Shown: positions 1-60,554, counted from the first letter of the stretch. The stretch: 60,554 nt of DNA from a virus (IMGVR_UViG_3300028585_000006:1-60554); one strand, 5' to 3'. The notes: a model not told the origin generated them from the sequence alone. Program-made: numbers and translations.

Positions 1-127
1 ACCACGACGCGCCCGGAGGCGGTGTCGATCGACACCGCCCCCGTACGGTTCAGGCTCAGGTCGAGCCCAGCGATTCTCACTTGCCGTCGTCGTCCTGCAC
101 GTCGGTCGGTGCGCCGGCGTGCTCTTC
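1..127. repeat. Terminal direct repeat copy 1 (assembly overlap)
   Basis: 1-127 identical to 60428-60554. Confidence 0.95.
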
Positions 128-871
128 CCAGGGGGTGCCCCACTCGGCAGGGTCGACCCCGGCGTCGGCCGCGAGGCCCTCGTCGTTCGCGACGGTGTCC
201 GCCACGGTGTCGCCCGGCTCGTCGGTGTCGGCCTGGTCGTCACCGGCCAGGTCGTCCGACGTCGTCTCGGCGTCGTCGGCCGCGGGCTCGTAGCCGGTGC
301 CGTCCTGGAACAGGCTGGTGACGTTCGACGGCACGGTGCCGGAGGCCTCGGCGTCGTCGGCGTCGATGAGGCGCCAGATCAGCTCCGGCTTCTTGCCCTT
401 CGAGAAGTCGAGGCCGCGGGACTGCAGGCGCTCGAGGAGGGCCGCGATCGTCAGGCTCGTGTACTCGTTGTCCGGCGGCGCCGGGCGGTCCGCGGGGGCC
501 ACGTCGACGTCGAGCTGCTCGGCGGTCGGCGCCGCCGGCCGCTCGGTCTCCGGCTCGTACAGCGACACCCCGGCCATCGCGGCCTTGATGTCGTCCTCGA
601 GCTCGATCGGGAGCGTCGTCTCGCCCGTGCGGGACTCGTACGCGCGCCGGATGAGCTGCGTCGCCGCTTCGAGGTCGTCGGGGAGGATCGCCTCGGCCCG
701 GCGGATCGCGAGCTTCACGATGATCTCGCCCGTGTGCCGGAGCTTCTCGGTCGACTCGACGTCGAGGATCATCATCACGGCGACGTGCTCGCTGTCCTTC
801 TTCGCGATGCGGCCTTCGAGGGGAGTGAGACCGTCAGCCTCGCCCTTCGGCAGTGTGCCCTTGAGCTTCAT
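77..871 (-). CDS. SAP/HeH-motif protein with acidic C-terminus
   Basis: YTSLTIAALLERLQSRGLDFSKGKKPELIWRLID fits the SAP motif; across the junction its stop overlaps the RuvC start (GTGA). Confidence 0.7.
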   Translation of the reverse strand: MKLKGTLPKGEADGLTPLEGRIAKKDSEHVAVMMILDVESTEKLRHTGEIIVKLAIRRAEAILPDDLEAATQLIRRAYESRTGETTLPIELEDDIKAAMAGVSLYEPETERPAAPTAEQLDVDVAPADRPAPPDNEYTSLTIAALLERLQSRGLDFSKGKKPELIWRLIDADDAEASGTVPSNVTSLFQDGTGYEPAADDAETTSDDLAGDDQADTDEPGDTVADTVANDEGLAADAGVDPAEWGTPWEEHAGAPTDVQDDDGK

Positions 872-967
872 GGGTGCTTCCTGTTCCGAGGCATCGCCTC
901 ATCGGGATCCAGCGCGCGATCGCGCACCGGGGGTCTGGGGTGGGTCGAGGCTACTGCCGCGCCGGCG

Positions 968-1300
968 TCACGCGTAGGTGCTTGCCGGCACGATGTGCCC
1001 GTCGACCACGCAGTCGCTGTGGCCGCACGTCCGCACGCCCGGCTTGTAGAGCTCGCCGTCGCGCATCGGCCGGTCGAACCGGTCGTAGTCGCCGAGCCAC
1101 GTCTTGCAGATGACGACAACGCCGTTCTCGTCGTAGTAGCGGATCCGGCCGTCCTGGTTCGGCTCGGAGAGGACCAGGCGGCACGACGAGCACGTCCGGT
1201 CCTCGCGCGGCTCGGCCGAGAAGCCGTGGATGCCGCACCGCCAGCACGTCCACGTCGGGGACTCCGTGGACGGGGTCGTCGGGTAGCTGGTCACGGTCAC
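968..1300 (-). CDS. Cys/His-rich putative zinc-binding protein
   Basis: CWRC, CSSC and CGHSDCVVDGH motifs; GTG start overlaps upstream stop. Confidence 0.65.
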   Translation of the reverse strand: MTVTSYPTTPSTESPTWTCWRCGIHGFSAEPREDRTCSSCRLVLSEPNQDGRIRYYDENGVVVICKTWLGDYDRFDRPMRDGELYKPGVRTCGHSDCVVDGHIVPASTYA

Positions 1301-1665
1301 AGGGCGCCTCCTCGGGTCGGGTGGGGGCGGTCCACGACTGTGATGCCGCCGTCGTCGTCTGGCTGTTCCCAGCGTTGCCGGGTCACGTTCCAGAACGGGG
1401 TGCTTGCGGGGTCCTGCCCCTCGACGAGGGACCACCCCCGCCGGCGAGCCGCGTTGCGCACGGCCGCCGAGATCTCGATGTCGTTGTTCAGGGTGGAGCA
1501 CATCGTGACGACGTTGCTGAGGACCTCGCGGGCCTTCGAGCCGCCGTGGCCGCGCCCGCGCCGGTGCCCCGGCACGAGGGTGTCGTCGTCGCGGCCGCAG
1601 TGGACGCACCGGCCGCCGTCCCGCGCCTTGAGGCGAGCAAAGACGGCCGGCGCCATGCGGGTCAC
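1297..1665 (-). CDS. HNH endonuclease-like protein
   Basis: ARDGGRCVHCG...GHRRGRGHGGS...SNVVTMCSTLN; GTGA-coupled start. Confidence 0.75.
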   Translation of the reverse strand: MTRMAPAVFARLKARDGGRCVHCGRDDDTLVPGHRRGRGHGGSKAREVLSNVVTMCSTLNNDIEISAAVRNAARRRGWSLVEGQDPASTPFWNVTRQRWEQPDDDGGITVVDRPHPTRGGAL

Positions 1666-2030
1666 GAGGGCTGGTAGCGCGTGTCGAGCTGTCGCTCCGC
1701 GCGCTGGTCGACGGAGAGGCTGTTCAGCCGGCGCATCTCCTGCTTGTACCACTCGAGCTTTTCCTTCATCGCCCAGATCTGCGCCTGCGAGACGAGCATG
1801 TTCGAGTGGAGGCCGGAGATCTCGTCGTCGGCCTCCGCGTGGAGCAGCGCGGTCTTCTCCGACGTCTTGTGCGTGTGCCGCCAGCGGAGCTGGAACCGCG
1901 CCTTGGACCGCCGGTAGTCCGCCTCGGCCTGCGCTGCGAGGGGCTCGGCCGCCTCGAAGTCGGCCACGAGCTGCCGGTGCTCGACCGAGAGCAGCTCGGC
2001 CTGCATCGCGGCTTCGATGGCGTTCTGCAT
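1662..2030 (-). CDS. Coiled-coil protein, possible UvsY-like recombination accessory
   Basis: 122 aa helical ORF translationally coupled behind RecT; function inferred from context only. Confidence 0.55.
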   Translation of the reverse strand: MQNAIEAAMQAELLSVEHRQLVADFEAAEPLAAQAEADYRRSKARFQLRWRHTHKTSEKTALLHAEADDEISGLHSNMLVSQAQIWAMKEKLEWYKQEMRRLNSLSVDQRAERQLDTRYQPS

Positions 2031-3058
2031 CAGCCGAAGTTCGGGTCGCCGGCGCCGTCGCCGTCGAGCATCCACGCGGGGACCTCGGCGTCGGCGGCGG
2101 GGTAGTCGGGCACGTCGTCGGTCGGCGGCGCTTCCTGTGCCGGCGGAACCTCGCTGAGGTCCGTCGGGACGACCCTGGCGGGCTCCCTGGGCGGCTCGAT
2201 GGCCTCGTCGGGTGTGGAGGTGGGCTGGATCGTGTCCGAGCCCTGGCGGTCCTCGTGGCGGGCTGTCAGCTCGCCGGTGGCCTCGCGGGTGATGACGGCT
2301 TCGTCCATCGCCGTCGCCGTGGCGAGCTCGACCGACTTCGGCGCGAACTTGAGCGCCTCGATGACCGCGGTCTTGTCGGCCATCGCCTCGTAGCTCGTGA
2401 CCCACGGGCCCTTGTGGTAGCTCTTCCGCGTGTAGTCGGGGCGGCGGTTTTCGACCGACGCTCGGGAGAGCCACCGCCACTGCGGGCGCTGCGTGCCGCG
2501 GATGTAGACGAGGCCGATGACGCCGATCAGCTTGTCGGCGACCTGGTTCGAGTCGTCGTCGGCGGGCTTGTGGTGGAAGTACTTCCCGCGCTCGTAGTCG
2601 GCGCCCATGTCGAACTCGTCGCCCTGGTAGATCCGGAGCGCGTCGACGCCGGTGACGAGCTGGCTGTTGAACGCGAGCTTGACGAGGCCGGGGTAGCCCA
2701 CCTGGAACGAGGCCGCCCACCCGGTCGGGCTCGAGCTGTCCTTCCGCGGGATCAGGTACGCCTGCCCGAGGCCGGAGCCGAGCTGCAGACGCAGCTGCGC
2801 GGCCGTGAACAGGCCGCCCATCACCGAGTCGTTCGAGCACTTGTTCAGATCGGGGGCCTTCGAGATGAGGGTCTGCACCGACCGGACGTAGGAGCCACCG
2901 TCCATGCCGGGGCCGAGGGCCTTCTGCACGGCGGGGATGACCCACCCCTGCGAGAGGAGCTGCTTCGGCGTCGGCTCGGTGCCGGCGGCCTGCTGCTGCT
3001 GCTGGACGGACTGCTGTGCTGCCTGGGCGAGGCGCGTGTTCTCGGGCATGTCGCTCAC
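2030..3058 (-). CDS. recT: RecT-like single-strand annealing protein
   Basis: AAQLRLQLGSGLGQAYLIP, FQVGYPGLVKLA, GPWVTSYEAMADKT; adjacent to a YqaJ exonuclease; start 3058 or 3049. Confidence 0.9.
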   Translation of the reverse strand: MSDMPENTRLAQAAQQSVQQQQQAAGTEPTPKQLLSQGWVIPAVQKALGPGMDGGSYVRSVQTLISKAPDLNKCSNDSVMGGLFTAAQLRLQLGSGLGQAYLIPRKDSSSPTGWAASFQVGYPGLVKLAFNSQLVTGVDALRIYQGDEFDMGADYERGKYFHHKPADDDSNQVADKLIGVIGLVYIRGTQRPQWRWLSRASVENRRPDYTRKSYHKGPWVTSYEAMADKTAVIEALKFAPKSVELATATAMDEAVITREATGELTARHEDRQGSDTIQPTSTPDEAIEPPREPARVVPTDLSEVPPAQEAPPTDDVPDYPAADAEVPAWMLDGDGAGDPNFG

Positions 3059-4035
3059 TTCTTGAAGTACATCGTGCGCGTCGGAGCCTTGCTCGCGACG
3101 TACTGGCGGTAGAGGTCGGGGTGGTCGATCGCGAACTGGTTCGCGTCGAAGTAGCTCGAGGGCTTCACGCCCTCGTTCCACGTGACGAGCACCTTGCCGG
3201 TGTCGGGGTCGATCAGCTCGGTGGCGTCGCGCATGAACGCCTGCAGGTCGCCCTTGAGCTGGTCGTCGAGCTTCTTGCCGGCCGCGAGGCGGGGCTGCAG
3301 CCGGTTTCGCTTCTCGACCATCGCCTTGATCGCCGGCGTCGCGTCGATCTTGCGCCCGGAGGCCGGGTACAGGGCCTTGATGTTGTCGAACCGGGTCGGC
3401 GCCGGCGGGACGTCGCGCACGATGTGCGCCTCCCACCAGTCGGCGACCTGGTCGAGCATGATCGCGATGAACGCGCCGTCGGGGTCGATCCGCCGGGGGT
3501 CGAGGAGGTGGTTCCCGCCGATGAACGCGCCGATCTCGCCGAACGCGTAGTCGCCGACGAACGTCTGCTGCTGCACCTGGACCTCGTACCAGAGGGGCGC
3601 GATCGGGGCGCGCGTGTAGGTGTCGAACCACGAGTCCTTCGTGTACTCGGACCCGGTCTTGATCTCGAACGCCGACCGGGTGCCGTCGGAGAGGTGCCGC
3701 TCACGGTCGGGGGTCGCCGCGATGAACGGGTAGTCGACCGAGGCGAGCAGGCCCGGGGAGGGGTGGAGGGTCCCCAGCTCCGGGTGATCGGCCTCGAACC
3801 AGTCGGCCACGTTGGCCTCCTGGCGCTTGCCGAAGATCGTGAACCGGTTCTCCTCGATCGGCTGGGCGTCGGGCTGCTTCGACGTCCACACGTCGAGGGG
3901 CGTGCTGTACGGGCTGAGCCCGATGATCGCCGCGGTGTCGGTCGCGCTGCAGAACCCCTTGCGGTCCGCGAGCCACGTCTCCTCGTTGGTGCCGTCGTTC
4001 ACGACGGTGTACCGGGGGCTGCTGGTGATGGTCAT
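3055..4035 (-). CDS. recE: YqaJ/RecE-like exonuclease
   Basis: WLADRKGFCSATDTAAIIGLSPYSTPLDVW, ATPD, EIKT, YEVQVQQQ motifs. Confidence 0.9.
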   Translation of the reverse strand: MTITSSPRYTVVNDGTNEETWLADRKGFCSATDTAAIIGLSPYSTPLDVWTSKQPDAQPIEENRFTIFGKRQEANVADWFEADHPELGTLHPSPGLLASVDYPFIAATPDRERHLSDGTRSAFEIKTGSEYTKDSWFDTYTRAPIAPLWYEVQVQQQTFVGDYAFGEIGAFIGGNHLLDPRRIDPDGAFIAIMLDQVADWWEAHIVRDVPPAPTRFDNIKALYPASGRKIDATPAIKAMVEKRNRLQPRLAAGKKLDDQLKGDLQAFMRDATELIDPDTGKVLVTWNEGVKPSSYFDANQFAIDHPDLYRQYVASKAPTRTMYFKK

Positions 4036-4301
4036 GCTTCGCCTCGCATCGTCTCGATCTCGTGGTTCGCGATCGAGAGGTCGATCGCGGCCTGGTGCTC
4101 GGAGTCGTCGACTTCGTCCTCGTCCGAGAGGTAGTCGCCCTTGCGGAGAGCGTCTTGCATCGCTTCGAGCGCGTCGACGGTCAGGCCGAGCTGCTCGCTG
4201 GGGGCTCCCCACTGCGATTGCCCGTCGGCGCCGACCGAGAAATAGCTCTGGCGGCCGTCGGCCAGGGTGATGACGCCGGAGGCGTGCTGGATCTTGCTCA
4301 T
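4032..4301 (-). CDS. Hypothetical protein
   Basis: 89 aa ORF with GGAGGAACAG RBS, coupled to recE. Confidence 0.7.
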   Translation of the reverse strand: MSKIQHASGVITLADGRQSYFSVGADGQSQWGAPSEQLGLTVDALEAMQDALRKGDYLSDEDEVDDSEHQAAIDLSIANHEIETMRGEA

Positions 4302-4383
4302 GGGTCTGTTCCTCCCGTGGGGGCCGGGGGCGAGTACGCGCCGCCCGACCGTGTGTGTACGCCCATCGTACTATGGGTGAACG

Positions 4384-5670
4384 CTACTTGGTGAGGGCCT
4401 TGCCCTCGGAGATCACGACCGCCGACTCGTCGTGCTGGCCGACCCAAGTCATCCAGATCTGGTGCCCGTTCGCCTCGGCCATCTCGCGGAGCACGGCCAG
4501 GTTGTCCTCGTCGAGCGCGTTGCCGTTGTCGATGAGCATGACCTTGCAGCCCGGGTTGAGGGCCATCTGGATCGCGGCCGAGACCTTCACGCGGCCCGAC
4601 TCGGACGTCTGGCTGAGGGGGATCCCGTTGAACGTCACCCCGTCGGCGGTGAAGCTGAGCCCGTCGATCGGCATGTCGGCCGCGGCGAGCGCGTCGGTCT
4701 TGACCTGCATCAGCCGGGCCAGCTCGTCGGTGAGGTTCTTCGACTTGAGCTTCTCCGCCTCGAGCGCGGCCCGCTGCTCGGCCCGGGCCTTCTTCGCGCG
4801 CACGGCCGCGTTGGTCTCGTCGACCTGCGCGAGCTGTTCGCGGAGCGGCGCGATGTCGGCCGGCACCGGGAGGTCCGCGATCGCCGCCTCGTCGGCCGCG
4901 AGCGCGCCGTGGTGCTGGGAGAGGAGCTTCTCGGCCTCGGCGAGCTGCTGCTTCATCTGAGCTACCCGTGCCGTGATCGTGGAGATCGTCGTCTGCCGGG
5001 TTTCGATTGCGGCCCGAGCGGCCACAGCCGCCGCGGCCTGCGCCTGGGCGGTCTCCATCTGCTCGACGATCGCCGATGCCGAGACCGGCTCGTCCGGGGT
5101 CTCCGAGGGGATCGAGGGCGACGTCGCCAGGACCTGCGTCAGCCGGGTGACCTCGCCGTTGACCGTCGTCCGGAGCGCGTACGCGGCCGCGTGCTGCTGG
5201 TCGATCTCGTCGGGGTCGATCCCGAGATCCACCAGGCCGATGAGCGTCTCCCGCTGCTTCTTCGCGTCGAGCTTCGCGAACTCGAGCGGGTTGAACGAGA
5301 GAGCCGTCAGGAAGCTGTCGAGGAGCGCCTGCGGGGTGCCCTTCTGAGCGCCCGACTTCCACGTGAGCTTCACGGCCTGCTTGCCGTCGGTCATCGTCCG
5401 GAGCACGACGAGGTCCTCGAACTCGACCATCACGCGGCCGGCGATCTCGCCTTCCCGGACGACCTCGGGGGTGTCCGACATCGCCTTCGGGCCGCCGAGG
5501 GCGAACCGGATCGAGTCGAGCACGCTGCTCTTGCCCTGGTCGTTCTTGCCCGAGACGATCACGAGGGAGCCGTCAGGCTCGACCTCGACCATCTCGAGCC
5601 GCTTGATGTTCTCGACCTTGAGCCGGACGATCGTGCCGGGGCCGACGGTGGTGGGTGCTGCTTCTGCCAT
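4384..5670 (-). CDS. SMC/RecN/SbcC-like AAA ATPase
   Basis: Walker A GKNDQGKSS, long coiled coil, signature-like LSQTSESG, Walker B VMLID. Confidence 0.85.
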   Translation of the reverse strand: MAEAAPTTVGPGTIVRLKVENIKRLEMVEVEPDGSLVIVSGKNDQGKSSVLDSIRFALGGPKAMSDTPEVVREGEIAGRVMVEFEDLVVLRTMTDGKQAVKLTWKSGAQKGTPQALLDSFLTALSFNPLEFAKLDAKKQRETLIGLVDLGIDPDEIDQQHAAAYALRTTVNGEVTRLTQVLATSPSIPSETPDEPVSASAIVEQMETAQAQAAAAVAARAAIETRQTTISTITARVAQMKQQLAEAEKLLSQHHGALAADEAAIADLPVPADIAPLREQLAQVDETNAAVRAKKARAEQRAALEAEKLKSKNLTDELARLMQVKTDALAAADMPIDGLSFTADGVTFNGIPLSQTSESGRVKVSAAIQMALNPGCKVMLIDNGNALDEDNLAVLREMAEANGHQIWMTWVGQHDESAVVISEGKALTK

Positions 5671-5697
5671 GAGCTGTTCCTCTCGCGGGGGTGGGTG

Positions 5698-5964
5698 CTA
5701 CTCGGTGGGGGTCGACGAGGCGCGCTTCGCAGCGGCCCCGAAGATCTTGTAGACGGCGGCCTCGCTCAAGCCGGCGGACTTCGCCAGCTCGACCTTCGTG
5801 ACCTTGTGCTCCTCGACCAGGCGCTTAGCGATGTCCTCGCGCCGAGCTGAGAGCTTCACGACGGACTTCTGAGCCTCGGCCATCGAAGCGTTCGTGAGAG
5901 CCCAGTCGGACAGGAGCACGTCGCGCGCCGCCTGGTCTGGTTCGGGGGTGGTGGGAGATGTCAT
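5698..5964 (-). CDS. Helix-turn-helix DNA-binding protein
   Basis: TKVELAKSAGLSEAAVYKI HTH; ATG at 5964. Confidence 0.8.
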   Translation of the reverse strand: MTSPTTPEPDQAARDVLLSDWALTNASMAEAQKSVVKLSARREDIAKRLVEEHKVTKVELAKSAGLSEAAVYKIFGAAAKRASSTPTE

Positions 5965-6000
5965 TCCCGAACCATACCCGGGTTGAGGACTAGCGTCCAA
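5965..6000 (-). promoter_or_regulatory. Sigma-A-like leaderless promoter
   Basis: Minus strand TTGGAC-N18-TATGGT-N6-ATG. Confidence 0.6.
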
Positions 6001-6055
6001 CGGGCTGTTCAAGGCAAGCGCAGCGACGCGTAGCGGAGTGAAGCGCGGCAGCGGG

Positions 6056-6217
6056 TTTTCCACAGGCTGTCGAGCCCCTGGCTACCAAGACTCGCCTCTT
6101 CCAGTTAGGGGGTTGGTCTTCTTGAGACTGGTCTTCTTAAGCATGTCGGTGGCCTGCAGTAGATGACCAGCATTTGAGTCGCTCCGGCTCAAGGTTGTGT
6201 GCACAGGGTTATCCACA
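6056..6217. other. Putative replication origin region with DnaA boxes
   Basis: TTATCCACA at 6209-6217 and TTTTCCACA at 6056-6064, in a locally lower-GC tract just downstream of a Rep-like gene. Confidence 0.5.
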
Positions 6218-6220
6218 GGC

Positions 6221-6541
6221 TCAGAGCTGATGCTGCTGGCCGACATCAGGCCCGAGGAGGTGCCAGGTCGTGCCGACAACGACGCCGCGATCGCGCTTCG
6301 TCTCGCGCTCCACGTAGCCGTGCTTCTCGAGCTCGGCGATCCAGGCCATGACCTTGTGCCGCTTCGAGCTGCGGGAGGTCGTGAGCCGGGCCAGCTCGAC
6401 CTCGAAGCCGTCGCGGTGACTGGTCAGGTACGTGAGGAGGCCGAGGGCCCCCCAGTCGAGGCGCGTGTCGCGGGCCCACTCGTTCCGGAGCTGCACCCAG
6501 GCGAGGGCCGGTGGTTCGTAGTCGTGGCTGATGCCTGTCAT
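6221..6541 (-). CDS. Phage replication-initiator-like winged HTH protein (short, possibly frameshifted)
   Basis: NEWARDTRLDWGALGLLTYLTSH...IAELEKHGYVER resembles phage Rep N-terminal wHTH. Confidence 0.7.
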   Translation of the reverse strand: MTGISHDYEPPALAWVQLRNEWARDTRLDWGALGLLTYLTSHRDGFEVELARLTTSRSSKRHKVMAWIAELEKHGYVERETKRDRGVVVGTTWHLLGPDVGQQHQL

Positions 6542-6615
6542 CTGTTCCCTCTCGAGGGATGACGGCCGGGCGCCCCGCTATGCTGGGCTGGTCGCGGCCG
6601 CTATCCGCTGACTTC

Positions 6616-6644
6616 GCCCCTCCCGGTTCCCGCCGGTGAGGGGC
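6616..6644. terminator. Hairpin, possible terminator
   Basis: GCCCCTC-CCGG...CCGG-T-GAGGGGC inverted repeat in intergenic DNA. Confidence 0.45.
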
Positions 6645-6739
6645 ATTTCCTTTGTGTGGTGTGAAGCGTAGTCGGCCCGGAGCGCCCACAGGACGCCCGG
6701 AGACGGCCTGAGAGCCCCTCGCGGGGGTGAGTGAGTGTC

Positions 6740-7615
6740 CTAGCCCTCGACGGGGCCGGAGAACGTCGCGTAGTCGTCGTAGTCCTGCGGTCCGAGGAGC
6801 AGCGCCCACTCGGGATCGCGGATGAACGTCCGCTGCGGGAAGTTGTGCCGCTTCTGCATCTCGCGGACGTCTCGAGAGGTCAGGGAGCCCCAGATCCCCG
6901 TCACCGGCGCCTGGCCGAGATCCTGCGCGAGCATCGCGGCCTGGATCACGCGCACGGGGTAGTTCGCGTCGCCGGCCGTGACCATCGGGAGGCGGCGCGG
7001 GATGACGCGCTGCCAGAGATCCCGGTCGATGACGGGCGTCGGGTTCGGGTGGCCTCGGCTGACCTTCCACCGTCGGGCCGCCTCGAGCAGGGTGCCGTCG
7101 GCGACGTTCGACGTCGGGATCCCGAACAGGGCCTGCAGGAAGTAGACGTCGGCGCCGGAGTCGCCGATCACGATGTCGCGGTGGCCGGGCCACTTGAACG
7201 GGCTGTCGCCGCCGACGGCCGGCAGCTCGAGGCGGTTGAGGAAGCCGGCGAGGGCCTGGTCGGTCAGGCGGCTGGCGTCGGCCGGCGTGCCGACGAACCG
7301 GAACTCCGGGTAGCCGCCGTCGCCGACGTTGAAGCCCTCGAAGCCCCACCGCTGCAGGATCTCCTGCACCTCGGCCGTGGCCGGGAGGGGGAGACGGAAG
7401 CTCAGGCCGAGGGCCTGGCTAGGCGTCCCGTCGAGGTCCCAGCTGACGAGATCCTCGGGCAGCTCGACGTGGTGGGTGAGCTGCTCGAGCACGCGCGCAG
7501 CCGGGGACGCGATGCGCCGGTTGAAGCGCGAGAGGGAGCCCGCCACACGGACTTCACGGATCTGCTTCTTCCGGAACTCGGTCGTGGACGGGTCGCCCCA
7601 AGGTGTGATCGGCAT
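6740..7615 (-). CDS. Peptidoglycan-binding protein with degenerate M15-peptidase-like N-terminal domain
   Basis: Two PG-binding-like repeats (GDSGADVYFLQ; VRVIQAAM..VTGIWGSLTSRDVREMQ); N-terminus resembles M15 endolysins without the Zn ligands. Confidence 0.6.
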   Translation of the reverse strand: MPITPWGDPSTTEFRKKQIREVRVAGSLSRFNRRIASPAARVLEQLTHHVELPEDLVSWDLDGTPSQALGLSFRLPLPATAEVQEILQRWGFEGFNVGDGGYPEFRFVGTPADASRLTDQALAGFLNRLELPAVGGDSPFKWPGHRDIVIGDSGADVYFLQALFGIPTSNVADGTLLEAARRWKVSRGHPNPTPVIDRDLWQRVIPRRLPMVTAGDANYPVRVIQAAMLAQDLGQAPVTGIWGSLTSRDVREMQKRHNFPQRTFIRDPEWALLLGPQDYDDYATFSGPVEG

Positions 7616-7625
7616 GGCGGCGAGC

Positions 7626-7883
7626 TTACTGTCTGGCCTTCGCATTATCGCGGAGCTTGTAGATCCGCCCGACCGAGACGCCGATCAGCTCGGCGAGGTC
7701 GCGGGCGATCGCCGGCTGTTCCGGGTCGTTCAGCTCGTCGAGGATGAGCTGGTCGCGCTCCTCGCTGTTCGTCCGGAGAGCCTCGTACAACTCGGTCTGC
7801 TTGCCGGTGATCTCGGCGATGCGCGCACGGCGAGCGAGGCGCTGCTGCGAGAGAGGCGCGGGGGCGGGGACGGTGTCGGTCAT
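7626..7883 (-). CDS. Helix-turn-helix DNA-binding protein
   Basis: ARDLAELIGVSVGRIYKL HTH. Confidence 0.8.
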   Translation of the reverse strand: MTDTVPAPAPLSQQRLARRARIAEITGKQTELYEALRTNSEERDQLILDELNDPEQPAIARDLAELIGVSVGRIYKLRDNAKARQ

Positions 7884-7942
7884 GGGGGCTCCTTGAGGTG
7901 TCACACCATAGGCTAACGGACCGTCCCCGTGATGCCCCTGGA

Positions 7943-8206
7943 CTAGTCCTCGCGCCAGCGCATCCCGTACGCGAAGCCGAACGCGAGGTGGCGGAGCGCG
8001 TCGAGCGCCTGGCCCTTCGTCATCCCGAGTACTCGGATCACCGACCACTGCGTCTCGTCGTCGTTCTCGAGCTGCGTGAGGCCGTAGGCGCCGTTCGGCA
8101 TGAGCACGACGCGGAGCTGGTCGGCGTTGGTTGCGGGCCACCCGCCGGCCTTGAGGTCTTCGACGTAGCTGTCGAGCGCCTCCTGCAGCTCAGCCTTGGT
8201 CGCCAC
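7943..8206 (-). CDS. Hypothetical protein
   Basis: 87 aa ORF with RBS. Confidence 0.7.
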   Translation of the reverse strand: MATKAELQEALDSYVEDLKAGGWPATNADQLRVVLMPNGAYGLTQLENDDETQWSVIRVLGMTKGQALDALRHLAFGFAYGMRWRED

Positions 8207-8498
8207 GTGCAGCCTCCTGGTTCGCTCGTGCGCGGGCGGGGCGCTGCGCGGCCGAGATGAGAGCGGCCTCGCCGTGCTGACGGAAGACGTCGAGCGCGAA
8301 CGAGTGCTCCGGCCACCCCTGGTCGAGCTTGGCCCGGTTCGAGCGGTCGGCCGAGAGCCACGCCCGGAGGATGAGCGACATGAAACCGCCCGGCTCCTGG
8401 CCGACGACCTGGTTGCCGAGGATCCACAGCCACGCGGCCGCGGCCTCGCTGTTGACGAAGTCGCCGGCGGTGCCGTCCTCGCCTCCTGGGTTCGGCAT
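8190..8498 (-). CDS. Hypothetical protein
   Basis: ATG at 8498 coupled to upstream stop; PGGFMSLILRAWLSADRSNRAKL. Confidence 0.65.
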   Translation of the reverse strand: MPNPGGEDGTAGDFVNSEAAAAWLWILGNQVVGQEPGGFMSLILRAWLSADRSNRAKLDQGWPEHSFALDVFRQHGEAALISAAQRPARARANQEAARGDQG

Positions 8499-8833
8499 CA
8501 GATCAGCCCTACCCACGCGCCGTCGCGCAGGTACTGGATCTGCGTCGTGCCCTCGCCGCGCGACCAGGCCCACGGGCCGAGATCGCCGTCGAGGCTCAGC
8601 TCGTCGACGTCGCCGACGCCCAGCGTGTCGATGTAGCGGCCCTCGTAGTAGACCTCGTCGTCGTCGTCGAGGAGGCGGAACGTCTCGCCGGCGCCGCCGG
8701 TGAGCCGCCGCTTCACGGCCTCGCTCGTGTCGCTGGGGGAGATCCAGCCGGTCGCGTCGGTGACCTGATTGCCTTCCGACAAGACCGCGTTGACCTGAGG
8801 GGTCAGGATGTCTCGCGTGATGATGAATGCCAC
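8498..8833 (-). CDS. Hypothetical protein
   Basis: 111 aa ORF with GGAGG RBS, downstream of a CCATAGTG promoter motif. Confidence 0.7.
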   Translation of the reverse strand: MAFIITRDILTPQVNAVLSEGNQVTDATGWISPSDTSEAVKRRLTGGAGETFRLLDDDDEVYYEGRYIDTLGVGDVDELSLDGDLGPWAWSRGEGTTQIQYLRDGAWVGLI

Positions 8834-9015
8834 GGTGTTCCTCCGTCGTCTGTCCGCCCCGGGGTGGGGAGGAGATGACGTTCACACTATGGTTCTACGT
8901 CGCCGTCTTGCAAGTTTTGGCGCTGGAATTGTTGACCGGATTATCCCGCCGGAACGGACACGGGCGGGTCGAGCTCGAAGCTCAGACCCGCCCGCCGCGA
9001 GGGAACAGCCCGCGC

Positions 9016-9465
9016 TCAGACGATACCAGCGGTCGCGGCAACTGAGACGGTCAGGTGGTCCGGCTTCGCTGGCCGGCCGACCGCGATGACGCCTCGCTGC
9101 TTGAGCTGGATCTCGAGGTCGTCGCAGTACGCCTCGAGCCGGACGATGTAGATCTCGGTCTTCGTGATCTCGACCTGCATGTCGTCGTAGGCGCCCTGCG
9201 AGAGGCGGCCGTCCTTCTTTGCGCTGTCGAGGAACGTCTGCAGCTGCTCGTTCGACGTCGAGAGGCGGTCGATCGTGGCGCGCTGCTGCGTGAGGGCGAG
9301 CTCCATCTCGGCGCGGGCGTCGGGGCGGACGCCGCGAACCCACGCGATGACGGCCAGGATGACGCCGAAGACGCCGGTCACGATGGCCGCGCCGATCGCT
9401 CCGCTGAGGAGCGTCTGCAGGTCGATGCCGGCCTCGGCGATGGGGCCCGAGGTCAGCGGGATCAC
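9016..9465 (-). CDS. Single-TM coiled-coil membrane protein (possible lysis accessory)
   Basis: N-terminal TM helix then coiled coil; GTGA-coupled. Confidence 0.7.
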   Translation of the reverse strand: MIPLTSGPIAEAGIDLQTLLSGAIGAAIVTGVFGVILAVIAWVRGVRPDARAEMELALTQQRATIDRLSTSNEQLQTFLDSAKKDGRLSQGAYDDMQVEITKTEIYIVRLEAYCDDLEIQLKQRGVIAVGRPAKPDHLTVSVAATAGIV

Positions 9466-9902
9466 TTCCGGACTCCGACCTCGGGCGCCAGGGAGACGAG
9501 GATCTCGCGCACGAACCGGAACAGGAAGTACATCACCCGGATGGTCGAGGGCATGGCGAGCAGGTGTATCACGACGGCGAGACCGATCCTCTCGGTGAGG
9601 CCCGCGGCGACGAAGCCCCACAGGCTGATGTTGTAGAGCAGCACGGCCAGGATGATCGCGACGTTGGCGAGCATCTCGACGAACTCGGCGATCGCGTACA
9701 GGCGCCCGTGGCGGAGGGCGACGAGCACGCCAGCGGCCGCGAGGGGCCCGCCGATCGCGGCGCACGCGGTCCAGACCTTCGTGAAGTCGGCGCCGAGCGC
9801 CCCTTCGATCTGCAGGGGCGTGAAGATCATCACGAGGGTGCCCCACGCGCCGATGATGACGTAGACGTAGGCGAGAGCCGCCCGCCAGTGACTCTCGCGC
9901 AT
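9462..9902 (-). CDS. Four-TM membrane protein (holin-like)
   Basis: Four hydrophobic segments in 146 aa. Confidence 0.7.
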   Translation of the reverse strand: MRESHWRAALAYVYVIIGAWGTLVMIFTPLQIEGALGADFTKVWTACAAIGGPLAAAGVLVALRHGRLYAIAEFVEMLANVAIILAVLLYNISLWGFVAAGLTERIGLAVVIHLLAMPSTIRVMYFLFRFVREILVSLAPEVGVRK

Positions 9903-9986
9903 GTGGTCTCCGATCGTGGCGCTGCTGGTGCGGATCTAGCGTCTCACCGGGGGGCAGACAGCACGGTGCCGGACACGCCGGAGGCC

Positions 9987-10817
9987 CTACAGGCCGAGGT
10001 GCTCCCGGATCTCGTCGACGTCGGCGCGGAGCTGCGCGGTCGTCGCGATGAGACGCTGCACAGTCGGGATGAGGAGGAGACCGAGCAGCTCGTACCGGAT
10101 GCCCTCGGGGATCGGCCCTCCCTCGGCGTCGAGGGCAGCCTTCATGCCGGTCTCGTCGGGACGGTACATCACGAACTCCCACAGGCCCTGCGCGTGGAGG
10201 TCCTCGGCGTACATGCCGAGGAACGTGCCGGCGTGGTAGCCGGGGATCCATGCGTAGGGGGTCGCGCCGGCCCGGTGAAGCCGCTCGAGCTCGATCTCTG
10301 CCGTGTACCGGTAGTGCACGAGCACGAGGGCGGAGATCTGCTCGTCGGTGAAGTCGACCAGGCCCAACTCGGTCTTGATCCGGCGTGTCGACGGCGCGAA
10401 CCCGAGGCGGCCGTTCGAGTCGACGTACACGACCTTGTAGCTGCTGGTCAGCTGCAGGTTGTAGACGCCCACGGAGGTGACGCCGGCGTTGAACTGGCCC
10501 GAGCCCGCCGTCGCGACGCTCTTGTCCCACGTGCCGGAGATCTGGCTCTGGTCGTGCCCGTGAGAGGCGTTCGCCTTGCCGTCGATCCGGCCGCCGAGCG
10601 CGTTGTCCTTGTCGTCGATCTGCTGCTTCGTGTAGCTCTGGTCCGAGATCAGCGTGTCGACGCGATCTTCGAGGTTGACGACGAGCGTCCGGACCTCTTC
10701 GAGCTGCTGGTAGATCTGGCTGGCCTTCGGCTTCCGGGTCTCGTCGAGGTCCTTCCGGATGCCGACGATCTTCCCCTTGAGCTGGGTCGTCGGGTCTGCG
10801 CTCTCGCCGTACTTCAC
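9987..10817 (-). CDS. Minor tail/fibre protein with intramolecular-chaperone-like (S74) C-terminus
   Basis: PSTRRIKT...GMYAEDL...GIRYELLGLLLIPTVQRL pattern. Confidence 0.7.
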   Translation of the reverse strand: MKYGESADPTTQLKGKIVGIRKDLDETRKPKASQIYQQLEEVRTLVVNLEDRVDTLISDQSYTKQQIDDKDNALGGRIDGKANASHGHDQSQISGTWDKSVATAGSGQFNAGVTSVGVYNLQLTSSYKVVYVDSNGRLGFAPSTRRIKTELGLVDFTDEQISALVLVHYRYTAEIELERLHRAGATPYAWIPGYHAGTFLGMYAEDLHAQGLWEFVMYRPDETGMKAALDAEGGPIPEGIRYELLGLLLIPTVQRLIATTAQLRADVDEIREHLGL

Positions 10818-11947
10818 GCTTCGTCCTCGATCTCAGGCTCGGTCCGGTCAGGGCTGATCGTCAGCGTCACTTCGTTCTCGAGCGCGTCGGAGGCGATGTC
10901 GAGGAGCCGCATCCGGTACTCGCCGGCCGGGATGTACTTGTGCACGCCGACCCTCACCCGGATGTAGTCCCCCTCCTGGTATTCGGTGATCCGCGGCGGC
11001 ATGTTGGCGCTGACCTTCATGTCCCACGTGACGACGCTCTTCTGCCCGAACTGGCTCTGCCGGTCGGCGTAGCCCTGCGCCGTGGTGATCTCGCTGACGG
11101 AGTTGAGGTTGAGCTGGGCCTGCATCAGCGGGAACCCCCGGTCCCGGAGACCGGTCCGGTTCGACCGCGCCATGATGAGCTTGTCCTGCTGGCCGCCGCC
11201 GAGCGCAAACGCCTCGTCGGCGAGGTTCGCGCCCGACCGGTTCACCGAGAGGCTGCGGACGGTCGTCTTGCGGGCGGAGTGGTCCCAGACGGGCTCCGCG
11301 TCAACGGTGCCGTGGATCTCGTCGTCGTCGTCGGTGCCGGTGAGCATCTCCCACTCGACGCCGAGCCCGTCGGCGCGGAGCCGCGGCCGGAACACGATGT
11401 CGGGGCCGTTGATGATGTTCGTCAGGTTGTCGATCAGGTCGCCAACGTACGACAGGTCGAAGTTGTTCAGCGTCCGGACGCGCGTGCCGCCCTCGACGAT
11501 GTTCGGGACGACGATCGGGAGGTCGCCGCCGGGGCGCATCATCATGCCGCGGATGATGCTCCGGGCGATGTCGCCGTAGCTGCCGCGGTAGGTGACCGTG
11601 TCCGTCGCGAGGTCGACGATCGGCCACACGGTCTGCACCCGGTGCTGCAGGTAGCTCTTGAACCCGCCGGCCTTGAGCACGAGGGTCTGGTCGTCGTCGT
11701 TGAACTGGTGCCCGAGGATCGGGCCGGCCTGGCGGATCCGGCCGTCCTTCTCGACGGCGAGGTAGGTGCGCCACTCCTCGGCCGCGAGACCGAGGTTCAG
11801 CTTCGTGACGTCGTGCCCGCGCATGTCCATCGTGCACTCGATCTCGCCCTCGGACGACAGCGACCGCTTCCAGGTGCCGGAGACGGGCCGGATGAAGTTC
11901 GTGCGGTCGCCGGTCCGCATCTCGCCGATGAACCAGTTGGGACGCAT
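10814..11947 (-). CDS. Minor tail protein (baseplate hub/Tal-like)
   Basis: 377 aa beta-rich protein; WKRSLS..G..E, YQEGDYIRV pattern of siphoviral hub proteins. Confidence 0.7.
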   Translation of the reverse strand: MRPNWFIGEMRTGDRTNFIRPVSGTWKRSLSSEGEIECTMDMRGHDVTKLNLGLAAEEWRTYLAVEKDGRIRQAGPILGHQFNDDDQTLVLKAGGFKSYLQHRVQTVWPIVDLATDTVTYRGSYGDIARSIIRGMMMRPGGDLPIVVPNIVEGGTRVRTLNNFDLSYVGDLIDNLTNIINGPDIVFRPRLRADGLGVEWEMLTGTDDDDEIHGTVDAEPVWDHSARKTTVRSLSVNRSGANLADEAFALGGGQQDKLIMARSNRTGLRDRGFPLMQAQLNLNSVSEITTAQGYADRQSQFGQKSVVTWDMKVSANMPPRITEYQEGDYIRVRVGVHKYIPAGEYRMRLLDIASDALENEVTLTISPDRTEPEIEDEA

Positions 11948-12014
11948 GTCGCGATCCTCTCAGACGGGAACGGCCCGGACCCCGTGGTGGGATCCGGGCC
12001 GCTCGAGGTGCTTG

Positions 12015-12425
12015 CTAGGCGCGGTGGTCGGGGCCGGGGACTCGGTCCGTCGGCTCCTCGGGGAGCGTCGTGACCGACGGCGTCCCGTCGCGGGCGGTGC
12101 CGAACTCCTGCGCCTTGCTCGTCGCGCCGGTGGGGACCCACACGCCGAGGTGCGACGCGATCGAGATCCCCCAGGAGACGAGGCCCGTCAACAGGGCCTG
12201 CTGGCCGTCGTAGGCGGTCCCCGCGATGCTGGCCGCGAGCCACTGCGTGAGGAACGAGCTCACGAGCGACAGCCCGCCGAGCAGCACGACCTTGACCGTG
12301 CTGTTCGTCGTCTTCTTCGTGACGATCCCCACGAGCAGCGGGAGCACGAACGCGATGACGACCTGCAGGATCGCGACCCAGTCGATCGGGAACGCGAGGG
12401 GCGCGAGCTCGACGGCGCCGATCAC
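12015..12425 (-). CDS. Holin
   Basis: Multi-TM protein (FVLPLLVGIVTK) immediately after the endolysin. Confidence 0.8.
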   Translation of the reverse strand: MIGAVELAPLAFPIDWVAILQVVIAFVLPLLVGIVTKKTTNSTVKVVLLGGLSLVSSFLTQWLAASIAGTAYDGQQALLTGLVSWGISIASHLGVWVPTGATSKAQEFGTARDGTPSVTTLPEEPTDRVPGPDHRA

Positions 12426-13327
12426 AGCCCGAGGGCCTTCCAGGTGACCGGGCCGACGATGCCGTCGCTGGTGAGTCCGGCTCGACGCTGGAACTCCTTC
12501 ACCGCGGCCTTCGTGCCGACGCCGAAGATGCCGTCGTTCGCGAGCTTGCCGGCGTAGGCCGGGTAGGCACCGCGGAGGCGCTCCTGCAGGATCTTGACCT
12601 GCTCGCCGGTCGAGCCCTTCTGGACGACCGGGCGCGATCCGGGGCCCGGTGCCGGCGCGGGGGCCGGGGCGGCCTTCGCGGCGACGACCTGGACGAGCTT
12701 CGCTTCCGTCGCGGGACCGTGGATCCCGTCGACGGCGAGGCCGTGCTTGCCCTGGAAGTCGCGGATCGCGGCGGTCGTCTTCGGTCCGACGATGCCGTCC
12801 TGCGCCAGGCCGTACCCGAGGGCGTTGTAGCCGCCCTGCACGGCCTTGAACTGGTCACGGGTGAACCAGCGATTGCCGGAGCCCGCGACGGCCGCGGAGC
12901 CGCCGTTGCCGGCGCCCTTCGCCGGGCCGAGGTTCACGATGTCGTGGCCCATGAGCCAGTCGGACGCGAACAGGAACTTGCGGCCCCACGCGCGCTCGAT
13001 GCCGGCGATCGTCGACCGGCCGATCTTGCCGACGGGGACGTCGGTCGAGATCAGGCTGCCGGCGTTGTCGGTCGCGGTGCAGATGTGACCGAAGCCGTTC
13101 GCGCCGGCCGAGAAGTAGAGCACCATGCCGGCGCGCACCTGGTCGCGGCCGAAGCGGCGGTTGGCCGGGGTGGCCTCGGCGGCGCGGAGCGCGTACGTGT
13201 AGTGCCCGGGGCGGTCCGACTGCGGCTTCGCGTACGCCTTGTCGACGGCCTCGAGGCAGCGGCCCGGCTTGTACGAGCCGAACGCGGCGAACCGAGCGAT
13301 GGCCTTCTGTGCGTCGAGCTGAGCCAT
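12422..13327 (-). CDS. Endolysin (Cys/His CHAP/NlpC-like catalytic domain plus two PG-binding domains)
   Basis: GRCLEAV...GMVLYF...FGHI; two DGIxGxxT PG_binding_1 domains. Confidence 0.88.
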   Translation of the reverse strand: MAQLDAQKAIARFAAFGSYKPGRCLEAVDKAYAKPQSDRPGHYTYALRAAEATPANRRFGRDQVRAGMVLYFSAGANGFGHICTATDNAGSLISTDVPVGKIGRSTIAGIERAWGRKFLFASDWLMGHDIVNLGPAKGAGNGGSAAVAGSGNRWFTRDQFKAVQGGYNALGYGLAQDGIVGPKTTAAIRDFQGKHGLAVDGIHGPATEAKLVQVVAAKAAPAPAPAPGPGSRPVVQKGSTGEQVKILQERLRGAYPAYAGKLANDGIFGVGTKAAVKEFQRRAGLTSDGIVGPVTWKALGL

Positions 13328-13542
13328 CAGAGCGTCACCTCCGTCTGAGCGTCGTCCTCGTCGGGACCGTCGCCGATCTGGTCGTCGTCGATCTCGGGGA
13401 CCGTCTCGAGGTCGGCGGTGGGGAGCTCCTCGGGAGCCTTCTGCTCGGCCGGAGCGGCCGCGGCGGGCTGCTCGGGAGCCTTCTCCTCCGGCTTGTCGCC
13501 GGCGGGCTTGGACGAGGTCGTCTTGGGGGCGGTGGCTGCCAT
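13327..13542 (-). CDS. Small acidic low-complexity protein
   Basis: ATG at 13542 with AAGGA RBS; coupled to endolysin. Confidence 0.6.
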   Translation of the reverse strand: MAATAPKTTSSKPAGDKPEEKAPEQPAAAAPAEQKAPEELPTADLETVPEIDDDQIGDGPDEDDAQTEVTL

Positions 13543-13591
13543 GTTGTTCCTTTCGTCGAGCCACACCATACGGCGGGCTACGGCCGAGGCG

Positions 13592-13837
13592 TCAGGCTGA
13601 CGCGCCGGGGTCTGCCGGGCTGACGGCGGTGTTCTGGATCTCGGGCTCGGCGTCACGGCTGCCCTTGACCCACCCGTCCTCGATGTCCCAGCCCTCGTTA
13701 TCGGCGGCGACGGCCATCGCGGTCGCCATGAGGCCGTCGCCGACGTTCTGCCGGTCGATCTGCTTCGTCTCGCCGTTGCGTCCGAGCTGGATCGTGAAGA
13801 TCGTCTCGGGGGTGATGGTGCCGTAGTCGATTGCCAC
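13592..13837 (-). CDS. Hypothetical protein (tail region)
   Basis: GTG at 13837 with AGGAGG RBS. Confidence 0.65.
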   Translation of the reverse strand: MAIDYGTITPETIFTIQLGRNGETKQIDRQNVGDGLMATAMAVAADNEGWDIEDGWVKGSRDAEPEIQNTAVSPADPGASA

Positions 13838-13845
13838 GTTTCCTC

Positions 13846-14934
13846 CTAGTAGGTGATGACCATTTGCTGCACGTAGTCCCAGATCTCGACGGTGTTCGCC
13901 GCCGGGTCGGTCTGCATCGACAGACCGAGCGTGTGCGTGCCCTCGGGGATGCTGGCGCCGTGCCAGGCCGAGGGCTGGTAGAGGCCACCGACGCTGCGCC
14001 CGTGGTTGTGGAACCGCTGCTGACCGCCGCCCGCGACGTTGCCGTCGATCAGGAGCGTCATGAAGCCGGCCATCGTCGTCGGCGAGTTCGAGAGCCAGAG
14101 GTGGAACGTCTGGAAGGCGTTCACCCAGCCGACGCGGCCCGGGGGGACCGTCACGGTGGCGAGGGTCGGCATGATGCGGACGCCGCCGGCCTGCTGGATC
14201 GCGCCGCCGCTGAGGTCGAGGCGGTACGGGTTGTTCCGGACCCGGGGGAGGTCGTCCCACGTCGCCAGGTTGACCTCGGTGTCGTTCTGCAGCGTGAGCT
14301 GGGCGCGGTCCTGCGTCTGCAGGTACGTCACCGAGCCGCGGCCGATCGGGAAGGCGTCGCGCTCGGCGACCGTGCGGAAGTACTGCGTCGACTCGGCGGT
14401 CGTGAACGGGGCGATGTTCGAGATGACGAGCGCGTTCGACGTCGTGCCGGACGGGGTCCGGAGCACCGCGGCGAGCGCGAGGTAGCCGTCGGGGACCGCC
14501 GGGTACGTGCCGCTGCCGGTGACGCCCGGGACAATCTCGAAGCCGACCTCGGTCGCGGCCGCGCCCTGCTTGATGTCGCGGAAGTAGATGCAGACGAGGT
14601 CGAACCGGTTGCCGCCGACGGGCGCGTTGATCGCGGCGTTGTTCCCGGAGGCGGCGACGTTCAGGGGCACCTGCACCGTGCCGTCGTTGCCGACGATGTA
14701 GGGCCCGCTCGTGTCGGAGTAGGCGGTCACCGCGGCGCCGGCGGCGACGTCGACGCTCATGTCGCCTCGACCCGTGACGTTCAGCGGGTTGCCGGGGCCG
14801 TAGAGGATCCCGGTCCGCGGCTTGACGATGCCGTTGCGGCGCATCAGGCCGCCGAGGGCGAGGCGGGTGCCGAGCGGGGTTCCGAAACCAGCGGTGTCGG
14901 ACGCCTGCGCCCAGAGGCCGGGCTGTGCGGTCAT
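13846..14934 (-). CDS. Minor tail protein
   Basis: MSVDVAAGAA, NRFDLV, YLALAAV motifs; follows the distal tail gene. Confidence 0.75.
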   Translation of the reverse strand: MTAQPGLWAQASDTAGFGTPLGTRLALGGLMRRNGIVKPRTGILYGPGNPLNVTGRGDMSVDVAAGAAVTAYSDTSGPYIVGNDGTVQVPLNVAASGNNAAINAPVGGNRFDLVCIYFRDIKQGAAATEVGFEIVPGVTGSGTYPAVPDGYLALAAVLRTPSGTTSNALVISNIAPFTTAESTQYFRTVAERDAFPIGRGSVTYLQTQDRAQLTLQNDTEVNLATWDDLPRVRNNPYRLDLSGGAIQQAGGVRIMPTLATVTVPPGRVGWVNAFQTFHLWLSNSPTTMAGFMTLLIDGNVAGGGQQRFHNHGRSVGGLYQPSAWHGASIPEGTHTLGLSMQTDPAANTVEIWDYVQQMVITY

Positions 14935-14938
14935 CGAG

Positions 14939-15814
14939 TCATCTCCATGTGGGTCGTGTTTCAGCGGTGAGGAGGGTCACGTTCATGTCGGCACCAACGG
15001 CGTCGAGCTGGAACGTGGCCGAGCCCCCTCGGGGGATCCCGGACCACTCGTACCGGGTCAAGGATCTGGTCACGTCGGCGATGCCGTCAACTTCGGCTCG
15101 CCCGGTGTCGGTGTTGATCCAGATCGACTGCCCGCCGAGCACGGGGGCGGAGTAGCGGAGGATTCGGCCCTCGTTCACGTTCGTGATCGTGAAGCCGTTC
15201 GGGGCGGGCCCGCGGACCTTGAACACGGGCCAGGCGGTCTCGTTGCCGGTGTTCGGGAGCGCCACGCGGCCGTCGCGGCCGATGGAGCCGAAGTCGAGCT
15301 TGCCGGCCGGGGCGACCTTCGTCGAGAACAGCGGGAACATCAGGCCGACGCCGACGTCGTTCGGGATCATCGCGCTGCGGGAGACGAGCTCGCCGTACTT
15401 GAACGGGTCGTCGGCGCGGAACGGGATCTTGAACCGGGCCTTGCGGGCGTGGAACGTCTCGACGTCGACGATGCCGTCGACGACGACCGTGCGGTAGCGG
15501 TCCCCGCCGGCGTCGATGACGTGCAGCGGCCACCTCGAGCGACTGCCCTGCAGGGAGTTGAGGAGATCGAAGTCGCGGGCCACGAGGTCCTCGTGCGTGC
15601 GGCTCTCGAGGAGGCCTTCGAGCGTGAACGTCTTCGCGGAGATCTGCACGTCGCCGGGGTCGAAGTTGCCGTCGCGCTGCGGGGACTCGACGGCCTCGGA
15701 CCGGAACGAGCCCCCGCTGTACCAGGTGTCGAAGTTCGTGATCTTCATCCGCGGCCACACCCCGTCGGGGGGCGTGCTGTGCACGGAGAACTCGGGGAGG
15801 CGGACCTCGGTCAT
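14939..15814 (-). CDS. Distal tail protein (Dit)
   Basis: Directly after tape measure; FRADDPFKYG, NTGNETAWP motifs. Confidence 0.8.
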   Translation of the reverse strand: MTEVRLPEFSVHSTPPDGVWPRMKITNFDTWYSGGSFRSEAVESPQRDGNFDPGDVQISAKTFTLEGLLESRTHEDLVARDFDLLNSLQGSRSRWPLHVIDAGGDRYRTVVVDGIVDVETFHARKARFKIPFRADDPFKYGELVSRSAMIPNDVGVGLMFPLFSTKVAPAGKLDFGSIGRDGRVALPNTGNETAWPVFKVRGPAPNGFTITNVNEGRILRYSAPVLGGQSIWINTDTGRAEVDGIADVTRSLTRYEWSGIPRGGSATFQLDAVGADMNVTLLTAETRPTWR

Positions 15815-18800
15815 ACGTTCGCTCCTTCGAGCATCCAGAGGAGGTTCTCGTTCGCCTTGCGGGCGACCTTCTCCTCGTCCATCCCGGGCGTCGGGTACAC
15901 GTTCGACTCGATCTTGATCTCGGTCGGCCCGCCACCGTAGCCGTAGCCGTTCGCCGAGGCGTAGGGCACGGGCTGGTAGCTCGAGTCGGTCCGGGCGAGG
16001 GACATCGAGGACGACGGCGGCACGGCGGACGCGTAGGTCGGCACCTTGAGGGGCACCGGGTTCCACGCGGCGCTCATCGCGGTCGCGAGACCGCGCGTGG
16101 AGCTGACGACGTTGCCCTTCTCGGCGGTCACACCGATCGCGAGGCCCTCGCCGACCCAGCCACCGAACTTCTTGAACAGGCGCGACGGGGAGGCGATGCC
16201 GAGGAAGCTCTTCACGGCCGAGACCGAGTCCTTGATCGGGCCGAGCACGGCATCCTTGATCCGGCCCGCGGCGGCCTGCACGCCGCCGATCAGGCCCTGG
16301 ATCAGGTTCGAGCCGGCCGACGTCAGCCAGGACGCGGCGCCGGCCAGCGCCCCGGTCACGGTGGAGCGGATCCCGGAGAAGAAGTCGCCGACCTGGCCGA
16401 TGGCGCCGCTGACCGAGGACACCAGGCCGCGGACGGTCGAGGCGACGGCCGACACGGCTCCGGCGACCATCGACTTCACGCCGTTCCACGCCGCCGACCA
16501 GGTGTTCTGCACGGACGACATCACGCCGGAGACGACCGAGAGGACCGCGTTCACGGCCGAGGAGACGGCTGAGGTGATCCCGGACCAGACGGCTGAGGCA
16601 ACGGCCTTGATGCCGTTCCACGTGTTCGACCAGAACGAGCTCACGGCCGAGACGACGGACACGATGATCGACTGCACGGTCGAGATGTAGGCGCTGACGA
16701 ACGCGACGATCCCGGACCAGACGGCCGAGGCTACGGCCGAGATCCCGGACCAGACGCCGGACCACCAGCCGACGATCGCGCCGACGACGGTCATCACGAT
16801 CGAGACCAGGAACTGCACGTACCCGGTCACGAAGGCAACGATTCCGGACCAGACGGCGGAGGCGACCGCGGCGACGGTCGACCAGAGCCCCTGCCACCAG
16901 CCGACGACGGCCCCCACCACGGTGAGGATCACGGTCACCAGGGTCGTCACGTAGGCGGTGACGAACGAGACGATCCCGGACCAGAGCCCGGAGAGGAAAT
17001 CGCCGATCGCTCCGAAGACGCTCGAGAACCAGCCGCCGACGGCGTCGAGGGCGGGCTGGATCCAGGACATGAAGCCGGACCAGGCATCGGTCAGGAACGA
17101 GACGACCGTGTCCCAGTTGGCGATCAGGAGGACGATGGCCGCGATCAGCGCGACGATGCCGACGATGATCCACGTGATCGGGTTGGCGAGCAGGGCGCTG
17201 TTGAACGCCCACTGCGCAGCGGTCGCGATGCCCGTCGCGGCGGCGCCGGCGAGCATCGGGGCCTTCACGAGGAGCGACGCGGCCGCGGAGGCGCCGACGG
17301 CGACCTTGTTCGCGAGCCAGATGGCGCTGTTCTTCGCCACAGCGGCCGTGGAGACGGCCAGGGCGGCCACGGTGCCAGCGACGGCCTGCGCGACGCCCAC
17401 AGCGGCGCTCGCGGCCTTCTGGACCTTGTTCGCGACCCAGGCGGCGGTGTTCTTCGCGAGCTCGGCGGTCGACTGGGCGATCGACTTGACCATCGAGCCG
17501 GCGTACATCGCGGCGAGCGCGACGGTCTGGGCCTTGTCGGCGATCTTCGCGGCGGTGTTCTTGACCCAGGCGCCGGAGTTGGTCAGGAGCTGCGCGGTCT
17601 GCTTCACGAGGGACGCGCCGAGCTTGGCGACGTCGAGCACGGCCATCGCGCCGGACCAGGCGGTGTAGGCGATGACGATGCCCTTGACGGCGTCCTCGTT
17701 GCCGGCGATCGCCGTGATGATCTGCGTGATCGGGGGCAGCACGACGGCGAGCACGTCGGCGAACAGCTGCAGCAGGGCTACGAAGATCTGCCAGGTGCTG
17801 ATGCCGAGGTCGGCGGAGGCGTCGGCGAGGGCCGGGCCGATGACCGCGAGGGCCGGGAGGAGGGTCGACGAGAGGGTTTCGCCGATCTGCTTGATCGGGG
17901 GTCCGACCTGGTCCCACACCGATCCGAAGAACGCGATGATCGGCGCGAGGGCGCCCAGCACGACGCTGCTCTTGTCTCCGGAAGCGTTGAGCTCGCGGAG
18001 CCAGTTCGCGACGTCCTGCACGGGCTTCGAGGCGGCGGCCGCGGCGGCGAGGGGCTTGAGGGCGGCGGTCGCGGAGTCGATCACGGTGCCCGTGGTCTGC
18101 AGCACCAGGGTCCCCATGTCGAGGAACGGCGACAGCGCGGCCGCACCGAACCGGGAGACCGAGGCCTTCATGCCGCCGAGCGCGCCGGAGAACGTCTGCC
18201 GAAGCGCCTCCATCGCGCCACCGAACTTGACCGTGGCGCCGGCCGCGCCGTCGGACCCGTTCATGATGCCGTCGGTCAGCATGTCGATGCCCTCGAGCGC
18301 GGGCACGGCGCCGTCGGAGAGGAGCTTCTGCATCTCCTCGGTCGTGACCCCGCTCTTGTTCGCGAGGATCTGCAGGGCGGGCACACCCTGCGCCGAGAGG
18401 CTGTTGATCGTGTCCGTGGTCAGCTTGCCGGCCGCCGCGGCCTGGCCGAGCGAGGTGACGATCGAGTCGACGCCCTCGGCGCCGTTGCCCGACGCGGCTG
18501 CGGCGTTACCGATGGCGGTCAGGTAGCCGGGGACCTTCTGGGCGGGCACGCCGAAGGCCACGAGGTTCTTCGCGGCCCCGGCGAACTGGTCGAGGTTGAA
18601 CGGGGTCCCGGAGACCACCTTGAGCACTTCGGCCATGAGGTCACCGGCCGCTGTGGCCGACCCCATCACCGTCGTCATGGCGCTCGTGGCGTCCTGGATC
18701 GCGACGATCCGCTTCGCGCCGCCGACGATCGCGGCGCCGGCGAACGTGGCGCCGAAGCCGACGACCGCGGCGCCGGCCCCGAGGAGGGTCTTGCCGACCA

Positions 18801-18978
18801 GGCCGGCGGCCGACGAGATCGCGTTGCCCCACGCCTGCGTGTTCTTCGAGACGCCGGCGGTCGCGTTGTCGGTCTCGGCCTTGAACCCCTTGACCTCGGC
18901 ACCGGCGGCCTTGAACGCCGCGATGATGCTCTTCGAGTCGCCTCGGACGTTGGCCTGGACGGTCAGAACCGAGCTCAT
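15811..18978 (-). CDS. Tape measure protein
   Basis: 1055 aa Ala/Gly-rich; TPFNLDQ tape-measure domain; periodic Trp repeats. Confidence 0.95.
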   Translation of the reverse strand: MSSVLTVQANVRGDSKSIIAAFKAAGAEVKGFKAETDNATAGVSKNTQAWGNAISSAAGLVGKTLLGAGAAVVGFGATFAGAAIVGGAKRIVAIQDATSAMTTVMGSATAAGDLMAEVLKVVSGTPFNLDQFAGAAKNLVAFGVPAQKVPGYLTAIGNAAAASGNGAEGVDSIVTSLGQAAAAGKLTTDTINSLSAQGVPALQILANKSGVTTEEMQKLLSDGAVPALEGIDMLTDGIMNGSDGAAGATVKFGGAMEALRQTFSGALGGMKASVSRFGAAALSPFLDMGTLVLQTTGTVIDSATAALKPLAAAAAASKPVQDVANWLRELNASGDKSSVVLGALAPIIAFFGSVWDQVGPPIKQIGETLSSTLLPALAVIGPALADASADLGISTWQIFVALLQLFADVLAVVLPPITQIITAIAGNEDAVKGIVIAYTAWSGAMAVLDVAKLGASLVKQTAQLLTNSGAWVKNTAAKIADKAQTVALAAMYAGSMVKSIAQSTAELAKNTAAWVANKVQKAASAAVGVAQAVAGTVAALAVSTAAVAKNSAIWLANKVAVGASAAASLLVKAPMLAGAAATGIATAAQWAFNSALLANPITWIIVGIVALIAAIVLLIANWDTVVSFLTDAWSGFMSWIQPALDAVGGWFSSVFGAIGDFLSGLWSGIVSFVTAYVTTLVTVILTVVGAVVGWWQGLWSTVAAVASAVWSGIVAFVTGYVQFLVSIVMTVVGAIVGWWSGVWSGISAVASAVWSGIVAFVSAYISTVQSIIVSVVSAVSSFWSNTWNGIKAVASAVWSGITSAVSSAVNAVLSVVSGVMSSVQNTWSAAWNGVKSMVAGAVSAVASTVRGLVSSVSGAIGQVGDFFSGIRSTVTGALAGAASWLTSAGSNLIQGLIGGVQAAAGRIKDAVLGPIKDSVSAVKSFLGIASPSRLFKKFGGWVGEGLAIGVTAEKGNVVSSTRGLATAMSAAWNPVPLKVPTYASAVPPSSSMSLARTDSSYQPVPYASANGYGYGGGPTEIKIESNVYPTPGMDEEKVARKANENLLWMLEGANV

Positions 18979-18990
18979 GGGGATCCTCTG

Positions 18991-19191
18991 CTAGTGACGC
19001 TTGTGCTTGGCGGCTTGCTCCTCGGCCTCGGCTGCTTCGAGCTGCAGGAGTGCGGCCCACTCCCGGAGTTCGTACTCGTCTAGAGCGACGTGGGCCGGAC
19101 CGCCGTAGAGGAGCTCTTCGACGGTCCGGCCCAGGCGTGTAGCGATGACGAAGTGCAGCCGCCGCTTGTTGTCGAGGGCTAGTCTTTTCCC
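18991..19191 (-). CDS. Tail assembly chaperone, -1 frameshift extension (gpGT)
   Basis: Open frame overlapping the chaperone end after the GGGAAAA slippery site. Confidence 0.8.
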   Translation of the reverse strand, partial: GKRLALDNKRRLHFVIATRLGRTVEELLYGGPAHVALDEYELREWAALLQLEAAEAEEQAAKHKRH

Positions 19192-19628
19192 GGCTGCGGG
19201 CCCCGGCCGAGCACGTAGTTCGCAGCCGCGGCGAGCTTGTTCACGACGTCGATCGGGAGCTCCATGATCTCGTCGTCGTCCCACCCGTCGTCGAAGAACG
19301 CGGAGTCCGTGTCGACGTCGAAGACGGTGTGACGGAGGAGCACGGGGATCTGCTTCTTGTTGTCCTCCTCGTCCTCCTCGTCGACGTCGTCAGCCATGTC
19401 GAACGCGGTGCCAGCGGTGAGGCCGCGGACCTCGACCCACAGCTCCTCCTCGCCCTTGTCGGCGAGGTTGACGCGCTCGCGCTTGATCTTGCGGGCCTTG
19501 AGGCGGTCCTTCGGGGTCGCGCGCTCGATCGGCGCCTCCTGTGCCGGCGACGTCGTGGCGACGTCGGTCGGCGTGGGCTGCGGCTGCTCGGCGGGCTGCT
19601 CCGGGGACTGGATCTCGGTGTTGCTCAT
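19179..19628 (-). CDS. Tail assembly chaperone (gpG)
   Basis: Between tail tube and tape measure; VEVRGLT motif; ends PGKD. Confidence 0.85.
   Translation of the reverse strand: MSNTEIQSPEQPAEQPQPTPTDVATTSPAQEAPIERATPKDRLKARKIKRERVNLADKGEEELWVEVRGLTAGTAFDMADDVDEEDEEDNKKQIPVLLRHTVFDVDTDSAFFDDGWDDDEIMELPIDVVNKLAAAANYVLGRGPQPGKD
19185..19191 (-). promoter_or_regulatory. Programmed -1 frameshift site GGGAAAA
   Basis: Canonical slippery heptamer just before the chaperone stop. Confidence 0.85.
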
Positions 19629-19666
19629 CTGTCTGTTCCTCTCGATGGGTGAAGGCCCGAGATCGG

Positions 19667-20116
19667 CTACGCGCCCTTCGCGATGCCGTCGGCGGCGAAG
19701 ACGCCGTCGTTGTTCGGGCCGGTGCGCTGGAAGCTTATCGACGCCGAGACGAGGTCACCGGTGGAGGCCGACCAGTTGTAGCTCGTGATGATGCACTCGC
19801 GCTCGGTGCGGACGGCGCCGGCCTTGTTCCCGGTCGGGCCGACGACGACGGTGCAGGTCGCGAGGTCTCCGTTGTCGAGCGCGGTGAGCAGCGCGGTCAT
19901 GTGGTCGTGCAGCGCCTTGTCGAAGTTGCCGCTGATGTCGACGGTCTCGTCGTTCATGCCGATGACGTAGGTCTTCGACGTCGAGCCGAAGGTGCTGGTC
20001 TCAGCGGTGTCGATCGACCGGTTCGCGCCGGCCTCCTTGAAGAATGCGCTGAGGGGCGTCAGGACGCCGGCAGCGTTGTCGAACAGGACGACGGTCTTCT
20101 TGCCGTGGACGGGCAT
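19667..20116 (-). CDS. Major tail tube protein
   Basis: Position before chaperones; SIDTAETSTFG..KTYVIG motif. Confidence 0.8.
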   Translation of the reverse strand: MPVHGKKTVVLFDNAAGVLTPLSAFFKEAGANRSIDTAETSTFGSTSKTYVIGMNDETVDISGNFDKALHDHMTALLTALDNGDLATCTVVVGPTGNKAGAVRTERECIITSYNWSASTGDLVSASISFQRTGPNNDGVFAADGIAKGA

Positions 20117-20125
20117 GGTCTCTCC

Positions 20126-20878
20126 TTAGATGGCGCGCGCGACTGCGACGCGCACGGTGATGGATCCGGTTGCTCCGCCGGGGGTGGCGAGGACTCGGAG
20201 GTAGCGGTTGACGGTGACGTTGCCGGCCGTGCTCTTGCGCTGGCCGGAGACGGCGCCGGCGGGCACGGAGTCGAACGTGAGGAGGTCGACCCACACGTTG
20301 CCGTCGGACGAGTGCTGCACGACGAACGTCGACGCGGCGCCTCGGGTGTTCTGGACGACGTGGAGGTGGCCGGAGGCCCCGTACTGCGTCGCCGCGGGGA
20401 TGTTCACGGTGCCGAGCGGGCCGGTCGCGGTGATCGCGTCCTTCGGGGTGAGGACGACGCCGTTGCGCCACCCGCCCTCGGCCTGCAGGTCGCCCGAGAC
20501 CGAGACGACGTCGGAGAGGGGTGAGGAGACGTTGAGGCTGGTCGACAGCGACGGGGCCATGATCGCGGCCTTGCCGAAGCGGAAGCCGCGGTCGGGGCCG
20601 ATCGTCACGGGGTGGCCGACGCCGTCGTTCGCGACGTCCTGCTCGTTCTGGATCCCGAGCACGATGTTCTCGATCGCGGTCGTGGTGCCGCCGTAGCGGC
20701 CCGAGAACGAGCCGGTGCCGTCGGTCTGCCCTTGCGTGTAGGTCTTCGCGCCGAGGGGCTCGTCGAAGCACGACGTCTCGGCCGTGTCGATCGAGGTGTT
20801 CGTGCTCACTTCGTTCAGGAACCGCGTGAGCTCGAACGAGCCGATCGCGACGCCGGTGTCCTTACCGTGCGAGGTCAC
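20126..20878 (-). CDS. Tail-tube paralogue with C-terminal extension
   Basis: Shares HGK..SIDTAETSxF..KTY..G with the downstream gene. Confidence 0.7.
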   Translation of the reverse strand: MTSHGKDTGVAIGSFELTRFLNEVSTNTSIDTAETSCFDEPLGAKTYTQGQTDGTGSFSGRYGGTTTAIENIVLGIQNEQDVANDGVGHPVTIGPDRGFRFGKAAIMAPSLSTSLNVSSPLSDVVSVSGDLQAEGGWRNGVVLTPKDAITATGPLGTVNIPAATQYGASGHLHVVQNTRGAASTFVVQHSSDGNVWVDLLTFDSVPAGAVSGQRKSTAGNVTVNRYLRVLATPGGATGSITVRVAVARAI

Positions 20879-21132
20879 TTCTTCACCTCGGCCGGCGCGT
20901 CGGCCGGCGCCTCGAGCACGGGGTCGCCGTGCTGCTCGGTCAGCGTGCCGGTGGTCTCCTTGGGGGGAGTCTCGCCGCGCTCGTCGAGCTTCTCGATGAC
21001 GCCGTAGTTGAGGAGGCGCTGCGCGAGCTTCTCGTCGAGGTCGGTGAGGACGTCGCCCACGTTGGCGCGCGTGTCGTCCGGCGGGTAGTTGATCCCGACC
21101 AGCACCAGGTACTTCGTCTTCGTCTCAGGCAT
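20875..21132 (-). CDS. Small virion-region protein
   Basis: 85 aa ORF with AAGGAG RBS. Confidence 0.7.
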   Translation of the reverse strand: MPETKTKYLVLVGINYPPDDTRANVGDVLTDLDEKLAQRLLNYGVIEKLDERGETPPKETTGTLTEQHGDPVLEAPADAPAEVKK

Positions 21133-21202
21133 GGCTTCTCCTTCTCGGTTGCGACTCTACGGTCGCGGTCTTCTGGGGCTGGCGGGGGACACGCCGGGGG
21201 GC

Positions 21203-21496
21203 CTACGAGAGCTTCGTGCCGCAGTCGACGCACACGATGCCGTCGAACGTCTCGTCGCGCGTCTCGTGGGCGCACGTGGCCGGGTCGACGTCGTCATCGT
21301 CGTCGTCCCCGAAGCTCGTGGGGGCCGCGGGGACGGGCTTGGACGTGTCTGTGTCGCGCAGGGAGACGTCGACGAGAGTCCTGAGTGTCACGAGGTGCAT
21401 GATCGCTGAGTCGATCGCGGCGGTCAGGTCCTCTTTCGTGATGACGCCGGTCTCGCCGACGTCGGACTGGGGCTGCTGCGGGTCAGGTGAGCTCAT
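21203..21496 (-). CDS. Hypothetical protein with C-terminal zinc-ribbon-like motif
   Basis: CAH...CVDCG. Confidence 0.6.
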   Translation of the reverse strand: MSSPDPQQPQSDVGETGVITKEDLTAAIDSAIMHLVTLRTLVDVSLRDTDTSKPVPAAPTSFGDDDDDDVDPATCAHETRDETFDGIVCVDCGTKLS

Positions 21497-21908
21497 CGAG
21501 GTAGATCTCCAAGTCGAAGGTGTACCGCTCCCGGCGCTTGCTGTCGGGCTCGGTGGGGGCGGGGGTCTGGGAGGGGCCGACGGACACGAACGGCACGCCG
21601 GGGATCTCGTCGGTCAGGTTGCTGAGCTCGCGCCAGATCGCCCACGCGCGCCGCTCGGCCGCGGCGGAGTCGTTCGGGGCGCCGCGGACCACGATCGACG
21701 CGTTCGGGCGGCCGTACAGGACACCGAAGGCCTGGTCGACAACACCGACGCGGGAGACGACGCCCGCGGCTTCGTCGGGGGTCGTGCTGTCGTCGGGCGG
21801 GTAGCTCGAGAACATCGACTGCCCGGCGATGCCGTGGCCCTTCTCGGCGAGGTAGAGCGCGATCGCGTCGGCGAACGTGATCTCGGGGGTCGGGGTGGTG
21901 TCGCTCAC
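21483..21908 (-). CDS. Tail terminator protein
   Basis: Position in neck module; PNASIVVRG...DSKRRERYTF. Confidence 0.7.
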   Translation of the reverse strand: MSDTTPTPEITFADAIALYLAEKGHGIAGQSMFSSYPPDDSTTPDEAAGVVSRVGVVDQAFGVLYGRPNASIVVRGAPNDSAAAERRAWAIWRELSNLTDEIPGVPFVSVGPSQTPAPTEPDSKRRERYTFDLEIYLDELT

Positions 21909-22315
21909 GTGCTGAGCATCCTCTCGAGGCGATCGCGGATCGCCCGCTCGATGTCGGGCAGCTTCTCGTTCAGGGGGTCGGCCAGGAAGTGCGAGCCGGT
22001 GCCCGGCTTCGTCCAGTTGATCCCCATGCGGGGCAGCTGGTGCACAACCGCGGCGTACTTCCGGGCGGCGCCGCCGTACCCGAGGGTCACCGTGACCGTG
22101 TTGGCCGTCACGACGGGCGGCTTCACGCGGCCGCTGGACTTGAGGTTGCCGGTCACGCCGACGGGGACGCGCCGCTGCGACTCGCGGAACACGAGTTGCA
22201 TCTCGGCGACGAGCGCCTGGGCGAGCATCGGCGTCGCCTGGTCGCCGGCGCGCTCGAGCAGCTCCTGCAGCGTGTCGAGGCCTTCGAGCTTGATCCGGAA
22301 GTTGCCGTCGACCAC
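21905..22315 (-). CDS. HK97 gp10-like tail completion protein
   Basis: VPVGVTGNLKSS, YAAVVH, HFLADP motifs. Confidence 0.8.
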   Translation of the reverse strand: MVDGNFRIKLEGLDTLQELLERAGDQATPMLAQALVAEMQLVFRESQRRVPVGVTGNLKSSGRVKPPVVTANTVTVTLGYGGAARKYAAVVHQLPRMGINWTKPGTGSHFLADPLNEKLPDIERAIRDRLERMLST

Positions 22316-22316
22316 G

Positions 22317-22634
22317 TCACACCCCCAGGTAGACGACGGTCGCGTAGGGGCCGTCCTCGTCGTGGAGCTGTCGGATCTGGACCGGCTTGAGCTGGGCGCC
22401 GGCCGGAGTCTCGATCGCGTGCTCCGGCTCGATCGCGTAGACCCCGCCGCAGTAGACGGTGCCGACCGCGTTCACGATCCGCCCGTCGAACCCGGCCACC
22501 TGGCTGGTCGTGTCGTCGTAGAGACACTGCACGGGCACGCCGGCCTCGTACGTCGCCTCGCCCCGGAGGTTCGACGTCGCCTTCTTGAGCCACTGCACCG
22601 TGTCGGGCATCAGCTCGAGCAGCTCAGCGTCCAT
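22317..22634 (-). CDS. Head closure/stopper protein
   Basis: Size and position after adaptor. Confidence 0.65.
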   Translation of the reverse strand: MDAELLELMPDTVQWLKKATSNLRGEATYEAGVPVQCLYDDTTSQVAGFDGRIVNAVGTVYCGGVYAIEPEHAIETPAGAQLKPVQIRQLHDEDGPYATVVYLGV

Positions 22635-23031
22635 CTTCGTACCCCCCTGTGCGGCGGGGCCCGTTGTCGTGCATCCCGATGCCGAAGAGACGCCGGCCGG
22701 GGGTGAAGACCGCCCCGCCGATCGCCGCGCCGGATCCGCCGGTGCGGAGGCGCGCGGCCCGGTCGTACCACCGCTGCGAGTCGCCGGCGGGGTCGCGGCC
22801 GGAGAGGCTCAGCGGGCCGACGGTCTTCGATCCGGAGGCCACCGAGCTGAGGCGGTCGCCGATCTGGTCGCACACGGCGGCCGCGGCGAGGTAGGTGTTG
22901 CCCTCGGACTGCGTGAGGAGCCAGCCGATCGTCTCGTCGTCGACCGAGTAGGGCTTCTCGACGGTGTCGCCCGACCGGAACCGCACCTCGTGGACGGGCA
23001 GCATCGGGGGCGTCGTGTAGGTGAAGGTCAT
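22624..23031 (-). CDS. Head-to-tail adaptor
   Basis: VRFRSGDT..DDETI..LL; SKTVGPLSLS; follows capsid gene. Confidence 0.75.
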   Translation of the reverse strand: MTFTYTTPPMLPVHEVRFRSGDTVEKPYSVDDETIGWLLTQSEGNTYLAAAAVCDQIGDRLSSVASGSKTVGPLSLSGRDPAGDSQRWYDRAARLRTGGSGAAIGGAVFTPGRRLFGIGMHDNGPRRTGGYEDGR

Positions 23032-23062
23032 GCCGAGATCCTCTCGTGGTCTGCGGAACGAG

Positions 23063-23105
23063 CAACGGCCCCTCCACCCTCGTGAAGAGGACGGAGGGGC
23101 CGTTG
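23063..23105 (-). terminator. Hairpin downstream of major capsid gene
   Basis: CAACGGCCCCTCC...GGAGGGGCCGTTG, 13-bp stem. Confidence 0.7.
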
Positions 23106-23118
23106 GGGTGGTGCTGTG

Positions 23119-24111
23119 CTACGCCGCGACGGGCTCGATGACGCTGTTCAGGAAGATCCCGAGGTCAGCGGCGACGACCTTGTTGTCGTAGGCGATCTCG
23201 CCCTCGACGCGGTCGGCCTTGATCGCCGGCAGCGGGAACTTCGAGATGCCGATGGTCGAGCCGATCGAGCCGGACACGCCCTTCCACTCGAAGGTGTAGC
23301 CGGCCGAGGGGGTCAGGAGACCCGGGCTCGGCGCGACGTAGGCGAGCAGCGCGACGTCGCCGGTCAGGAACCCGAACTCGTCGGCGTTGCCCTCCTTGCC
23401 GGTGTTCACGATCGCGTTGCTGACGAAGATCCGGTCGACGCCGAAGTACTTCGCCAGGATCGCCTCGTCGACCAGGTCGCTCGACACGCGGTTGAACTTG
23501 TCGAGGATCGCCGGGTGCTCCGTGAGGGAGTCGTAGACGTCGTAGCCGAGCACCAGGGTGTTCGGCGTCATGCCCGTCGTCGCCTTCATGCGGCGCTTGA
23601 GCTTCTTGATGTCCTTGACCGGGGTCGAGGCGTCGTAGTCGGACCACTGGACGAACTCGTCCGCGCCGACCGAGCCCTGCGCGTCGCCGCCGACCTCGTG
23701 GCCCCAGACGCCCGTCTGCAGGAAGTCGCGGGTGAACTGCACCTCGCGGCGGAGGAGCAGCCGGTCGGTGACGAACTCGGTCGCGCTCGAGTCGAGGTTG
23801 AACGAGCTGTCGGCGTTCGCACGAGCCTGAGCGCCGATGTCCTTGTGGATGGCCTCGACACGGCAGTTGAACGTGTCCTGGTCGAGCTCGTAGCCCGAAC
23901 CGACCGACTCGGTGGCGTCGGCACGGACGCGGGCCTCGTCGCGGAACCAGTCGCCCTTCGGCACGGTCCAGTAGAGGTCCGTCTTGTGGTCGACGGGGAT
24001 GCTCGGGAACACCTTCGTGGCGATGTACTCGTCCGTGTTGGCACGGTACGCGACGGAGACGTTCGTGAGCGGCGCGCTGATGTGCAGCGCGTTGACGTTG
24101 GGCTGGGGCAT
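23119..24111 (-). CDS. Major capsid protein
   Basis: 330 aa; LTNVSVAY, PNTLVLG; position after scaffold and cement genes. Confidence 0.88.
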   Translation of the reverse strand: MPQPNVNALHISAPLTNVSVAYRANTDEYIATKVFPSIPVDHKTDLYWTVPKGDWFRDEARVRADATESVGSGYELDQDTFNCRVEAIHKDIGAQARANADSSFNLDSSATEFVTDRLLLRREVQFTRDFLQTGVWGHEVGGDAQGSVGADEFVQWSDYDASTPVKDIKKLKRRMKATTGMTPNTLVLGYDVYDSLTEHPAILDKFNRVSSDLVDEAILAKYFGVDRIFVSNAIVNTGKEGNADEFGFLTGDVALLAYVAPSPGLLTPSAGYTFEWKGVSGSIGSTIGISKFPLPAIKADRVEGEIAYDNKVVAADLGIFLNSVIEPVAA

Positions 24112-24126
24112 GGTCTGCTAGTCCTC

Positions 24127-24513
24127 TCAGGCAGCCGTGGTGGGGGTGATCGCGTTCAGCGACACCGAGATGACCTGGCCGGAGACACCAGCTTCGAGCG
24201 CACGTCCGTAGACACGCTCGCCGGCGGCGGCCTTCTTGCCGCGGCCGGTTGCCGTGGAGCCGATGCTGTCACCGCGGGCGACGGTCGCGCCAAGGCGGAC
24301 CTTCTGCGAGGCGGCGACGAGGGTGACGTCGGCCTCCTCGCCCTGCTTGACAGCGTTGTTCAGCACGCCGAGCGCCTGGTCGGCGAGCGCGGTCACCTTC
24401 GTGACCAGGTCGGCGGCGCCGTCCCACTTCACGAACGTGTACTGGTTGTCGTCTTCGAGGTCGACGGCCGCGATGACGGTCCAGTCGAGCTTCGGGCCCT
24501 TCTCTACGGCCAT
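24127..24513 (-). CDS. Capsid cement/decoration protein
   Basis: ALGVLNN...GRALEAG...VISV pattern; immediately before capsid gene. Confidence 0.75.
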   Translation of the reverse strand: MAVEKGPKLDWTVIAAVDLEDDNQYTFVKWDGAADLVTKVTALADQALGVLNNAVKQGEEADVTLVAASQKVRLGATVARGDSIGSTATGRGKKAAAGERVYGRALEAGVSGQVISVSLNAITPTTAA

Positions 24514-25361
24514 CAGCGGTTCTCCTGCTCGTACTCGGTGTAGAGGGCGGGGTTGTCGGTGAGCGCCTTCGTGACGCCCTCCGCGTGGGTCTTGACGACG
24601 CCGGCGGCCATGAAGCCGTCGGCGAGCGCGGCGGCCTTCGCCATCGCGCCGGAGGTCTTCGACTGCGTGGAGCCGAGCTCGGCGAACATGCTGGCCGCGT
24701 CGAGCTGACCGTAGACGCCGTCCATCGCCTTGAGGACCTCCTCGCGGGCGGCGTCGTCGAGGTGACGGACCGACTTCGCGAGCTTCTCGTGGTCGATCGC
24801 GGCCTGGGGGAACCGGGCCTTGACCATGTCGGTCGCCTCGCGGTCGAGGCGGATGTCGCGCTCCTTGGTGAAGTCCTCACGGGCCTTCGCCAGCTCGCTC
24901 TGCTGCTCGAGCAGGGCGGCCTTGAGGAGGGGGTCGGTGACCGACTTGAACAGGTCGGCGCCCGGGACGACGGGAGCGGCGGCGGCGCCGGTCGCGGGAG
25001 CAGCGGTGCCCTGGCCCTCGACGCTGGGCGTCTCCGGGTCCTCGGCCTCGAGCTTCGACTTGAGCGACTGCCACAGCTCGGCGGCCGCGTTCACGTCCTC
25101 CGTGATGTCGATCGCCTTCGTCATCAGCTCACGGGTGGCCGGCGTGAGCTTCGCTGCGCCGACCTCCTTGAGCAGGTCTTCCTTCGTCTTCTGGGGCACG
25201 CTGGCACCTTCCTTGAGCAGAGCTGTGAGTGCGGAGACCGAGGCGGGGGATGCGGACTTCTGGACCAGCCAGCCCTCGTACCCGTGGGCCGGGTGATCGA
25301 CACCCGACGTCTCCACGACGTCCATGTCGACCATCTGCCGCGGCTTCTGGTTCTGAGGCAT
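24513..25361 (-). CDS. Capsid scaffolding protein
   Basis: ETSGVDHPAH N-terminus, helical body, NPALYTEY end; ATG 25361 with AAGGAG RBS. Confidence 0.7.
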   Translation of the reverse strand: MPQNQKPRQMVDMDVVETSGVDHPAHGYEGWLVQKSASPASVSALTALLKEGASVPQKTKEDLLKEVGAAKLTPATRELMTKAIDITEDVNAAAELWQSLKSKLEAEDPETPSVEGQGTAAPATGAAAAPVVPGADLFKSVTDPLLKAALLEQQSELAKAREDFTKERDIRLDREATDMVKARFPQAAIDHEKLAKSVRHLDDAAREEVLKAMDGVYGQLDAASMFAELGSTQSKTSGAMAKAAALADGFMAAGVVKTHAEGVTKALTDNPALYTEYEQENR

Positions 25362-25445
25362 GTGCGTCTCCTTCCGTCGTCGACCACAGTACGAGCGCCC
25401 GGTCGGCGAGCACGGTGTCGACACGCCGGGGCCCGGGTACGCGAA

Positions 25446-25476
25446 AGCCCCCGCCAGGACGAGCCTGACGGGGGCT
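25446..25476. terminator. Intergenic hairpin
   Basis: AGCCCCCGCCAGG...CCTGACGGGGGCT. Confidence 0.5.
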
Positions 25477-25506
25477 GTGACGCGCTGGGAGGTGCGGCGG
25501 GGATAC

Positions 25507-25953
25507 CTAGAAGTCGAACTGCTCCCGGCGCTGTGTGACCGTGCGTGCGCCGGCCAGCTCGGCGATCGCCTTGCGGACCGAGCCCTTGCTGCGCTGCCAC
25601 TCGCCGCCGTCCTCACCGGCGATCGCGCCGCGGATCGCTGCGCCGAGGATCTTCTCGAGCTCGATCGACGCGACGACGTCGTCCCGAGTGTTGCTGAGCT
25701 GGTAGCCCAGCCAGTGAGCCGCGGCCAGGACCCGGAGAGGCGTGACGTCCTCGGTGACCTCGTTGAAGACGTACGCCCGGACGACCTTCATGTCGTCCTC
25801 GGTGATGCCACCCTCGCGGTAGCGCCACTGCCCGTACAGCTCCTTGAGGATCTCGCGGCCGACGAACGTCAGCCGGGAGTGGTCGTCGCCCGCGCGCAGC
25901 AGGGGCGTCAGCACGAGGTCGAGGTGGTCGGGGTCGGGGATGATGATGGACAT
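25507..25953 (-). CDS. Hypothetical protein
   Basis: 148 aa ORF with GGAGGAACAG RBS. Confidence 0.7.
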   Translation of the reverse strand: MSIIIPDPDHLDLVLTPLLRAGDDHSRLTFVGREILKELYGQWRYREGGITEDDMKVVRAYVFNEVTEDVTPLRVLAAAHWLGYQLSNTRDDVVASIELEKILGAAIRGAIAGEDGGEWQRSKGSVRKAIAELAGARTVTQRREQFDF

Positions 25954-25986
25954 GGCTGTTCCTCCGTGTCGGTGGTGGGTGGTGGG

Positions 25987-26280
25987 TCAGAAGAGGGTCG
26001 AGGGGGCGTCGCAGACGACCCCCCGAGTGACCACGACGTCGGCCGTGGCGTCCTCGTTGTAGGCCTTGATCGTCGCCTTGACCGTGAGGTCGGCGCCGAC
26101 GGTCAGCTCCATGTGGTGCGAGGCGTTCCAGCGGACCCGCGTGCCGGCGCTCGTGACGAAGATGATCTCCGTCGTCGTGCCGTACGCGGTGAAGCGGTGG
26201 TCGAACTGTCGGATCGTGCCGGAGATCTCGACGCGCGCGCCGACGAGTCCGAGGTCCTGGGACAGGGTTCCTGCGCTCAT
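25987..26280 (-). CDS. Hypothetical OB-fold-like protein
   Basis: Beta-rich (VGARVEISGTI...LTVKATIKAY); GGAGG RBS. Confidence 0.6.
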   Translation of the reverse strand: MSAGTLSQDLGLVGARVEISGTIRQFDHRFTAYGTTTEIIFVTSAGTRVRWNASHHMELTVGADLTVKATIKAYNEDATADVVVTRGVVCDAPSTLF

Positions 26281-26367
26281 GGCCGCCTCCTCTGGTGTGT
26301 GGCCTGCTTTCACACTATGGGGGAGACCACCGACAGGCAACGTTTAGGCTCAGATTTCTGAGGCGGA

Positions 26368-26697
26368 TTACTCGACGGGTTTCCAGGCGGGCATGAACTC
26401 CTGCGCCAGGTCACGGATGTCGGGGTGCATCGCCGACGTCTTGATCGGGGTCCCGCCGAGCCCGCCCGAGGGGAGCTTCCGGTGCCCGGTCCCCTCGTGG
26501 CTGACGAACTCCCACCGGTTCCGGTTCCACCGGTAGGTGAACAGGATGATCTTGACGAGCAGCTGCCGCTCCTCCGGGTCAACGTTGCCGGCCGTGACGC
26601 GCGCGCCCCGGTCGATCATCAGCATCCCGCGCTGCAGCGTGACGTGCTGCACCGTCGTGATGACCGTGTTGGCGAGAGACGCGTTGCCGTCGAGCAT
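26368..26697 (-). CDS. Hypothetical protein
   Basis: Coupled ORF, 109 aa. Confidence 0.65.
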   Translation of the reverse strand: MLDGNASLANTVITTVQHVTLQRGMLMIDRGARVTAGNVDPEERQLLVKIILFTYRWNRNRWEFVSHEGTGHRKLPSGGLGGTPIKTSAMHPDIRDLAQEFMPAWKPVE

Positions 26698-26948
26698 CAG
26701 CTGTTCCCCTTCCGGAACGAGGCGGCCCGGAGCTTGCCGGCGGGCACGCCGTAGCGGGTGATCCGCTTGACCTTCGCGGTCGTGGTCGGGGCCAGGGGAG
26801 TCACGCCGAGCGCCTTGTCGGACTCGCGCCGGGTGCGCGCGTCGCGCTCGAGCGTGTAGGCGCCGGTGAGGTCGACGCCGACCACGCGCCAGAACGTCGA
26901 CGAGCCGTGGATCTGGACGTGCTTTCCGGGGAGGAACGAGTCAGCCAT
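26697..26948 (-). CDS. Hypothetical protein
   Basis: Coupled ORF, 83 aa. Confidence 0.65.
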   Translation of the reverse strand: MADSFLPGKHVQIHGSSTFWRVVGVDLTGAYTLERDARTRRESDKALGVTPLAPTTTAKVKRITRYGVPAGKLRAASFRKGNS

Positions 26949-27378
26949 GCGCGTCGGCCTCCTCGTCGGTGAGGAGGCGGACCTCGAAGTCGAACGGCCA
27001 GTCCTCGATGTAGAACAGGCCGCCGGACTCGACCCACCAGCTGATGTTCAGCTCGCCGTCGCCTGCGAGCGCGGTGGCGAAGACTTCGCCGATCTCGTGG
27101 AACTCGTACGTCCGGAGCCACTCGGTCTCACCGGTGTCGTAGTCGACGGCCGGCGCGTTGGCCCACGCCCGGAGAACGGTCTCGGCGCCCTCGCGGTCGG
27201 TGACGTAGGGCGGGCCGTCTTCGAGCAACGCGGCGGGGGAGACGCGGATGATCGGCAGGGGGGTCGGCTCGTCGTCCTCGTCGGGCTTGCCGAGGGGCCA
27301 GCCGGAGATCTCGACGAGGAGCGGCAGCTCGTGCTCGCGCCTGGGCGCGAACGGGTCGGGGTTGTTGAGGTCGGTCAC
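26941..27378 (-). CDS. Hypothetical acidic protein
   Basis: 145 aa ORF with RBS. Confidence 0.7.
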   Translation of the reverse strand: MTDLNNPDPFAPRREHELPLLVEISGWPLGKPDEDDEPTPLPIIRVSPAALLEDGPPYVTDREGAETVLRAWANAPAVDYDTGETEWLRTYEFHEIGEVFATALAGDGELNISWWVESGGLFYIEDWPFDFEVRLLTDEEADAHG

Positions 27379-27387
27379 GGTGTGCTC

Positions 27388-27945
27388 CTAGAGGCTGAGG
27401 GTGCGCTCGCGCCAGATGGCACGTGCGGTCGAGATGAGCTGGACGACGAGCGAGCCGCGCGGCCGCCAGAAGTCCGAGGGCGGCTCGGTCGCGGCGCCGT
27501 CGAGGGTGTCGTACCGGAGCCGGTCGAGGTCGGCGTCGTACCAGGCCCAGTGAGACGCCTCCCACGTGCTGCGGTTGTGGCCGATCTCAGTGACGAGGAT
27601 CTCGTGCGCGTCCTCGGCGTCGGTGCTGCCCGAGTCCTGGAACAGGACCGAGTACTCGAGCTGGCCGCGGTCGCCGTGGAACGCGATCGCGATCGAGGCG
27701 CCGTCGGGGTCGGCCGGCGGGAGGTACGTCCACCCCTCGCCGAGCGCGGGCCACGCCGGGTCCCCGGGGAGGAGGTAGGGGTAGACGCCGCTGCCGGGGT
27801 GCACGCGGTCGGTCTGGCCGATGATGCCCGCGATCTGGTCCGGCATGTCCGAGTCCCACTCGGGGGTGTCGGCCAGGAGGCGCGCGATGCGGTCGAGGGC
27901 CGTGCGGTCGTCGAGGACGCCGCCCCGGTCGAAGTTCGCGCCCAT
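27388..27945 (-). CDS. Hypothetical protein
   Basis: ATG 27945 coupled to upstream stop. Confidence 0.7.
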   Translation of the reverse strand: MGANFDRGGVLDDRTALDRIARLLADTPEWDSDMPDQIAGIIGQTDRVHPGSGVYPYLLPGDPAWPALGEGWTYLPPADPDGASIAIAFHGDRGQLEYSVLFQDSGSTDAEDAHEILVTEIGHNRSTWEASHWAWYDADLDRLRYDTLDGAATEPPSDFWRPRGSLVVQLISTARAIWRERTLSL

Positions 27946-28283
27946 CAGCGGGCCACCGTCACGTCGAACGTGACCAGGCGAACGAACTCGCTGACCCACG
28001 GGGCCGTCGTCGCCTCGTGGAACGCGTCGAGGACCTCGATCACCATCTCGTCGGGCCACTCGTCGTAGATGACGTCAGCCGAGACGTTGCGGACCGGCGC
28101 GATGACCGCCTCGCCCTCGTCGCGGATCATCTCGGACGGGAGATTCCGGAGGTGCACGAGCGCGTCACGCCGGATGCTGGCGAGCGAACCGACGAAGACC
28201 GCCGGATCTTCGCCGCCGCCGTCGTTGTGTTCGACGACGAGCACGTGGACCTCGACTTCGAGCTTGCCGGGGTTGGTTGCCAT
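27945..28283 (-). CDS. Hypothetical protein
   Basis: 112 aa ORF with GAGGAACAG RBS. Confidence 0.7.
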   Translation of the reverse strand: MATNPGKLEVEVHVLVVEHNDGGGEDPAVFVGSLASIRRDALVHLRNLPSEMIRDEGEAVIAPVRNVSADVIYDEWPDEMVIEVLDAFHEATTAPWVSEFVRLVTFDVTVAR

Positions 28284-28308
28284 GAGACTGTTCCTCTCGG
28301 TTCGCCGG

Positions 28309-28770
28309 TCAGAGGACCGGCATCAGGGCCGCGTTGGCTGCGGCGTCCGCGATGATCGCGGGGGTCAGGGGCTGCAGGGCGCGGCGCGTGCACCACTGCT
28401 GCAGCTGGTCGTCGTACGTGACGAGGTAGACGCGACGCTGCTCGGCGTCGCGGCCGATCTTGGTCACCCGACCGAACGCGGCGACCCGGTAGTGCACGGA
28501 GTCGCGGTCGAAGTACCGGGAGCGCGTGACGCGCATCCCGACCTCGATCGGGGGGTGAGGGGTGACCTGCACGGTCGTCGAGGACGGGACGGTGACGACG
28601 ATGTCGCCGGCGTCCTCGGTGTGGAGGCGGAACGTCCGGAAGCTGGGCGTGCGGAGCGCCTCGATGAGCAGGCCCGAGTACGTGCCGAGCGGGGAGGTCA
28701 CGGTGAGCTGTGCCCCGATGTTCTCGGAGGTCACGCTGGACGCGCTGACGGTGGTGGGGGTGGTGGTCAT
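28309..28770 (-). CDS. Hypothetical protein (leaderless)
   Basis: ATG 7 nt after a TAGTAT -10 element. Confidence 0.65.
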   Translation of the reverse strand: MTTTPTTVSASSVTSENIGAQLTVTSPLGTYSGLLIEALRTPSFRTFRLHTEDAGDIVVTVPSSTTVQVTPHPPIEVGMRVTRSRYFDRDSVHYRVAAFGRVTKIGRDAEQRRVYLVTYDDQLQQWCTRRALQPLTPAIIADAAANAALMPVL

Positions 28771-28823
28771 GCGTTTCATACTATGGTGCAACCGCCTCGC
28801 CCAACGGGTGAGAGACGGGTGAT

Positions 28824-28997
28824 TCAGCCGGCCAGGAGGACGTACAGCGCGACGCCGATCCAGATGACCGCGACGAGGCCCACGCAGATCAGCGCGGCCA
28901 GGAGACGCGTCGACTTTTGCTGGGCGCGCCACCGGCGCTGCTTGTCCCGGAGCACGGCGGGGGGCTCGGTCGGGTAGTCGGGTCGCATCTGGGCCAT
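28824..28997 (-). CDS. Small membrane protein
   Basis: 57 aa, manually translated, C-terminal TM LLAALICVGLVAVIWIGVALYVLLAG. Confidence 0.6.
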   Translation of the reverse strand: MAQMRPDYPTEPPAVLRDKQRRWRAQQKSTRLLAALICVGLVAVIWIGVALYVLLAG

Positions 28998-29045
28998 GTC
29001 GCCAGGATGACAGCCCGAGCCCGAGAGCGAGCCCCCGCCGCGCCG

Positions 29046-29639
29046 TTACCCCTCGGGGACGACGATCCGGTACGCCATCACGCCGGACGGGGAGCTGAGG
29101 TCGTCGACCCGGCGATGGTAGGTGCCCTTCTGCCGGTACTCGCGGCGCGTGGCGACCATGTTCTCGAACGTCCAGTTGCTCGCCGGGCCGAAGTCGAGGC
29201 GGCTGACGCCGGTCTCCGACCCGGGGGTGACGAGCTCGAGGTGAGCCGATGCCACGCGGGCCACGGTCCGCGGGCCAGCGATCCGCTGGAAGCCCTCGCG
29301 CTTGAGGAGGTCGACCACCTCGCCGTCCTCGCGGATGTGCTCGTGCTGGACGATCTCGAGCGTGACGCCGGGACGGCCCAGGAGCCGCTTGAACGCCGCG
29401 AGGTTGTCGGGGGTGTGTGGAGATGGCACGTCGATCCTTCGCTGCAGAGACTCCGCCAGAGCGTCGAGGGCGGGGTCGTTGGGGGTGATGTGGGAGAGCC
29501 TGCCGGCGAGCCGGACGCTGCCCGGGTCGCCGACGTGCTCGCCGAGGGTGAACGTCGAGTCCGTCGGGCTCACCTCGAGCGTGGTCGGCTTGCCGCTGCC
29601 GCCGAGGAGCGTGACGAGGATCCGCAGGGGCATCGTCAC
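29046..29639 (-). CDS. Hypothetical protein
   Basis: GTGA-coupled ORF. Confidence 0.65.
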   Translation of the reverse strand: MTMPLRILVTLLGGSGKPTTLEVSPTDSTFTLGEHVGDPGSVRLAGRLSHITPNDPALDALAESLQRRIDVPSPHTPDNLAAFKRLLGRPGVTLEIVQHEHIREDGEVVDLLKREGFQRIAGPRTVARVASAHLELVTPGSETGVSRLDFGPASNWTFENMVATRREYRQKGTYHRRVDDLSSPSGVMAYRIVVPEG

Positions 29640-30034
29640 CACGTCCAGACGAGCGACTTGAGGAGCAGCTGCGGCGCCTCGTCGAGGCCGTAGACCCACC
29701 GGGTGATCCCGAGATCCAGGTCGGCGACCTCGTGCCCCGGCCAGACGCCGACCTCGGTCGTCAGGTAGTTCTCGTCGTCGGCCGAGACGATCACGAGCAC
29801 GCCGTGGCTGTCGGCGACGTCGAGCACGACGTCGCGGTGCTCCCAGATGTTCTCGTCGGCGGCCTCGGCCCACGCCTGCAGGACGCCGCGCGCGTCGTCG
29901 TCGTGGAGGTCGAACGAGGCGCCGCGCTCGAACGCGAGCTGGGTCGCGTTGTAGCCGACGCCGGCCGTGTCCGGGTACGTCACCCGGAACGTGACGCCGG
30001 GGCGCCCGCGGACCATGCCGTCGTCGCCGCTCAC
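29636..30034 (-). CDS. Hypothetical protein
   Basis: GTGA-coupled ORF. Confidence 0.65.
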   Translation of the reverse strand: MSGDDGMVRGRPGVTFRVTYPDTAGVGYNATQLAFERGASFDLHDDDARGVLQAWAEAADENIWEHRDVVLDVADSHGVLVIVSADDENYLTTEVGVWPGHEVADLDLGITRWVYGLDEAPQLLLKSLVWTW

Positions 30035-30417
30035 AGCTCGATCCTGTCGTGCACGGGGAGCAGGACGCTGCCGCTGGGCGACGGGTAGCCGACCGCGCTG
30101 CAGAGGTCGTACCACCGGGAGTCGGACGAGCCGACGTACGTGCCGCCGTCCATCCCCTCGCCCGGCTCGAAGTCGAGCGGGACGACGTACCAGGCCGGTC
30201 GCCCCCAGAGGTTGCGCCGCACGATCTTGACCGCCGGCATGTCGAGGGCCGGACTGAAGATCTTCGGCGCGTCCTCGTCGATGAGCACGACGCGGTCGAC
30301 GGACGGCGCGATGCCGCGGCTGTTGGTCGGCCACGCGTTGTAGGCGGCGCGATCGCCGCTGCGGTAGACCCACAGCATCAGGCCGCGGTAGTCGGGCTCG
30401 GGGGTCGGGTCGGTCAC
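30031..30417 (-). CDS. Hypothetical protein
   Basis: 128 aa; MDGGTYVGSSDSRW...LPVHDR. Confidence 0.7.
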   Translation of the reverse strand: MTDPTPEPDYRGLMLWVYRSGDRAAYNAWPTNSRGIAPSVDRVVLIDEDAPKIFSPALDMPAVKIVRRNLWGRPAWYVVPLDFEPGEGMDGGTYVGSSDSRWYDLCSAVGYPSPSGSVLLPVHDRIEL

Positions 30418-30758
30418 AGGAACTGTCCTCTCAGGAACTCACGGAGGTCGTCGCCGTCGCGGATCTCGACGACCTGGATCTGGGCCAGCTGCTCGGCGAG
30501 CGGCACGGCGGCGGCCGCGGCGAAGTACTCGACGGCGCGCTGCACACCGGGGAGCTCGTCGGGACCGATCGTGACGACGTCGCCGCCGCCCGCGGGGAGC
30601 ACGCCGTAGCCACGCTCGACGATGTCCTCGTCGAGTACTCGGACGGTGCGCTCGGCCTCAGCGACCGGCACGATGGCCTCGGCGCCGGTCTGGTCGTCGA
30701 CGAACACGAGTCGGTCGTCGCCGACGAGCTGGACGACGAGGCGGTCGGAGACGCGCAT
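30414..30758 (-). CDS. Hypothetical protein
   Basis: Coupled ORF, 114 aa. Confidence 0.65.
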   Translation of the reverse strand: MRVSDRLVVQLVGDDRLVFVDDQTGAEAIVPVAEAERTVRVLDEDIVERGYGVLPAGGGDVVTIGPDELPGVQRAVEYFAAAAAVPLAEQLAQIQVVEIRDGDDLREFLRGQFL

Positions 30759-31288
30759 CAGCTGACCTCGTCGATCGAGACGTACCAGAGGGCCACGTGC
30801 GCGACGGTGAGCGGCGAGCCGTTGTCGCTTGCGAGGTCGCCGCCCGCGCCGATCGAGAACCGGAGGACGTGCTGCTCGTGCTCGGCGTGCTGCAGCCGGA
30901 GGAACAGGGTCTCGCCGTCGAACACGAACAGCTCGGCGTGGATCTCGCCGTCGGGCAGCTCGAGCACGAGCTGGTCGAGCGTGGCCTGCTGCGCCCGGGT
31001 GGACCGGAGGAGAGACGTTGCCGGGTCGTCGGGCACGTCCATCTTGCGGACGGTGACCGGCATGACGCCGGGGTCCTCGTTCGCGAGGTCGTCGTTCGTG
31101 ACGTACAGGTAGTCGAGCACGATGACGGTGCCCGCCGAGTACTCGACGTCGCCCTCGTCGTCGTGGAGGTCGACGAGGGTCTTGATGATGACGCCGTCGG
31201 TGCCGTGGTGGCCGAGCACCTCGGCCGGGTACGCGTCGGACCGGTGGTTCACGCCGATGATCCTGCCGACGGGCAGCTCGACGCTCAC
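30758..31288 (-). CDS. Hypothetical protein
   Basis: GTGA-coupled ORF. Confidence 0.65.
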   Translation of the reverse strand: MSVELPVGRIIGVNHRSDAYPAEVLGHHGTDGVIIKTLVDLHDDEGDVEYSAGTVIVLDYLYVTNDDLANEDPGVMPVTVRKMDVPDDPATSLLRSTRAQQATLDQLVLELPDGEIHAELFVFDGETLFLRLQHAEHEQHVLRFSIGAGGDLASDNGSPLTVAHVALWYVSIDEVS

Positions 31289-31584
31289 GACTGGATCTCC
31301 AAGGCGAGCTGGCCGACGGCCGCGAGGAGGGTGGTTTTCTTGTCCTCGCGCGCCCATCGCTGGATGTCCTCGAGCTCCTCGCGCTTGACGAGCGCGATGT
31401 CGAGGTGACGCTCGTCGTCGCCGACGACCTCGAACTGGCCGACGACGTTGCCGTTGACGTCGAGCAGGCGGCCCTTGTTCCGGTGACGCGAGAGCTGCTC
31501 GGCCGCGTCGGCGAGGACGCCGGCGAGGTCTTCGGGGGTCCGCATCTCGCTGTTGGTCATCTTGACCTGCATGGTGAACTGCAC
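31285..31584 (-). CDS. Hypothetical protein
   Basis: 99 aa; GRLLDVNGNVVG; AAGGAACAG RBS. Confidence 0.7.
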   Translation of the reverse strand: MQFTMQVKMTNSEMRTPEDLAGVLADAAEQLSRHRNKGRLLDVNGNVVGQFEVVGDDERHLDIALVKREELEDIQRWAREDKKTTLLAAVGQLALEIQS

Positions 31585-31681
31585 GGGCTGTTCCTTCCGT
31601 AGTGGTGATGGTGAAGTGCTTTCACACTATGGGGGAACCACCCGCTCCCGAGGGGTGAGAGCGGGTGGTTCGAGGGGTGAT

Positions 31682-32116
31682 TCAGATCGTCGGATCGGTG
31701 TACGTGTGGGCCACGCTGACGCGCCGCTGACCGAAGCACTCCGGGCACATCTCGCGCGGCGGCCGAGATCCCCAGGAGCCGACGGCCACCAGGCCCGAGC
31801 CGCGGCACAGCCGGCACTCGGTGAGCAGCTCGTGCGCGAACGGAGCCTCGTGGATCCAGACCTCCTCACCGGCGCCGGCGTCGTGCCACAGCTCGAGCAC
31901 GATGCCCTGCCCCGACTCGTGCCAGGCGTAGATCCACGCGCCCGCGGCCTCGTCCCACAGGACCGTCCGCATCTGCTCGGTGTCGTCGTTGGCCCACAGC
32001 TCGGCGAGCCGGTCGAAGGTCGCCTTGTCGATCGAGAGGCCGTCGTCGCCGTGGTCGGTCACGGGCACGGTCGTCAGCTCACCGTCGGCGGCCGGGTACG
32101 TCACGCTCTCGATCAT
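31682..32116 (-). CDS. Protein with DnaJ-like CxxCxG zinc finger
   Basis: CRLCRGSG...CPECFG. Confidence 0.65.
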   Translation of the reverse strand: MIESVTYPAADGELTTVPVTDHGDDGLSIDKATFDRLAELWANDDTEQMRTVLWDEAAGAWIYAWHESGQGIVLELWHDAGAGEEVWIHEAPFAHELLTECRLCRGSGLVAVGSWGSRPPREMCPECFGQRRVSVAHTYTDPTI

Positions 32117-32118
32117 GG

Positions 32119-32697
32119 TCAGTCGCCGATCCCGTAGCCGGTCGACCCGCCGCACCGGGCGCACGACCACTCGTCGTACCAGGCGTGCTGCGTGTAGGTG
32201 ACGTGGCCGACGCCGCCGCAGTGCTCGCACCGGGGGAGGACGTCGTACGACCTCTCGCCGATCCGGTGGCTGCTGAACCGGTCGAAGCCCTCGGGGAGCT
32301 CGACCTCGGACTCGTGCACGAAGCCCGCGCCGTAGCTGCCCGCCGTGTCGCTGAGCTTGACGGTCGCGCCGCACCGGCACCGCATCGGCTGCGTCTCGGC
32401 CGTGAGGATCGGCACGGGGATCGTCGGGGCGACGTAGCCGTAGCCGGCGTTCTGCGACGACCGCGACACCGGCTCGGCCGGAGGGGTGAGCTTCGCGATC
32501 TCGACCCACCGGCGCCGGCCGATCGGGGACGGCTTGCCGCCGTCCTCGCGCACGACGGGGAGCAGGCTGTCGGTGACCGGGCCGACGACCAGGAACACGG
32601 TCGACGAGTTGTTCCCGAGGACGATGCGGTCGCCGGGCTTGAGGGCGGCCACGTAGGCCTCGGTGAACGCGGGGACGGGGTGAAGGGTGGGGCTCAT
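32119..32697 (-). CDS. Zinc-finger-containing hypothetical protein
   Basis: CRCG, CEHCGG, CARCGG. Confidence 0.7.
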   Translation of the reverse strand: MSPTLHPVPAFTEAYVAALKPGDRIVLGNNSSTVFLVVGPVTDSLLPVVREDGGKPSPIGRRRWVEIAKLTPPAEPVSRSSQNAGYGYVAPTIPVPILTAETQPMRCRCGATVKLSDTAGSYGAGFVHESEVELPEGFDRFSSHRIGERSYDVLPRCEHCGGVGHVTYTQHAWYDEWSCARCGGSTGYGIGD

Positions 32698-32725
32698 GGT
32701 GATCTCCTCTGAGGGGGTCGGGAAA

Positions 32726-32749
32726 GGGCCCCGGCGGATGCCGGGGCCC
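32726..32749. terminator. Intergenic hairpin
   Basis: GGGCCCCGGC-GGAT-GCCGGGGCCC perfect 10-bp stem. Confidence 0.6.
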
Positions 32750-32762
32750 GGGGGGTGAGTGG

Positions 32763-33086
32763 CTACCAGTTCTCGAGGGCCGAGGGGCAGAAGACGCTCA
32801 GCGCCTTGTGGAGACGCTCGCGCAGCATGTACTCGACCGGCGAGTACTCCTCCTGCTGAGCCTTGGCCCGCGCGGTGAGCTCGTGCACGCCCATCCCGAT
32901 GAGGAGGACCGTCTCGAGGTCTTCGAGGTTGATCAGATCGGTGTGGCTGCTCGGGAGGTAGGGACCGAAGGTGTCGGTCACCTGGTCCAGCGTGGTCGGG
33001 GCCGAGAGGTCCGACTGGCTGGCGTGGAAGACGGACTCGAGGGACATGAGGGCGATCAGGTTGCTGATCTTCGGGGTGTTGTTCAT
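32763..33086 (-). CDS. Hypothetical protein (leaderless)
   Basis: ATG 7 nt after TAGTGT. Confidence 0.7.
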   Translation of the reverse strand: MNNTPKISNLIALMSLESVFHASQSDLSAPTTLDQVTDTFGPYLPSSHTDLINLEDLETVLLIGMGVHELTARAKAQQEEYSPVEYMLRERLHKALSVFCPSALENW

Positions 33087-33159
33087 AGCAATAACACTAT
33101 GGGACAACGGACGGTATAGGCCTGTTTTTCGGGGCCAGAACGGGTGAGAAACGGGTGGT

Positions 33160-34821
33160 TCAGTACTTCGCCATGACCGCCCGGACGCCCGCCACCTGCA
33201 GCGCGTTCGCGCCCTTCGCCACCGCGGAGTCGGCGTTCGCCACCGTGCCGACGATGTGCCCGAGGACCCGCTTCGACCCGGCGATCGTCTTGATCGCCGC
33301 CCACGCTCGCGCGTCCGCGGCGTACTCGAGGCCGAGGTAGTCCCACTTCGACGCCGTCGCCGACGTGCTCTGCGAGTCCGTCCGCACGATGAACCGGCGC
33401 CCGGCCTCCGTGCCGTCGGGAGACGACGACAGCGGCTCGAGCGCGCCGACGTCGGCCGTGTAGCTGTACCCCCACACGGGGCAGCCGATGCCGTGGAACT
33501 CGTCGGCGATCGCCGTGCCCGTCGTGTAGTACTTGCCGATCACGTGCGACCGGTAGCTCGGGATCTGCTGCAGCCGCGGCATGAGGATGGTGCGCCGCTG
33601 CGTCGTGTTGAGCAGCTTCGGGTCGAATGCCAGCGTGTGTGTCGCCGCCCACCGGTCGACGAAGTCGTCGAGCTTGAGGTACGGCGCCGTCGTGAAGCGC
33701 GTGTCGCCCCTGTTGGGGAGGTCCTGCACGAGCTGGGAGATCTGCGCCCACGTCAGGTCGGTCGGCTTGACGTCGGTGCCGCCGTTCGCCGCGGTCGGGC
33801 CGAGGGACGACGACGTCCGGTTCAGGGTGTCGTCGTGGAGGCCGAACAGCACGCCGTCGGAGCTGATCCCGACCGAGAACTCCATCACGTCGATGTGGTT
33901 GATCGCGCACTCGAAGTAGCCGCGCTCGCTGTGCTCCTGGTAGTCGATCGACCCGCCGCGGTGGCCCATCGTCCAGACGCGGGAGATCGTCGAGAGGTCC
34001 TGCACCGTCAGCCCGCCGTGGACGTAGTCGAGCTTCGCCAGGCCGACCTCGACGACGGAGCCGGAGCCGTCGCTCGCCGCGGCCGTGGCCGTGAGCCCGA
34101 CGTTCACGATTGCGCCGGTCTCGTCGACGACCTTGCCGGCCAGCTTCGGGATCGTCGGGGTGGTCGTCTCGACGCCGGGGAAGCCGATGAGCAGCGCGGC
34201 GCCGTTCGACGCCTGCGGGTTCTGGTACGTCGCGACGGCCGTGCCGGTCGCCCCGGCGGTCGCCATCTCCTTGTACCCGAGGAGGACGGTCTCGATCTCG
34301 TTCGTGCTCGTCTGCGGGGTGAAGTGCCAGAACGTCGCACCGGAGATCGTCGGCGGCGTCGCCGTCTCGCCCGTCGTCGTGGCCTCGCCGAAGATCGCGA
34401 CGACCATCGTGTTCGCCTGCGACGTCGTGATGCTCAGCGCGGTCGTCTGCAGGTTCGTGTCGACCGGGGACGTGCCGCGGTTCTTGCCGGTGCCGAAGAT
34501 CCACGTCGCCGGGTCGGTCTTCGCCGAGCCGAGAGCTGCGACCGACAGCTTGCCGGCGCCCGACGTCGCGCGGGAGATCGTGACGCTGGTCTCGCCCGCC
34601 TCGCGGACCTTCGTGAACACGAGGAGCACGCGCGTGTTGTGGGTGACCGAGTACCGCTGCGTCCAGCCCGCCGGGGCCGGGACCGTGGCGCTGGTGACTT
34701 GCTCGATGGTCGCGATCATCACGTCGCCGACGGCCACGGACGAGTCGAACGTGTGGACGTGCGTGCCGCCCGACAGGATCGTGTACGTCGGAGTCCGGCG
34801 GACCGGCATCGTGAACGCCAC
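33160..34821 (-). CDS. Virion-type beta domain fused to glycerophosphodiester phosphodiesterase (GDPD)
   Basis: MGHRGG...EHS...MEFSVGISSDGVLFGLHDDTLNRT GDPD motifs; GTG 34821 with GGAG RBS. Confidence 0.8.
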   Translation of the reverse strand: MAFTMPVRRTPTYTILSGGTHVHTFDSSVAVGDVMIATIEQVTSATVPAPAGWTQRYSVTHNTRVLLVFTKVREAGETSVTISRATSGAGKLSVAALGSAKTDPATWIFGTGKNRGTSPVDTNLQTTALSITTSQANTMVVAIFGEATTTGETATPPTISGATFWHFTPQTSTNEIETVLLGYKEMATAGATGTAVATYQNPQASNGAALLIGFPGVETTTPTIPKLAGKVVDETGAIVNVGLTATAAASDGSGSVVEVGLAKLDYVHGGLTVQDLSTISRVWTMGHRGGSIDYQEHSERGYFECAINHIDVMEFSVGISSDGVLFGLHDDTLNRTSSSLGPTAANGGTDVKPTDLTWAQISQLVQDLPNRGDTRFTTAPYLKLDDFVDRWAATHTLAFDPKLLNTTQRRTILMPRLQQIPSYRSHVIGKYYTTGTAIADEFHGIGCPVWGYSYTADVGALEPLSSSPDGTEAGRRFIVRTDSQSTSATASKWDYLGLEYAADARAWAAIKTIAGSKRVLGHIVGTVANADSAVAKGANALQVAGVRAVMAKY

Positions 34822-34823
34822 GC

Positions 34824-36575
34824 CTAGCTCCTGTACCCGACGAGCGTGCCGACCGGGGTGTTCGTCGGCGCCAACGTCGCGCCGGATGCCAGGAGGATGA
34901 AGCCGCCGGGGACGCCCTGCGCGCCCTGCTGGCCGTCCTGGCCGGTCCCGGTGATCCCGAGGGAGGTGCGCGCGGCCGCCTGCGACGTCGCCGTGATGAC
35001 GCTGCGCCCGGTCGCGGTCGAGTCGCTGATGTCGGTCGACGCCGGCGCATAGTTGCCGGGCTTCGCCGTGCCGGCCGTCGAGCCGAGCGTGAGGTCGGAC
35101 GAGCCGGTGCCGGCGCCGATCGCCGCGCGCGCTGCAGCGGCGCTCGCCGCGGTGACCACACCGCGGCCGAACGTCGTCGAGTCGCTGATGTCCGACGCCG
35201 TGTGCGTGTGCACCGCGGCCGCCTTGCCCGAGAGGGCCGTCTGCGTCGCGGTGCTCACGGGCTTCGCCGCGTCCGAGGTGTTGTCGACGTTCGCCAGGCC
35301 GACGTCGCCCTTGCCGAGCACGACGGTCCCGACCTGGCCGTTTACGGAGGAGACGGTGTCGGCGACGCTGTCGAGCCGGTTCCAGTTCGCCAGTGACGTC
35401 GCGGGGAACGCCATGAGCATCCAGGTGCCCTTGCCGTCGGCGCGGATCGCGAGGTCGCCGGGCTGCACCTGCGACGCCGTGAGGGCGAGCATCGCGGCCT
35501 CGTCGGCGACGGGCGCGCTGGTGTGCAGCGCGAGGGGAGGCAGCTGCGACGTCGGGATGAGACCGCCGACGAGATCCGCCTTCGCGGCGAGAGCGTTCGT
35601 CGCGGCCGTGCTGAGGGGCTTCGCGGCGTCGCTGGTGTTGTCGACCTGGCCGAGCCCGACGTCGCCCTTCGCGAGGGTCACGGCGCCCGTCTTGCCCGCG
35701 ACCGAGGTCACCGGAGCCGACTGCAGGGCGCTGTTGGCTCGGTTGAGGGAGTCGATGACGGACTGCGCGAGGTTCGCGGTCGTCAGGCCGTTCACGGGCA
35801 TCGTGAACTTGCCGTTGGCCGTCGTCTGCGCGTTCGTCGCGGCCGTCTGGGCGCCCTCGGCCGTCGTCCGGATGCTGGCGATCGCCTCGCGGAACGCCGT
35901 CGCCAGGGAGGTCTCGGGGATCCCGCCGGCCGGGAAGACGTACGCGGCCGCGCCGAGCGCGTAGGCGGCGTCGGCGCGCTGCTGGGCGTCGGCCGCCGAC
36001 TGCCGCGCCACGAGGTCGGTGCCGTCGCCGGTGCCGCCTTCGCCGGGCGTGCCGGTGCCGACGCTGTCGGCGATCGCCTGCGCCCGGTCGGCCTCGGCCT
36101 CGGCGCGGTTGGCCGCGGCGATCGCGTCGAGCCGGGACTGCTCGGAGACGACGGTGACGACGTTGGGCTGGGCGCCGACGTTCAGCACGGAGGCGAGGTT
36201 GACGGTCGTGCCGGCCGGGAGGTTGAACGTCACCGGCGCCGGCTGCGTCGAGATCCCGGAGAGCTGGAACGTCGCGACCCACTGGAACGAGGACGGCTGC
36301 AGGTTCGGGGCGTCGGTCGCGAGTACTCGGAGGACGGTCTTCCCGTCGGGCGCGACGAGCTTGCCGTTCACGAGCTGGCAGACGAGCGGCCGGGCGGCGA
36401 CGATCCTCATGCTCGAGTCGGTGCCGATCTGCCGCCAGATCCCGACGTTCGGCGTGAGCATGACGACGCCGGTGAGGAGCTCGAGGTCGGGCGTGAGGTC
36501 GGCGTCGTCACCGTCGGCGAGCACGCCCACGGCCTCGAAGACGATCGTGCCGGAGGAGAGGTCGGTGTAGGCCAT
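34824..36575 (-). CDS. Fibre-like structural protein with internal repeats
   Basis: Two V(T/S)SVxGxxGxVxLxKGDVGLxxVDNTSDAAKP repeats, two DISDSTxxGR repeats, short Gly-X-Y run. Confidence 0.75.
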   Translation of the reverse strand: MAYTDLSSGTIVFEAVGVLADGDDADLTPDLELLTGVVMLTPNVGIWRQIGTDSSMRIVAARPLVCQLVNGKLVAPDGKTVLRVLATDAPNLQPSSFQWVATFQLSGISTQPAPVTFNLPAGTTVNLASVLNVGAQPNVVTVVSEQSRLDAIAAANRAEAEADRAQAIADSVGTGTPGEGGTGDGTDLVARQSAADAQQRADAAYALGAAAYVFPAGGIPETSLATAFREAIASIRTTAEGAQTAATNAQTTANGKFTMPVNGLTTANLAQSVIDSLNRANSALQSAPVTSVAGKTGAVTLAKGDVGLGQVDNTSDAAKPLSTAATNALAAKADLVGGLIPTSQLPPLALHTSAPVADEAAMLALTASQVQPGDLAIRADGKGTWMLMAFPATSLANWNRLDSVADTVSSVNGQVGTVVLGKGDVGLANVDNTSDAAKPVSTATQTALSGKAAAVHTHTASDISDSTTFGRGVVTAASAAAARAAIGAGTGSSDLTLGSTAGTAKPGNYAPASTDISDSTATGRSVITATSQAAARTSLGITGTGQDGQQGAQGVPGGFILLASGATLAPTNTPVGTLVGYRS

Positions 36576-36739
36576 GCCCGGATCGTAGCTCCGCGCTGTC
36601 GGCGGCCACGTGCCCGACGAGCCGAGGGGCGGTCGGAGCGGCGCGAGGATGGCCCAGGACGGCCGAACGCCCCGCACCTCGGGTCAGGGAAGGTGCGGGG
36701 CGTTCAGGGGGCGAGCCTGCCAGGGAGGCGCTGCCGACG

Positions 36740-37924
36740 TTACTCGGTCGGGACGAGCGCGTCCAGGTCCGTCTCGTGCGTGTCGATGTCGGCCACCAGG
36801 CGCGACGCCGTGCCGCCGACGGAGAACCCACGGAGGTCGCCGGACTTGATGAGGTCCCAGGCCCACTCCTCCCAGATCACGCCCATGAACGGCGTGCCCG
36901 CCGGGTAGGTGTGCTTCTGCATCCCCTCGGGGCCCTCGACGGGGACCGACAGCGGGAACGGGACGGTCGCGAGCTCGACCCACCGGCCGGCCTTGATGAG
37001 CGTGTTGTGCTGCAGCATGATGTCGCGGTTGCCGGCGTCGACGTACTTCCACAGCGCCTGCTGCACGGTGTCGGCGGTGGCGAACTCGCCGTGCGCGTCG
37101 ACCGAGTCCGGGACGTACCAGGGGCCGTAGGTGTATCGCTGCTCCTCGGAGACGACGGCCTGCTTCGCGACGCTCTTCGCGAGGTCGGGGTAGTAGACGT
37201 TCGGCGCCGACGCGATGCCGGGCACGTAGTCGTCGTCGTCCCAGTAGCCGAGGCCCTCGTTCCACTGCAGGCTGACGGGGTACTCGAGGCCGCCGAAGTA
37301 GATCGTGAGCTGGTCGACGGTCAGGCTCTTCGGCGCGACGACGACCGAGGGGGTCTCCTTCTCGGCGGGCACGTACGCGACCGTGATGTGCGGGTGGTAC
37401 TCGGGGTGCTCGGTCGAGTACTCGATGCCGGCCTCGTCGAGCTTCGACCGGAGGAGCTCGTTCAGCGCGCCGAGGCCGGGGATGTCGACGCCGAGCCACA
37501 GGGCCTCGTCCTCGGTGCCGTCGCCGAGGAACCGGCCGAAGCCGTTGATCTTGCCGCGGAGGATCGACGTGTCGACGGCGATCTCGTTCACGATGCCGAT
37601 GATCGTCCGCTGCTTCTCGACGTCGTAGTCGGCGATGTCCCCGAGGTAGAGCACGGTGAGGTGGATCTCGTCGGCAGGCTCGCCGCCGGGGATGGCGTAC
37701 ATTTCGCGGTCCCAGCTCTGCGGCTTCCAGGCGATCATCACGCCCTTCGGTCGCTGCACGAGGATGTCGACGTCGCCGTTGCTCTCGACGGTGACGACCT
37801 CGATCGACTGCAGGCCGGCGGCGCGGGCGGACTCGACGGCCGTCGTGAAGCCGTCGTCGTCGTACTCCTTCGCCAGCTTCGTCGCGGCGGCGATCGTGAG
37901 GGACTTGCGGAGGGTCTCGGTCAT
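36740..37924 (-). CDS. 2H-phosphoesterase fused to XkdF-like capsid maturation protease
   Basis: IHLTVLYLG and HPHITVAY (two HxT motifs); EQRYTYGPWYVPDSVDAHGE...WDLIKSGDLRGFSVGG; start 37924 or 37933. Confidence 0.8.
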   Translation of the reverse strand: MTETLRKSLTIAAATKLAKEYDDDGFTTAVESARAAGLQSIEVVTVESNGDVDILVQRPKGVMIAWKPQSWDREMYAIPGGEPADEIHLTVLYLGDIADYDVEKQRTIIGIVNEIAVDTSILRGKINGFGRFLGDGTEDEALWLGVDIPGLGALNELLRSKLDEAGIEYSTEHPEYHPHITVAYVPAEKETPSVVVAPKSLTVDQLTIYFGGLEYPVSLQWNEGLGYWDDDDYVPGIASAPNVYYPDLAKSVAKQAVVSEEQRYTYGPWYVPDSVDAHGEFATADTVQQALWKYVDAGNRDIMLQHNTLIKAGRWVELATVPFPLSVPVEGPEGMQKHTYPAGTPFMGVIWEEWAWDLIKSGDLRGFSVGGTASRLVADIDTHETDLDALVPTE

Positions 37925-37974
37925 GGGGGTCATCTTCCTACTCGGGGTCGTGTGTGTGCGAGGGCGGCGCGCCG

Positions 37975-38970
37975 TCACGCGGCCGCGGCGAGCTCGCGGG
38001 CGGCCCGCTGCTCGTTCATGGTCGCGACGAACTCGTCGTCGGGGGGGAGCATGTTCGCGGTGCAGCGGCAGGAGGGGTGGTCCGGAGGCATGAGCATCCC
38101 GTTCGAGAACGGCTCGTCCCAGCGGACGATCTGCCCGACGAGGGGCGCGCACGTGTCGCACGGGTCGCGGCCCTCTTCCCACTCCTTGAGGCTGTCGGGC
38201 GCCACCCACCCGGCCGAGACCTGCTCCTGCCAGCCGGCGTACTTGCCGAGGTTCTGGGCGCGCTGCGTCTCGGTGCGGGCGATGTTCCAGGCCCGCCGGT
38301 TCAGGAGTGCCTTCGCCTTCGCCTCGGAGGCCTTCGTCGCGAGCATCGTCGCGCGGGCCACGGTCGTCTTCCCGTCGGCGAGCGCCGCGGCCAGGGTCCG
38401 GTCGTAGGTCTTGTCGACGGCGGCCCGCCAGGCGGCGTGCAGGCCGACGACGGAGCGGAGCTTGCGGGCGAGCTGGGCGCCGGTGAGGTCGCCGAGCGTG
38501 GCCTGCATCGCGAGGTCGGCGATCGCCGCGCGGATCCCGTCGGAGATCTCGACGACGAGCTGGCCGGCGAGCTGCTCGGCGAACGCGACGGCGGCCTGGT
38601 CGATGACCTCGAATGCGCCGTCGACGACGACCTCCTCGACGGCCGTGCCGACCGCGACGTCGCCCGCGGCCTTCCGGATGGTGGTCCGCATCTGCTTGAC
38701 CTCGTCGCGGCCGGCCTGCAGGACGACCTTCCGGAGCGGGTCGCGCACGTCGGTGAACCGCTCGCTGAACTCCATCCAGTCGATGCCGCGGCCGAACTCC
38801 TCGACGGAGGTGCCGGCGCCGAGGTCGTCGGGCACGGTGCGGGCGAGCCACAGGATCGCCGAGTAGATGATCTGCCCGACCTTCGCCTCGTGGCCGCCGA
38901 CCTCGGGGTCACGCTCGTCGTCGGGGAGGGCCGCCTTCGAGAGCGGCGCCCGCCTACTGACCAGGATCAT
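37975..38970 (-). CDS. MuF-like minor head protein
   Basis: RAWNIARTE...KEW...CDTC...PPDHPSCRC. Confidence 0.85.
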   Translation of the reverse strand: MILVSRRAPLSKAALPDDERDPEVGGHEAKVGQIIYSAILWLARTVPDDLGAGTSVEEFGRGIDWMEFSERFTDVRDPLRKVVLQAGRDEVKQMRTTIRKAAGDVAVGTAVEEVVVDGAFEVIDQAAVAFAEQLAGQLVVEISDGIRAAIADLAMQATLGDLTGAQLARKLRSVVGLHAAWRAAVDKTYDRTLAAALADGKTTVARATMLATKASEAKAKALLNRRAWNIARTETQRAQNLGKYAGWQEQVSAGWVAPDSLKEWEEGRDPCDTCAPLVGQIVRWDEPFSNGMLMPPDHPSCRCTANMLPPDDEFVATMNEQRAARELAAAA

Positions 38971-40372
38971 CGCGGAACGTCTGCGCGGTCGCGGGCGGCA
39001 GGTTGCCGACCTTGCGGACGAACTCGTCGAGCTCGGGGCCGGGGACGAGCGCGCCGCTGTTGACCATCTGCTCGATGAACGCGCCGATCGTGGGGAGGTC
39101 GACGTTCTGGATGTCGCCAAACACGAGGCGCGGCGGCTTGTCGACGTGGATGCGGTTGAACTTGAGCAGCCGGGCGATCGCGCCTTGGTCGAACGTCTCA
39201 GCGATGATCTTCGCGATCTGCTGGATCGCCATCGTCCACAGGTCGATCCGGGAGGCGCCGAGCGCGAACGAGCCGACGCCCTCGTGGCCGAGGAGCAGGA
39301 AGTCCATGAGGATGCTCATGGTCATCTCCTGCGACTTGCGGGTGATCGTCCCGCCGACGTCGATGCCCTTCGCGCCTGGCGCGGCGAGCAGCTCGAGCGA
39401 GACCAGCTTGTTCCCGTGCGAGTCGAACGCGACGGGCATGACGATGCCGCCGGACTCGTCGTTCCGGATCTGGGTCACGAGGTTCTGCATCGTGCGGAGC
39501 GTCGCCTTGTGCTCGGCCGACGCGTTCTCGTAGAAGTACTCGGGCGGGAGCGTGGCGACGGGGAGACCGGAGAGATCCCGCTCGATGCCGATGCCCTCGA
39601 TCTCCTCGATGCGCTTCTTGAAGTACCAGGGCCGGTACGCGCCGCGGAGCAGCGAGCGCCCCTCGGGGTTGTCCTTGAACGTCGACGTGCGGAACAGGAG
39701 GCTCTTCGCCATCGGGATCTTCCGGAGCCCGCCGCCCTGGTCGACCTGCTGCGTCATCCCGACGAGGCCGCCGTGGTCGTCGTACTCCCACTGCACGAGG
39801 GAGTCCTGCGCGCGGATCTTGAACCCGCGCCACCCGATCTTGCCGTCCGAGTACTTCGACTGGTGCATCGTCTCGGACCCCTCGGGGCCGGAGAGGTCGT
39901 CGGGGCCGCGGCGGAGCTTGAGGTTCATCTCGAGCAGCGCCCAGCCGTACGGGCCCATCGAGAGGATGTCCTCGAGCACGTTCGACCACGGGGTGCTCAT
40001 GTCGTCGAAGCACTCGCGGATGAAGTCGCCGGCCGCGACGTCGGCGGGGCCCGCGTCGGGGTCGTCCTGGATCTCCCACGGCAGCCGGCCGAGGATGCGC
40101 GCGATCGCGAACATCATGCCGCCCGCGACGGGGTCGTTCTCGGACATCTCCTTGAACACCTTGATGCCGGAGCGGCCGGACAGCTCGGTCAGGAACTCCT
40201 CGCCGATGAACCCGCCGGCGCGCTTGAGGCCGGTGTCGCCGAACTCGCGGAGGCCGGCCGGCATGTCCTCCATGCGGACCGGCTCGGCGGCGGCGACGTT
40301 CTCGATCTGCGCGGGCGTCGGGGCGGGCGTGGCCGGGGTGGCCCCGACCCTGTGCGGCGTGATGTCGGTCAT
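38954..40372 (-). CDS. Portal protein
   Basis: 472 aa; NPEGRSLLRGAYRPWYFKK, GIERDLSGLP, GSFALG; between TerL and MuF. Confidence 0.9.
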   Translation of the reverse strand: MTDITPHRVGATPATPAPTPAQIENVAAAEPVRMEDMPAGLREFGDTGLKRAGGFIGEEFLTELSGRSGIKVFKEMSENDPVAGGMMFAIARILGRLPWEIQDDPDAGPADVAAGDFIRECFDDMSTPWSNVLEDILSMGPYGWALLEMNLKLRRGPDDLSGPEGSETMHQSKYSDGKIGWRGFKIRAQDSLVQWEYDDHGGLVGMTQQVDQGGGLRKIPMAKSLLFRTSTFKDNPEGRSLLRGAYRPWYFKKRIEEIEGIGIERDLSGLPVATLPPEYFYENASAEHKATLRTMQNLVTQIRNDESGGIVMPVAFDSHGNKLVSLELLAAPGAKGIDVGGTITRKSQEMTMSILMDFLLLGHEGVGSFALGASRIDLWTMAIQQIAKIIAETFDQGAIARLLKFNRIHVDKPPRLVFGDIQNVDLPTIGAFIEQMVNSGALVPGPELDEFVRKVGNLPPATAQTFRDDPGQ

Positions 40373-40452
40373 GGATCCTCACCGGGGTTGTGGATGCTGC
40401 GCGGTCCCGACCAGCGTAGACGCGCGATCGCCACACCCGGGTTGCGGACACG

Positions 40453-40572
40453 CGAGAGCCCCGCCGGTCTACTCCTCCGGCGGGGCTCTCGTGGTCGCGG
40501 TGGCTGCAGGCGTTGCGACCCGGGCGACGGTACACGAACGCCCCGCTCCGGGGCCACCGGGCGGGGCGTTCG
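40453..40572. terminator. Two tandem GC-rich hairpins
   Basis: 15-bp stem 40453-40491 and 12-bp stem 40535-40572. Confidence 0.6.
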
Positions 40573-40658
40573 ATCGTCGTGCTCGCTGTGCGCTGGGGTG
40601 AGCTCCCCCGTCCCATCTCCGACCCACTTGCCCGGAGGTGCGCTGTGCGGGGTCGAGT

Positions 40659-41375
40659 CTAGCTGAGCTTCGAGCGGCCGTCGTCGAAGATCCCGCGGAC
40701 GGCCCACATGCCGGCGCCCTGCAGCTGTGTCAGCGCGGTGGCGCGGCAGGGGCCCGCGGGCACCAGGCGGTAGATGGCCTCGGCGTAGTCGAGGAGCGCG
40801 GCCTGCAGCTCGGTCGCCGCGGCCTTCTGCTCGGGGGCCGGCGGGCCCGACGTCGCGGCCGAGAAGAACCGGGCCTCGGCGCGCTCGCGCGGGGTCATCT
40901 CGCGGGTGCTGCCCTCGGTCTGGTCGAGGCGGCGGCCGTCGATCTCGTCGGGGTGCCACGGGGTGCCGGCGGCTGCGGACGTCTGGACGCCGTTGGCGGC
41001 CGCGGCGCGCGCTTCCGGGGTGGTGGTGGTGGTGACGGCCCCGAGGCCCGTGACGGCCGCCGTGGTCGCGGGGACGGTGCCCCGGCGCGTGCCCCCCTCG
41101 GAGGGGACGCCGGCCTCGTGGGTCACGAGCTCGCGGGTCGACGTGTCGATCGCGTAGTGCTTCACGGGGGCGACGGTCGCGGCGACCGCGGGGTCGATGC
41201 CGTCGACGAGCTGGCGGGCTTCGGCGGCCGAGGCGTCGTCGAGCTCGGCGACGCGGGCGAGGGCCTCCCGCTCGGTGTCGAATCGCTCGATGGTCTCGGG
41301 CTCTCCGTGCACGACGGCGAAGGGAGACGCGGCGTCGTGGGCGATGGTGCTCAGGGTCTGGGTCAGGTCGGTCAT
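40659..41375 (-). CDS. Protein with C-terminal Acb2/Tad1-like helical hairpin domain
   Basis: PAPEQ...YAEAIYRLVPAGPCRATALTQLQGAGMWAVRGI resembles the 'P-x-x-R-x-x-A-L-T-x-L-E-x-A-x-M-W-A-x-x-x-I' pattern. Confidence 0.6.
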   Translation of the reverse strand: MTDLTQTLSTIAHDAASPFAVVHGEPETIERFDTEREALARVAELDDASAAEARQLVDGIDPAVAATVAPVKHYAIDTSTRELVTHEAGVPSEGGTRRGTVPATTAAVTGLGAVTTTTTPEARAAAANGVQTSAAAGTPWHPDEIDGRRLDQTEGSTREMTPRERAEARFFSAATSGPPAPEQKAAATELQAALLDYAEAIYRLVPAGPCRATALTQLQGAGMWAVRGIFDDGRSKLS

Positions 41376-41462
41376 GCCCGGCAGCCTACGGGAGAGGGCC
41401 CCACCGAGTACCCGACCTGGTGGAGCCCTCCGCGTCCGACCCGAATCGAGCGCAGCCCGAGT

Positions 41463-43151
41463 CTAGGCGTCGCGCCAGGAGATCGGCTTCCCGAGCCCGA
41501 CGGCGCCGAACGGCTTGAGGGTCGTCGTCTCCTCGGGCGGCTCAAAGTACCCGAGGAGGAGCGCCTCGCCGCGGTCGGGCGAGCGGAGGCCGCGGCGCTT
41601 CATCTCGGCCTTCTTCTCGATCACGATGCGGTTGCTGCCGTCGGTGCGGAACATCGGGCCGGTGAGCTGGGCCTTCACGCGGGTGTCGATGTCGAGGACC
41701 ACGGGGCCCTCGTACTCGGTGATCGAGAACGGCGACGTGCCGCCGTCGTCGACGAGGGTGAGCTGGCGCATCGTGGGCTGGATCAGGCGGCGGAGGTTCC
41801 ACCACATCTCGGCCCGCTGGTTCGCGTACTTGTCCGGCTCGGAGGCGTTCTTCGCGACGTTCACGGCCACGATCTCGGACTTGTGCTTGCCCTCGTCGCC
41901 GCGGCGGATCAGGTCGCCGACGACGCCCCAGCCGACGCCGATCGCGTCGATCTTGACCCGGACCTTCGTCGTGTTCCCACGGACGGCGTGCTCGCTCTCG
42001 GCCTTGTGGATCCACTCGAGGATCTTGTCGGCCACGACCGCGCTGTTCTCGTTCTGGGCGCCGACCGAGCTGTGCACGATCGAGCCCTTCATGCCGTCGA
42101 TCCACGCGATGACGAACTCGTCGCCACCGTCGGCCGCGACGTCGACACCGAGGCGGATGTCGCCGGTCGTGACGCTGTGCTCGGTCGTCGCCATCGCGGA
42201 CTCGAGCCAGGTGATCGGGAGCACCTTGTCCTGGATATTCGACGGGAACCGGGCGTGCGCGCGGGCCTCGATGTACGGGGAGTCGGCGCCGAACTCGTCG
42301 ACGACCTCGTCGAGCCAGGCCTTGTCGACCAGGTGCGTCGCGATGCTGTGCGGCGGGGTGCCGGCCGGGCAGGAGGCGCAGTCGTCAACCTTCTCGCCCG
42401 TGAAGTTCGGCGTCGAGAAGACGCTGATCGGGATGACGTTCGTGTTCTTCCGGCCGCTCTCCGCGCGCCGCTGAAACCAGGTGTTCTCCGCCTCGGTCGA
42501 CGGGTTGCCGATGAGGAGCATCCGCGTGTGTCCACCGGTCAGGAGCGAGTACAGGGCCTTCCCGAGCTCGTGGCTGATGCCGCCGGCCTCGTCGACGACG
42601 ATCAGCATGTGCGGGGCGTGGCGGCCCTGCACGGCAGCCTCGTCGTTGTCGTTCGCGGAGAAGCCGTACGCGGCGAGCTCGGTGCCCTCGCCGTCGGGAC
42701 GGTCGACGATCCACTCGGTCGTGTTCGTCCGGCCGGGCAGGTCGTGCCTGCTCACCATGCGGCGGATGTGCGGCCAGAGGATCGTCTTGACCTGCTGGAA
42801 GTTCGTCGCCGTCGTGATCGTCAGGGCCGTGCCCGGAGGGTGGACGGACGTCCACCAGGCGACGACGCGGGCCGCGGTGTGCGACTTCGAGACCGAGTGC
42901 GCGGCGGGCACGACGGTGATCTTGTACCGGAGGACCGACTCGAGCATCTCGCGCTGCAGCGACCAGGTCGGCTCGTTCAGGACGTTGTGCACGAAGCCGA
43001 CGGGGTCGTACCGGTACTGGCCGAAGGGCGAGCCCATGCCGGCGTCGATCTGCTTCTCGAGCGAGGCCCGCTCGGTGCGGGACATCGACTCGAAGAACGC
43101 CTGGCGATCCGCCGTGCTCAGCGAGCCGAAGCGTTCGAGGGTCTGGGTCAC
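41463..43151 (-). CDS. terL: Terminase large subunit
   Basis: Walker A-like AAHSVSKS, IVVDEAGG, LLIGNP, GVDVA..GGD, IDAIGVG, RSPDRGEAL. Confidence 0.95.
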   Translation of the reverse strand: MTQTLERFGSLSTADRQAFFESMSRTERASLEKQIDAGMGSPFGQYRYDPVGFVHNVLNEPTWSLQREMLESVLRYKITVVPAAHSVSKSHTAARVVAWWTSVHPPGTALTITTATNFQQVKTILWPHIRRMVSRHDLPGRTNTTEWIVDRPDGEGTELAAYGFSANDNDEAAVQGRHAPHMLIVVDEAGGISHELGKALYSLLTGGHTRMLLIGNPSTEAENTWFQRRAESGRKNTNVIPISVFSTPNFTGEKVDDCASCPAGTPPHSIATHLVDKAWLDEVVDEFGADSPYIEARAHARFPSNIQDKVLPITWLESAMATTEHSVTTGDIRLGVDVAADGGDEFVIAWIDGMKGSIVHSSVGAQNENSAVVADKILEWIHKAESEHAVRGNTTKVRVKIDAIGVGWGVVGDLIRRGDEGKHKSEIVAVNVAKNASEPDKYANQRAEMWWNLRRLIQPTMRQLTLVDDGGTSPFSITEYEGPVVLDIDTRVKAQLTGPMFRTDGSNRIVIEKKAEMKRRGLRSPDRGEALLLGYFEPPEETTTLKPFGAVGLGKPISWRDA

Positions 43152-43173
43152 CCGGGGATCATACCCGGGTGCG

Positions 43174-43305
43174 TCAGGGCCAGAGCAGGACGATCAGCGC
43201 GGCCAGGGCGATCGCGTTGCCGAGGAGCCAGACGACGCCGGGGATGCACGACCGCTGGCGGCCGCGGAGGTGCCGGGGGTGCTCGTCGGGCCGGTAGTGG
43301 TCCAT
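43174..43305 (-). CDS. Small membrane protein
   Basis: 43 aa manual translation ending VVWLLGNAIALAALIVLLWP; coupled start. Confidence 0.5.
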   Translation of the reverse strand: MDHYRPDEHPRHLRGRQRSCIPGVVWLLGNAIALAALIVLLWP

Positions 43306-43892
43306 CACGACCGCCGACCCTTCGGGCTGTTCGAGGGGAGACCGAACTCGCGGAGCCGCTTGCTGACCTGCGGCTGCGACCGGCCGATCTCGCGGGCGAT
43401 CGCCGTGTCGGAGAGACCGGTGCGGTACAGCTCCTGCATCCGCTCGAGGTCGGCCTCGGACATTTTCCGCCCGAGGCCGTGCTCGCTGATCGGGGTGCGC
43501 GCGTGCACCGGCGCCTTCGGTGTGCGCGGCGCCGGCGTCGGGTGGACTACTTCGACGAGAGGAGGCGCGACGTCGTCCGGCAGACGGTGCGCGCCGGGCA
43601 GCGGGCGGAGCGCGCGGGCCTCCTCGCGGAGCCGGGCACGCTCGGCCGCGCGGTCCTCAGCGGCCTGGTCGACGGCGTCGTCGTGGAGGCGGTTCGCGGT
43701 CGGGTGCTCGGGGCCGACGGGCGCGGCCGCGGCGGGCGCCGGCGTGCGCGGGGCGTCGGCGCCAGCGGCCGCGCGTCGGAGGACCTCGGCCATGAGGTCG
43801 ACGGGCTTGACGCCGTGCACGTGAGCGCGCGCCGCGTAGAACTCCGCCGTCTTGGCGGGGAGCATCAGGCCGCCGATCTTCACGTGCATCAT
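43305..43892 (-). CDS. HTH DNA-binding protein
   Basis: LYRTGLSDTAIAREIGRSQPQVSKRL. Confidence 0.75.
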   Translation of the reverse strand: MMHVKIGGLMLPAKTAEFYAARAHVHGVKPVDLMAEVLRRAAAGADAPRTPAPAAAAPVGPEHPTANRLHDDAVDQAAEDRAAERARLREEARALRPLPGAHRLPDDVAPPLVEVVHPTPAPRTPKAPVHARTPISEHGLGRKMSEADLERMQELYRTGLSDTAIAREIGRSQPQVSKRLREFGLPSNSPKGRRS

Positions 43893-44104
43893 GAGCGGAT
43901 CGTACCGGCCTGCCCGGCCTGCCAGGCGACGTGCGCGGCGAAGCTCTGGCCCATCTGGCCGTTGTGAGATCCCCACCCGCACGAGCACGACGAGATGCTG
44001 AGGCGCTGGTGCGCGACGAGGACCTCCTCGAGCACGTACACCGGCATCGTGATCGTGGCGCTCTGCGGGAGGCGTTCCTTCGGGACCCTCACGCCGTCCG
44101 CCAC
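43889..44104 (-). CDS. Hypothetical small Cys/His protein
   Basis: AHQ...CSCGW...FAAHVA. Confidence 0.55.
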   Translation of the reverse strand: MADGVRVPKERLPQSATITMPVYVLEEVLVAHQRLSISSCSCGWGSHNGQMGQSFAAHVAWQAGQAGTIRS

Positions 44105-44376
44105 GGGTGCCCCTCGGGGATCACGTGCAGCGTCTCGGTGAGCTTGATGTAGCCGGACCCGTTCGGCTCGAGCACGACCCTGCCGGCGTGGTCGTACTGC
44201 AGCGTCTTGATGAGGACGTGCACGCCGTCGTGCTGGGCGATGATCCCCCCGAGGATGACGCGGTTGCGGGGGACGCCGAGCTGCTCGACGAGGGCCGCGG
44301 CGATGTCGTAGTCCTCCGGGGTCCGGAGACCCGCACGGCGGTACTGCTCGCGGTGCGGGTCCTGCGGGTACGTCAC
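44089..44376 (-). CDS. Hypothetical protein
   Basis: GTGA-coupled ORF. Confidence 0.6.
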   Translation of the reverse strand: MTYPQDPHREQYRRAGLRTPEDYDIAAALVEQLGVPRNRVILGGIIAQHDGVHVLIKTLQYDHAGRVVLEPNGSGYIKLTETLHVIPEGHPWRTA

Positions 44377-44534
44377 TGGTCGGCCTCCTCGGGGAACAGC
44401 TTGAGCACGGCGTCGGCGATGGCCAGCTGCTTGGCCGTCGGCGGGTCGTTGATGAACTCGTCCATCGCCGGCCCGGACCACGCGTGCGTGACCCTCTTGA
44501 CCTCGGCCGCGACCTGCTCGCGTGTGGGCCTCAT
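44373..44534 (-). CDS. Hypothetical protein
   Basis: ATGA-coupled ORF. Confidence 0.55.
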   Translation of the reverse strand: MRPTREQVAAEVKRVTHAWSGPAMDEFINDPPTAKQLAIADAVLKLFPEEADQ

Positions 44535-44767
44535 CGCTTCTCGACCCTGACGCTGTCGAGGCCGCCGTCGACGTGGCCGACGAACTCCTCCATCGCGGTG
44601 ACCACGGCCTTGCCGACGTCGATCCGCGGGGTGCCGACCCACACCTCGACGTCGACGGTGACGCGCACGGTGTGGGTGGCCGTCGGAACCGGGTCGGGGA
44701 CGGGCGTGACCGGGGCTGTGACGGCCTGGGGCGGCGTCGGGGTGAAGGGGTTGAGCAGGCTGGTCAT
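44531..44767 (-). CDS. Hypothetical protein
   Basis: ATGA-coupled ORF. Confidence 0.6.
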   Translation of the reverse strand: MTSLLNPFTPTPPQAVTAPVTPVPDPVPTATHTVRVTVDVEVWVGTPRIDVGKAVVTAMEEFVGHVDGGLDSVRVEKR

Positions 44768-45051
44768 TCGGTCTCCTGGTTCGGGTACGGGGTCTCGTGC
44801 GAGTAGGCGGATAGGGCGGCCTCGGCGTCGGGGCCGCCGCCCTTCACCAGGGCGCGGATCGCGCCGTTCAGGTACTGCTCGCGGGCGACGTGGCGATCGT
44901 ACGTCCGGGCCCGCTGCCGGATGTCGACGAGCTTCTCCTCAGCACGCTCGGCGCGCTCGCGGTGCAGGGCGCGCTGGAACGTGATCGTCAGGACGACGAA
45001 CGTGACGCTCAGCGTCCCGTGCACGAGGGCCAACCAGGAGATCCAGCTCAC
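44764..45051 (-). CDS. Membrane protein
   Basis: N-terminal TM SWISWLALVHGTLSVTFVVLTITF. Confidence 0.6.
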   Translation of the reverse strand: MSWISWLALVHGTLSVTFVVLTITFQRALHRERAERAEEKLVDIRQRARTYDRHVAREQYLNGAIRALVKGGGPDAEAALSAYSHETPYPNQETE

Positions 45052-45142
45052 GACTCGTCCGCCCGTCGCATGAGGGCGTGCCCGAGGGAGATGCAGCTGC
45101 CGGCGAGCGCGACGACCATGAAGACGCCGGCGATGAGCGGGC

Positions 45143-45973
45143 TCACAGCGGGCCGACCGGGTAGGCGCTGGCCTCGTCGTCGGCGTCGTACAGGCGACCG
45201 TTCCACGCGTCGGCGAGCTCGGCAAAGATCGGCGACGACCGGCGCGTGCTGGCCGCCACGACCGCGAAGCCGTCGGAGTCGAACGAGTACTGCTCAGCGC
45301 GCTCGATGGCGTCGACAGCCAGGGCGTTCAGCTCGTCCCAGTCGACCGACATGCCGCGGCGGCCGAGGTACTCGTTGATCTGCTCGCGGGTCACGGTGTC
45401 GTCCGGCTCGTACGTGTAGCCCCACTTCTCGAGCAGCTCGGCCGCGTCGGGCCGAGGCGTCGGCGCCGTGTCGAAGTGGATCCGATCGCTCGGGGTCCTG
45501 GGCTTCACGACGGACGGGGTCGGGCCCTTCGAGGTGAAGATCGGCATCCCGGGCGCGAGCTTGACCACCTCGACGCCGTCCATGATGTTGCCCGCCGCGG
45601 TGATCGTCCACGTGCCGTCGGCGTTCAGGACCTCGGACAGCGGGAGCTTGCCGCCCATCGCGCGGACCAGGTCGCGGGCGCTTTGCCGGCCGTACGCGTC
45701 GGGGTGCGGCTCGGTCGTGATCTGCGGGGTGCCTTGCGCCGGCTGCCCTGCCTCGACGACGGGCCCGGCCGGAGTGACCGCCAGCTTCGTGTAGCCGCGG
45801 GTGCCGTGCTCGATGTACGGCCGGTCGACGTCGGGCGTGGTCGTGTTCAGCGTCGCGTCGTGGTCGTGCTGCCTCGACGTGATCGAGAGCATGTCGCGCA
45901 TCCGCTCCCGAGCTGTGCGCTTCGGCGCCCACGGCAACGGGGTGCGGTCGTCCTTCGGGGTCATGTGGTCCAT
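45143..45973 (-). CDS. Hypothetical protein
   Basis: 276 aa coupled ORF. Confidence 0.7.
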   Translation of the reverse strand: MDHMTPKDDRTPLPWAPKRTARERMRDMLSITSRQHDHDATLNTTTPDVDRPYIEHGTRGYTKLAVTPAGPVVEAGQPAQGTPQITTEPHPDAYGRQSARDLVRAMGGKLPLSEVLNADGTWTITAAGNIMDGVEVVKLAPGMPIFTSKGPTPSVVKPRTPSDRIHFDTAPTPRPDAAELLEKWGYTYEPDDTVTREQINEYLGRRGMSVDWDELNALAVDAIERAEQYSFDSDGFAVVAASTRRSSPIFAELADAWNGRLYDADDEASAYPVGPL

Positions 45974-46263
45974 CAGATGCTCAACTCTCTGGTCGCGAGG
46001 AGGAGACGCCGAGCCTCGTCGAGGTCGGCGATCAGGTCGTAGTCGGGGGCGAGCGCGCGGGCCTCGCGCGCGGCGTGGTCAGCGAGCCGGGTTACGGTCA
46101 CGGTCACGGCGTCCATGTCGATCTCGGCGAGCTGCTGCCGGACGTACCGGACCGCGGACTGCGCGGCGATGCGGCCCTTCTCGGCGCTGTCCCGGCGCCG
46201 CTCGGCCGAGAGCCTCATGCCCTCGTGCGTGGCGATGCGGTGGTCGAGCTTCGACTCGGCCAT
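45973..46263 (-). CDS. Hypothetical protein
   Basis: 96 aa coupled ORF. Confidence 0.65.
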   Translation of the reverse strand: MAESKLDHRIATHEGMRLSAERRRDSAEKGRIAAQSAVRYVRQQLAEIDMDAVTVTVTRLADHAAREARALAPDYDLIADLDEARRLLLATRELSI

Positions 46264-46415
46264 CAGTCGGCGTTCCCGATGTCGGTCAGCGCGGTCGCTG
46301 CTTCGCGCAGGTCGACGACGAGATGGTGCTCGGGGACGTACCCCTGCGAGCGGAGGCGTTCGGCGTGCTCTTCGAGGCGCTGGGCCAGGTGGAGGAGATC
46401 GGCGGGGTCGTGCAC
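46263..46415 (-). CDS. Hypothetical protein
   Basis: 50 aa manual translation (MHDPADLLHLAQRLEE...), AAGGAACAG RBS. Confidence 0.55.
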   Translation of the reverse strand: MHDPADLLHLAQRLEEHAERLRSQGYVPEHHLVVDLREAATALTDIGNAD

Positions 46416-46482
46416 GGGCTGTTCCTTCCGGAGGGGGGTGATGCGGTCATGCTTTCACACCAGGGGGTGACGCGCCAGCCGG

Positions 46483-46719
46483 TCAGTCGTCGACCACCCG
46501 ATAGATCGGGCCGCCCATGTCGGAGCCGACGTACTCGAGGCGCGCGTTCGGGCGGTCGGTGTGCAGCTGCCCGAGGAGAGCGGCGAGGGCAGCGTCGAGG
46601 TGCTCGCGGTGGTGAGCGTCGAACGATGCGACGCCTGTCAGCCCTGCCGTGCGTTCGGCGCCGGCGCGGATGACCTGCCGGGCCGAGGGGCGCGGGCTTG
46701 GCCTGCGGTGCCTACCCAC
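46483..46719 (-). CDS. Hypothetical protein
   Basis: 78 aa ORF in gene run. Confidence 0.5.
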   Translation of the reverse strand: MGRHRRPSPRPSARQVIRAGAERTAGLTGVASFDAHHREHLDAALAALLGQLHTDRPNARLEYVGSDMGGPIYRVVDD

Positions 46720-46915
46720 GGTGGATCTTGCAGAGGTCGAGGCGGGAGTCGCGGCGTGCCGGCGTGCGGTCGTCGGGGATGCGGACCTCCCAGCCGAGGC
46801 GCTCGGCCGCGTGCCGGGCCTGTTCGAGCGTGTCGCCGGACACGCGCTGCACGCACTGGATCCCGTCGGCCATGACGTGATCGCAGTGCACGGTGACGCG
46901 GCGGCGGTAGCTCAC
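46712..46915 (-). CDS. Small Cys/His protein
   Basis: VHCD..C...GW...DLCKIH. Confidence 0.55.
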   Translation of the reverse strand: MSYRRRVTVHCDHVMADGIQCVQRVSGDTLEQARHAAERLGWEVRIPDDRTPARRDSRLDLCKIHRG

Positions 46916-47066
46916 GACTCGTCCCCGTCGTCGTCGGCGGTGACGATCAGGAACGTGTCGACACCTTCGAGCGCGAGCCCAGCCATCGACCGGCCGAACG
47001 CTTCGATGCTGCGGGTGATGATCTCCGGGTCTGCGCTTGTCACGGACAGGTTGATTCGCATGGCGG

Positions 47067-47303
47067 TCACCGGTCAAGCCTCAGGTCGTCGAGCACGAGG
47101 TGGACGATCCGCATCGTGGCCGCTCGGCGTTCGTTTGCGCGGGGCAGGCCGCCGAACTTGAGGAGGCGGAAGAGCGCGACGGCCCAGTCGCGGTCGTGCT
47201 CGTGGTCGCCGCGGACGCCGAGCGGGTTGCGGCTGAGGTAGCGGTCGAGCCGGTCGACGGCTTCGGCGAGGAGCTGCTTCTCGGTCTTCACAGGACGCCC
47301 CAC
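47067..47303 (-). CDS. Hypothetical protein
   Basis: 78 aa ORF. Confidence 0.55.
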   Translation of the reverse strand: MGRPVKTEKQLLAEAVDRLDRYLSRNPLGVRGDHEHDRDWAVALFRLLKFGGLPRANERRAATMRIVHLVLDDLRLDR

Positions 47304-47605
47304 TCCTGCAGGGCGACGACGGTGCCGACGCAGATCCCGACGATGAGGACGCCGACGCCGGCGGCGGCCGCGCGCCCGAGGAGGTCGAGGCGTCGGGCGT
47401 GCCTCATCTGGACGAGCACGGGGTCGTCGTCGATCCGGATCGGGCCGTCGATTTGCTTGACTCGCAGCGCACCCTCGACCGGGCCGATAGGTGCTCCGTG
47501 CCTCATCTGTACCCCGACTTCTGGCGTTCCGGGGTACTGAGCCGTGTTTCCGGAGACTTTTGTCCCCCGCCGTGCTGCCTTCCGTTGCTTGCGTGCCCTA
47601 CTCAT
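47288..47605 (-). CDS. Membrane protein
   Basis: C-terminal TM helix. Confidence 0.6.
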   Translation of the reverse strand: MSRARKQRKAARRGTKVSGNTAQYPGTPEVGVQMRHGAPIGPVEGALRVKQIDGPIRIDDDPVLVQMRHARRLDLLGRAAAAGVGVLIVGICVGTVVALQEWGVL

Positions 47606-48425
47606 CGTCGTCCTCGTCTTCGTCGGTGCCGGTCTGGGGGAAGGGGTCGCCGCCCCACGCGAGCCCGTCGTCGGGCGCCGGAGCTGTCGGCCACTCCGTC
47701 GCGGTGTTCGGGGCGACCGGGACGTCGGTCGGCAGGATGTCCTCGTCGCCGACGATGACCTTGTCGGGGCCGTCCGGCTCGCCGGCCTCGATGGCGTTCT
47801 GGCTGTCCCTCGACTCGAGCCAGGCGCGGAGCTTCGACTCGAGCACCTCGGGGGTGACGTCGGTGACTTCGAGCGCGCCTCCGCCGGCGCCGGTGAGCTG
47901 GAACACCTGGTCCGGTGCGCCCAGCGAGGTCCGCTCGATCCGGACCGCGATCTCGTACGCCTGCATCGCCTGGCTCATCGTCATCTTCTTCGGGTCCATC
48001 GACCGGAGGAACTCGAGCACCTTCGTCTGAGCGATCCGCGCCGTGATGGCGTGACGGGACCGCATCTCCGTGATCGTGTGCAGATCCTCGGCGTCCGCGA
48101 TGCGCTGGACGTGGGCGTCGTACTCCTCGCAGCGGCGGACCCACTGGTTCTGGGACGACCACCGCTCCATCGTGCGCAGCTTGCCGTTGTGGGTGCCCTG
48201 CGGGTCGAACTCGGACGACGGGATCTCGTAGTGCGCCATCGCCGCCTTGCGGAGAGTGCGCTGATACCCGAGCTCCCGGTACGTCAGGAACCCGTCGAAC
48301 GCCGCGCCAGTCTCGCCGTCGAGGCGTTCCCACGGGAGACGGTCGGCGCCCTCGGCGGGGACAGCGGTCGTGCGCGGGAGGGGACGTACCTCGGGGCCCG
48401 TTTTGGCGGCTTGTCGTGGTGACAC
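47598..48425 (-). CDS. Probable terminase small subunit
   Basis: PWERLDGETGAAFDGFLTYRELG..R..ERWS..NQWVRR..YD pattern and LTGAGGGALE tail typical of TerS; start uncertain. Confidence 0.7.
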   Translation of the reverse strand: MSPRQAAKTGPEVRPLPRTTAVPAEGADRLPWERLDGETGAAFDGFLTYRELGYQRTLRKAAMAHYEIPSSEFDPQGTHNGKLRTMERWSSQNQWVRRCEEYDAHVQRIADAEDLHTITEMRSRHAITARIAQTKVLEFLRSMDPKKMTMSQAMQAYEIAVRIERTSLGAPDQVFQLTGAGGGALEVTDVTPEVLESKLRAWLESRDSQNAIEAGEPDGPDKVIVGDEDILPTDVPVAPNTATEWPTAPAPDDGLAWGGDPFPQTGTDEDEDDDE

Positions 48426-48495
48426 TATGGTGTGATCTTTCTCGCGGGGTGTGCCGACGTCAGGGCTCTGGTGTCGGGTGCGTCAGTACGGTGGC

Positions 48496-48726
48496 CTACT
48501 TCGCTGGGGGGTGGGTCCAGTCTTGCCAGCGTTCGAGGCGGCGGACGGCGCGGTCGTAGCGGCGGCGGGCCTTGCTGGTGGCGTTGTCGGCGTGTGTGGC
48601 GAGGGGTGTCCCCTGGAGGAGGTTGGCGCACTTGGCCTGGTGCTCGTACTCGCGGACTGCGGCGAGGGCTGCGCGCTTGAGGCGCTGGTCGTGGACGCGG
48701 GCGAGGTGGAGGATGAGGCGCTTCAT
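48496..48726 (-). CDS. Hypothetical basic protein
   Basis: ATGA-coupled ORF. Confidence 0.55.
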   Translation of the reverse strand: MKRLILHLARVHDQRLKRAALAAVREYEHQAKCANLLQGTPLATHADNATSKARRRYDRAVRRLERWQDWTHPPAK

Positions 48727-48977
48727 CGGGGGCCTGCCAGGGCGTGATCGTCTGCGGCGGGGTGGCCGGCGATCGCGTTGGCGAACGCGGTCATCCCGGA
48801 GACGAAGCGATCGACGGCGCGGGTGAAGAGGTCGCCGAGGTCGTAGCTGCCGCCGCTGCCGAGGGAGACGTAGTGGGCCACGAGGGCTTTGCGCTGGGTC
48901 GACCGTTCGTGGTGCCGGCGCCGGCCGCCTCGGACTTTCATGCGGGGGAAGTGCTCGGGGGTGCGGGGCCGGGTCAT
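48723..48977 (-). CDS. Hypothetical protein
   Basis: ATGA-coupled ORF. Confidence 0.55.
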   Translation of the reverse strand: MTRPRTPEHFPRMKVRGGRRRHHERSTQRKALVAHYVSLGSGGSYDLGDLFTRAVDRFVSGMTAFANAIAGHPAADDHALAGPR

Positions 48978-49309
48978 CGTGCGACCACCGTTCCGTGGCA
49001 GTTGCGGCACGCGGGGAGGCCCCACCCGTCGCGGTACGTGTCGGTCGACCCGCACGCGTCGCACGCGGTGCCGGCTTCCCACTCGAGGTAGGGGCGCGTG
49101 TGCGTGACGGACGGGATGTTCGCGGGCGAGGTCCAGCCGGTCGACGTCGGCCAGGTGAACCGGTCGGTGGCGCCGTCGGAGTACTCGACGGTGACGAGGA
49201 CCACGCGCGGGGTGCTGAACAGGCTGGCCTGCGCGATCGTGCGGCCGTCAGGGGAGACGGCGCCCGGCACGATGTCGAGGGGCGAGAGGATCGGGATCTG
49301 GGTTGGCAC
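48974..49309 (-). CDS. Hypothetical protein with C-terminal zinc ribbon
   Basis: CDACGS...CRNCHG. Confidence 0.6.
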   Translation of the reverse strand: MPTQIPILSPLDIVPGAVSPDGRTIAQASLFSTPRVVLVTVEYSDGATDRFTWPTSTGWTSPANIPSVTHTRPYLEWEAGTACDACGSTDTYRDGWGLPACRNCHGTVVAR

Positions 49310-49317
49310 GGGGTCTC

Positions 49318-49680
49318 CTACGTGTAGAGCGAGCTGGTAGCGGGCGTGGACGGCTCGGCGATGGTGATGGGTGCGGCGCCCCCGGTGCGGGCTAGGACGG
49401 CCGCCCCTGCCTCGGTGAGGGCCACGGAGGGATCGGGGTCGAGGGTCGGGTCGGTGCGGGCGGCGACGAGATCCTGGCGGACGAGGAGCGAGAGGAGCTG
49501 CTCGTACCGCATCCGGTTCGCCGTGTTGAGGAGGAGGCCGCGGGCGCTGACCGTGCGGTCGACGACGGTCGACCAGGTGACGGGGACGCCGGCGGCCTGC
49601 AGGGTGAGGAGCTGGCGCAGCATGGCGATCGCCGGCGCGTTGTGCTCGCCGTGCCGCGGTGCCGGCTCGGTGACGGTCAC
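49318..49680 (-). CDS. Hypothetical, possible winged-helix protein
   Basis: LSLLVRQDLV...VALTEAG. Confidence 0.55.
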   Translation of the reverse strand: MTVTEPAPRHGEHNAPAIAMLRQLLTLQAAGVPVTWSTVVDRTVSARGLLLNTANRMRYEQLLSLLVRQDLVAARTDPTLDPDPSVALTEAGAAVLARTGGAAPITIAEPSTPATSSLYT

Positions 49681-49988
49681 TGGCGGGACCTCCGGGCCTT
49701 CTCGTCATCCCACGTCGCGCCCGTGTTCGTGTCCTCGTGCTGGATGTGCGGCACGGTCACGTTGCAGCGGAGGTCGTAGCTGTCGACCTGCTCGGGGCGG
49801 AACACGGCCCAGCTGTGGATCTCGCTGTCGCACTCGACGACGTCGGGGACGGACTCGCGCTCGAGGGCCTCGCGGCAGGCGCGGAGCACGATGACGAGCG
49901 GGTCGCTGTGGGCGCCTTCGCCGCGGCCCTTGCCGTACTCGGAGATCTCCTCGTCGATGCGCTCGATCAGGCCGGAGTAGTCGGTCAC
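49677..49988 (-). CDS. Hypothetical protein
   Basis: GTGA-coupled ORF. Confidence 0.6.
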   Translation of the reverse strand: MTDYSGLIERIDEEISEYGKGRGEGAHSDPLVIVLRACREALERESVPDVVECDSEIHSWAVFRPEQVDSYDLRCNVTVPHIQHEDTNTGATWDDEKARRSRQ

Positions 49989-50335
49989 GGGAGCACCTGC
50001 CTGATCTGGGAGATCACCTTGCGGCGCAGCTCGCGGCCGTGGCCGCCCTTCCACGCGAGGACGATCAGCTGCTCGAAGACGCGGTACGCGGCGCGGAGCT
50101 CGCGGGCGTCGACAACGGCCTGCTGCAGGAGCGCCTGGATCTGCTCGGGGTAGCGGGAGTGGTTCTGGATCACGCAGAGGTGCGCGGTCTCGGCGTTGCG
50201 CGCCCACGAACGGAACCACTCGTCGCGCTGCTCGGCGTCGAGCGTGTTCCAGACGGCGGCGAACTCGCCGGCGTTGCTGATGCGGACGGCCTCGTCCGGG
50301 GGCTCGGTCGCGTGGTCGAGGGTCTGGTCGGTCAT
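49985..50335 (-). CDS. Hypothetical protein
   Basis: ATGA-coupled ORF with GGAGG RBS. Confidence 0.65.
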   Translation of the reverse strand: MTDQTLDHATEPPDEAVRISNAGEFAAVWNTLDAEQRDEWFRSWARNAETAHLCVIQNHSRYPEQIQALLQQAVVDARELRAAYRVFEQLIVLAWKGGHGRELRRKVISQIRQVLP

Positions 50336-50823
50336 CGTTCCTCCGGAGTGAGAGTCGGTGCGGTCTGGTCGAAGTCGCCGGCCCACAGCCGGCTCGTGGT
50401 GTCGTCGGGGCAGCACGCGCGGGCGCCGCCGGCTCGGTAGCGGCGGACCTCGTCGGCGGTGGAGCCGCACCCGTCGCAGAGGTGCGGGGAGGGCGAGGGC
50501 AACACGTTCACGATGAGCACGGCGCCGGCGGCGTAGTCGTCCTCCTCGAAGTTCGGCACCAGGTCCATCGCTTCGAGGTGGGCGCGCCACACGGCTTGCC
50601 GGAGAGCGACGAGCTCGTCGTGCTCGGCCTCGCGGATCCGGCCGGCCTCGTGCCGGTGCTCGAAGGCGCGCTCGAGGTGGTCGCGGGCGTCGGCCAGGTG
50701 GGCGTCGTGCACCTCGACGGTGAGGCCGAGGCTGCGGGCCCCGTCCGCGAGGAGTTCGTGCGCGCGGGCCTGGCGCTCGAAGCCGCGGGCGGCGTGGTCG
50801 TGGTCGTCGGCGGTGAGCTTCAC
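50332..50823 (-). CDS. Hypothetical protein
   Basis: 163 aa coupled ORF; CDGCG..CCPD. Confidence 0.65.
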   Translation of the reverse strand: MKLTADDHDHAARGFERQARAHELLADGARSLGLTVEVHDAHLADARDHLERAFEHRHEAGRIREAEHDELVALRQAVWRAHLEAMDLVPNFEEDDYAAGAVLIVNVLPSPSPHLCDGCGSTADEVRRYRAGGARACCPDDTTSRLWAGDFDQTAPTLTPEER

Positions 50824-50981
50824 TGGTCGGTCTCCTGTAGGTCGGCGAGCTGGGCTTCCAGCTCGGAGATGCGGACGAGCGCGTCGACGAGCGCGGCGCG
50901 CACGTCTCGCTCGTCCTCGATCTGGAACACGGCGATCGCCGCGGCGGTGCGGGGGCCGATGAGGCCGTCGAGGTCGTCCAT
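50820..50981 (-). CDS. Hypothetical protein
   Basis: 53 aa coupled ORF. Confidence 0.5.
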   Translation of the reverse strand: MDDLDGLIGPRTAAAIAVFQIEDERDVRAALVDALVRISELEAQLADLQETDQ

Positions 50982-51970
50982 CAGAAGTACTGGTCCCAGG
51001 TCGGTCGGTTCGGGCGTTGCTGATTGTCGCGGGCCGCGCGGAAGAACGCGGCCGCGGCCTCCTGCGTGCCCCACGGGCTGTCGAAGATCCCCGACGTCGT
51101 GCGCGGCGGGGTCGGGGGGACGTTCGGCCGCGGGTCCGAGAACGAGGCGAACTGCGTGTGCGAGCCGGGCACGTCGGCCGTCTTGAGGTGCGGCCCCCAC
51201 CAGCACGGGCCGGTGAGGTCGGCGAACACGATGCGGCGCTTCTCGACGTCGTCGAACGCGGGGCGACCGGAGAACGTGACCGGTGCCCACGGGAGGCCGT
51301 GGAGCAGCTCGAAGCCGGGCAAGACCGGCTCGTGCGGCATCCCTGCAGGGCTGGCGCGGCGGAGGGTCTCGTAGTCGACGGAGCCGCCGTTCAGGGTGGC
51401 GTAGCGCGCCCAGCCTCGCTCGCGGGCGAGTGCGCCGTCGCGCGCGGCCGCGTCGATCAGCTCCGCCTCGAGCGGGTGAATCGGCTGGTCCCAGTTGCCC
51501 CACTTCTTCATCCCGTCGAGGAACGCGCCGTAGCCCTCGGGGTCGGTCTTGTCGCCGATGAGGGCGAACTCCTCCCACGAGCCGGGCGGCGTGTACCAGG
51601 TCGAGTACTCGCCGGCGACGAGGCGCTGGAACACCTCGTCGTGGGTCATGCCCGTCTTGTCGGAGAGCTGGTCGAGGAGGAGGGAGAGGTCCATTACGGC
51701 CGACGTCGTCCACCCGCTCTTGCGGCTCTTGAGCCGGGCACCCTTGGCCGACGCCGGCTTCTTCCCGGGGAGGTACTTCGCGCCCCACCGGTCGCGGGTC
51801 TTGGTCATCACCAGGTGGTGCTTGCCGTCGTGCTCGCCGATGACGAACCGGTCGCTGCCGAGCTTGCCGGTGAGGTCCGCCGGGTCCCGCCGGGTGCCGA
51901 TCCGCTCGCCGGGGAGGTAGAACAGCGCGTGCCCCAGCTCGTCGGCCGTGGGCTTCGTCGCCGCGGTCAC
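50981..51970 (-). CDS. Hypothetical protein
   Basis: 329 aa GTGA-coupled ORF, Trp-rich, no motif recognised. Confidence 0.7.
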   Translation of the reverse strand: MTAATKPTADELGHALFYLPGERIGTRRDPADLTGKLGSDRFVIGEHDGKHHLVMTKTRDRWGAKYLPGKKPASAKGARLKSRKSGWTTSAVMDLSLLLDQLSDKTGMTHDEVFQRLVAGEYSTWYTPPGSWEEFALIGDKTDPEGYGAFLDGMKKWGNWDQPIHPLEAELIDAAARDGALARERGWARYATLNGGSVDYETLRRASPAGMPHEPVLPGFELLHGLPWAPVTFSGRPAFDDVEKRRIVFADLTGPCWWGPHLKTADVPGSHTQFASFSDPRPNVPPTPPRTTSGIFDSPWGTQEAAAAFFRAARDNQQRPNRPTWDQYF

Positions 51971-52482
51971 GAGAGCTTCCGGGGCACGTGGGGAGCGGGG
52001 GAGCTGAACGAGGGGCAGTCGGTCGAGTTGCCGTCGAACCAGGCTCCCCACGTGTCGGTCGACGTGTAGGCGATCGCCGAGCCGCAGTAGAAGCACGTGC
52101 CCCGGTGCCGGTCCGGCTTCGTGTCGGCCGGCAGCGGGTCCGCCGCGTGGTGCTCGGGGTCGGTGCCCTCGATCTCGATGCCGTTCGCCAGGTCGATCAG
52201 GTCGGTGAGGAGATCCCGGACGTCGGACGCGTCCCACTTCGGCTCTTCGTTCAGGGCGGGGTGGCCGGGCTCGTAGAACATCTGCCGGGTCTTCTCGGCG
52301 TACGCGAGGACGTCCTGCAGGCGGAAGGCGCGCTCGTTCAGGATGTCGCCGACCTTGAGCATGTTGCGGTTCGCGCCGGGGGGTCGCTGCCGGTCCAGTT
52401 CGAGCATCAGGATGACGGCCTTGTGCGCCATCGCGTCGACGAGCACCTGGTCGACGCGGTTGCGGGGAGTGTCTCTGGTCAC
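51967..52482 (-). CDS. Hypothetical protein
   Basis: 171 aa; CFYCG..W..CP..H C-terminus. Confidence 0.65.
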   Translation of the reverse strand: MTRDTPRNRVDQVLVDAMAHKAVILMLELDRQRPPGANRNMLKVGDILNERAFRLQDVLAYAEKTRQMFYEPGHPALNEEPKWDASDVRDLLTDLIDLANGIEIEGTDPEHHAADPLPADTKPDRHRGTCFYCGSAIAYTSTDTWGAWFDGNSTDCPSFSSPAPHVPRKLS

Positions 52483-52751
52483 GAGTGTTCCTCTCGGATG
52501 ATGTCGGGATGCTGCAGGCCCTCAAGGTGCCGGAGGGCGGCGGTGGTCCGGGCGCGGACGAGACGGCGCCTCTGAGCGCGCGCGAGGTCCGAGTAGACCT
52601 CCCAGTAGGTCCGAGCCGCTAACAGGGGCTCAGGGAGGCGCGTGCCGGCGTCAGCGAGCTCGGCGACGTCGGCGCGCGCGGCGAGGATGCCGTCGCGGAT
52701 GCACCGCGCCTGCCGGGTCGTCCGGACTCGGCGGGCGCGGCGCTGCGTCAC
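52479..52751 (-). CDS. Hypothetical basic protein
   Basis: GTGA-coupled ORF. Confidence 0.55.
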   Translation of the reverse strand: MTQRRARRVRTTRQARCIRDGILAARADVAELADAGTRLPEPLLAARTYWEVYSDLARAQRRRLVRARTTAALRHLEGLQHPDIIREEHS

Positions 52752-53044
52752 AGGACGCGCTTCGCGGCGGCGCGACGGGCGGCGCGGTTCGTGTACCGGA
52801 CGGGGCGCTCGTCTTCGATGACCTCGGCGACCTGGATCCGGCGGATGCCGAGGGCCTGGCGGACCTCGTCGACGGTCGTGCCCTCGGGGAACTCGGCGAG
52901 GGCGACCCGGAGGGCCTCGTCGGGGACGGGCGTGCCGGGGGCGGCCTTCATGGCGTTCTTCGTCTTGGTCACCCAGACGTAGCCGGGACCGGCCTGCCAG
53001 GGCTTGACCGAGCGCGCCTTGAGGCGGTCGGCCGCCTCAGCCAC
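52748..53044 (-). CDS. Hypothetical protein
   Basis: 98 aa ORF. Confidence 0.6.
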   Translation of the reverse strand: MAEAADRLKARSVKPWQAGPGYVWVTKTKNAMKAAPGTPVPDEALRVALAEFPEGTTVDEVRQALGIRRIQVAEVIEDERPVRYTNRAARRAAAKRVL

Positions 53045-53432
53045 GACGCAGCTCGCGCTCGAGGGCGTTCATCACGATCTCGAACGTCGCCGGGTCGATC
53101 GACACCTGCGCGCGGCTGGTGAGCACGGTCTCGCGCACGCGGTCGAGGAGGCCGTCGAGGAGGGCGTACCGCTCGCTCATGCCGAGGGCCGTGTACGCGC
53201 CCGCCTGCAGCGCGGAGATGGTGCCCTCGATTGCCTGGCCCGCGAGGTCGAAGTCGGCCAGGGCGAGCGCGGTCGAGGAGACGTCGACGGTGGCCGTGAC
53301 GCCGGCGCCGATGGTCAGGCGCGCGGCGAGCATGGTCGACTCGACGCCGGGCTCGACCGGCTCGACCTCGACGGTGACGCCGGGGTAACGCTCAGCGTGC
53401 GCGGCGCTCTTGACGAGCGGCTGCCGGCTCAC
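53037..53432 (-). CDS. Hypothetical protein
   Basis: 131 aa ORF. Confidence 0.6.
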   Translation of the reverse strand: MSRQPLVKSAAHAERYPGVTVEVEPVEPGVESTMLAARLTIGAGVTATVDVSSTALALADFDLAGQAIEGTISALQAGAYTALGMSERYALLDGLLDRVRETVLTSRAQVSIDPATFEIVMNALERELRRG

Positions 53433-53646
53433 GAGGTGGCCCCTGCGAGGAGGCCTGCGCGGAGCTGGGCCTGGGTCTGGCCGCAGTAGCTGCAGACCAT
53501 CGCCCCGCCGCTCGCGTCGCGCTGCTTGAGGTGGTGCGTGTGGCCGTGCGCGCTAGGCGCCGGGCACGTGTGCTGGGTCGGATCGGTCGAGTCCATCGTG
53601 TTCCTCCTGGGGTCGGTAGGAACACAATATCACTAGGGTGTGACGG

Positions 53647-53904
53647 TCACGCGGTGGGGGCGGGTGAGTCGCGGGTGATTCGCTCTTGCCGGGTCCAGCG
53701 GATCCAGTTCCGGAGGTACACCGACCCGAAGGCGATCGCCGAGAGGCAGAAGCCGTACTGCGCCGTCGTCGCGCCGAAGATCATCCAGATGATCTGCGTC
53801 GACCCGCCGACGAGCCATGCCATCTTCGACCTGTTCCCGGAGAGGATCAGCGACCAGATGCCGCCTCCCGCGAGGATGAACGAGAGGGCGGTCGCCCAGC
53901 TCAC
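53647..53904 (-). CDS. Small three-TM membrane protein (PnuC-like half transporter)
   Basis: AWLVG...W...AQYGF......VYLRNWIRW pattern. Confidence 0.6.
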   Translation of the reverse strand: MSWATALSFILAGGGIWSLILSGNRSKMAWLVGGSTQIIWMIFGATTAQYGFCLSAIAFGSVYLRNWIRWTRQERITRDSPAPTA

Positions 53905-54016
53905 TCGGAGAGCCAGCGACGGCGCCGTGAGCGGTCGAAGACGTCCCGCTTGAGGAGCCGGATGGAGATCGTGCCGAACGTGCCCCAGATCAGCGCAGCG
54001 GCGATGAGGCCCGCGG

Positions 54017-54280
54017 TCACGACGTCGTCCGGATCTGCGCGGAGACCTCGAAGATCGGGTCGCGGCCGTCCTCGGTGTCGAGCTCCTCGACGTGCACCTC
54101 GAGCGAGCCGAGATCGACGTGCTCGTCGTGCTCGAGGCCCGGGCCGACCATGTTCATCAGGCCCTTCATCTGCTCGGCGATCGCCGTGTTGACGACGAGC
54201 AGGTTCGGGTGCCGCCACGAGTAGCGGTGCGACGCGCGCAGCACTCCCGGGGCGCTCGGTCGGGGGGTGGTCACGGTCAC
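54017..54280 (-). CDS. Hypothetical protein
   Basis: GTGA-coupled to the ParB-like gene. Confidence 0.6.
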   Translation of the reverse strand: MTVTTPRPSAPGVLRASHRYSWRHPNLLVVNTAIAEQMKGLMNMVGPGLEHDEHVDLGSLEVHVEELDTEDGRDPIFEVSAQIRTTS

Positions 54281-55185
54281 GAGATCTCCTTGGCGGCGAG
54301 GCGTTCGATGGCCTGCCAACCAGGCATCGAGGTGTCACCCGCGCGGACCTTGTCGACGGCCTTCTTGATCGTCGCCGCGGCGCCGGCCGGTGCGTTGAGC
54401 CCGAGGATACTCGACAGCGGCACCCAGTTGGAGTGCTTCGCGGTCTGCTTCTCAGCATCCCACCAGCCCTCCACGATCTCGGTCTTGTGGCGGTCGAAGA
54501 CGTCGAGGATCAGGTCGAGCACGGTGGCGACGTTCTTCACGTTGTAGGCCTCGCTGACCTCGGCGAGCGCGTCGAGTACTCGGGCGTGGGCGGCGTAGCG
54601 CGCGACCCACGTCGAGTCGGCCGACGTGAGCGCCATCGCGTCCTTCACGGTGTCCTCGAGCTTCTGCAGCTCGTCGGGCAGGAACACGATCGTCAGCGTC
54701 TGGAACTCGAGGTTGGCCTCGCTCATCGACGCCGGCTGCACCTGGTCGAGGAGGTCGAGGGTCTTGTCGTCGAGGGCCGCGTAGTCGCGCCAGTCGATCT
54801 CGTCGAGCTGGTCGTAGAGATCCTTGAGGATCGCGGGGTCGTCCTCGCCGGCGATCGCGTTGTGGCTGAGCTGGATCGCGACGCGGCGCTGCGGGGAGAG
54901 GATCTCGTCGATCGCCATGACGTCAATCTCGACCAGGCCGACCTCGACCGCGGCCTGCGTGCGGTGGTTGCCGGAGAGGACCTCGTAGCGGCCCTCCTCG
55001 GTCATCGCAACAAGGGGCACGCTCGTGAGCCGGCCGTCGCGCTTCACGTTGTCGACGAGCTGCTGGAACTGCTCGTGACGCATGAACCGGGCGTTGACGT
55101 CGAGGATCTTCAACTCGCGCGGGTTGATCCGGATGATCCGGGTGTCGAGACCCTCGATCGGGTTCTCAGGACTCGAGGGTGCCAT
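54277..55185 (-). CDS. ParB/Sulfiredoxin-like N-terminal domain protein
   Basis: NARFM..FQQLVDNVKRDG...YEVLSGNHRTQAA...HNAIAGEDD. Confidence 0.88.
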   Translation of the reverse strand: MAPSSPENPIEGLDTRIIRINPRELKILDVNARFMRHEQFQQLVDNVKRDGRLTSVPLVAMTEEGRYEVLSGNHRTQAAVEVGLVEIDVMAIDEILSPQRRVAIQLSHNAIAGEDDPAILKDLYDQLDEIDWRDYAALDDKTLDLLDQVQPASMSEANLEFQTLTIVFLPDELQKLEDTVKDAMALTSADSTWVARYAAHARVLDALAEVSEAYNVKNVATVLDLILDVFDRHKTEIVEGWWDAEKQTAKHSNWVPLSSILGLNAPAGAAATIKKAVDKVRAGDTSMPGWQAIERLAAKEIS

Positions 55186-56569
55186 CGTCTTCTCCGTGCT
55201 TCTTCTTCCAGGTTTCGTAGCCCTCGGCGAGGGTCCACGCGCCCATCTCGGCGCCGTACTGCAGCGCGTAGCCCTGGGCGTAGTACTGCTCGCTCGCGTC
55301 GGCGCCGGCCGCGGCAGGCTCGGTCTCCTGGCGCTTGAGCAGCTTGAACACGCCGCGGTACTTCATCGACGCGGGGCGCTTCGAGAACGCCGTCGTCGTG
55401 AGCGACCGGCACCGGCGGTTCGCTGACCGCTCGGCGAGGATCTGCGCCTCCTTCGACATCGCGGCGTAGAGCATCAGCTTCGCGAGGCGCGGGTAGCTGG
55501 TCTCGGACACGGGGAAGTCGCTCAGGAGGTAGATGTGCGGGCCGTCGATGTAGCTGTCCCAGTTCGCCATCGTGGGCGAGCTCGAGAACGCGATCGCGCC
55601 CACGAGCACGCCGTCGACGAGCACGCCGAGGGGCAGCGTCGCCTGACCGGGCTTGATGTTCCGGTTCATGTACATGCTCCGGACGGCGGAGAACTGCTCG
55701 CCGGTCAGGGGCATGAGGGCGAGCTTCTCGCCGAGCTTCTGGCCGCGCTTGATGTGGGGGACCAGGAGGGGGGAGGTTGCCTGCCGCGGCTTGATGATCC
55801 GGCGGTGCTCGGACGACCCGTAGACGCACACCTCGACGCCGCGGTTGCTGGTCTGCACGATGCCGCGGAGGTGCGGCTCCATCCAGTCGAGGCGCTCGTT
55901 CACGCACAGCATCCAGTTGTCGCGGTCCATGATCTTGCCGAAGAGCTCGTAGATCCGCTCCTTCGTGAGCATCTCGAAGCTCGGCCGGTCGTGCCAGTCG
56001 AACAGGCTCTCCATCTTGGCGAACTGGCTCTCGTAGTCGCCGGCGAAGAACGGCGGGTAGGAGACCACGCCGGCGTCGGCCGGCACGTCGTCGATCCACG
56101 TGCTGACGTCCTGGATCGCGAACGACTCGAGGCGCATCTTGGCCTTGGCCGACTTGATCCGGCTGATCGTCTGGGCCATCATCCGGTCCCACTGCAGCTC
56201 GTGCGCGTCGCGGATCCGCCCGTAGTACGGGTTCGAGTCCTCCTTGCCGAGGCCCTGCGCGAGCCGGGAGGCGATGAGCAGCGTCGCCAGGCGCTCCTCG
56301 TCGGTCCCCATCGTCTGAGCCATCCACGGGTACGCGTCGACGCCGACCTTGCTGAGGGTGTAGTCCGTCATCGCGTCGGCCAGGTACGAGCCCATCGCTG
56401 CGCTGTAGAGCAGGATGTCGTTGCCGTTCAGGCGCTTGTGGGTGTCGGCGATGACGCGCTCGACGGTGAGGTTCCCGGAGCACCCGATGAACACGTCCTC
56501 CGTGTCCCAGGACCGCACGTGCTGGTGCGTGATCCTCTGCAGGTCGCCCGGAATTGAACCTCTGAACAC
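55166..56569 (-). CDS. Putative DNA modification enzyme: amino-methyltransferase-like domain fused to Mom-like GNAT domain
   Basis: Motif I-like VFIGCSGNLT, motif IV-like VVSYPPF; C-terminal GVLVDGVLVGAIAF..IYLLSDF..LAKLML..TTAFS..SMKYRG. Confidence 0.72.
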   Translation of the reverse strand: MFRGSIPGDLQRITHQHVRSWDTEDVFIGCSGNLTVERVIADTHKRLNGNDILLYSAAMGSYLADAMTDYTLSKVGVDAYPWMAQTMGTDEERLATLLIASRLAQGLGKEDSNPYYGRIRDAHELQWDRMMAQTISRIKSAKAKMRLESFAIQDVSTWIDDVPADAGVVSYPPFFAGDYESQFAKMESLFDWHDRPSFEMLTKERIYELFGKIMDRDNWMLCVNERLDWMEPHLRGIVQTSNRGVEVCVYGSSEHRRIIKPRQATSPLLVPHIKRGQKLGEKLALMPLTGEQFSAVRSMYMNRNIKPGQATLPLGVLVDGVLVGAIAFSSSPTMANWDSYIDGPHIYLLSDFPVSETSYPRLAKLMLYAAMSKEAQILAERSANRRCRSLTTTAFSKRPASMKYRGVFKLLKRQETEPAAAGADASEQYYAQGYALQYGAEMGAWTLAEGYETWKKKHGEDDGTLES

Positions 56570-56591
56570 GGCTGCTCCCCGTTGTGAAGAT

Positions 56592-56665
56592 TGGAGCGCG
56601 GGAGAGGATTTGAACCCCTACGAGCCAGCTGGAAGCCGACCATGCTGCAGTTACATCACCCGCGC
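56592..56665 (-). tRNA. tRNA-Gly (anticodon UCC), non-canonical D-loop, encoded CCA
   Basis: Manual cloverleaf: acceptor GCGCGGG/CCCGCGC, D arm ATGT-AACTGCA-GCAT, anticodon arm GTCGG-CTTCCAG-CTGGC, T arm AGGGG-TTCAAAT-CCTCT, discriminator T, CCA. Confidence 0.92.
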
Positions 56666-56704
56666 GTTCCGCCACCGTAGCAGACCGGATCCGCGACACG
56701 CGAA

Positions 56705-56728
56705 CGCCCCCGCCAGGAGACGGGGGCG
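56705..56728. promoter_or_regulatory. Hairpin between DUF488-like gene and tRNA
   Basis: CGCCCCCG-N8-CGGGGGCG. Confidence 0.45.
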
Positions 56729-56741
56729 CTGCGGTCGGTGG

Positions 56742-57257
56742 CTAGAACAGGGGCTCGAGGGCGCCGCCCGGCTCGGGCCGGGTGAAGTACCGCTCGTCGT
56801 GCTTGGCGTCGTAGTACGCCGGCTTGCCGCTCGAGCGGGGCGCGCGCTGCGATGCGAGGAGCGGCGGCCGCGCCTCGTCGACGACCACGTCGCGGGCGAG
56901 CATCCACTCGGCGAACATGCGCCGGTGGCACCACTCGCCCTTGCCGACGTTGCACCAGCAGAGGAGCACGAGGGGCACGCCGTTCGGGTGCTCGTCGGTC
57001 GGCGGGCGTTCGTCGGAGAGGCGCTGCAGGTCAGCACGGATGCGGTCCTCGAACTCGTCGAGGCGGGCCGTGTAGGCGATGCGGTACGGGAACTCGTCGC
57101 GGTACTGGGGCTTGCCGAAGATCCCGGCGGGGGTGATGCCGGGCACCGTGGGGATGCCCGCCATCCAGCGGGCTGGCTTGACCGCTGTGTTGATCGCCGC
57201 GCCCATGCCCGGCTTGAACGCCGAGAAAGAGCTGGTGAGGAGTGGGTTGATGGTCAT
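56742..57257 (-). CDS. DUF488-family-like protein
   Basis: LVLLCW......CHRRMFAEWM motif; leaderless start 6 nt after TAAACT. Confidence 0.7.
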   Translation of the reverse strand: MTINPLLTSSFSAFKPGMGAAINTAVKPARWMAGIPTVPGITPAGIFGKPQYRDEFPYRIAYTARLDEFEDRIRADLQRLSDERPPTDEHPNGVPLVLLCWCNVGKGEWCHRRMFAEWMLARDVVVDEARPPLLASQRAPRSSGKPAYYDAKHDERYFTRPEPGGALEPLF

Positions 57258-57261
57258 GGAA

Positions 57262-57804
57262 TCAGTTTACCTTACCCGGGTTGAGAATGATGATGTGAGG
57301 TGACTCGTGATCGAACCGGTAGCCCGTGTTCTTCCCGCTGACGAGCACGCCGGCGTACCCGTCGAGCTTCTTGCGGATCCGGAGCACGAGGGTGCTGATC
57401 GTGCTGACCGGCTGGGGTCGGTCGGGGTTCAGCCGGCGGGCCAGCTCGGCGCGGAACACGAAGCCGTCGGCGGCCATCAGCTCGCGGAGGATGCGGACCT
57501 CGGTCGGGGGGAGACGCTTCGGGATGCCGTTCACGCGGATGATGTTGTGGGCCAGGTCGAAGACGACGGGGCGCTCGGCGAGACCGGTGTCGGCAAACGA
57601 CTTTTCGTAGACGAGCTCGCGCTGCAGCTCGCTGACGATGGTCGACGTCGCCGGCACGATGAGGCCCTGGGAGTGGACGCGCAGCTCGGCCTTCGGGTCG
57701 AGGAGCGCCAGGCCGGCCTTGACGAACTCGACCAGGCGCTCGATGTCGGCCTTCTGCATGGTCTCGGACCCGACGTAGATCGCAACGCCGTTCGCGCGTC
57801 TCAC
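57262..57804 (-). CDS. OmpR/PhoB-type winged-helix transcription regulator
   Basis: KRLPPTEVRILRELM..VFRAEL...STLVLRIRKKL...GYRF. Confidence 0.8.
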   Translation of the reverse strand: MRRANGVAIYVGSETMQKADIERLVEFVKAGLALLDPKAELRVHSQGLIVPATSTIVSELQRELVYEKSFADTGLAERPVVFDLAHNIIRVNGIPKRLPPTEVRILRELMAADGFVFRAELARRLNPDRPQPVSTISTLVLRIRKKLDGYAGVLVSGKNTGYRFDHESPHIIILNPGKVN

Positions 57805-58097
57805 GCCTTGCTCCGGGAGGCGCGGCCGCGGATCCGGACGTCGGCGATCGCCCGCACTCGCGAGCCGTGCGCAACGAGGGCAGGCGGGTTGAACTGGGTA
57901 TCGACCCGGATCGCGAAGCTGTCGTCGAGACCGATCTCTGTTGCGATGTAGTCCGTGATCGTTCGGCCCTGCAGCTGCAACTGCATGACCTGGGCGTCGG
58001 TGATCGTCGCTGTGATGCTGTCAATTCGCCGCGGGGTGGGGAGTTGGCGGACGAGGATTGTCGCCGCCTGGCGGGCTGGTGTGGGCTTGTTCGGCAC
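57801..58097 (-). CDS. Hypothetical protein
   Basis: 98 aa ORF with GAGGAG RBS. Confidence 0.65.
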   Translation of the reverse strand: MPNKPTPARQAATILVRQLPTPRRIDSITATITDAQVMQLQLQGRTITDYIATEIGLDDSFAIRVDTQFNPPALVAHGSRVRAIADVRIRGRASRSKA

Positions 58098-58120
58098 GGT
58101 GTGCTCCTCTGGGGGGTAGG

Positions 58121-58156
58121 CCGAAGGCCCCGACCGGGGGGAGTCGGGGCCTTCGG
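58121..58156 (-). terminator. Strong hairpin after surface-protein gene
   Basis: CCGAAGGCCCCGAC...GTCGGGGCCTTCGG perfect 14-bp stem. Confidence 0.7.
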
Positions 58157-58167
58157 GGTTCGGGTGG

Positions 58168-59355
58168 CTACGCGCGGTGACGAGCGCGCACGCGGGGGAG
58201 GACGACGCCCGCGACGCCGGCGAGCGCGAGGGCCAGGCCGGTCGCGATCCAGCCGGTGACGTCGGCCGAGCCCGTGTAGGCGAGGCCGTCGGTGCTCGAG
58301 GCGGCCGAGACGTGCTTCGCGGCCGGCTTGGCCTCGAAGGTCACCGGGGTCGCGTCGACCACGGGGGCGATCGTGACGGGGACGATGACGGGCGTGGTCA
58401 CGGGGACCTCGTCGACGGGGGTCTCGGGCACGGTCGGCTCCTCAGGGGTGACGGGCGGCACGCTGCAGTCCTGCGAGCCGGAGACCAGGTGGTGCTTGAC
58501 GTACAGGTGGCTGTCCTCGCCCTCGGTCAGGGTGTCGTCGGCCAGCACGGCGTCGATGTCCGCGATGTAGCCGTGGTAGACGTCGACCTGGTACTCGCCC
58601 TCACACGCTTCGGCCACGATCTGCTTGCTGACCGCGTCGAGCTGGTCGCCCTCGGCGATGCTGACGAGGAGCTGGTCGTACGCGACCGTGCCCGGCTTGG
58701 TGCCCTCGGGCATGAGCCACGCGACCGTCGCCGTGACCTTCTCGCCGGGTGCCGGCGTGGTCGGGCCGTCGGTGCCCTCGTCGGGGGCGTCGGTCTCGGG
58801 GTCGGTGACCACGGGGTCCGTGCCTTCGTCGACGGGGTCGGCGGGGTCGGCGGGGTCGGTCGGCGCCGGGTCGACCGGGTCCGTGCTCGGGGCCGGGTCG
58901 ACCGGAGCCGGAGTCTCGGTGACGGGCGGCGTGACGACGGGCGGGACGTCGACCGGAGGCGCGACGACGACGGGGTCGACGAGCACGGGCTTGCAGTCGG
59001 CGGCCGCGGTGAAGCTCCACGACTGCCCGGTCGACGCGGTGATCGAGTAGGCGGCGCCGGAGGCCGGGATCGAGAACAGCGCGCTGCGGGCCGTGCTGTG
59101 CGGCGCGACCGTGACGACCTGCGGCGGGGTGCCGTCGCTGATCGTGTAGGTGGTCGCCGTGTCGGCGCCGAGCGCGTCGAGGACGAACTGCGTGACGCGG
59201 TCGGTGGCCTCGCACGAGTCGCTGTAGTTCTGGACGTAGACCTGGCCGGAGCCGTCGGTGGCCGACGCGGCCGCCGCGGTGCCGAAGACGAGTCCGGCGC
59301 TGGTGAGGCCGACGGCAACGGTGCCGGCGGCGAGCTTCTTGACGGTGGTGTGCAT
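58168..59355 (-). CDS. Secreted, sortase-anchored (LAXTG) surface protein
   Basis: Sec signal peptide ending AAAASA, Pro/Asp/Thr-rich linkers, LAYTG + TM helix + RVRARHRA tail. Confidence 0.85.
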   Translation of the reverse strand: MHTTVKKLAAGTVAVGLTSAGLVFGTAAAASATDGSGQVYVQNYSDSCEATDRVTQFVLDALGADTATTYTISDGTPPQVVTVAPHSTARSALFSIPASGAAYSITASTGQSWSFTAAADCKPVLVDPVVVAPPVDVPPVVTPPVTETPAPVDPAPSTDPVDPAPTDPADPADPVDEGTDPVVTDPETDAPDEGTDGPTTPAPGEKVTATVAWLMPEGTKPGTVAYDQLLVSIAEGDQLDAVSKQIVAEACEGEYQVDVYHGYIADIDAVLADDTLTEGEDSHLYVKHHLVSGSQDCSVPPVTPEEPTVPETPVDEVPVTTPVIVPVTIAPVVDATPVTFEAKPAAKHVSAASSTDGLAYTGSADVTGWIATGLALALAGVAGVVLPRVRARHRA

Positions 59356-59418
59356 GGTGTGTTCCCTCAGGTGATCGGTGTTGCGGGTGACCGGCGGCCG
59401 AGCGGCGCCGGGGGTCTG

Positions 59419-59658
59419 TCAGACCTGGTCGAGGTGACCGAGGTCGGTGCTGGCCTGTCGCGCGGCGCGCTCACGGGCGCCCTGTTCCATCCCGAGCCGG
59501 ATGGACCGGCCGACGGCCTCGTCCTGCTTGCTGACGTCCGAGCGCAGGAACTCCTTGAGGCCGTGGATCCCGCCGACGACGCCGGCGATCGCGATGCCGA
59601 GCACGAGGATGACGCCGACGACGGCCAGGGTCCAGAGGAAGAACTCGAGCGGGCTCAT
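59419..59658 (-). CDS. Small membrane protein
   Basis: N-terminal TM helix. Confidence 0.65.
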   Translation of the reverse strand: MSPLEFFLWTLAVVGVILVLGIAIAGVVGGIHGLKEFLRSDVSKQDEAVGRSIRLGMEQGARERAARQASTDLGHLDQV

Positions 59659-59843
59659 CGTGCGTCCCGGCGGTCGCCGAGGGCGAGCACCCAGTAGAGG
59701 ATCAGCGCGCCGACGAGCATCGTGTTGGCGATCGTCGTCGACCCGTCGAGGGTGACTGCGCCGAGGCCCCAGCGGACCGCGTAGATCGCGATGGCCGAGA
59801 TGACGAGGAGCGCGATGAGCGCGCGGAGGAGGTTGGTTCGCAC
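59655..59843 (-). CDS. Small two-TM membrane protein
   Basis: Two hydrophobic segments; GTG 59843 with AAGGAACAG RBS. Confidence 0.6.
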   Translation of the reverse strand: MRTNLLRALIALLVISAIAIYAVRWGLGAVTLDGSTTIANTMLVGALILYWVLALGDRRDAR

Positions 59844-59898
59844 GACTGTTCCTTCGTGGTGGGGGGAGGCCCCGTTGTGAGGCCGTATCACTATGGTA

Positions 59899-60507
59899 TT
59901 ACACCGGCTCTTCGGGAGATACCCCCCTGACGGGTGAGAACGCCTCGCGCGTCGGGTGAGGTCGACGGGTGATGCGCGCGGACGGTTCGCCGCGGTGATC
60001 GGGCCACTCGATCTCGGCCAGGACCGACCGGCCCCGGGAGACGTGCATGTCGACGGGGAGGCCCCTGTAGGCGAGGCCCATCGTCGCCAGGCCCATCGCG
60101 TCGGCCTCGTCGTCCTTCTTGAACGTCAGGGTCGGGAACGCCGAGCGGATCGCGGTGAGCATCTCGGCCTTCTTCGCGGCGCCGTTCATCGTGACGTACA
60201 GCTTGAGCTGGGTCGGGGTGACGATCGCGTAGGGCACGCGGCGCTTCCAGCACTCGTGCCGGCCCATCCAGTGGTTCGCCTCGATGACGTCGCGCATGGG
60301 GGTCTTCGACATGAAGCTCAGGCCCTCGATGACCGCGAGGTCGTGGTCGGCGACGAACTCTCCGACCTGCTTCGCGTTGAACTGCAGCCGCTCGTGCCCG
60401 GCGAGGTTCTTGTGCTCGAACGCCTTCACCACGACGCGCCCGGAGGCGGTGTCGATCGACACCGCCCCCGTACGGTTCAGGCTCAGGTCGAGCCCAGCGA
60501 TTCTCAC
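59899..60507 (-). CDS. ruvC: RuvC-like Holliday junction resolvase
   Basis: IAGLDLSLNRTG, AVIEG, VTPTQLK, DDEADA motifs. Confidence 0.9.
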   Translation of the reverse strand: MRIAGLDLSLNRTGAVSIDTASGRVVVKAFEHKNLAGHERLQFNAKQVGEFVADHDLAVIEGLSFMSKTPMRDVIEANHWMGRHECWKRRVPYAIVTPTQLKLYVTMNGAAKKAEMLTAIRSAFPTLTFKKDDEADAMGLATMGLAYRGLPVDMHVSRGRSVLAEIEWPDHRGEPSARITRRPHPTREAFSPVRGVSPEEPV

Positions 60508-60554
60508 TTGCCGTCGTCGTCCTGCACGTCGGTCGGTGCGCCGGCGTGCTCTTC
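60428..60554. repeat. Terminal direct repeat copy 2 (assembly overlap)
   Basis: Identical to 1-127. Confidence 0.95.

Follow-up and report, generated by a model that had tools for sequence, protein, structure and literature searches.

What is a lone tRNA gene doing immediately ahead of the gene for a putative DNA-modifying enzyme in a phage genome? The window analyzed here, a single stretch of 60,554 bases, is a complete actinophage genome with terminal repeats (60.5 kb, 70% GC), and ARAGORN finds one tRNA gene in all of it, a tRNA-Gly(UCC) with an encoded CCA at 56592..56665 on the minus strand. We report that this gene belongs to a three-part phage module, which consists of a private tRNA-Gly gene, a gene for a fusion enzyme with a Dam-like and a GNAT half, and a gene for a ParB-like partner. 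From the sequence comparisons described below, we consider it probable that the module tRNA does not decode but serves as a dedicated glycyl carrier when DNA is modified after replication.

Locus layout and recurrence

The tRNA gene coincides with the only Rfam match in the window at gathering score (RF00005, 56595-56665, minus strand, 43.4 bits) and with the single window match to R1, a tRNA covariance model that we built from the ARAGORN hits themselves (75.9 bits); it also has a row in our alignment of tRNA copies. The neighboring genes for proteins of 171, 467, and 302 aa all lie on the minus strand as well. A 22-nt spacer (56570..56591, minus strand) with a ribosome-binding-like motif, GGGGAG, separates the encoded CCA, which ends at 56592, from the GTG start codon at 56569. 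The gene for the 467-aa fusion protein (55166..56569, minus strand, stop included) shares its last 20 nt (55166-55185) with the start of the gene for the 302-aa ParB/Srx-like protein (54277..55185, minus strand). These coordinates bear out the first-pass annotation, which had described a sole genomic tRNA within a co-oriented gene run, its CCA 22 nt ahead of the 467-aa GTG, and an overlap of the 467-aa and ParB-like genes.

Upstream of the tRNA gene, a 76-nt spacer (56666..56741, minus strand) folds into a long GC-rich hairpin (MFE −47.1 kcal/mol, z −3.65, with none of 200 shuffles that low). A consensus scan called no T-run terminator at this hairpin, which could be a terminator-like or a processing element. 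Beyond it lies the gene for the 171-aa protein (56742..57257, minus strand), to which a leaderless promoter and a DUF488-like identity had been ascribed; neither was confirmed. There are no promoter-like sites in 53800-58200, and the preceding gene (57262-57804) runs in the same direction and stops 4 nt ahead of the ATG. The 171-aa product has no Pfam match at E ≤ 0.1 and matches phrog_2450 at 4e-9. Its ESM Atlas neighbors are DUF488/DUF488-N3a (score 0.93, TM 0.62), with DUF488-N3a making up 11–43% of cluster members for three feature-search matches and 16–100% of members for those structure-search matches that have a family. Since only these Atlas neighbors carry the DUF488 label, we treat it as a lead.

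Recurrence was assessed over 163 loci, of which 3 came from phage records, 80 from a set of 163 viral-contig relatives, and 80 from a set of 178 genome relatives; because these loci are related to each other, the counts given here are not counts of independent events. A ParB-like homologue lies downstream of the fusion gene in every locus (83/83 and 80/80), a tRNA-Gly-like gene is present in 125, and the order tRNA, enzyme, ParB recurs in most of the 163. The DUF488-like homologue is a facultative neighbor, present in 65 of the loci and always on the same strand. The tRNA-Gly-like gene is upstream of the fusion gene, within 400 nt and on the same strand, in 116 cases, the others being further upstream (3), upstream on the opposite strand (2), or downstream of the ParB gene (4); the gap between tRNA and fusion gene has a median of 77 nt. 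Among distinct fusion enzyme sequences, 110 of 144 come with a tRNA, and these are scattered throughout the tree (at least 10–14 changes of state); the position and strand of the tRNA are still kept where enzyme identities fall to 33%. Over the 1,135,186 bases of these loci, ARAGORN called 115 tRNAs. Of these, 107 are Gly and 6 are Gly-like, having odd loops but the acceptor stem of a Gly tRNA; the other 2 were called “Arg(cct)” and are 89 nt long. With 113 of the 115 calls Gly or Gly-like, the enrichment for tRNA-Gly on which the first-pass annotation had staked its idea is present, and the tRNA-enzyme-ParB arrangement is confirmed as more than chance.

In the DNA examined for the other 38 loci no tRNA-like gene was seen; for 5 of them this DNA extends <300 nt upstream. 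The tRNA is missing from an entire clade (Streptomyces/Kitasatospora prophages), one member of which has no tRNA-Gly within ∼18 kb on either side. The module supplies the only ARAGORN tRNA in four complete phage genomes (the window, those of L005 and L018, and Cepens), and the Gordonia phages Jollymon and Clawz have only a degenerate, unannotated copy. By record titles, the hosts include Actinomycetota, Bacillota, Chloroflexota, and other groups.

The fusion enzyme and its ParB-like partner

The 467-aa protein matches phrog_7858 (8e-80), and its full-length AF2 model has a pLDDT of 92.4 and a pTM of 0.71. Residues 2–273 (55751..56566, minus strand) match Pfam PF22555, DAM-like-phage1 (6e-76), and have a Dam-type Rossmann methyltransferase fold. 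In a structural search the best matches to this half are DNA adenine methyltransferases, including DNA-bound T4 Dam (1yfl_A, Z 13.9, 192 aligned, rmsd 4.9), E. coli Dam (2ore_D, Z 13.6), and DpnM (Z 12.3). The Dam-class catalytic motif is (D/N/S)-P-P-(Y/F/W). Across 59 sequences P-P is invariant and is preceded by F (36 sequences), Y (22), or H (1), the window protein having Y-P-P-F-F in place of D-P-P-Y; in the motif I region, C30-S31-G32-N33 and D51 are invariant. With motif IV altered in 59/59, methyl transfer is doubtful, and it is the fold, not the motif, that points to adenine N6. The N-half, earlier described as amino-methyltransferase-like, has the Dam fold, but its DPPY motif has become [F/Y]PPF.

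Residues 281–459 (55193..55729, minus strand) match PF22559, GNAT-phage-like (4e-52), with a pLDDT of 93.9 for the AF2 model of the domain, and both Foldseek and VIA-align find a GNAT fold, whose absence from this half would, by the first-pass annotation, have refuted the idea. VIA-align ranked Mom (8bv8_B) first among 48,161 PDB representatives (Z 11.0, rmsd 3.5, 153 aligned), in effect a tie with the three unrelated GNAT entries that score within 1 Z unit of it, and Foldseek matched the same structure at E 2.3e-4, probability 1.0. Calling this half “Mom-like”, as was first done, holds at the level of fold but not of sequence. No sequence homology between the GNAT domain and Mom was detected by hhalign (probability 0.5–5%; 5.2% for the domain profile against a 35-sequence Mom alignment), and the Mom family PF25680, which Mu Mom itself matches at 2e-75 as a control, has no match in the 467-aa protein at E ≤ 0.1, where PF22555 and PF22559 are the only families. 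Invariant residues of the C-half include S401, K403, Y404, and R405. GNATs bind CoA through a Q/RxxGxG/A loop, and the corresponding stretch of the C-half (alignment columns 354–366) contains no conserved glycine.

The 302-aa protein matches Pfam ParB_N at 8.5e-5 (23 bits, under the 26.3 cut-off), phrog_7405 at 9e-71, and ParB-like PHROG families at 1e-11. The GxxR nucleotide-binding motif of ParB is present as S71-G72-N73-H74-R75, invariant in 59 sequences.

The first-pass annotation had named Gly-tRNA-Gly as the Mom donor, which is reportedly also the subject of a bioRxiv preprint (10.1101/2023.03.24.534169). This premise is in the literature: Mom is described as moving glycine from Gly-tRNA-Gly onto adenine N6 in dsDNA (PMC13219725). 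The module might use this donor with an acceptor other than the N6 of DNA adenine, such as another base, RNA, a nucleotide, or a protein, e.g. the ParB-like partner. Linkage to a tRNA gene is silent on the acceptor, the DPPY motif is altered in all sequences, and aminoacyl-tRNA-dependent GNATs are reported to act on peptides, lipids, proteins, and natural products (PMC13219725). Such an acceptor nonetheless appears unlikely, given that the N-half is closest to DNA adenine methyltransferases, that Mom is the top GNAT match, and that the ParB-like partner accompanies the enzyme in 163/163 loci, a phage ParB having been reported to activate its own DNA-modifying enzyme on dsDNA (PMC13229309).

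A tRNA with fixed identity elements and decayed decoding features

Conservation was counted over 101 distinct copies of the module tRNA. On the 5′ side of the acceptor stem G1 (100/100), C2 (100/100), and G3 (100/101) are fixed, as are C70 (99/101) and G71, C72, and U73 (101/101 each) on the 3′ side, and C35 (100/101) and C36 (101/101) in the anticodon. The family has the cloverleaf and the glycine identity elements of an elongator tRNA-Gly (G1-C72, C2-G71, G3-C70, U73, C35, C36), and the window copy has an acceptor stem starting G-C-G with discriminator U73. Acceptor pairs 4–7 are free but covary; 98.5% of cells are paired overall versus 68% in shuffles, and both sides have changed in 554 cells. 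The fixed positions are the same elements as the published bacterial glycine identity set (PMC9976931).

Some of these positions are also those by which TacT, which acetylates Gly-tRNA-Gly, reads its target, namely U73 and G71 (PMC9976931), both invariant here, and a conserved acceptor end would by itself look the same in a donor as in a substrate. The tRNA-like RNA might then be a substrate or RNA cofactor of the enzyme and not its donor, whether through TacT-like acetylation of Gly-tRNA-Gly by the GNAT half, tRNA methylation by the Dam-like half, or service as a scaffold or guide. We regard this as decidedly unlikely: C35 and C36 are fixed too, which fits charging by a synthetase; the GNAT half is without the conserved glycine-rich CoA loop; the Dam fold and ParB partner indicate DNA; and it is not obvious what a virus would gain by carrying a toxin-like enzyme together with the target of that enzyme.

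The universal features of elongator tRNAs are U33, a purine at 37, a 7-nt anticodon loop, G18G19, and T54-Ψ55-C56. The module family as a whole does not keep these decoding and elbow features, with only 18 of 101 copies fully canonical. U33 is found in 72 copies (and absent from 29), a purine at 37 in 87, U55 in 78 (with G55 in 21), and the D-loop GG in 43, and some anticodon loops are of 4 or 8 nt. Position 34 is U in 67 copies, C in 18, and A in 15, varying even between near-identical prophages. After L004, the two nearest clade members are L005 and L006, which have 4-nt “anticodon” loops, and the L005 copy has lost C35/C36. The window tRNA itself keeps U33, A37, and TTC and is missing the D-loop GG alone, so it could also decode.

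Were the module tRNA an ordinary tRNA-Gly for GGA/GGG codons, adjoining the enzyme gene by descent only, its acceptance by ARAGORN and Rfam in the window and the fully canonical copies would fit, and with GGA rare in the phage (34 of 1072 Gly codons in 64 window ORFs) a supplement could help. We find this more improbable still, since the isotype is Gly in 113/115 calls with hosts in several phyla by record titles, the wobble base drifts, U33 is absent from 29/101 copies and U55 from 23/101, and position and strand beside one gene are held at enzyme identities down to 33%. Decay of the decoding features with the synthetase identity elements fixed backs the original proposal that this tRNA is not a codon supplement.

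The module tRNA is not that of the host: in four Streptomyces genomes, it is 58–65% identical to host tRNA-Gly genes. Canonical host tRNA-Gly genes, inspected by eye, have GG, U33, and TTC; two further host tRNA-Gly(UCC) genes, in L210 and L212, are odd. Integration into tRNA-Gly genes is common among actinophages, and phages are known that bring a tRNA replacing the disrupted host gene (PMC10865867), but it is hardly credible that the module tRNA is an attachment site left by integration or a replacement for a broken host tRNA-Gly, as the complete, terminally repeated window genome has no integrase match (PF00589 or PF00239), the tRNA is full length, adjoins the enzyme gene, and is diverged from host tRNA-Gly as above, and the cases described in that source are Lys, Ile2, and Leu, not Gly.

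Proposed mechanism and relation to known systems

Under the favored reading of a dedicated glycyl carrier, the tRNA would be transcribed together with, or just before, the enzyme mRNA and then excised. We propose that it is charged by the host glycyl-tRNA synthetase, whose identity elements it retains, and it would be the main or only glycyl donor to the GNAT domain, as host Gly-tRNA-Gly is for Mu Mom. The Dam-like domain, from which the D/N/S of DPPY is gone, would most likely bind DNA and flip the target adenine rather than transfer methyl, and the ParB-like protein would most likely load the enzyme onto double-stranded DNA or activate it there. This should yield a glycine-derived N6-adenine adduct, glycyl or, after rearrangement, carbamoylmethyl, which in phage DNA would block host nucleases, an anti-restriction role.

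More tentatively, a viral tRNA-Gly lineage may have been freed from the genetic code and retained for one use only, to carry aminoacyl groups for DNA hypermodification; its transferase would be a methyltransferase scaffold that now transfers aminoacyl instead of methyl groups. Of the two halves, the Dam-like one would flip the adenine, perhaps even with A76 of the charged tRNA lodged in its former adenosine pocket, and the GNAT one would catalyze transfer, with a ParB-like clamp bringing the enzyme to dsDNA. If true, DNA modification would for the first time have a “non-proteogenic” tRNA devoted to it, encoded in one transcription unit with its transferase, and the module would be widespread among phages and prophages of Actinomycetota, Bacillota, Chloroflexota, and other hosts.

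Phage Mu Mom (PF25680) is likewise a phage-encoded protein of GNAT fold, with the evidence for a glycine tRNA being gene linkage for the module and biochemistry for Mom (PMC13219725). Mom stands alone, has an HTH-like insert and essential residues R111 and S124, and uses any host tRNA-Gly isoacceptor; there are no tRNAs near its close relatives (85–100% identical; 43 loci, 199,455 bases). The module enzyme, without sequence homology to Mom, has a fused Dam-like domain, a constant ParB-like partner, and usually its own tRNA. With the Dam-class (alpha) enzymes T4 Dam, E. coli Dam, and DpnM it shares fold and motif order (Z 12.3–13.9, ∼190–200 residues), but its motif IV is [F/Y]-P-P-F instead of D-P-P-Y (59/59) and its motif I is C-S-G-N.

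Phage ParB genes are also reported beside genes for DNA-modifying enzymes (PMC12704722, PMC4738411). ParB-dependent phage thymine dioxygenases and ParB-methyltransferase loci resemble the module in having a ParB-like gene beside a post-replicative DNA-modifying enzyme, and one studied ParB is needed for enzyme activity on dsDNA (PMC13229309); these systems differ in having a 2OG dioxygenase or a plain methyltransferase and no tRNA. The toxin TacT too has a GNAT fold, and it recognizes tRNA-Gly at the acceptor end by U73 and G71 (PMC9976931), but it acetylates the charged tRNA with acetyl-CoA, halting translation, whereas the module tRNA comes from the same element as its enzyme and the context indicates DNA. 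Finally, staphylococcal non-proteogenic tRNA-Gly, whose T-loop is described as TGC/TGT and not TTC, feeds the Fem transferases FmhB, FemA, and FemB; there too, extra GlyRS-charged, poorly translating copies serve a GNAT-fold transferase, and TGC for TTC is common to both (G55 in 21/101 module copies) (PMC7826273). The staphylococcal system as described is cellular, with a peptidoglycan-precursor acceptor and tRNA genes apart from the enzyme genes, whereas the module is viral, has its tRNA gene immediately upstream, and shows much deeper decay (U33, D-loop, loop length).

Gene order and the fusion enzyme

The window is a complete virus genome (60,554 bp, direct terminal repeats, CheckV 100%) with a GC content of ∼70%, whose structural genes share ∼70% nucleotide identity with Microbacterium phage ValentiniPuff and match Arthrobacter phages more weakly. 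On its minus strand, a 180-aa gene (57262–57804, with a weak, below-cut-off match to the Trans_reg_C winged helix at 9.4e-5) is followed by a 171-aa DUF488-like gene (56742–57257), a 76-nt spacer (56666–56741), tRNA-Gly(UCC) (56592–56665), a 22-nt spacer containing GGGGAG, a 467-aa fusion gene with a GTG start (55166–56569), and a 302-aa ParB-like gene (54277–55185) that overlaps the fusion gene by 20 nt. The tRNA is the single one called by ARAGORN in the window, and its site gives the single Rfam match at gathering score (RF00005, 43.4 bits). ARAGORN, Rfam, the ORF list, Pfam, and PHROG thus uphold the anatomy described in the first-pass annotation, namely the tRNA, its spacing, the Dam-like/GNAT fusion, and the ParB-like overlap. 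Two further proposals for the 171-aa gene fared less well. Promoter and terminator scans found no promoter-like and no terminator-like site in 53800–58200, and the suggested leaderless promoter is not needed because the ATG of this gene lies 4 nt past the stop codon of the 180-aa gene; the DUF488 assignment has no Pfam match and derives only from language-model and structure neighbours.

The 76-nt spacer (56666–56741, minus strand) can form an extended, GC-rich hairpin (−47.1 kcal/mol, z −3.65) that lacks a T-run and might act as a kind of terminator or in RNA processing. Further along the same strand, an 85-aa protein (53647–53904) matches phrog_2421 (3e-18) and, weakly and below cut-off (5.9e-5), the N-terminal region of PF04973, a family of nicotinamide mononucleotide transporters.

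In the 467-aa protein, Pfam places PF22555 (DAM-like-phage1) at residues 2–273 (6e-76) and PF22559 (GNAT-phage-like) at residues 281–459 (4e-52). An AlphaFold2 model of the full length, made from a 59-sequence alignment, reaches pLDDT 92.4 and pTM 0.71, and its N-half resembles T4 Dam (Z 13.9, rmsd 4.9, 192 aligned), E. coli Dam (Z 13.6), and DpnM (Z 12.3). The standard catalytic motif of amino-methyltransferases is (D/N/S)PP(Y/F/W). Here the first residue is F in 36, Y in 22, and H in 1 of the 59 sequences, followed by P-P in all 59, so that by this definition the N-half sequence lacks the standard site. The C-S-G-N of motif I and D51 do not vary in the family; therefore, an adenosine-type pocket may persist.

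The C-half, modelled alone (pLDDT 93.9), finds Mu Mom as the top match among 48,161 PDB representatives (8bv8_B; Z 11.0, rmsd 3.5, 153 aligned), with the next GNATs less than 1 Z below (SbzI 10.6, 1y9k 10.3) and a Foldseek match to Mom at E 2.3e-4. Kinship to Mom in sequence was also sought, and rejected: hhalign gave a probability of 0.5% for a four-sequence alignment, 0.5% for the 59-sequence GNAT-domain profile against Mu Mom, and 5.2% for the GNAT-domain profile against a 35-sequence Mom alignment, and by these comparisons the two are unrelated at the sequence level. An HMM search of PDB sequences returned chance-level sigma-54 matches (E 0.3). GNATs usually carry a CoA pyrophosphate loop with conserved glycines, and no conserved glycine is found at that place in the GNAT half. 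Positions 652–768 of the 801 in phrog_2443 (‘amidoligase enzyme’) match the GNAT half at 7.8e-5, which hints that this GNAT family also exists in fusion with an amidoligase.

We favor the reading that the tRNA is a dedicated, non-decoding glycyl carrier for DNA modification, and we consider this statement as a whole probable. The acceptor might be something other than the N6 of a DNA adenine, with the donor unchanged; the altered catalytic motif leaves room for this, the Dam-type fold of the N-half and the structural match of the C-half to Mom speak for adenine, and we rate the alternative as unlikely.

Linkage of the tRNA gene to the enzyme

The module of tRNA-Gly, fusion, and ParB-like genes recurs widely. 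A tblastn search of 50,697 phage records retrieved 15, representing 4 Gordonia and 8 Mycobacterium phages, some in duplicate records; in one of the phages with the module, Cepens, an annotated tRNA-Gly lies directly upstream of the enzyme homologue, followed by a ParB-like gene. A pattern scan found at least 163 relatives in viral contigs and at least 178 in genome contigs, and we fetched the best 80 of each, for a total of 163 loci examined (3 + 80 + 80; a few contigs are common to both collections). These contain 144 distinct enzymes among 158 that are near full length, the window's included. The names found in the record titles of these genome contigs are Streptomyces, Micromonospora, Actinoplanes, Nonomuraea, Kitasatospora, and Embleya, together with metagenome-assembled Oscillospiraceae, Clostridia, Selenomonadaceae, Chloroflexi/Anaerolineae, Synergistaceae, Myxococcales, Dormiibacterota, and Paceibacterota, in which phage contigs may be misbinned. 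Every locus has a ParB-like homologue downstream of the enzyme gene (83/83 and 80/80); the window's own 302-aa protein falls below the Pfam threshold for ParB_N, has clear PHROG ParB-like matches, and carries the S-G-N-H-R motif that is invariant in the ParB-like protein. Homologues of the 171-aa DUF488-like protein occur in 65 of the 163 loci, co-oriented every time.

ARAGORN called 115 tRNAs in the 1,135,186 bases of module loci, and 107 of them are tRNA-Gly (67 UCC, 29 CCC, and 11 ACC). Six more have 2- or 4-base ‘anticodons’ on Gly-type acceptor stems, and the only two non-Gly calls are 89-nt ‘tRNA-Arg(CCT)’ genes in Micromonospora loci, which lie downstream of the module and are encoded on the other strand (L130 5842–5930 and L137 5836–5924, both minus). 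We built a covariance model, R1, from 43 of the ARAGORN tRNAs, which picks up copies that ARAGORN overlooks, including some in six genome loci and in Gordonia phages Jollymon and Clawz. The last two are unannotated tRNA-Gly-like genes just upstream of the fusion gene (L001 4821–4894 in Jollymon, L002 4823–4896 in Clawz) with a non-canonical T-loop, a difference between the two phages at position 34 (C versus U), and no detection by ARAGORN or by Rfam at gathering score. Rfam at that score likewise gave no match in L005 and L032, and the L005 copy scored 38.3 bits in a separate RF00005 search. A whole-record RF00005 search overlooked the tRNAs of Cepens and of the L018 genome that ARAGORN finds, and its negatives are unreliable for deviant tRNAs.

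Altogether, 125 of the 163 loci have a tRNA-Gly-like gene. It lies on the same strand and ≤400 nt upstream of the enzyme in 116 (median gap 77 nt), further upstream in 3, upstream on the opposite strand in 2, and downstream of the ParB gene in 4. The gene is absent from 33 loci, and a further 5 without it have <300 nt of upstream sequence. When the 144 distinct enzymes are placed on a tree, those accompanied by a tRNA (110) fall on all major branches, a distribution that requires at least 10–14 changes of state. One Streptomyces/Kitasatospora clade is tRNA-less throughout; for a Kitasatospora copy from it, no tRNA-Gly was found within ∼18 kb on either side, 39 kb yielding only tRNA-Thr. A search for degenerate tRNAs in 23 tRNA-less loci, using R1 with filters off, gave nothing solid. 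Acceptor-stem-like hairpins ending in UCCA in three such loci (L033 5465–5494, L061 373–396, and L067 5570–5641 on the minus strand; E 0.09–0.8) are probably due to chance and, less probably, microhelix-like donors.

Sequence pattern of the tRNA

We aligned all 105 model hits, which include 101 distinct sequences. In this alignment, 98.5% of cells are paired in the cloverleaf, compared to 68.1% in shuffles and ∼40% with partners slid, and both-sided changes number 554 cells, whereas shuffles give 159; both measures strongly support the cloverleaf. Acceptor pairs 1–3 are invariant or nearly so (G-C 100/100, C-G 100/100, and G-C 99/101), as are U73 (101/101), C35 (100/101), and C36 (101/101). 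These invariant positions are those listed as bacterial glycine identity elements (G1-C72, C2-G71, U73, C35, and C36) in PMC9976931. Acceptor pairs 4–7 covary freely. A tRNA acting as substrate or cofactor would also fit the conserved acceptor end, the fixed C35 and C36 agree with charging by the synthetase, and we give this alternative little weight.

Features on which decoding depends, and which nearly all elongator tRNAs share, are loosely kept: positions 33, 34, and 37, anticodon loop length, U55, and the D-loop GG. At position 34, 67 copies have U, 18 have C, and 15 have A, and the base varies even among near-identical Streptomyces prophages; U33 is present in 72/101, a purine at 37 in 87/101, and the D-loop GG in 43/101, while position 55 is U in 78 and G in 21. 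Anticodon loops of several copies have 8 or 4 nt, and all decoding features occur together in only 18 of 101 copies. The window's tRNA is among the more canonical, lacking only the D-loop GG. The enzymes nearest to the window's after that of L004 are those of L005 and L006 (56% and 51% identity), and both have tRNA-like genes whose ‘anticodon’ arm is closed by a 4-nt loop; the L005 phage is a complete 61-kb genome in which this gene is the only tRNA call. Tandem tRNA-like duplicates precede the enzyme gene in several loci (L016 1478–1626, L024 2761–2924, L081/L082 ∼2805–2970, and L126 2772–2923), and the L126 copies differ in the first anticodon base (CCC and ACC).

Module tRNAs share 58–65% identity with host tRNA-Gly genes in four Streptomyces genomes; canonical host tRNA-Gly genes, read by eye, have GG, U33, and TTC. 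Two odd tRNA-Gly(UCC) genes lie in Streptomyces chromosomes away from the module (L210 in G005, near 3.946 Mb, and L212 in G006), one with a TGC-type T-loop beside canonical tRNA-Gly(GCC) genes and the other with A3-U70. The module tRNA is the sole ARAGORN tRNA in four complete phage genomes, and two other phage genomes have a degenerate copy only. Of the 1072 glycine codons in 64 window ORFs, 34 are GGA. An ordinary decoding tRNA, which the window's near-canonical copy could pass for, is improbable given how few copies combine the decoding features. An attachment-site relic or tRNA-dependent lysogeny is scarcely credible, PF00589 and PF00239 profiles having found no integrase match in the window's genome. 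The narrower claim, that the tRNA is functionally coupled to the enzyme and not to translation, is likely and has more weight than the full carrier statement.

Proposed role and comparison with known systems

That DNA can be modified with the help of a tRNA is a recent finding, made for a single enzyme, Mom, which uses host tRNA. According to PMC13219725, Mom moves glycine from Gly-tRNA-Gly to the N6 of adenine in double-stranded DNA, and a rearrangement of the adduct then yields carbamoylmethyl-adenine; Mom works with all E. coli tRNA-Gly isoacceptors, for which the authors suggest acceptor-end recognition, and they point out that taking tRNA from the pool used in translation has a cost. The module appears to be a second, independent answer to that cost. 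Its private tRNA would still be chargeable by GlyRS while drifting from ribosome use, and would hand glycine to a GNAT of a family other than Mom, fused to a Dam-derived scaffold for DNA binding and base flipping. DNA adenine would be the acceptor, and an anti-restriction role, as the first-pass annotation proposed, would follow. The ParB-like protein would be a partner, with a precedent in a phage ParB described in PMC13229309 as activator of a DNA dioxygenase on double-stranded DNA.

If this is true, tRNA-dependent DNA modification is far commoner than known, with at least 163 viral-contig and at least 178 genome relatives, and has evolved independently with another GNAT family on a Dam scaffold. 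Viruses would encode tRNAs for use outside translation, lone ‘orphan’ phage tRNAs would need rereading, and the copies described here would form a series of natural tRNAs running from decoder to pure carrier. The enzyme and tRNA would also make a compact system to attach amino-acid handles to DNA, and phages of teaching collections carry the module (Cepens, Clawz, Jollymon, and relatives).

Our literature search, which did not extend to the survey of DNA base modification systems by Iyer et al. (2013) or to supplementary files of the Mom paper on metagenome mining of Mom homologues, found no account of the Dam-like/GNAT fusion or its tRNA and no paper naming PF22555 or PF22559. Phage loci pairing ParB with a methyltransferase are known (PMC4738411 and PMC12704722). 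tRNA-dependent GNAT modification of DNA is a known kind of system; the new element would be a tRNA that a virus encodes specifically for this use. A close parallel for such a tRNA is the staphylococcal non-proteogenic tRNA-Gly, which, according to PMC7826273, has TGC or TGT in place of TTC, binds EF-Tu weakly, and feeds the Fem transferases.
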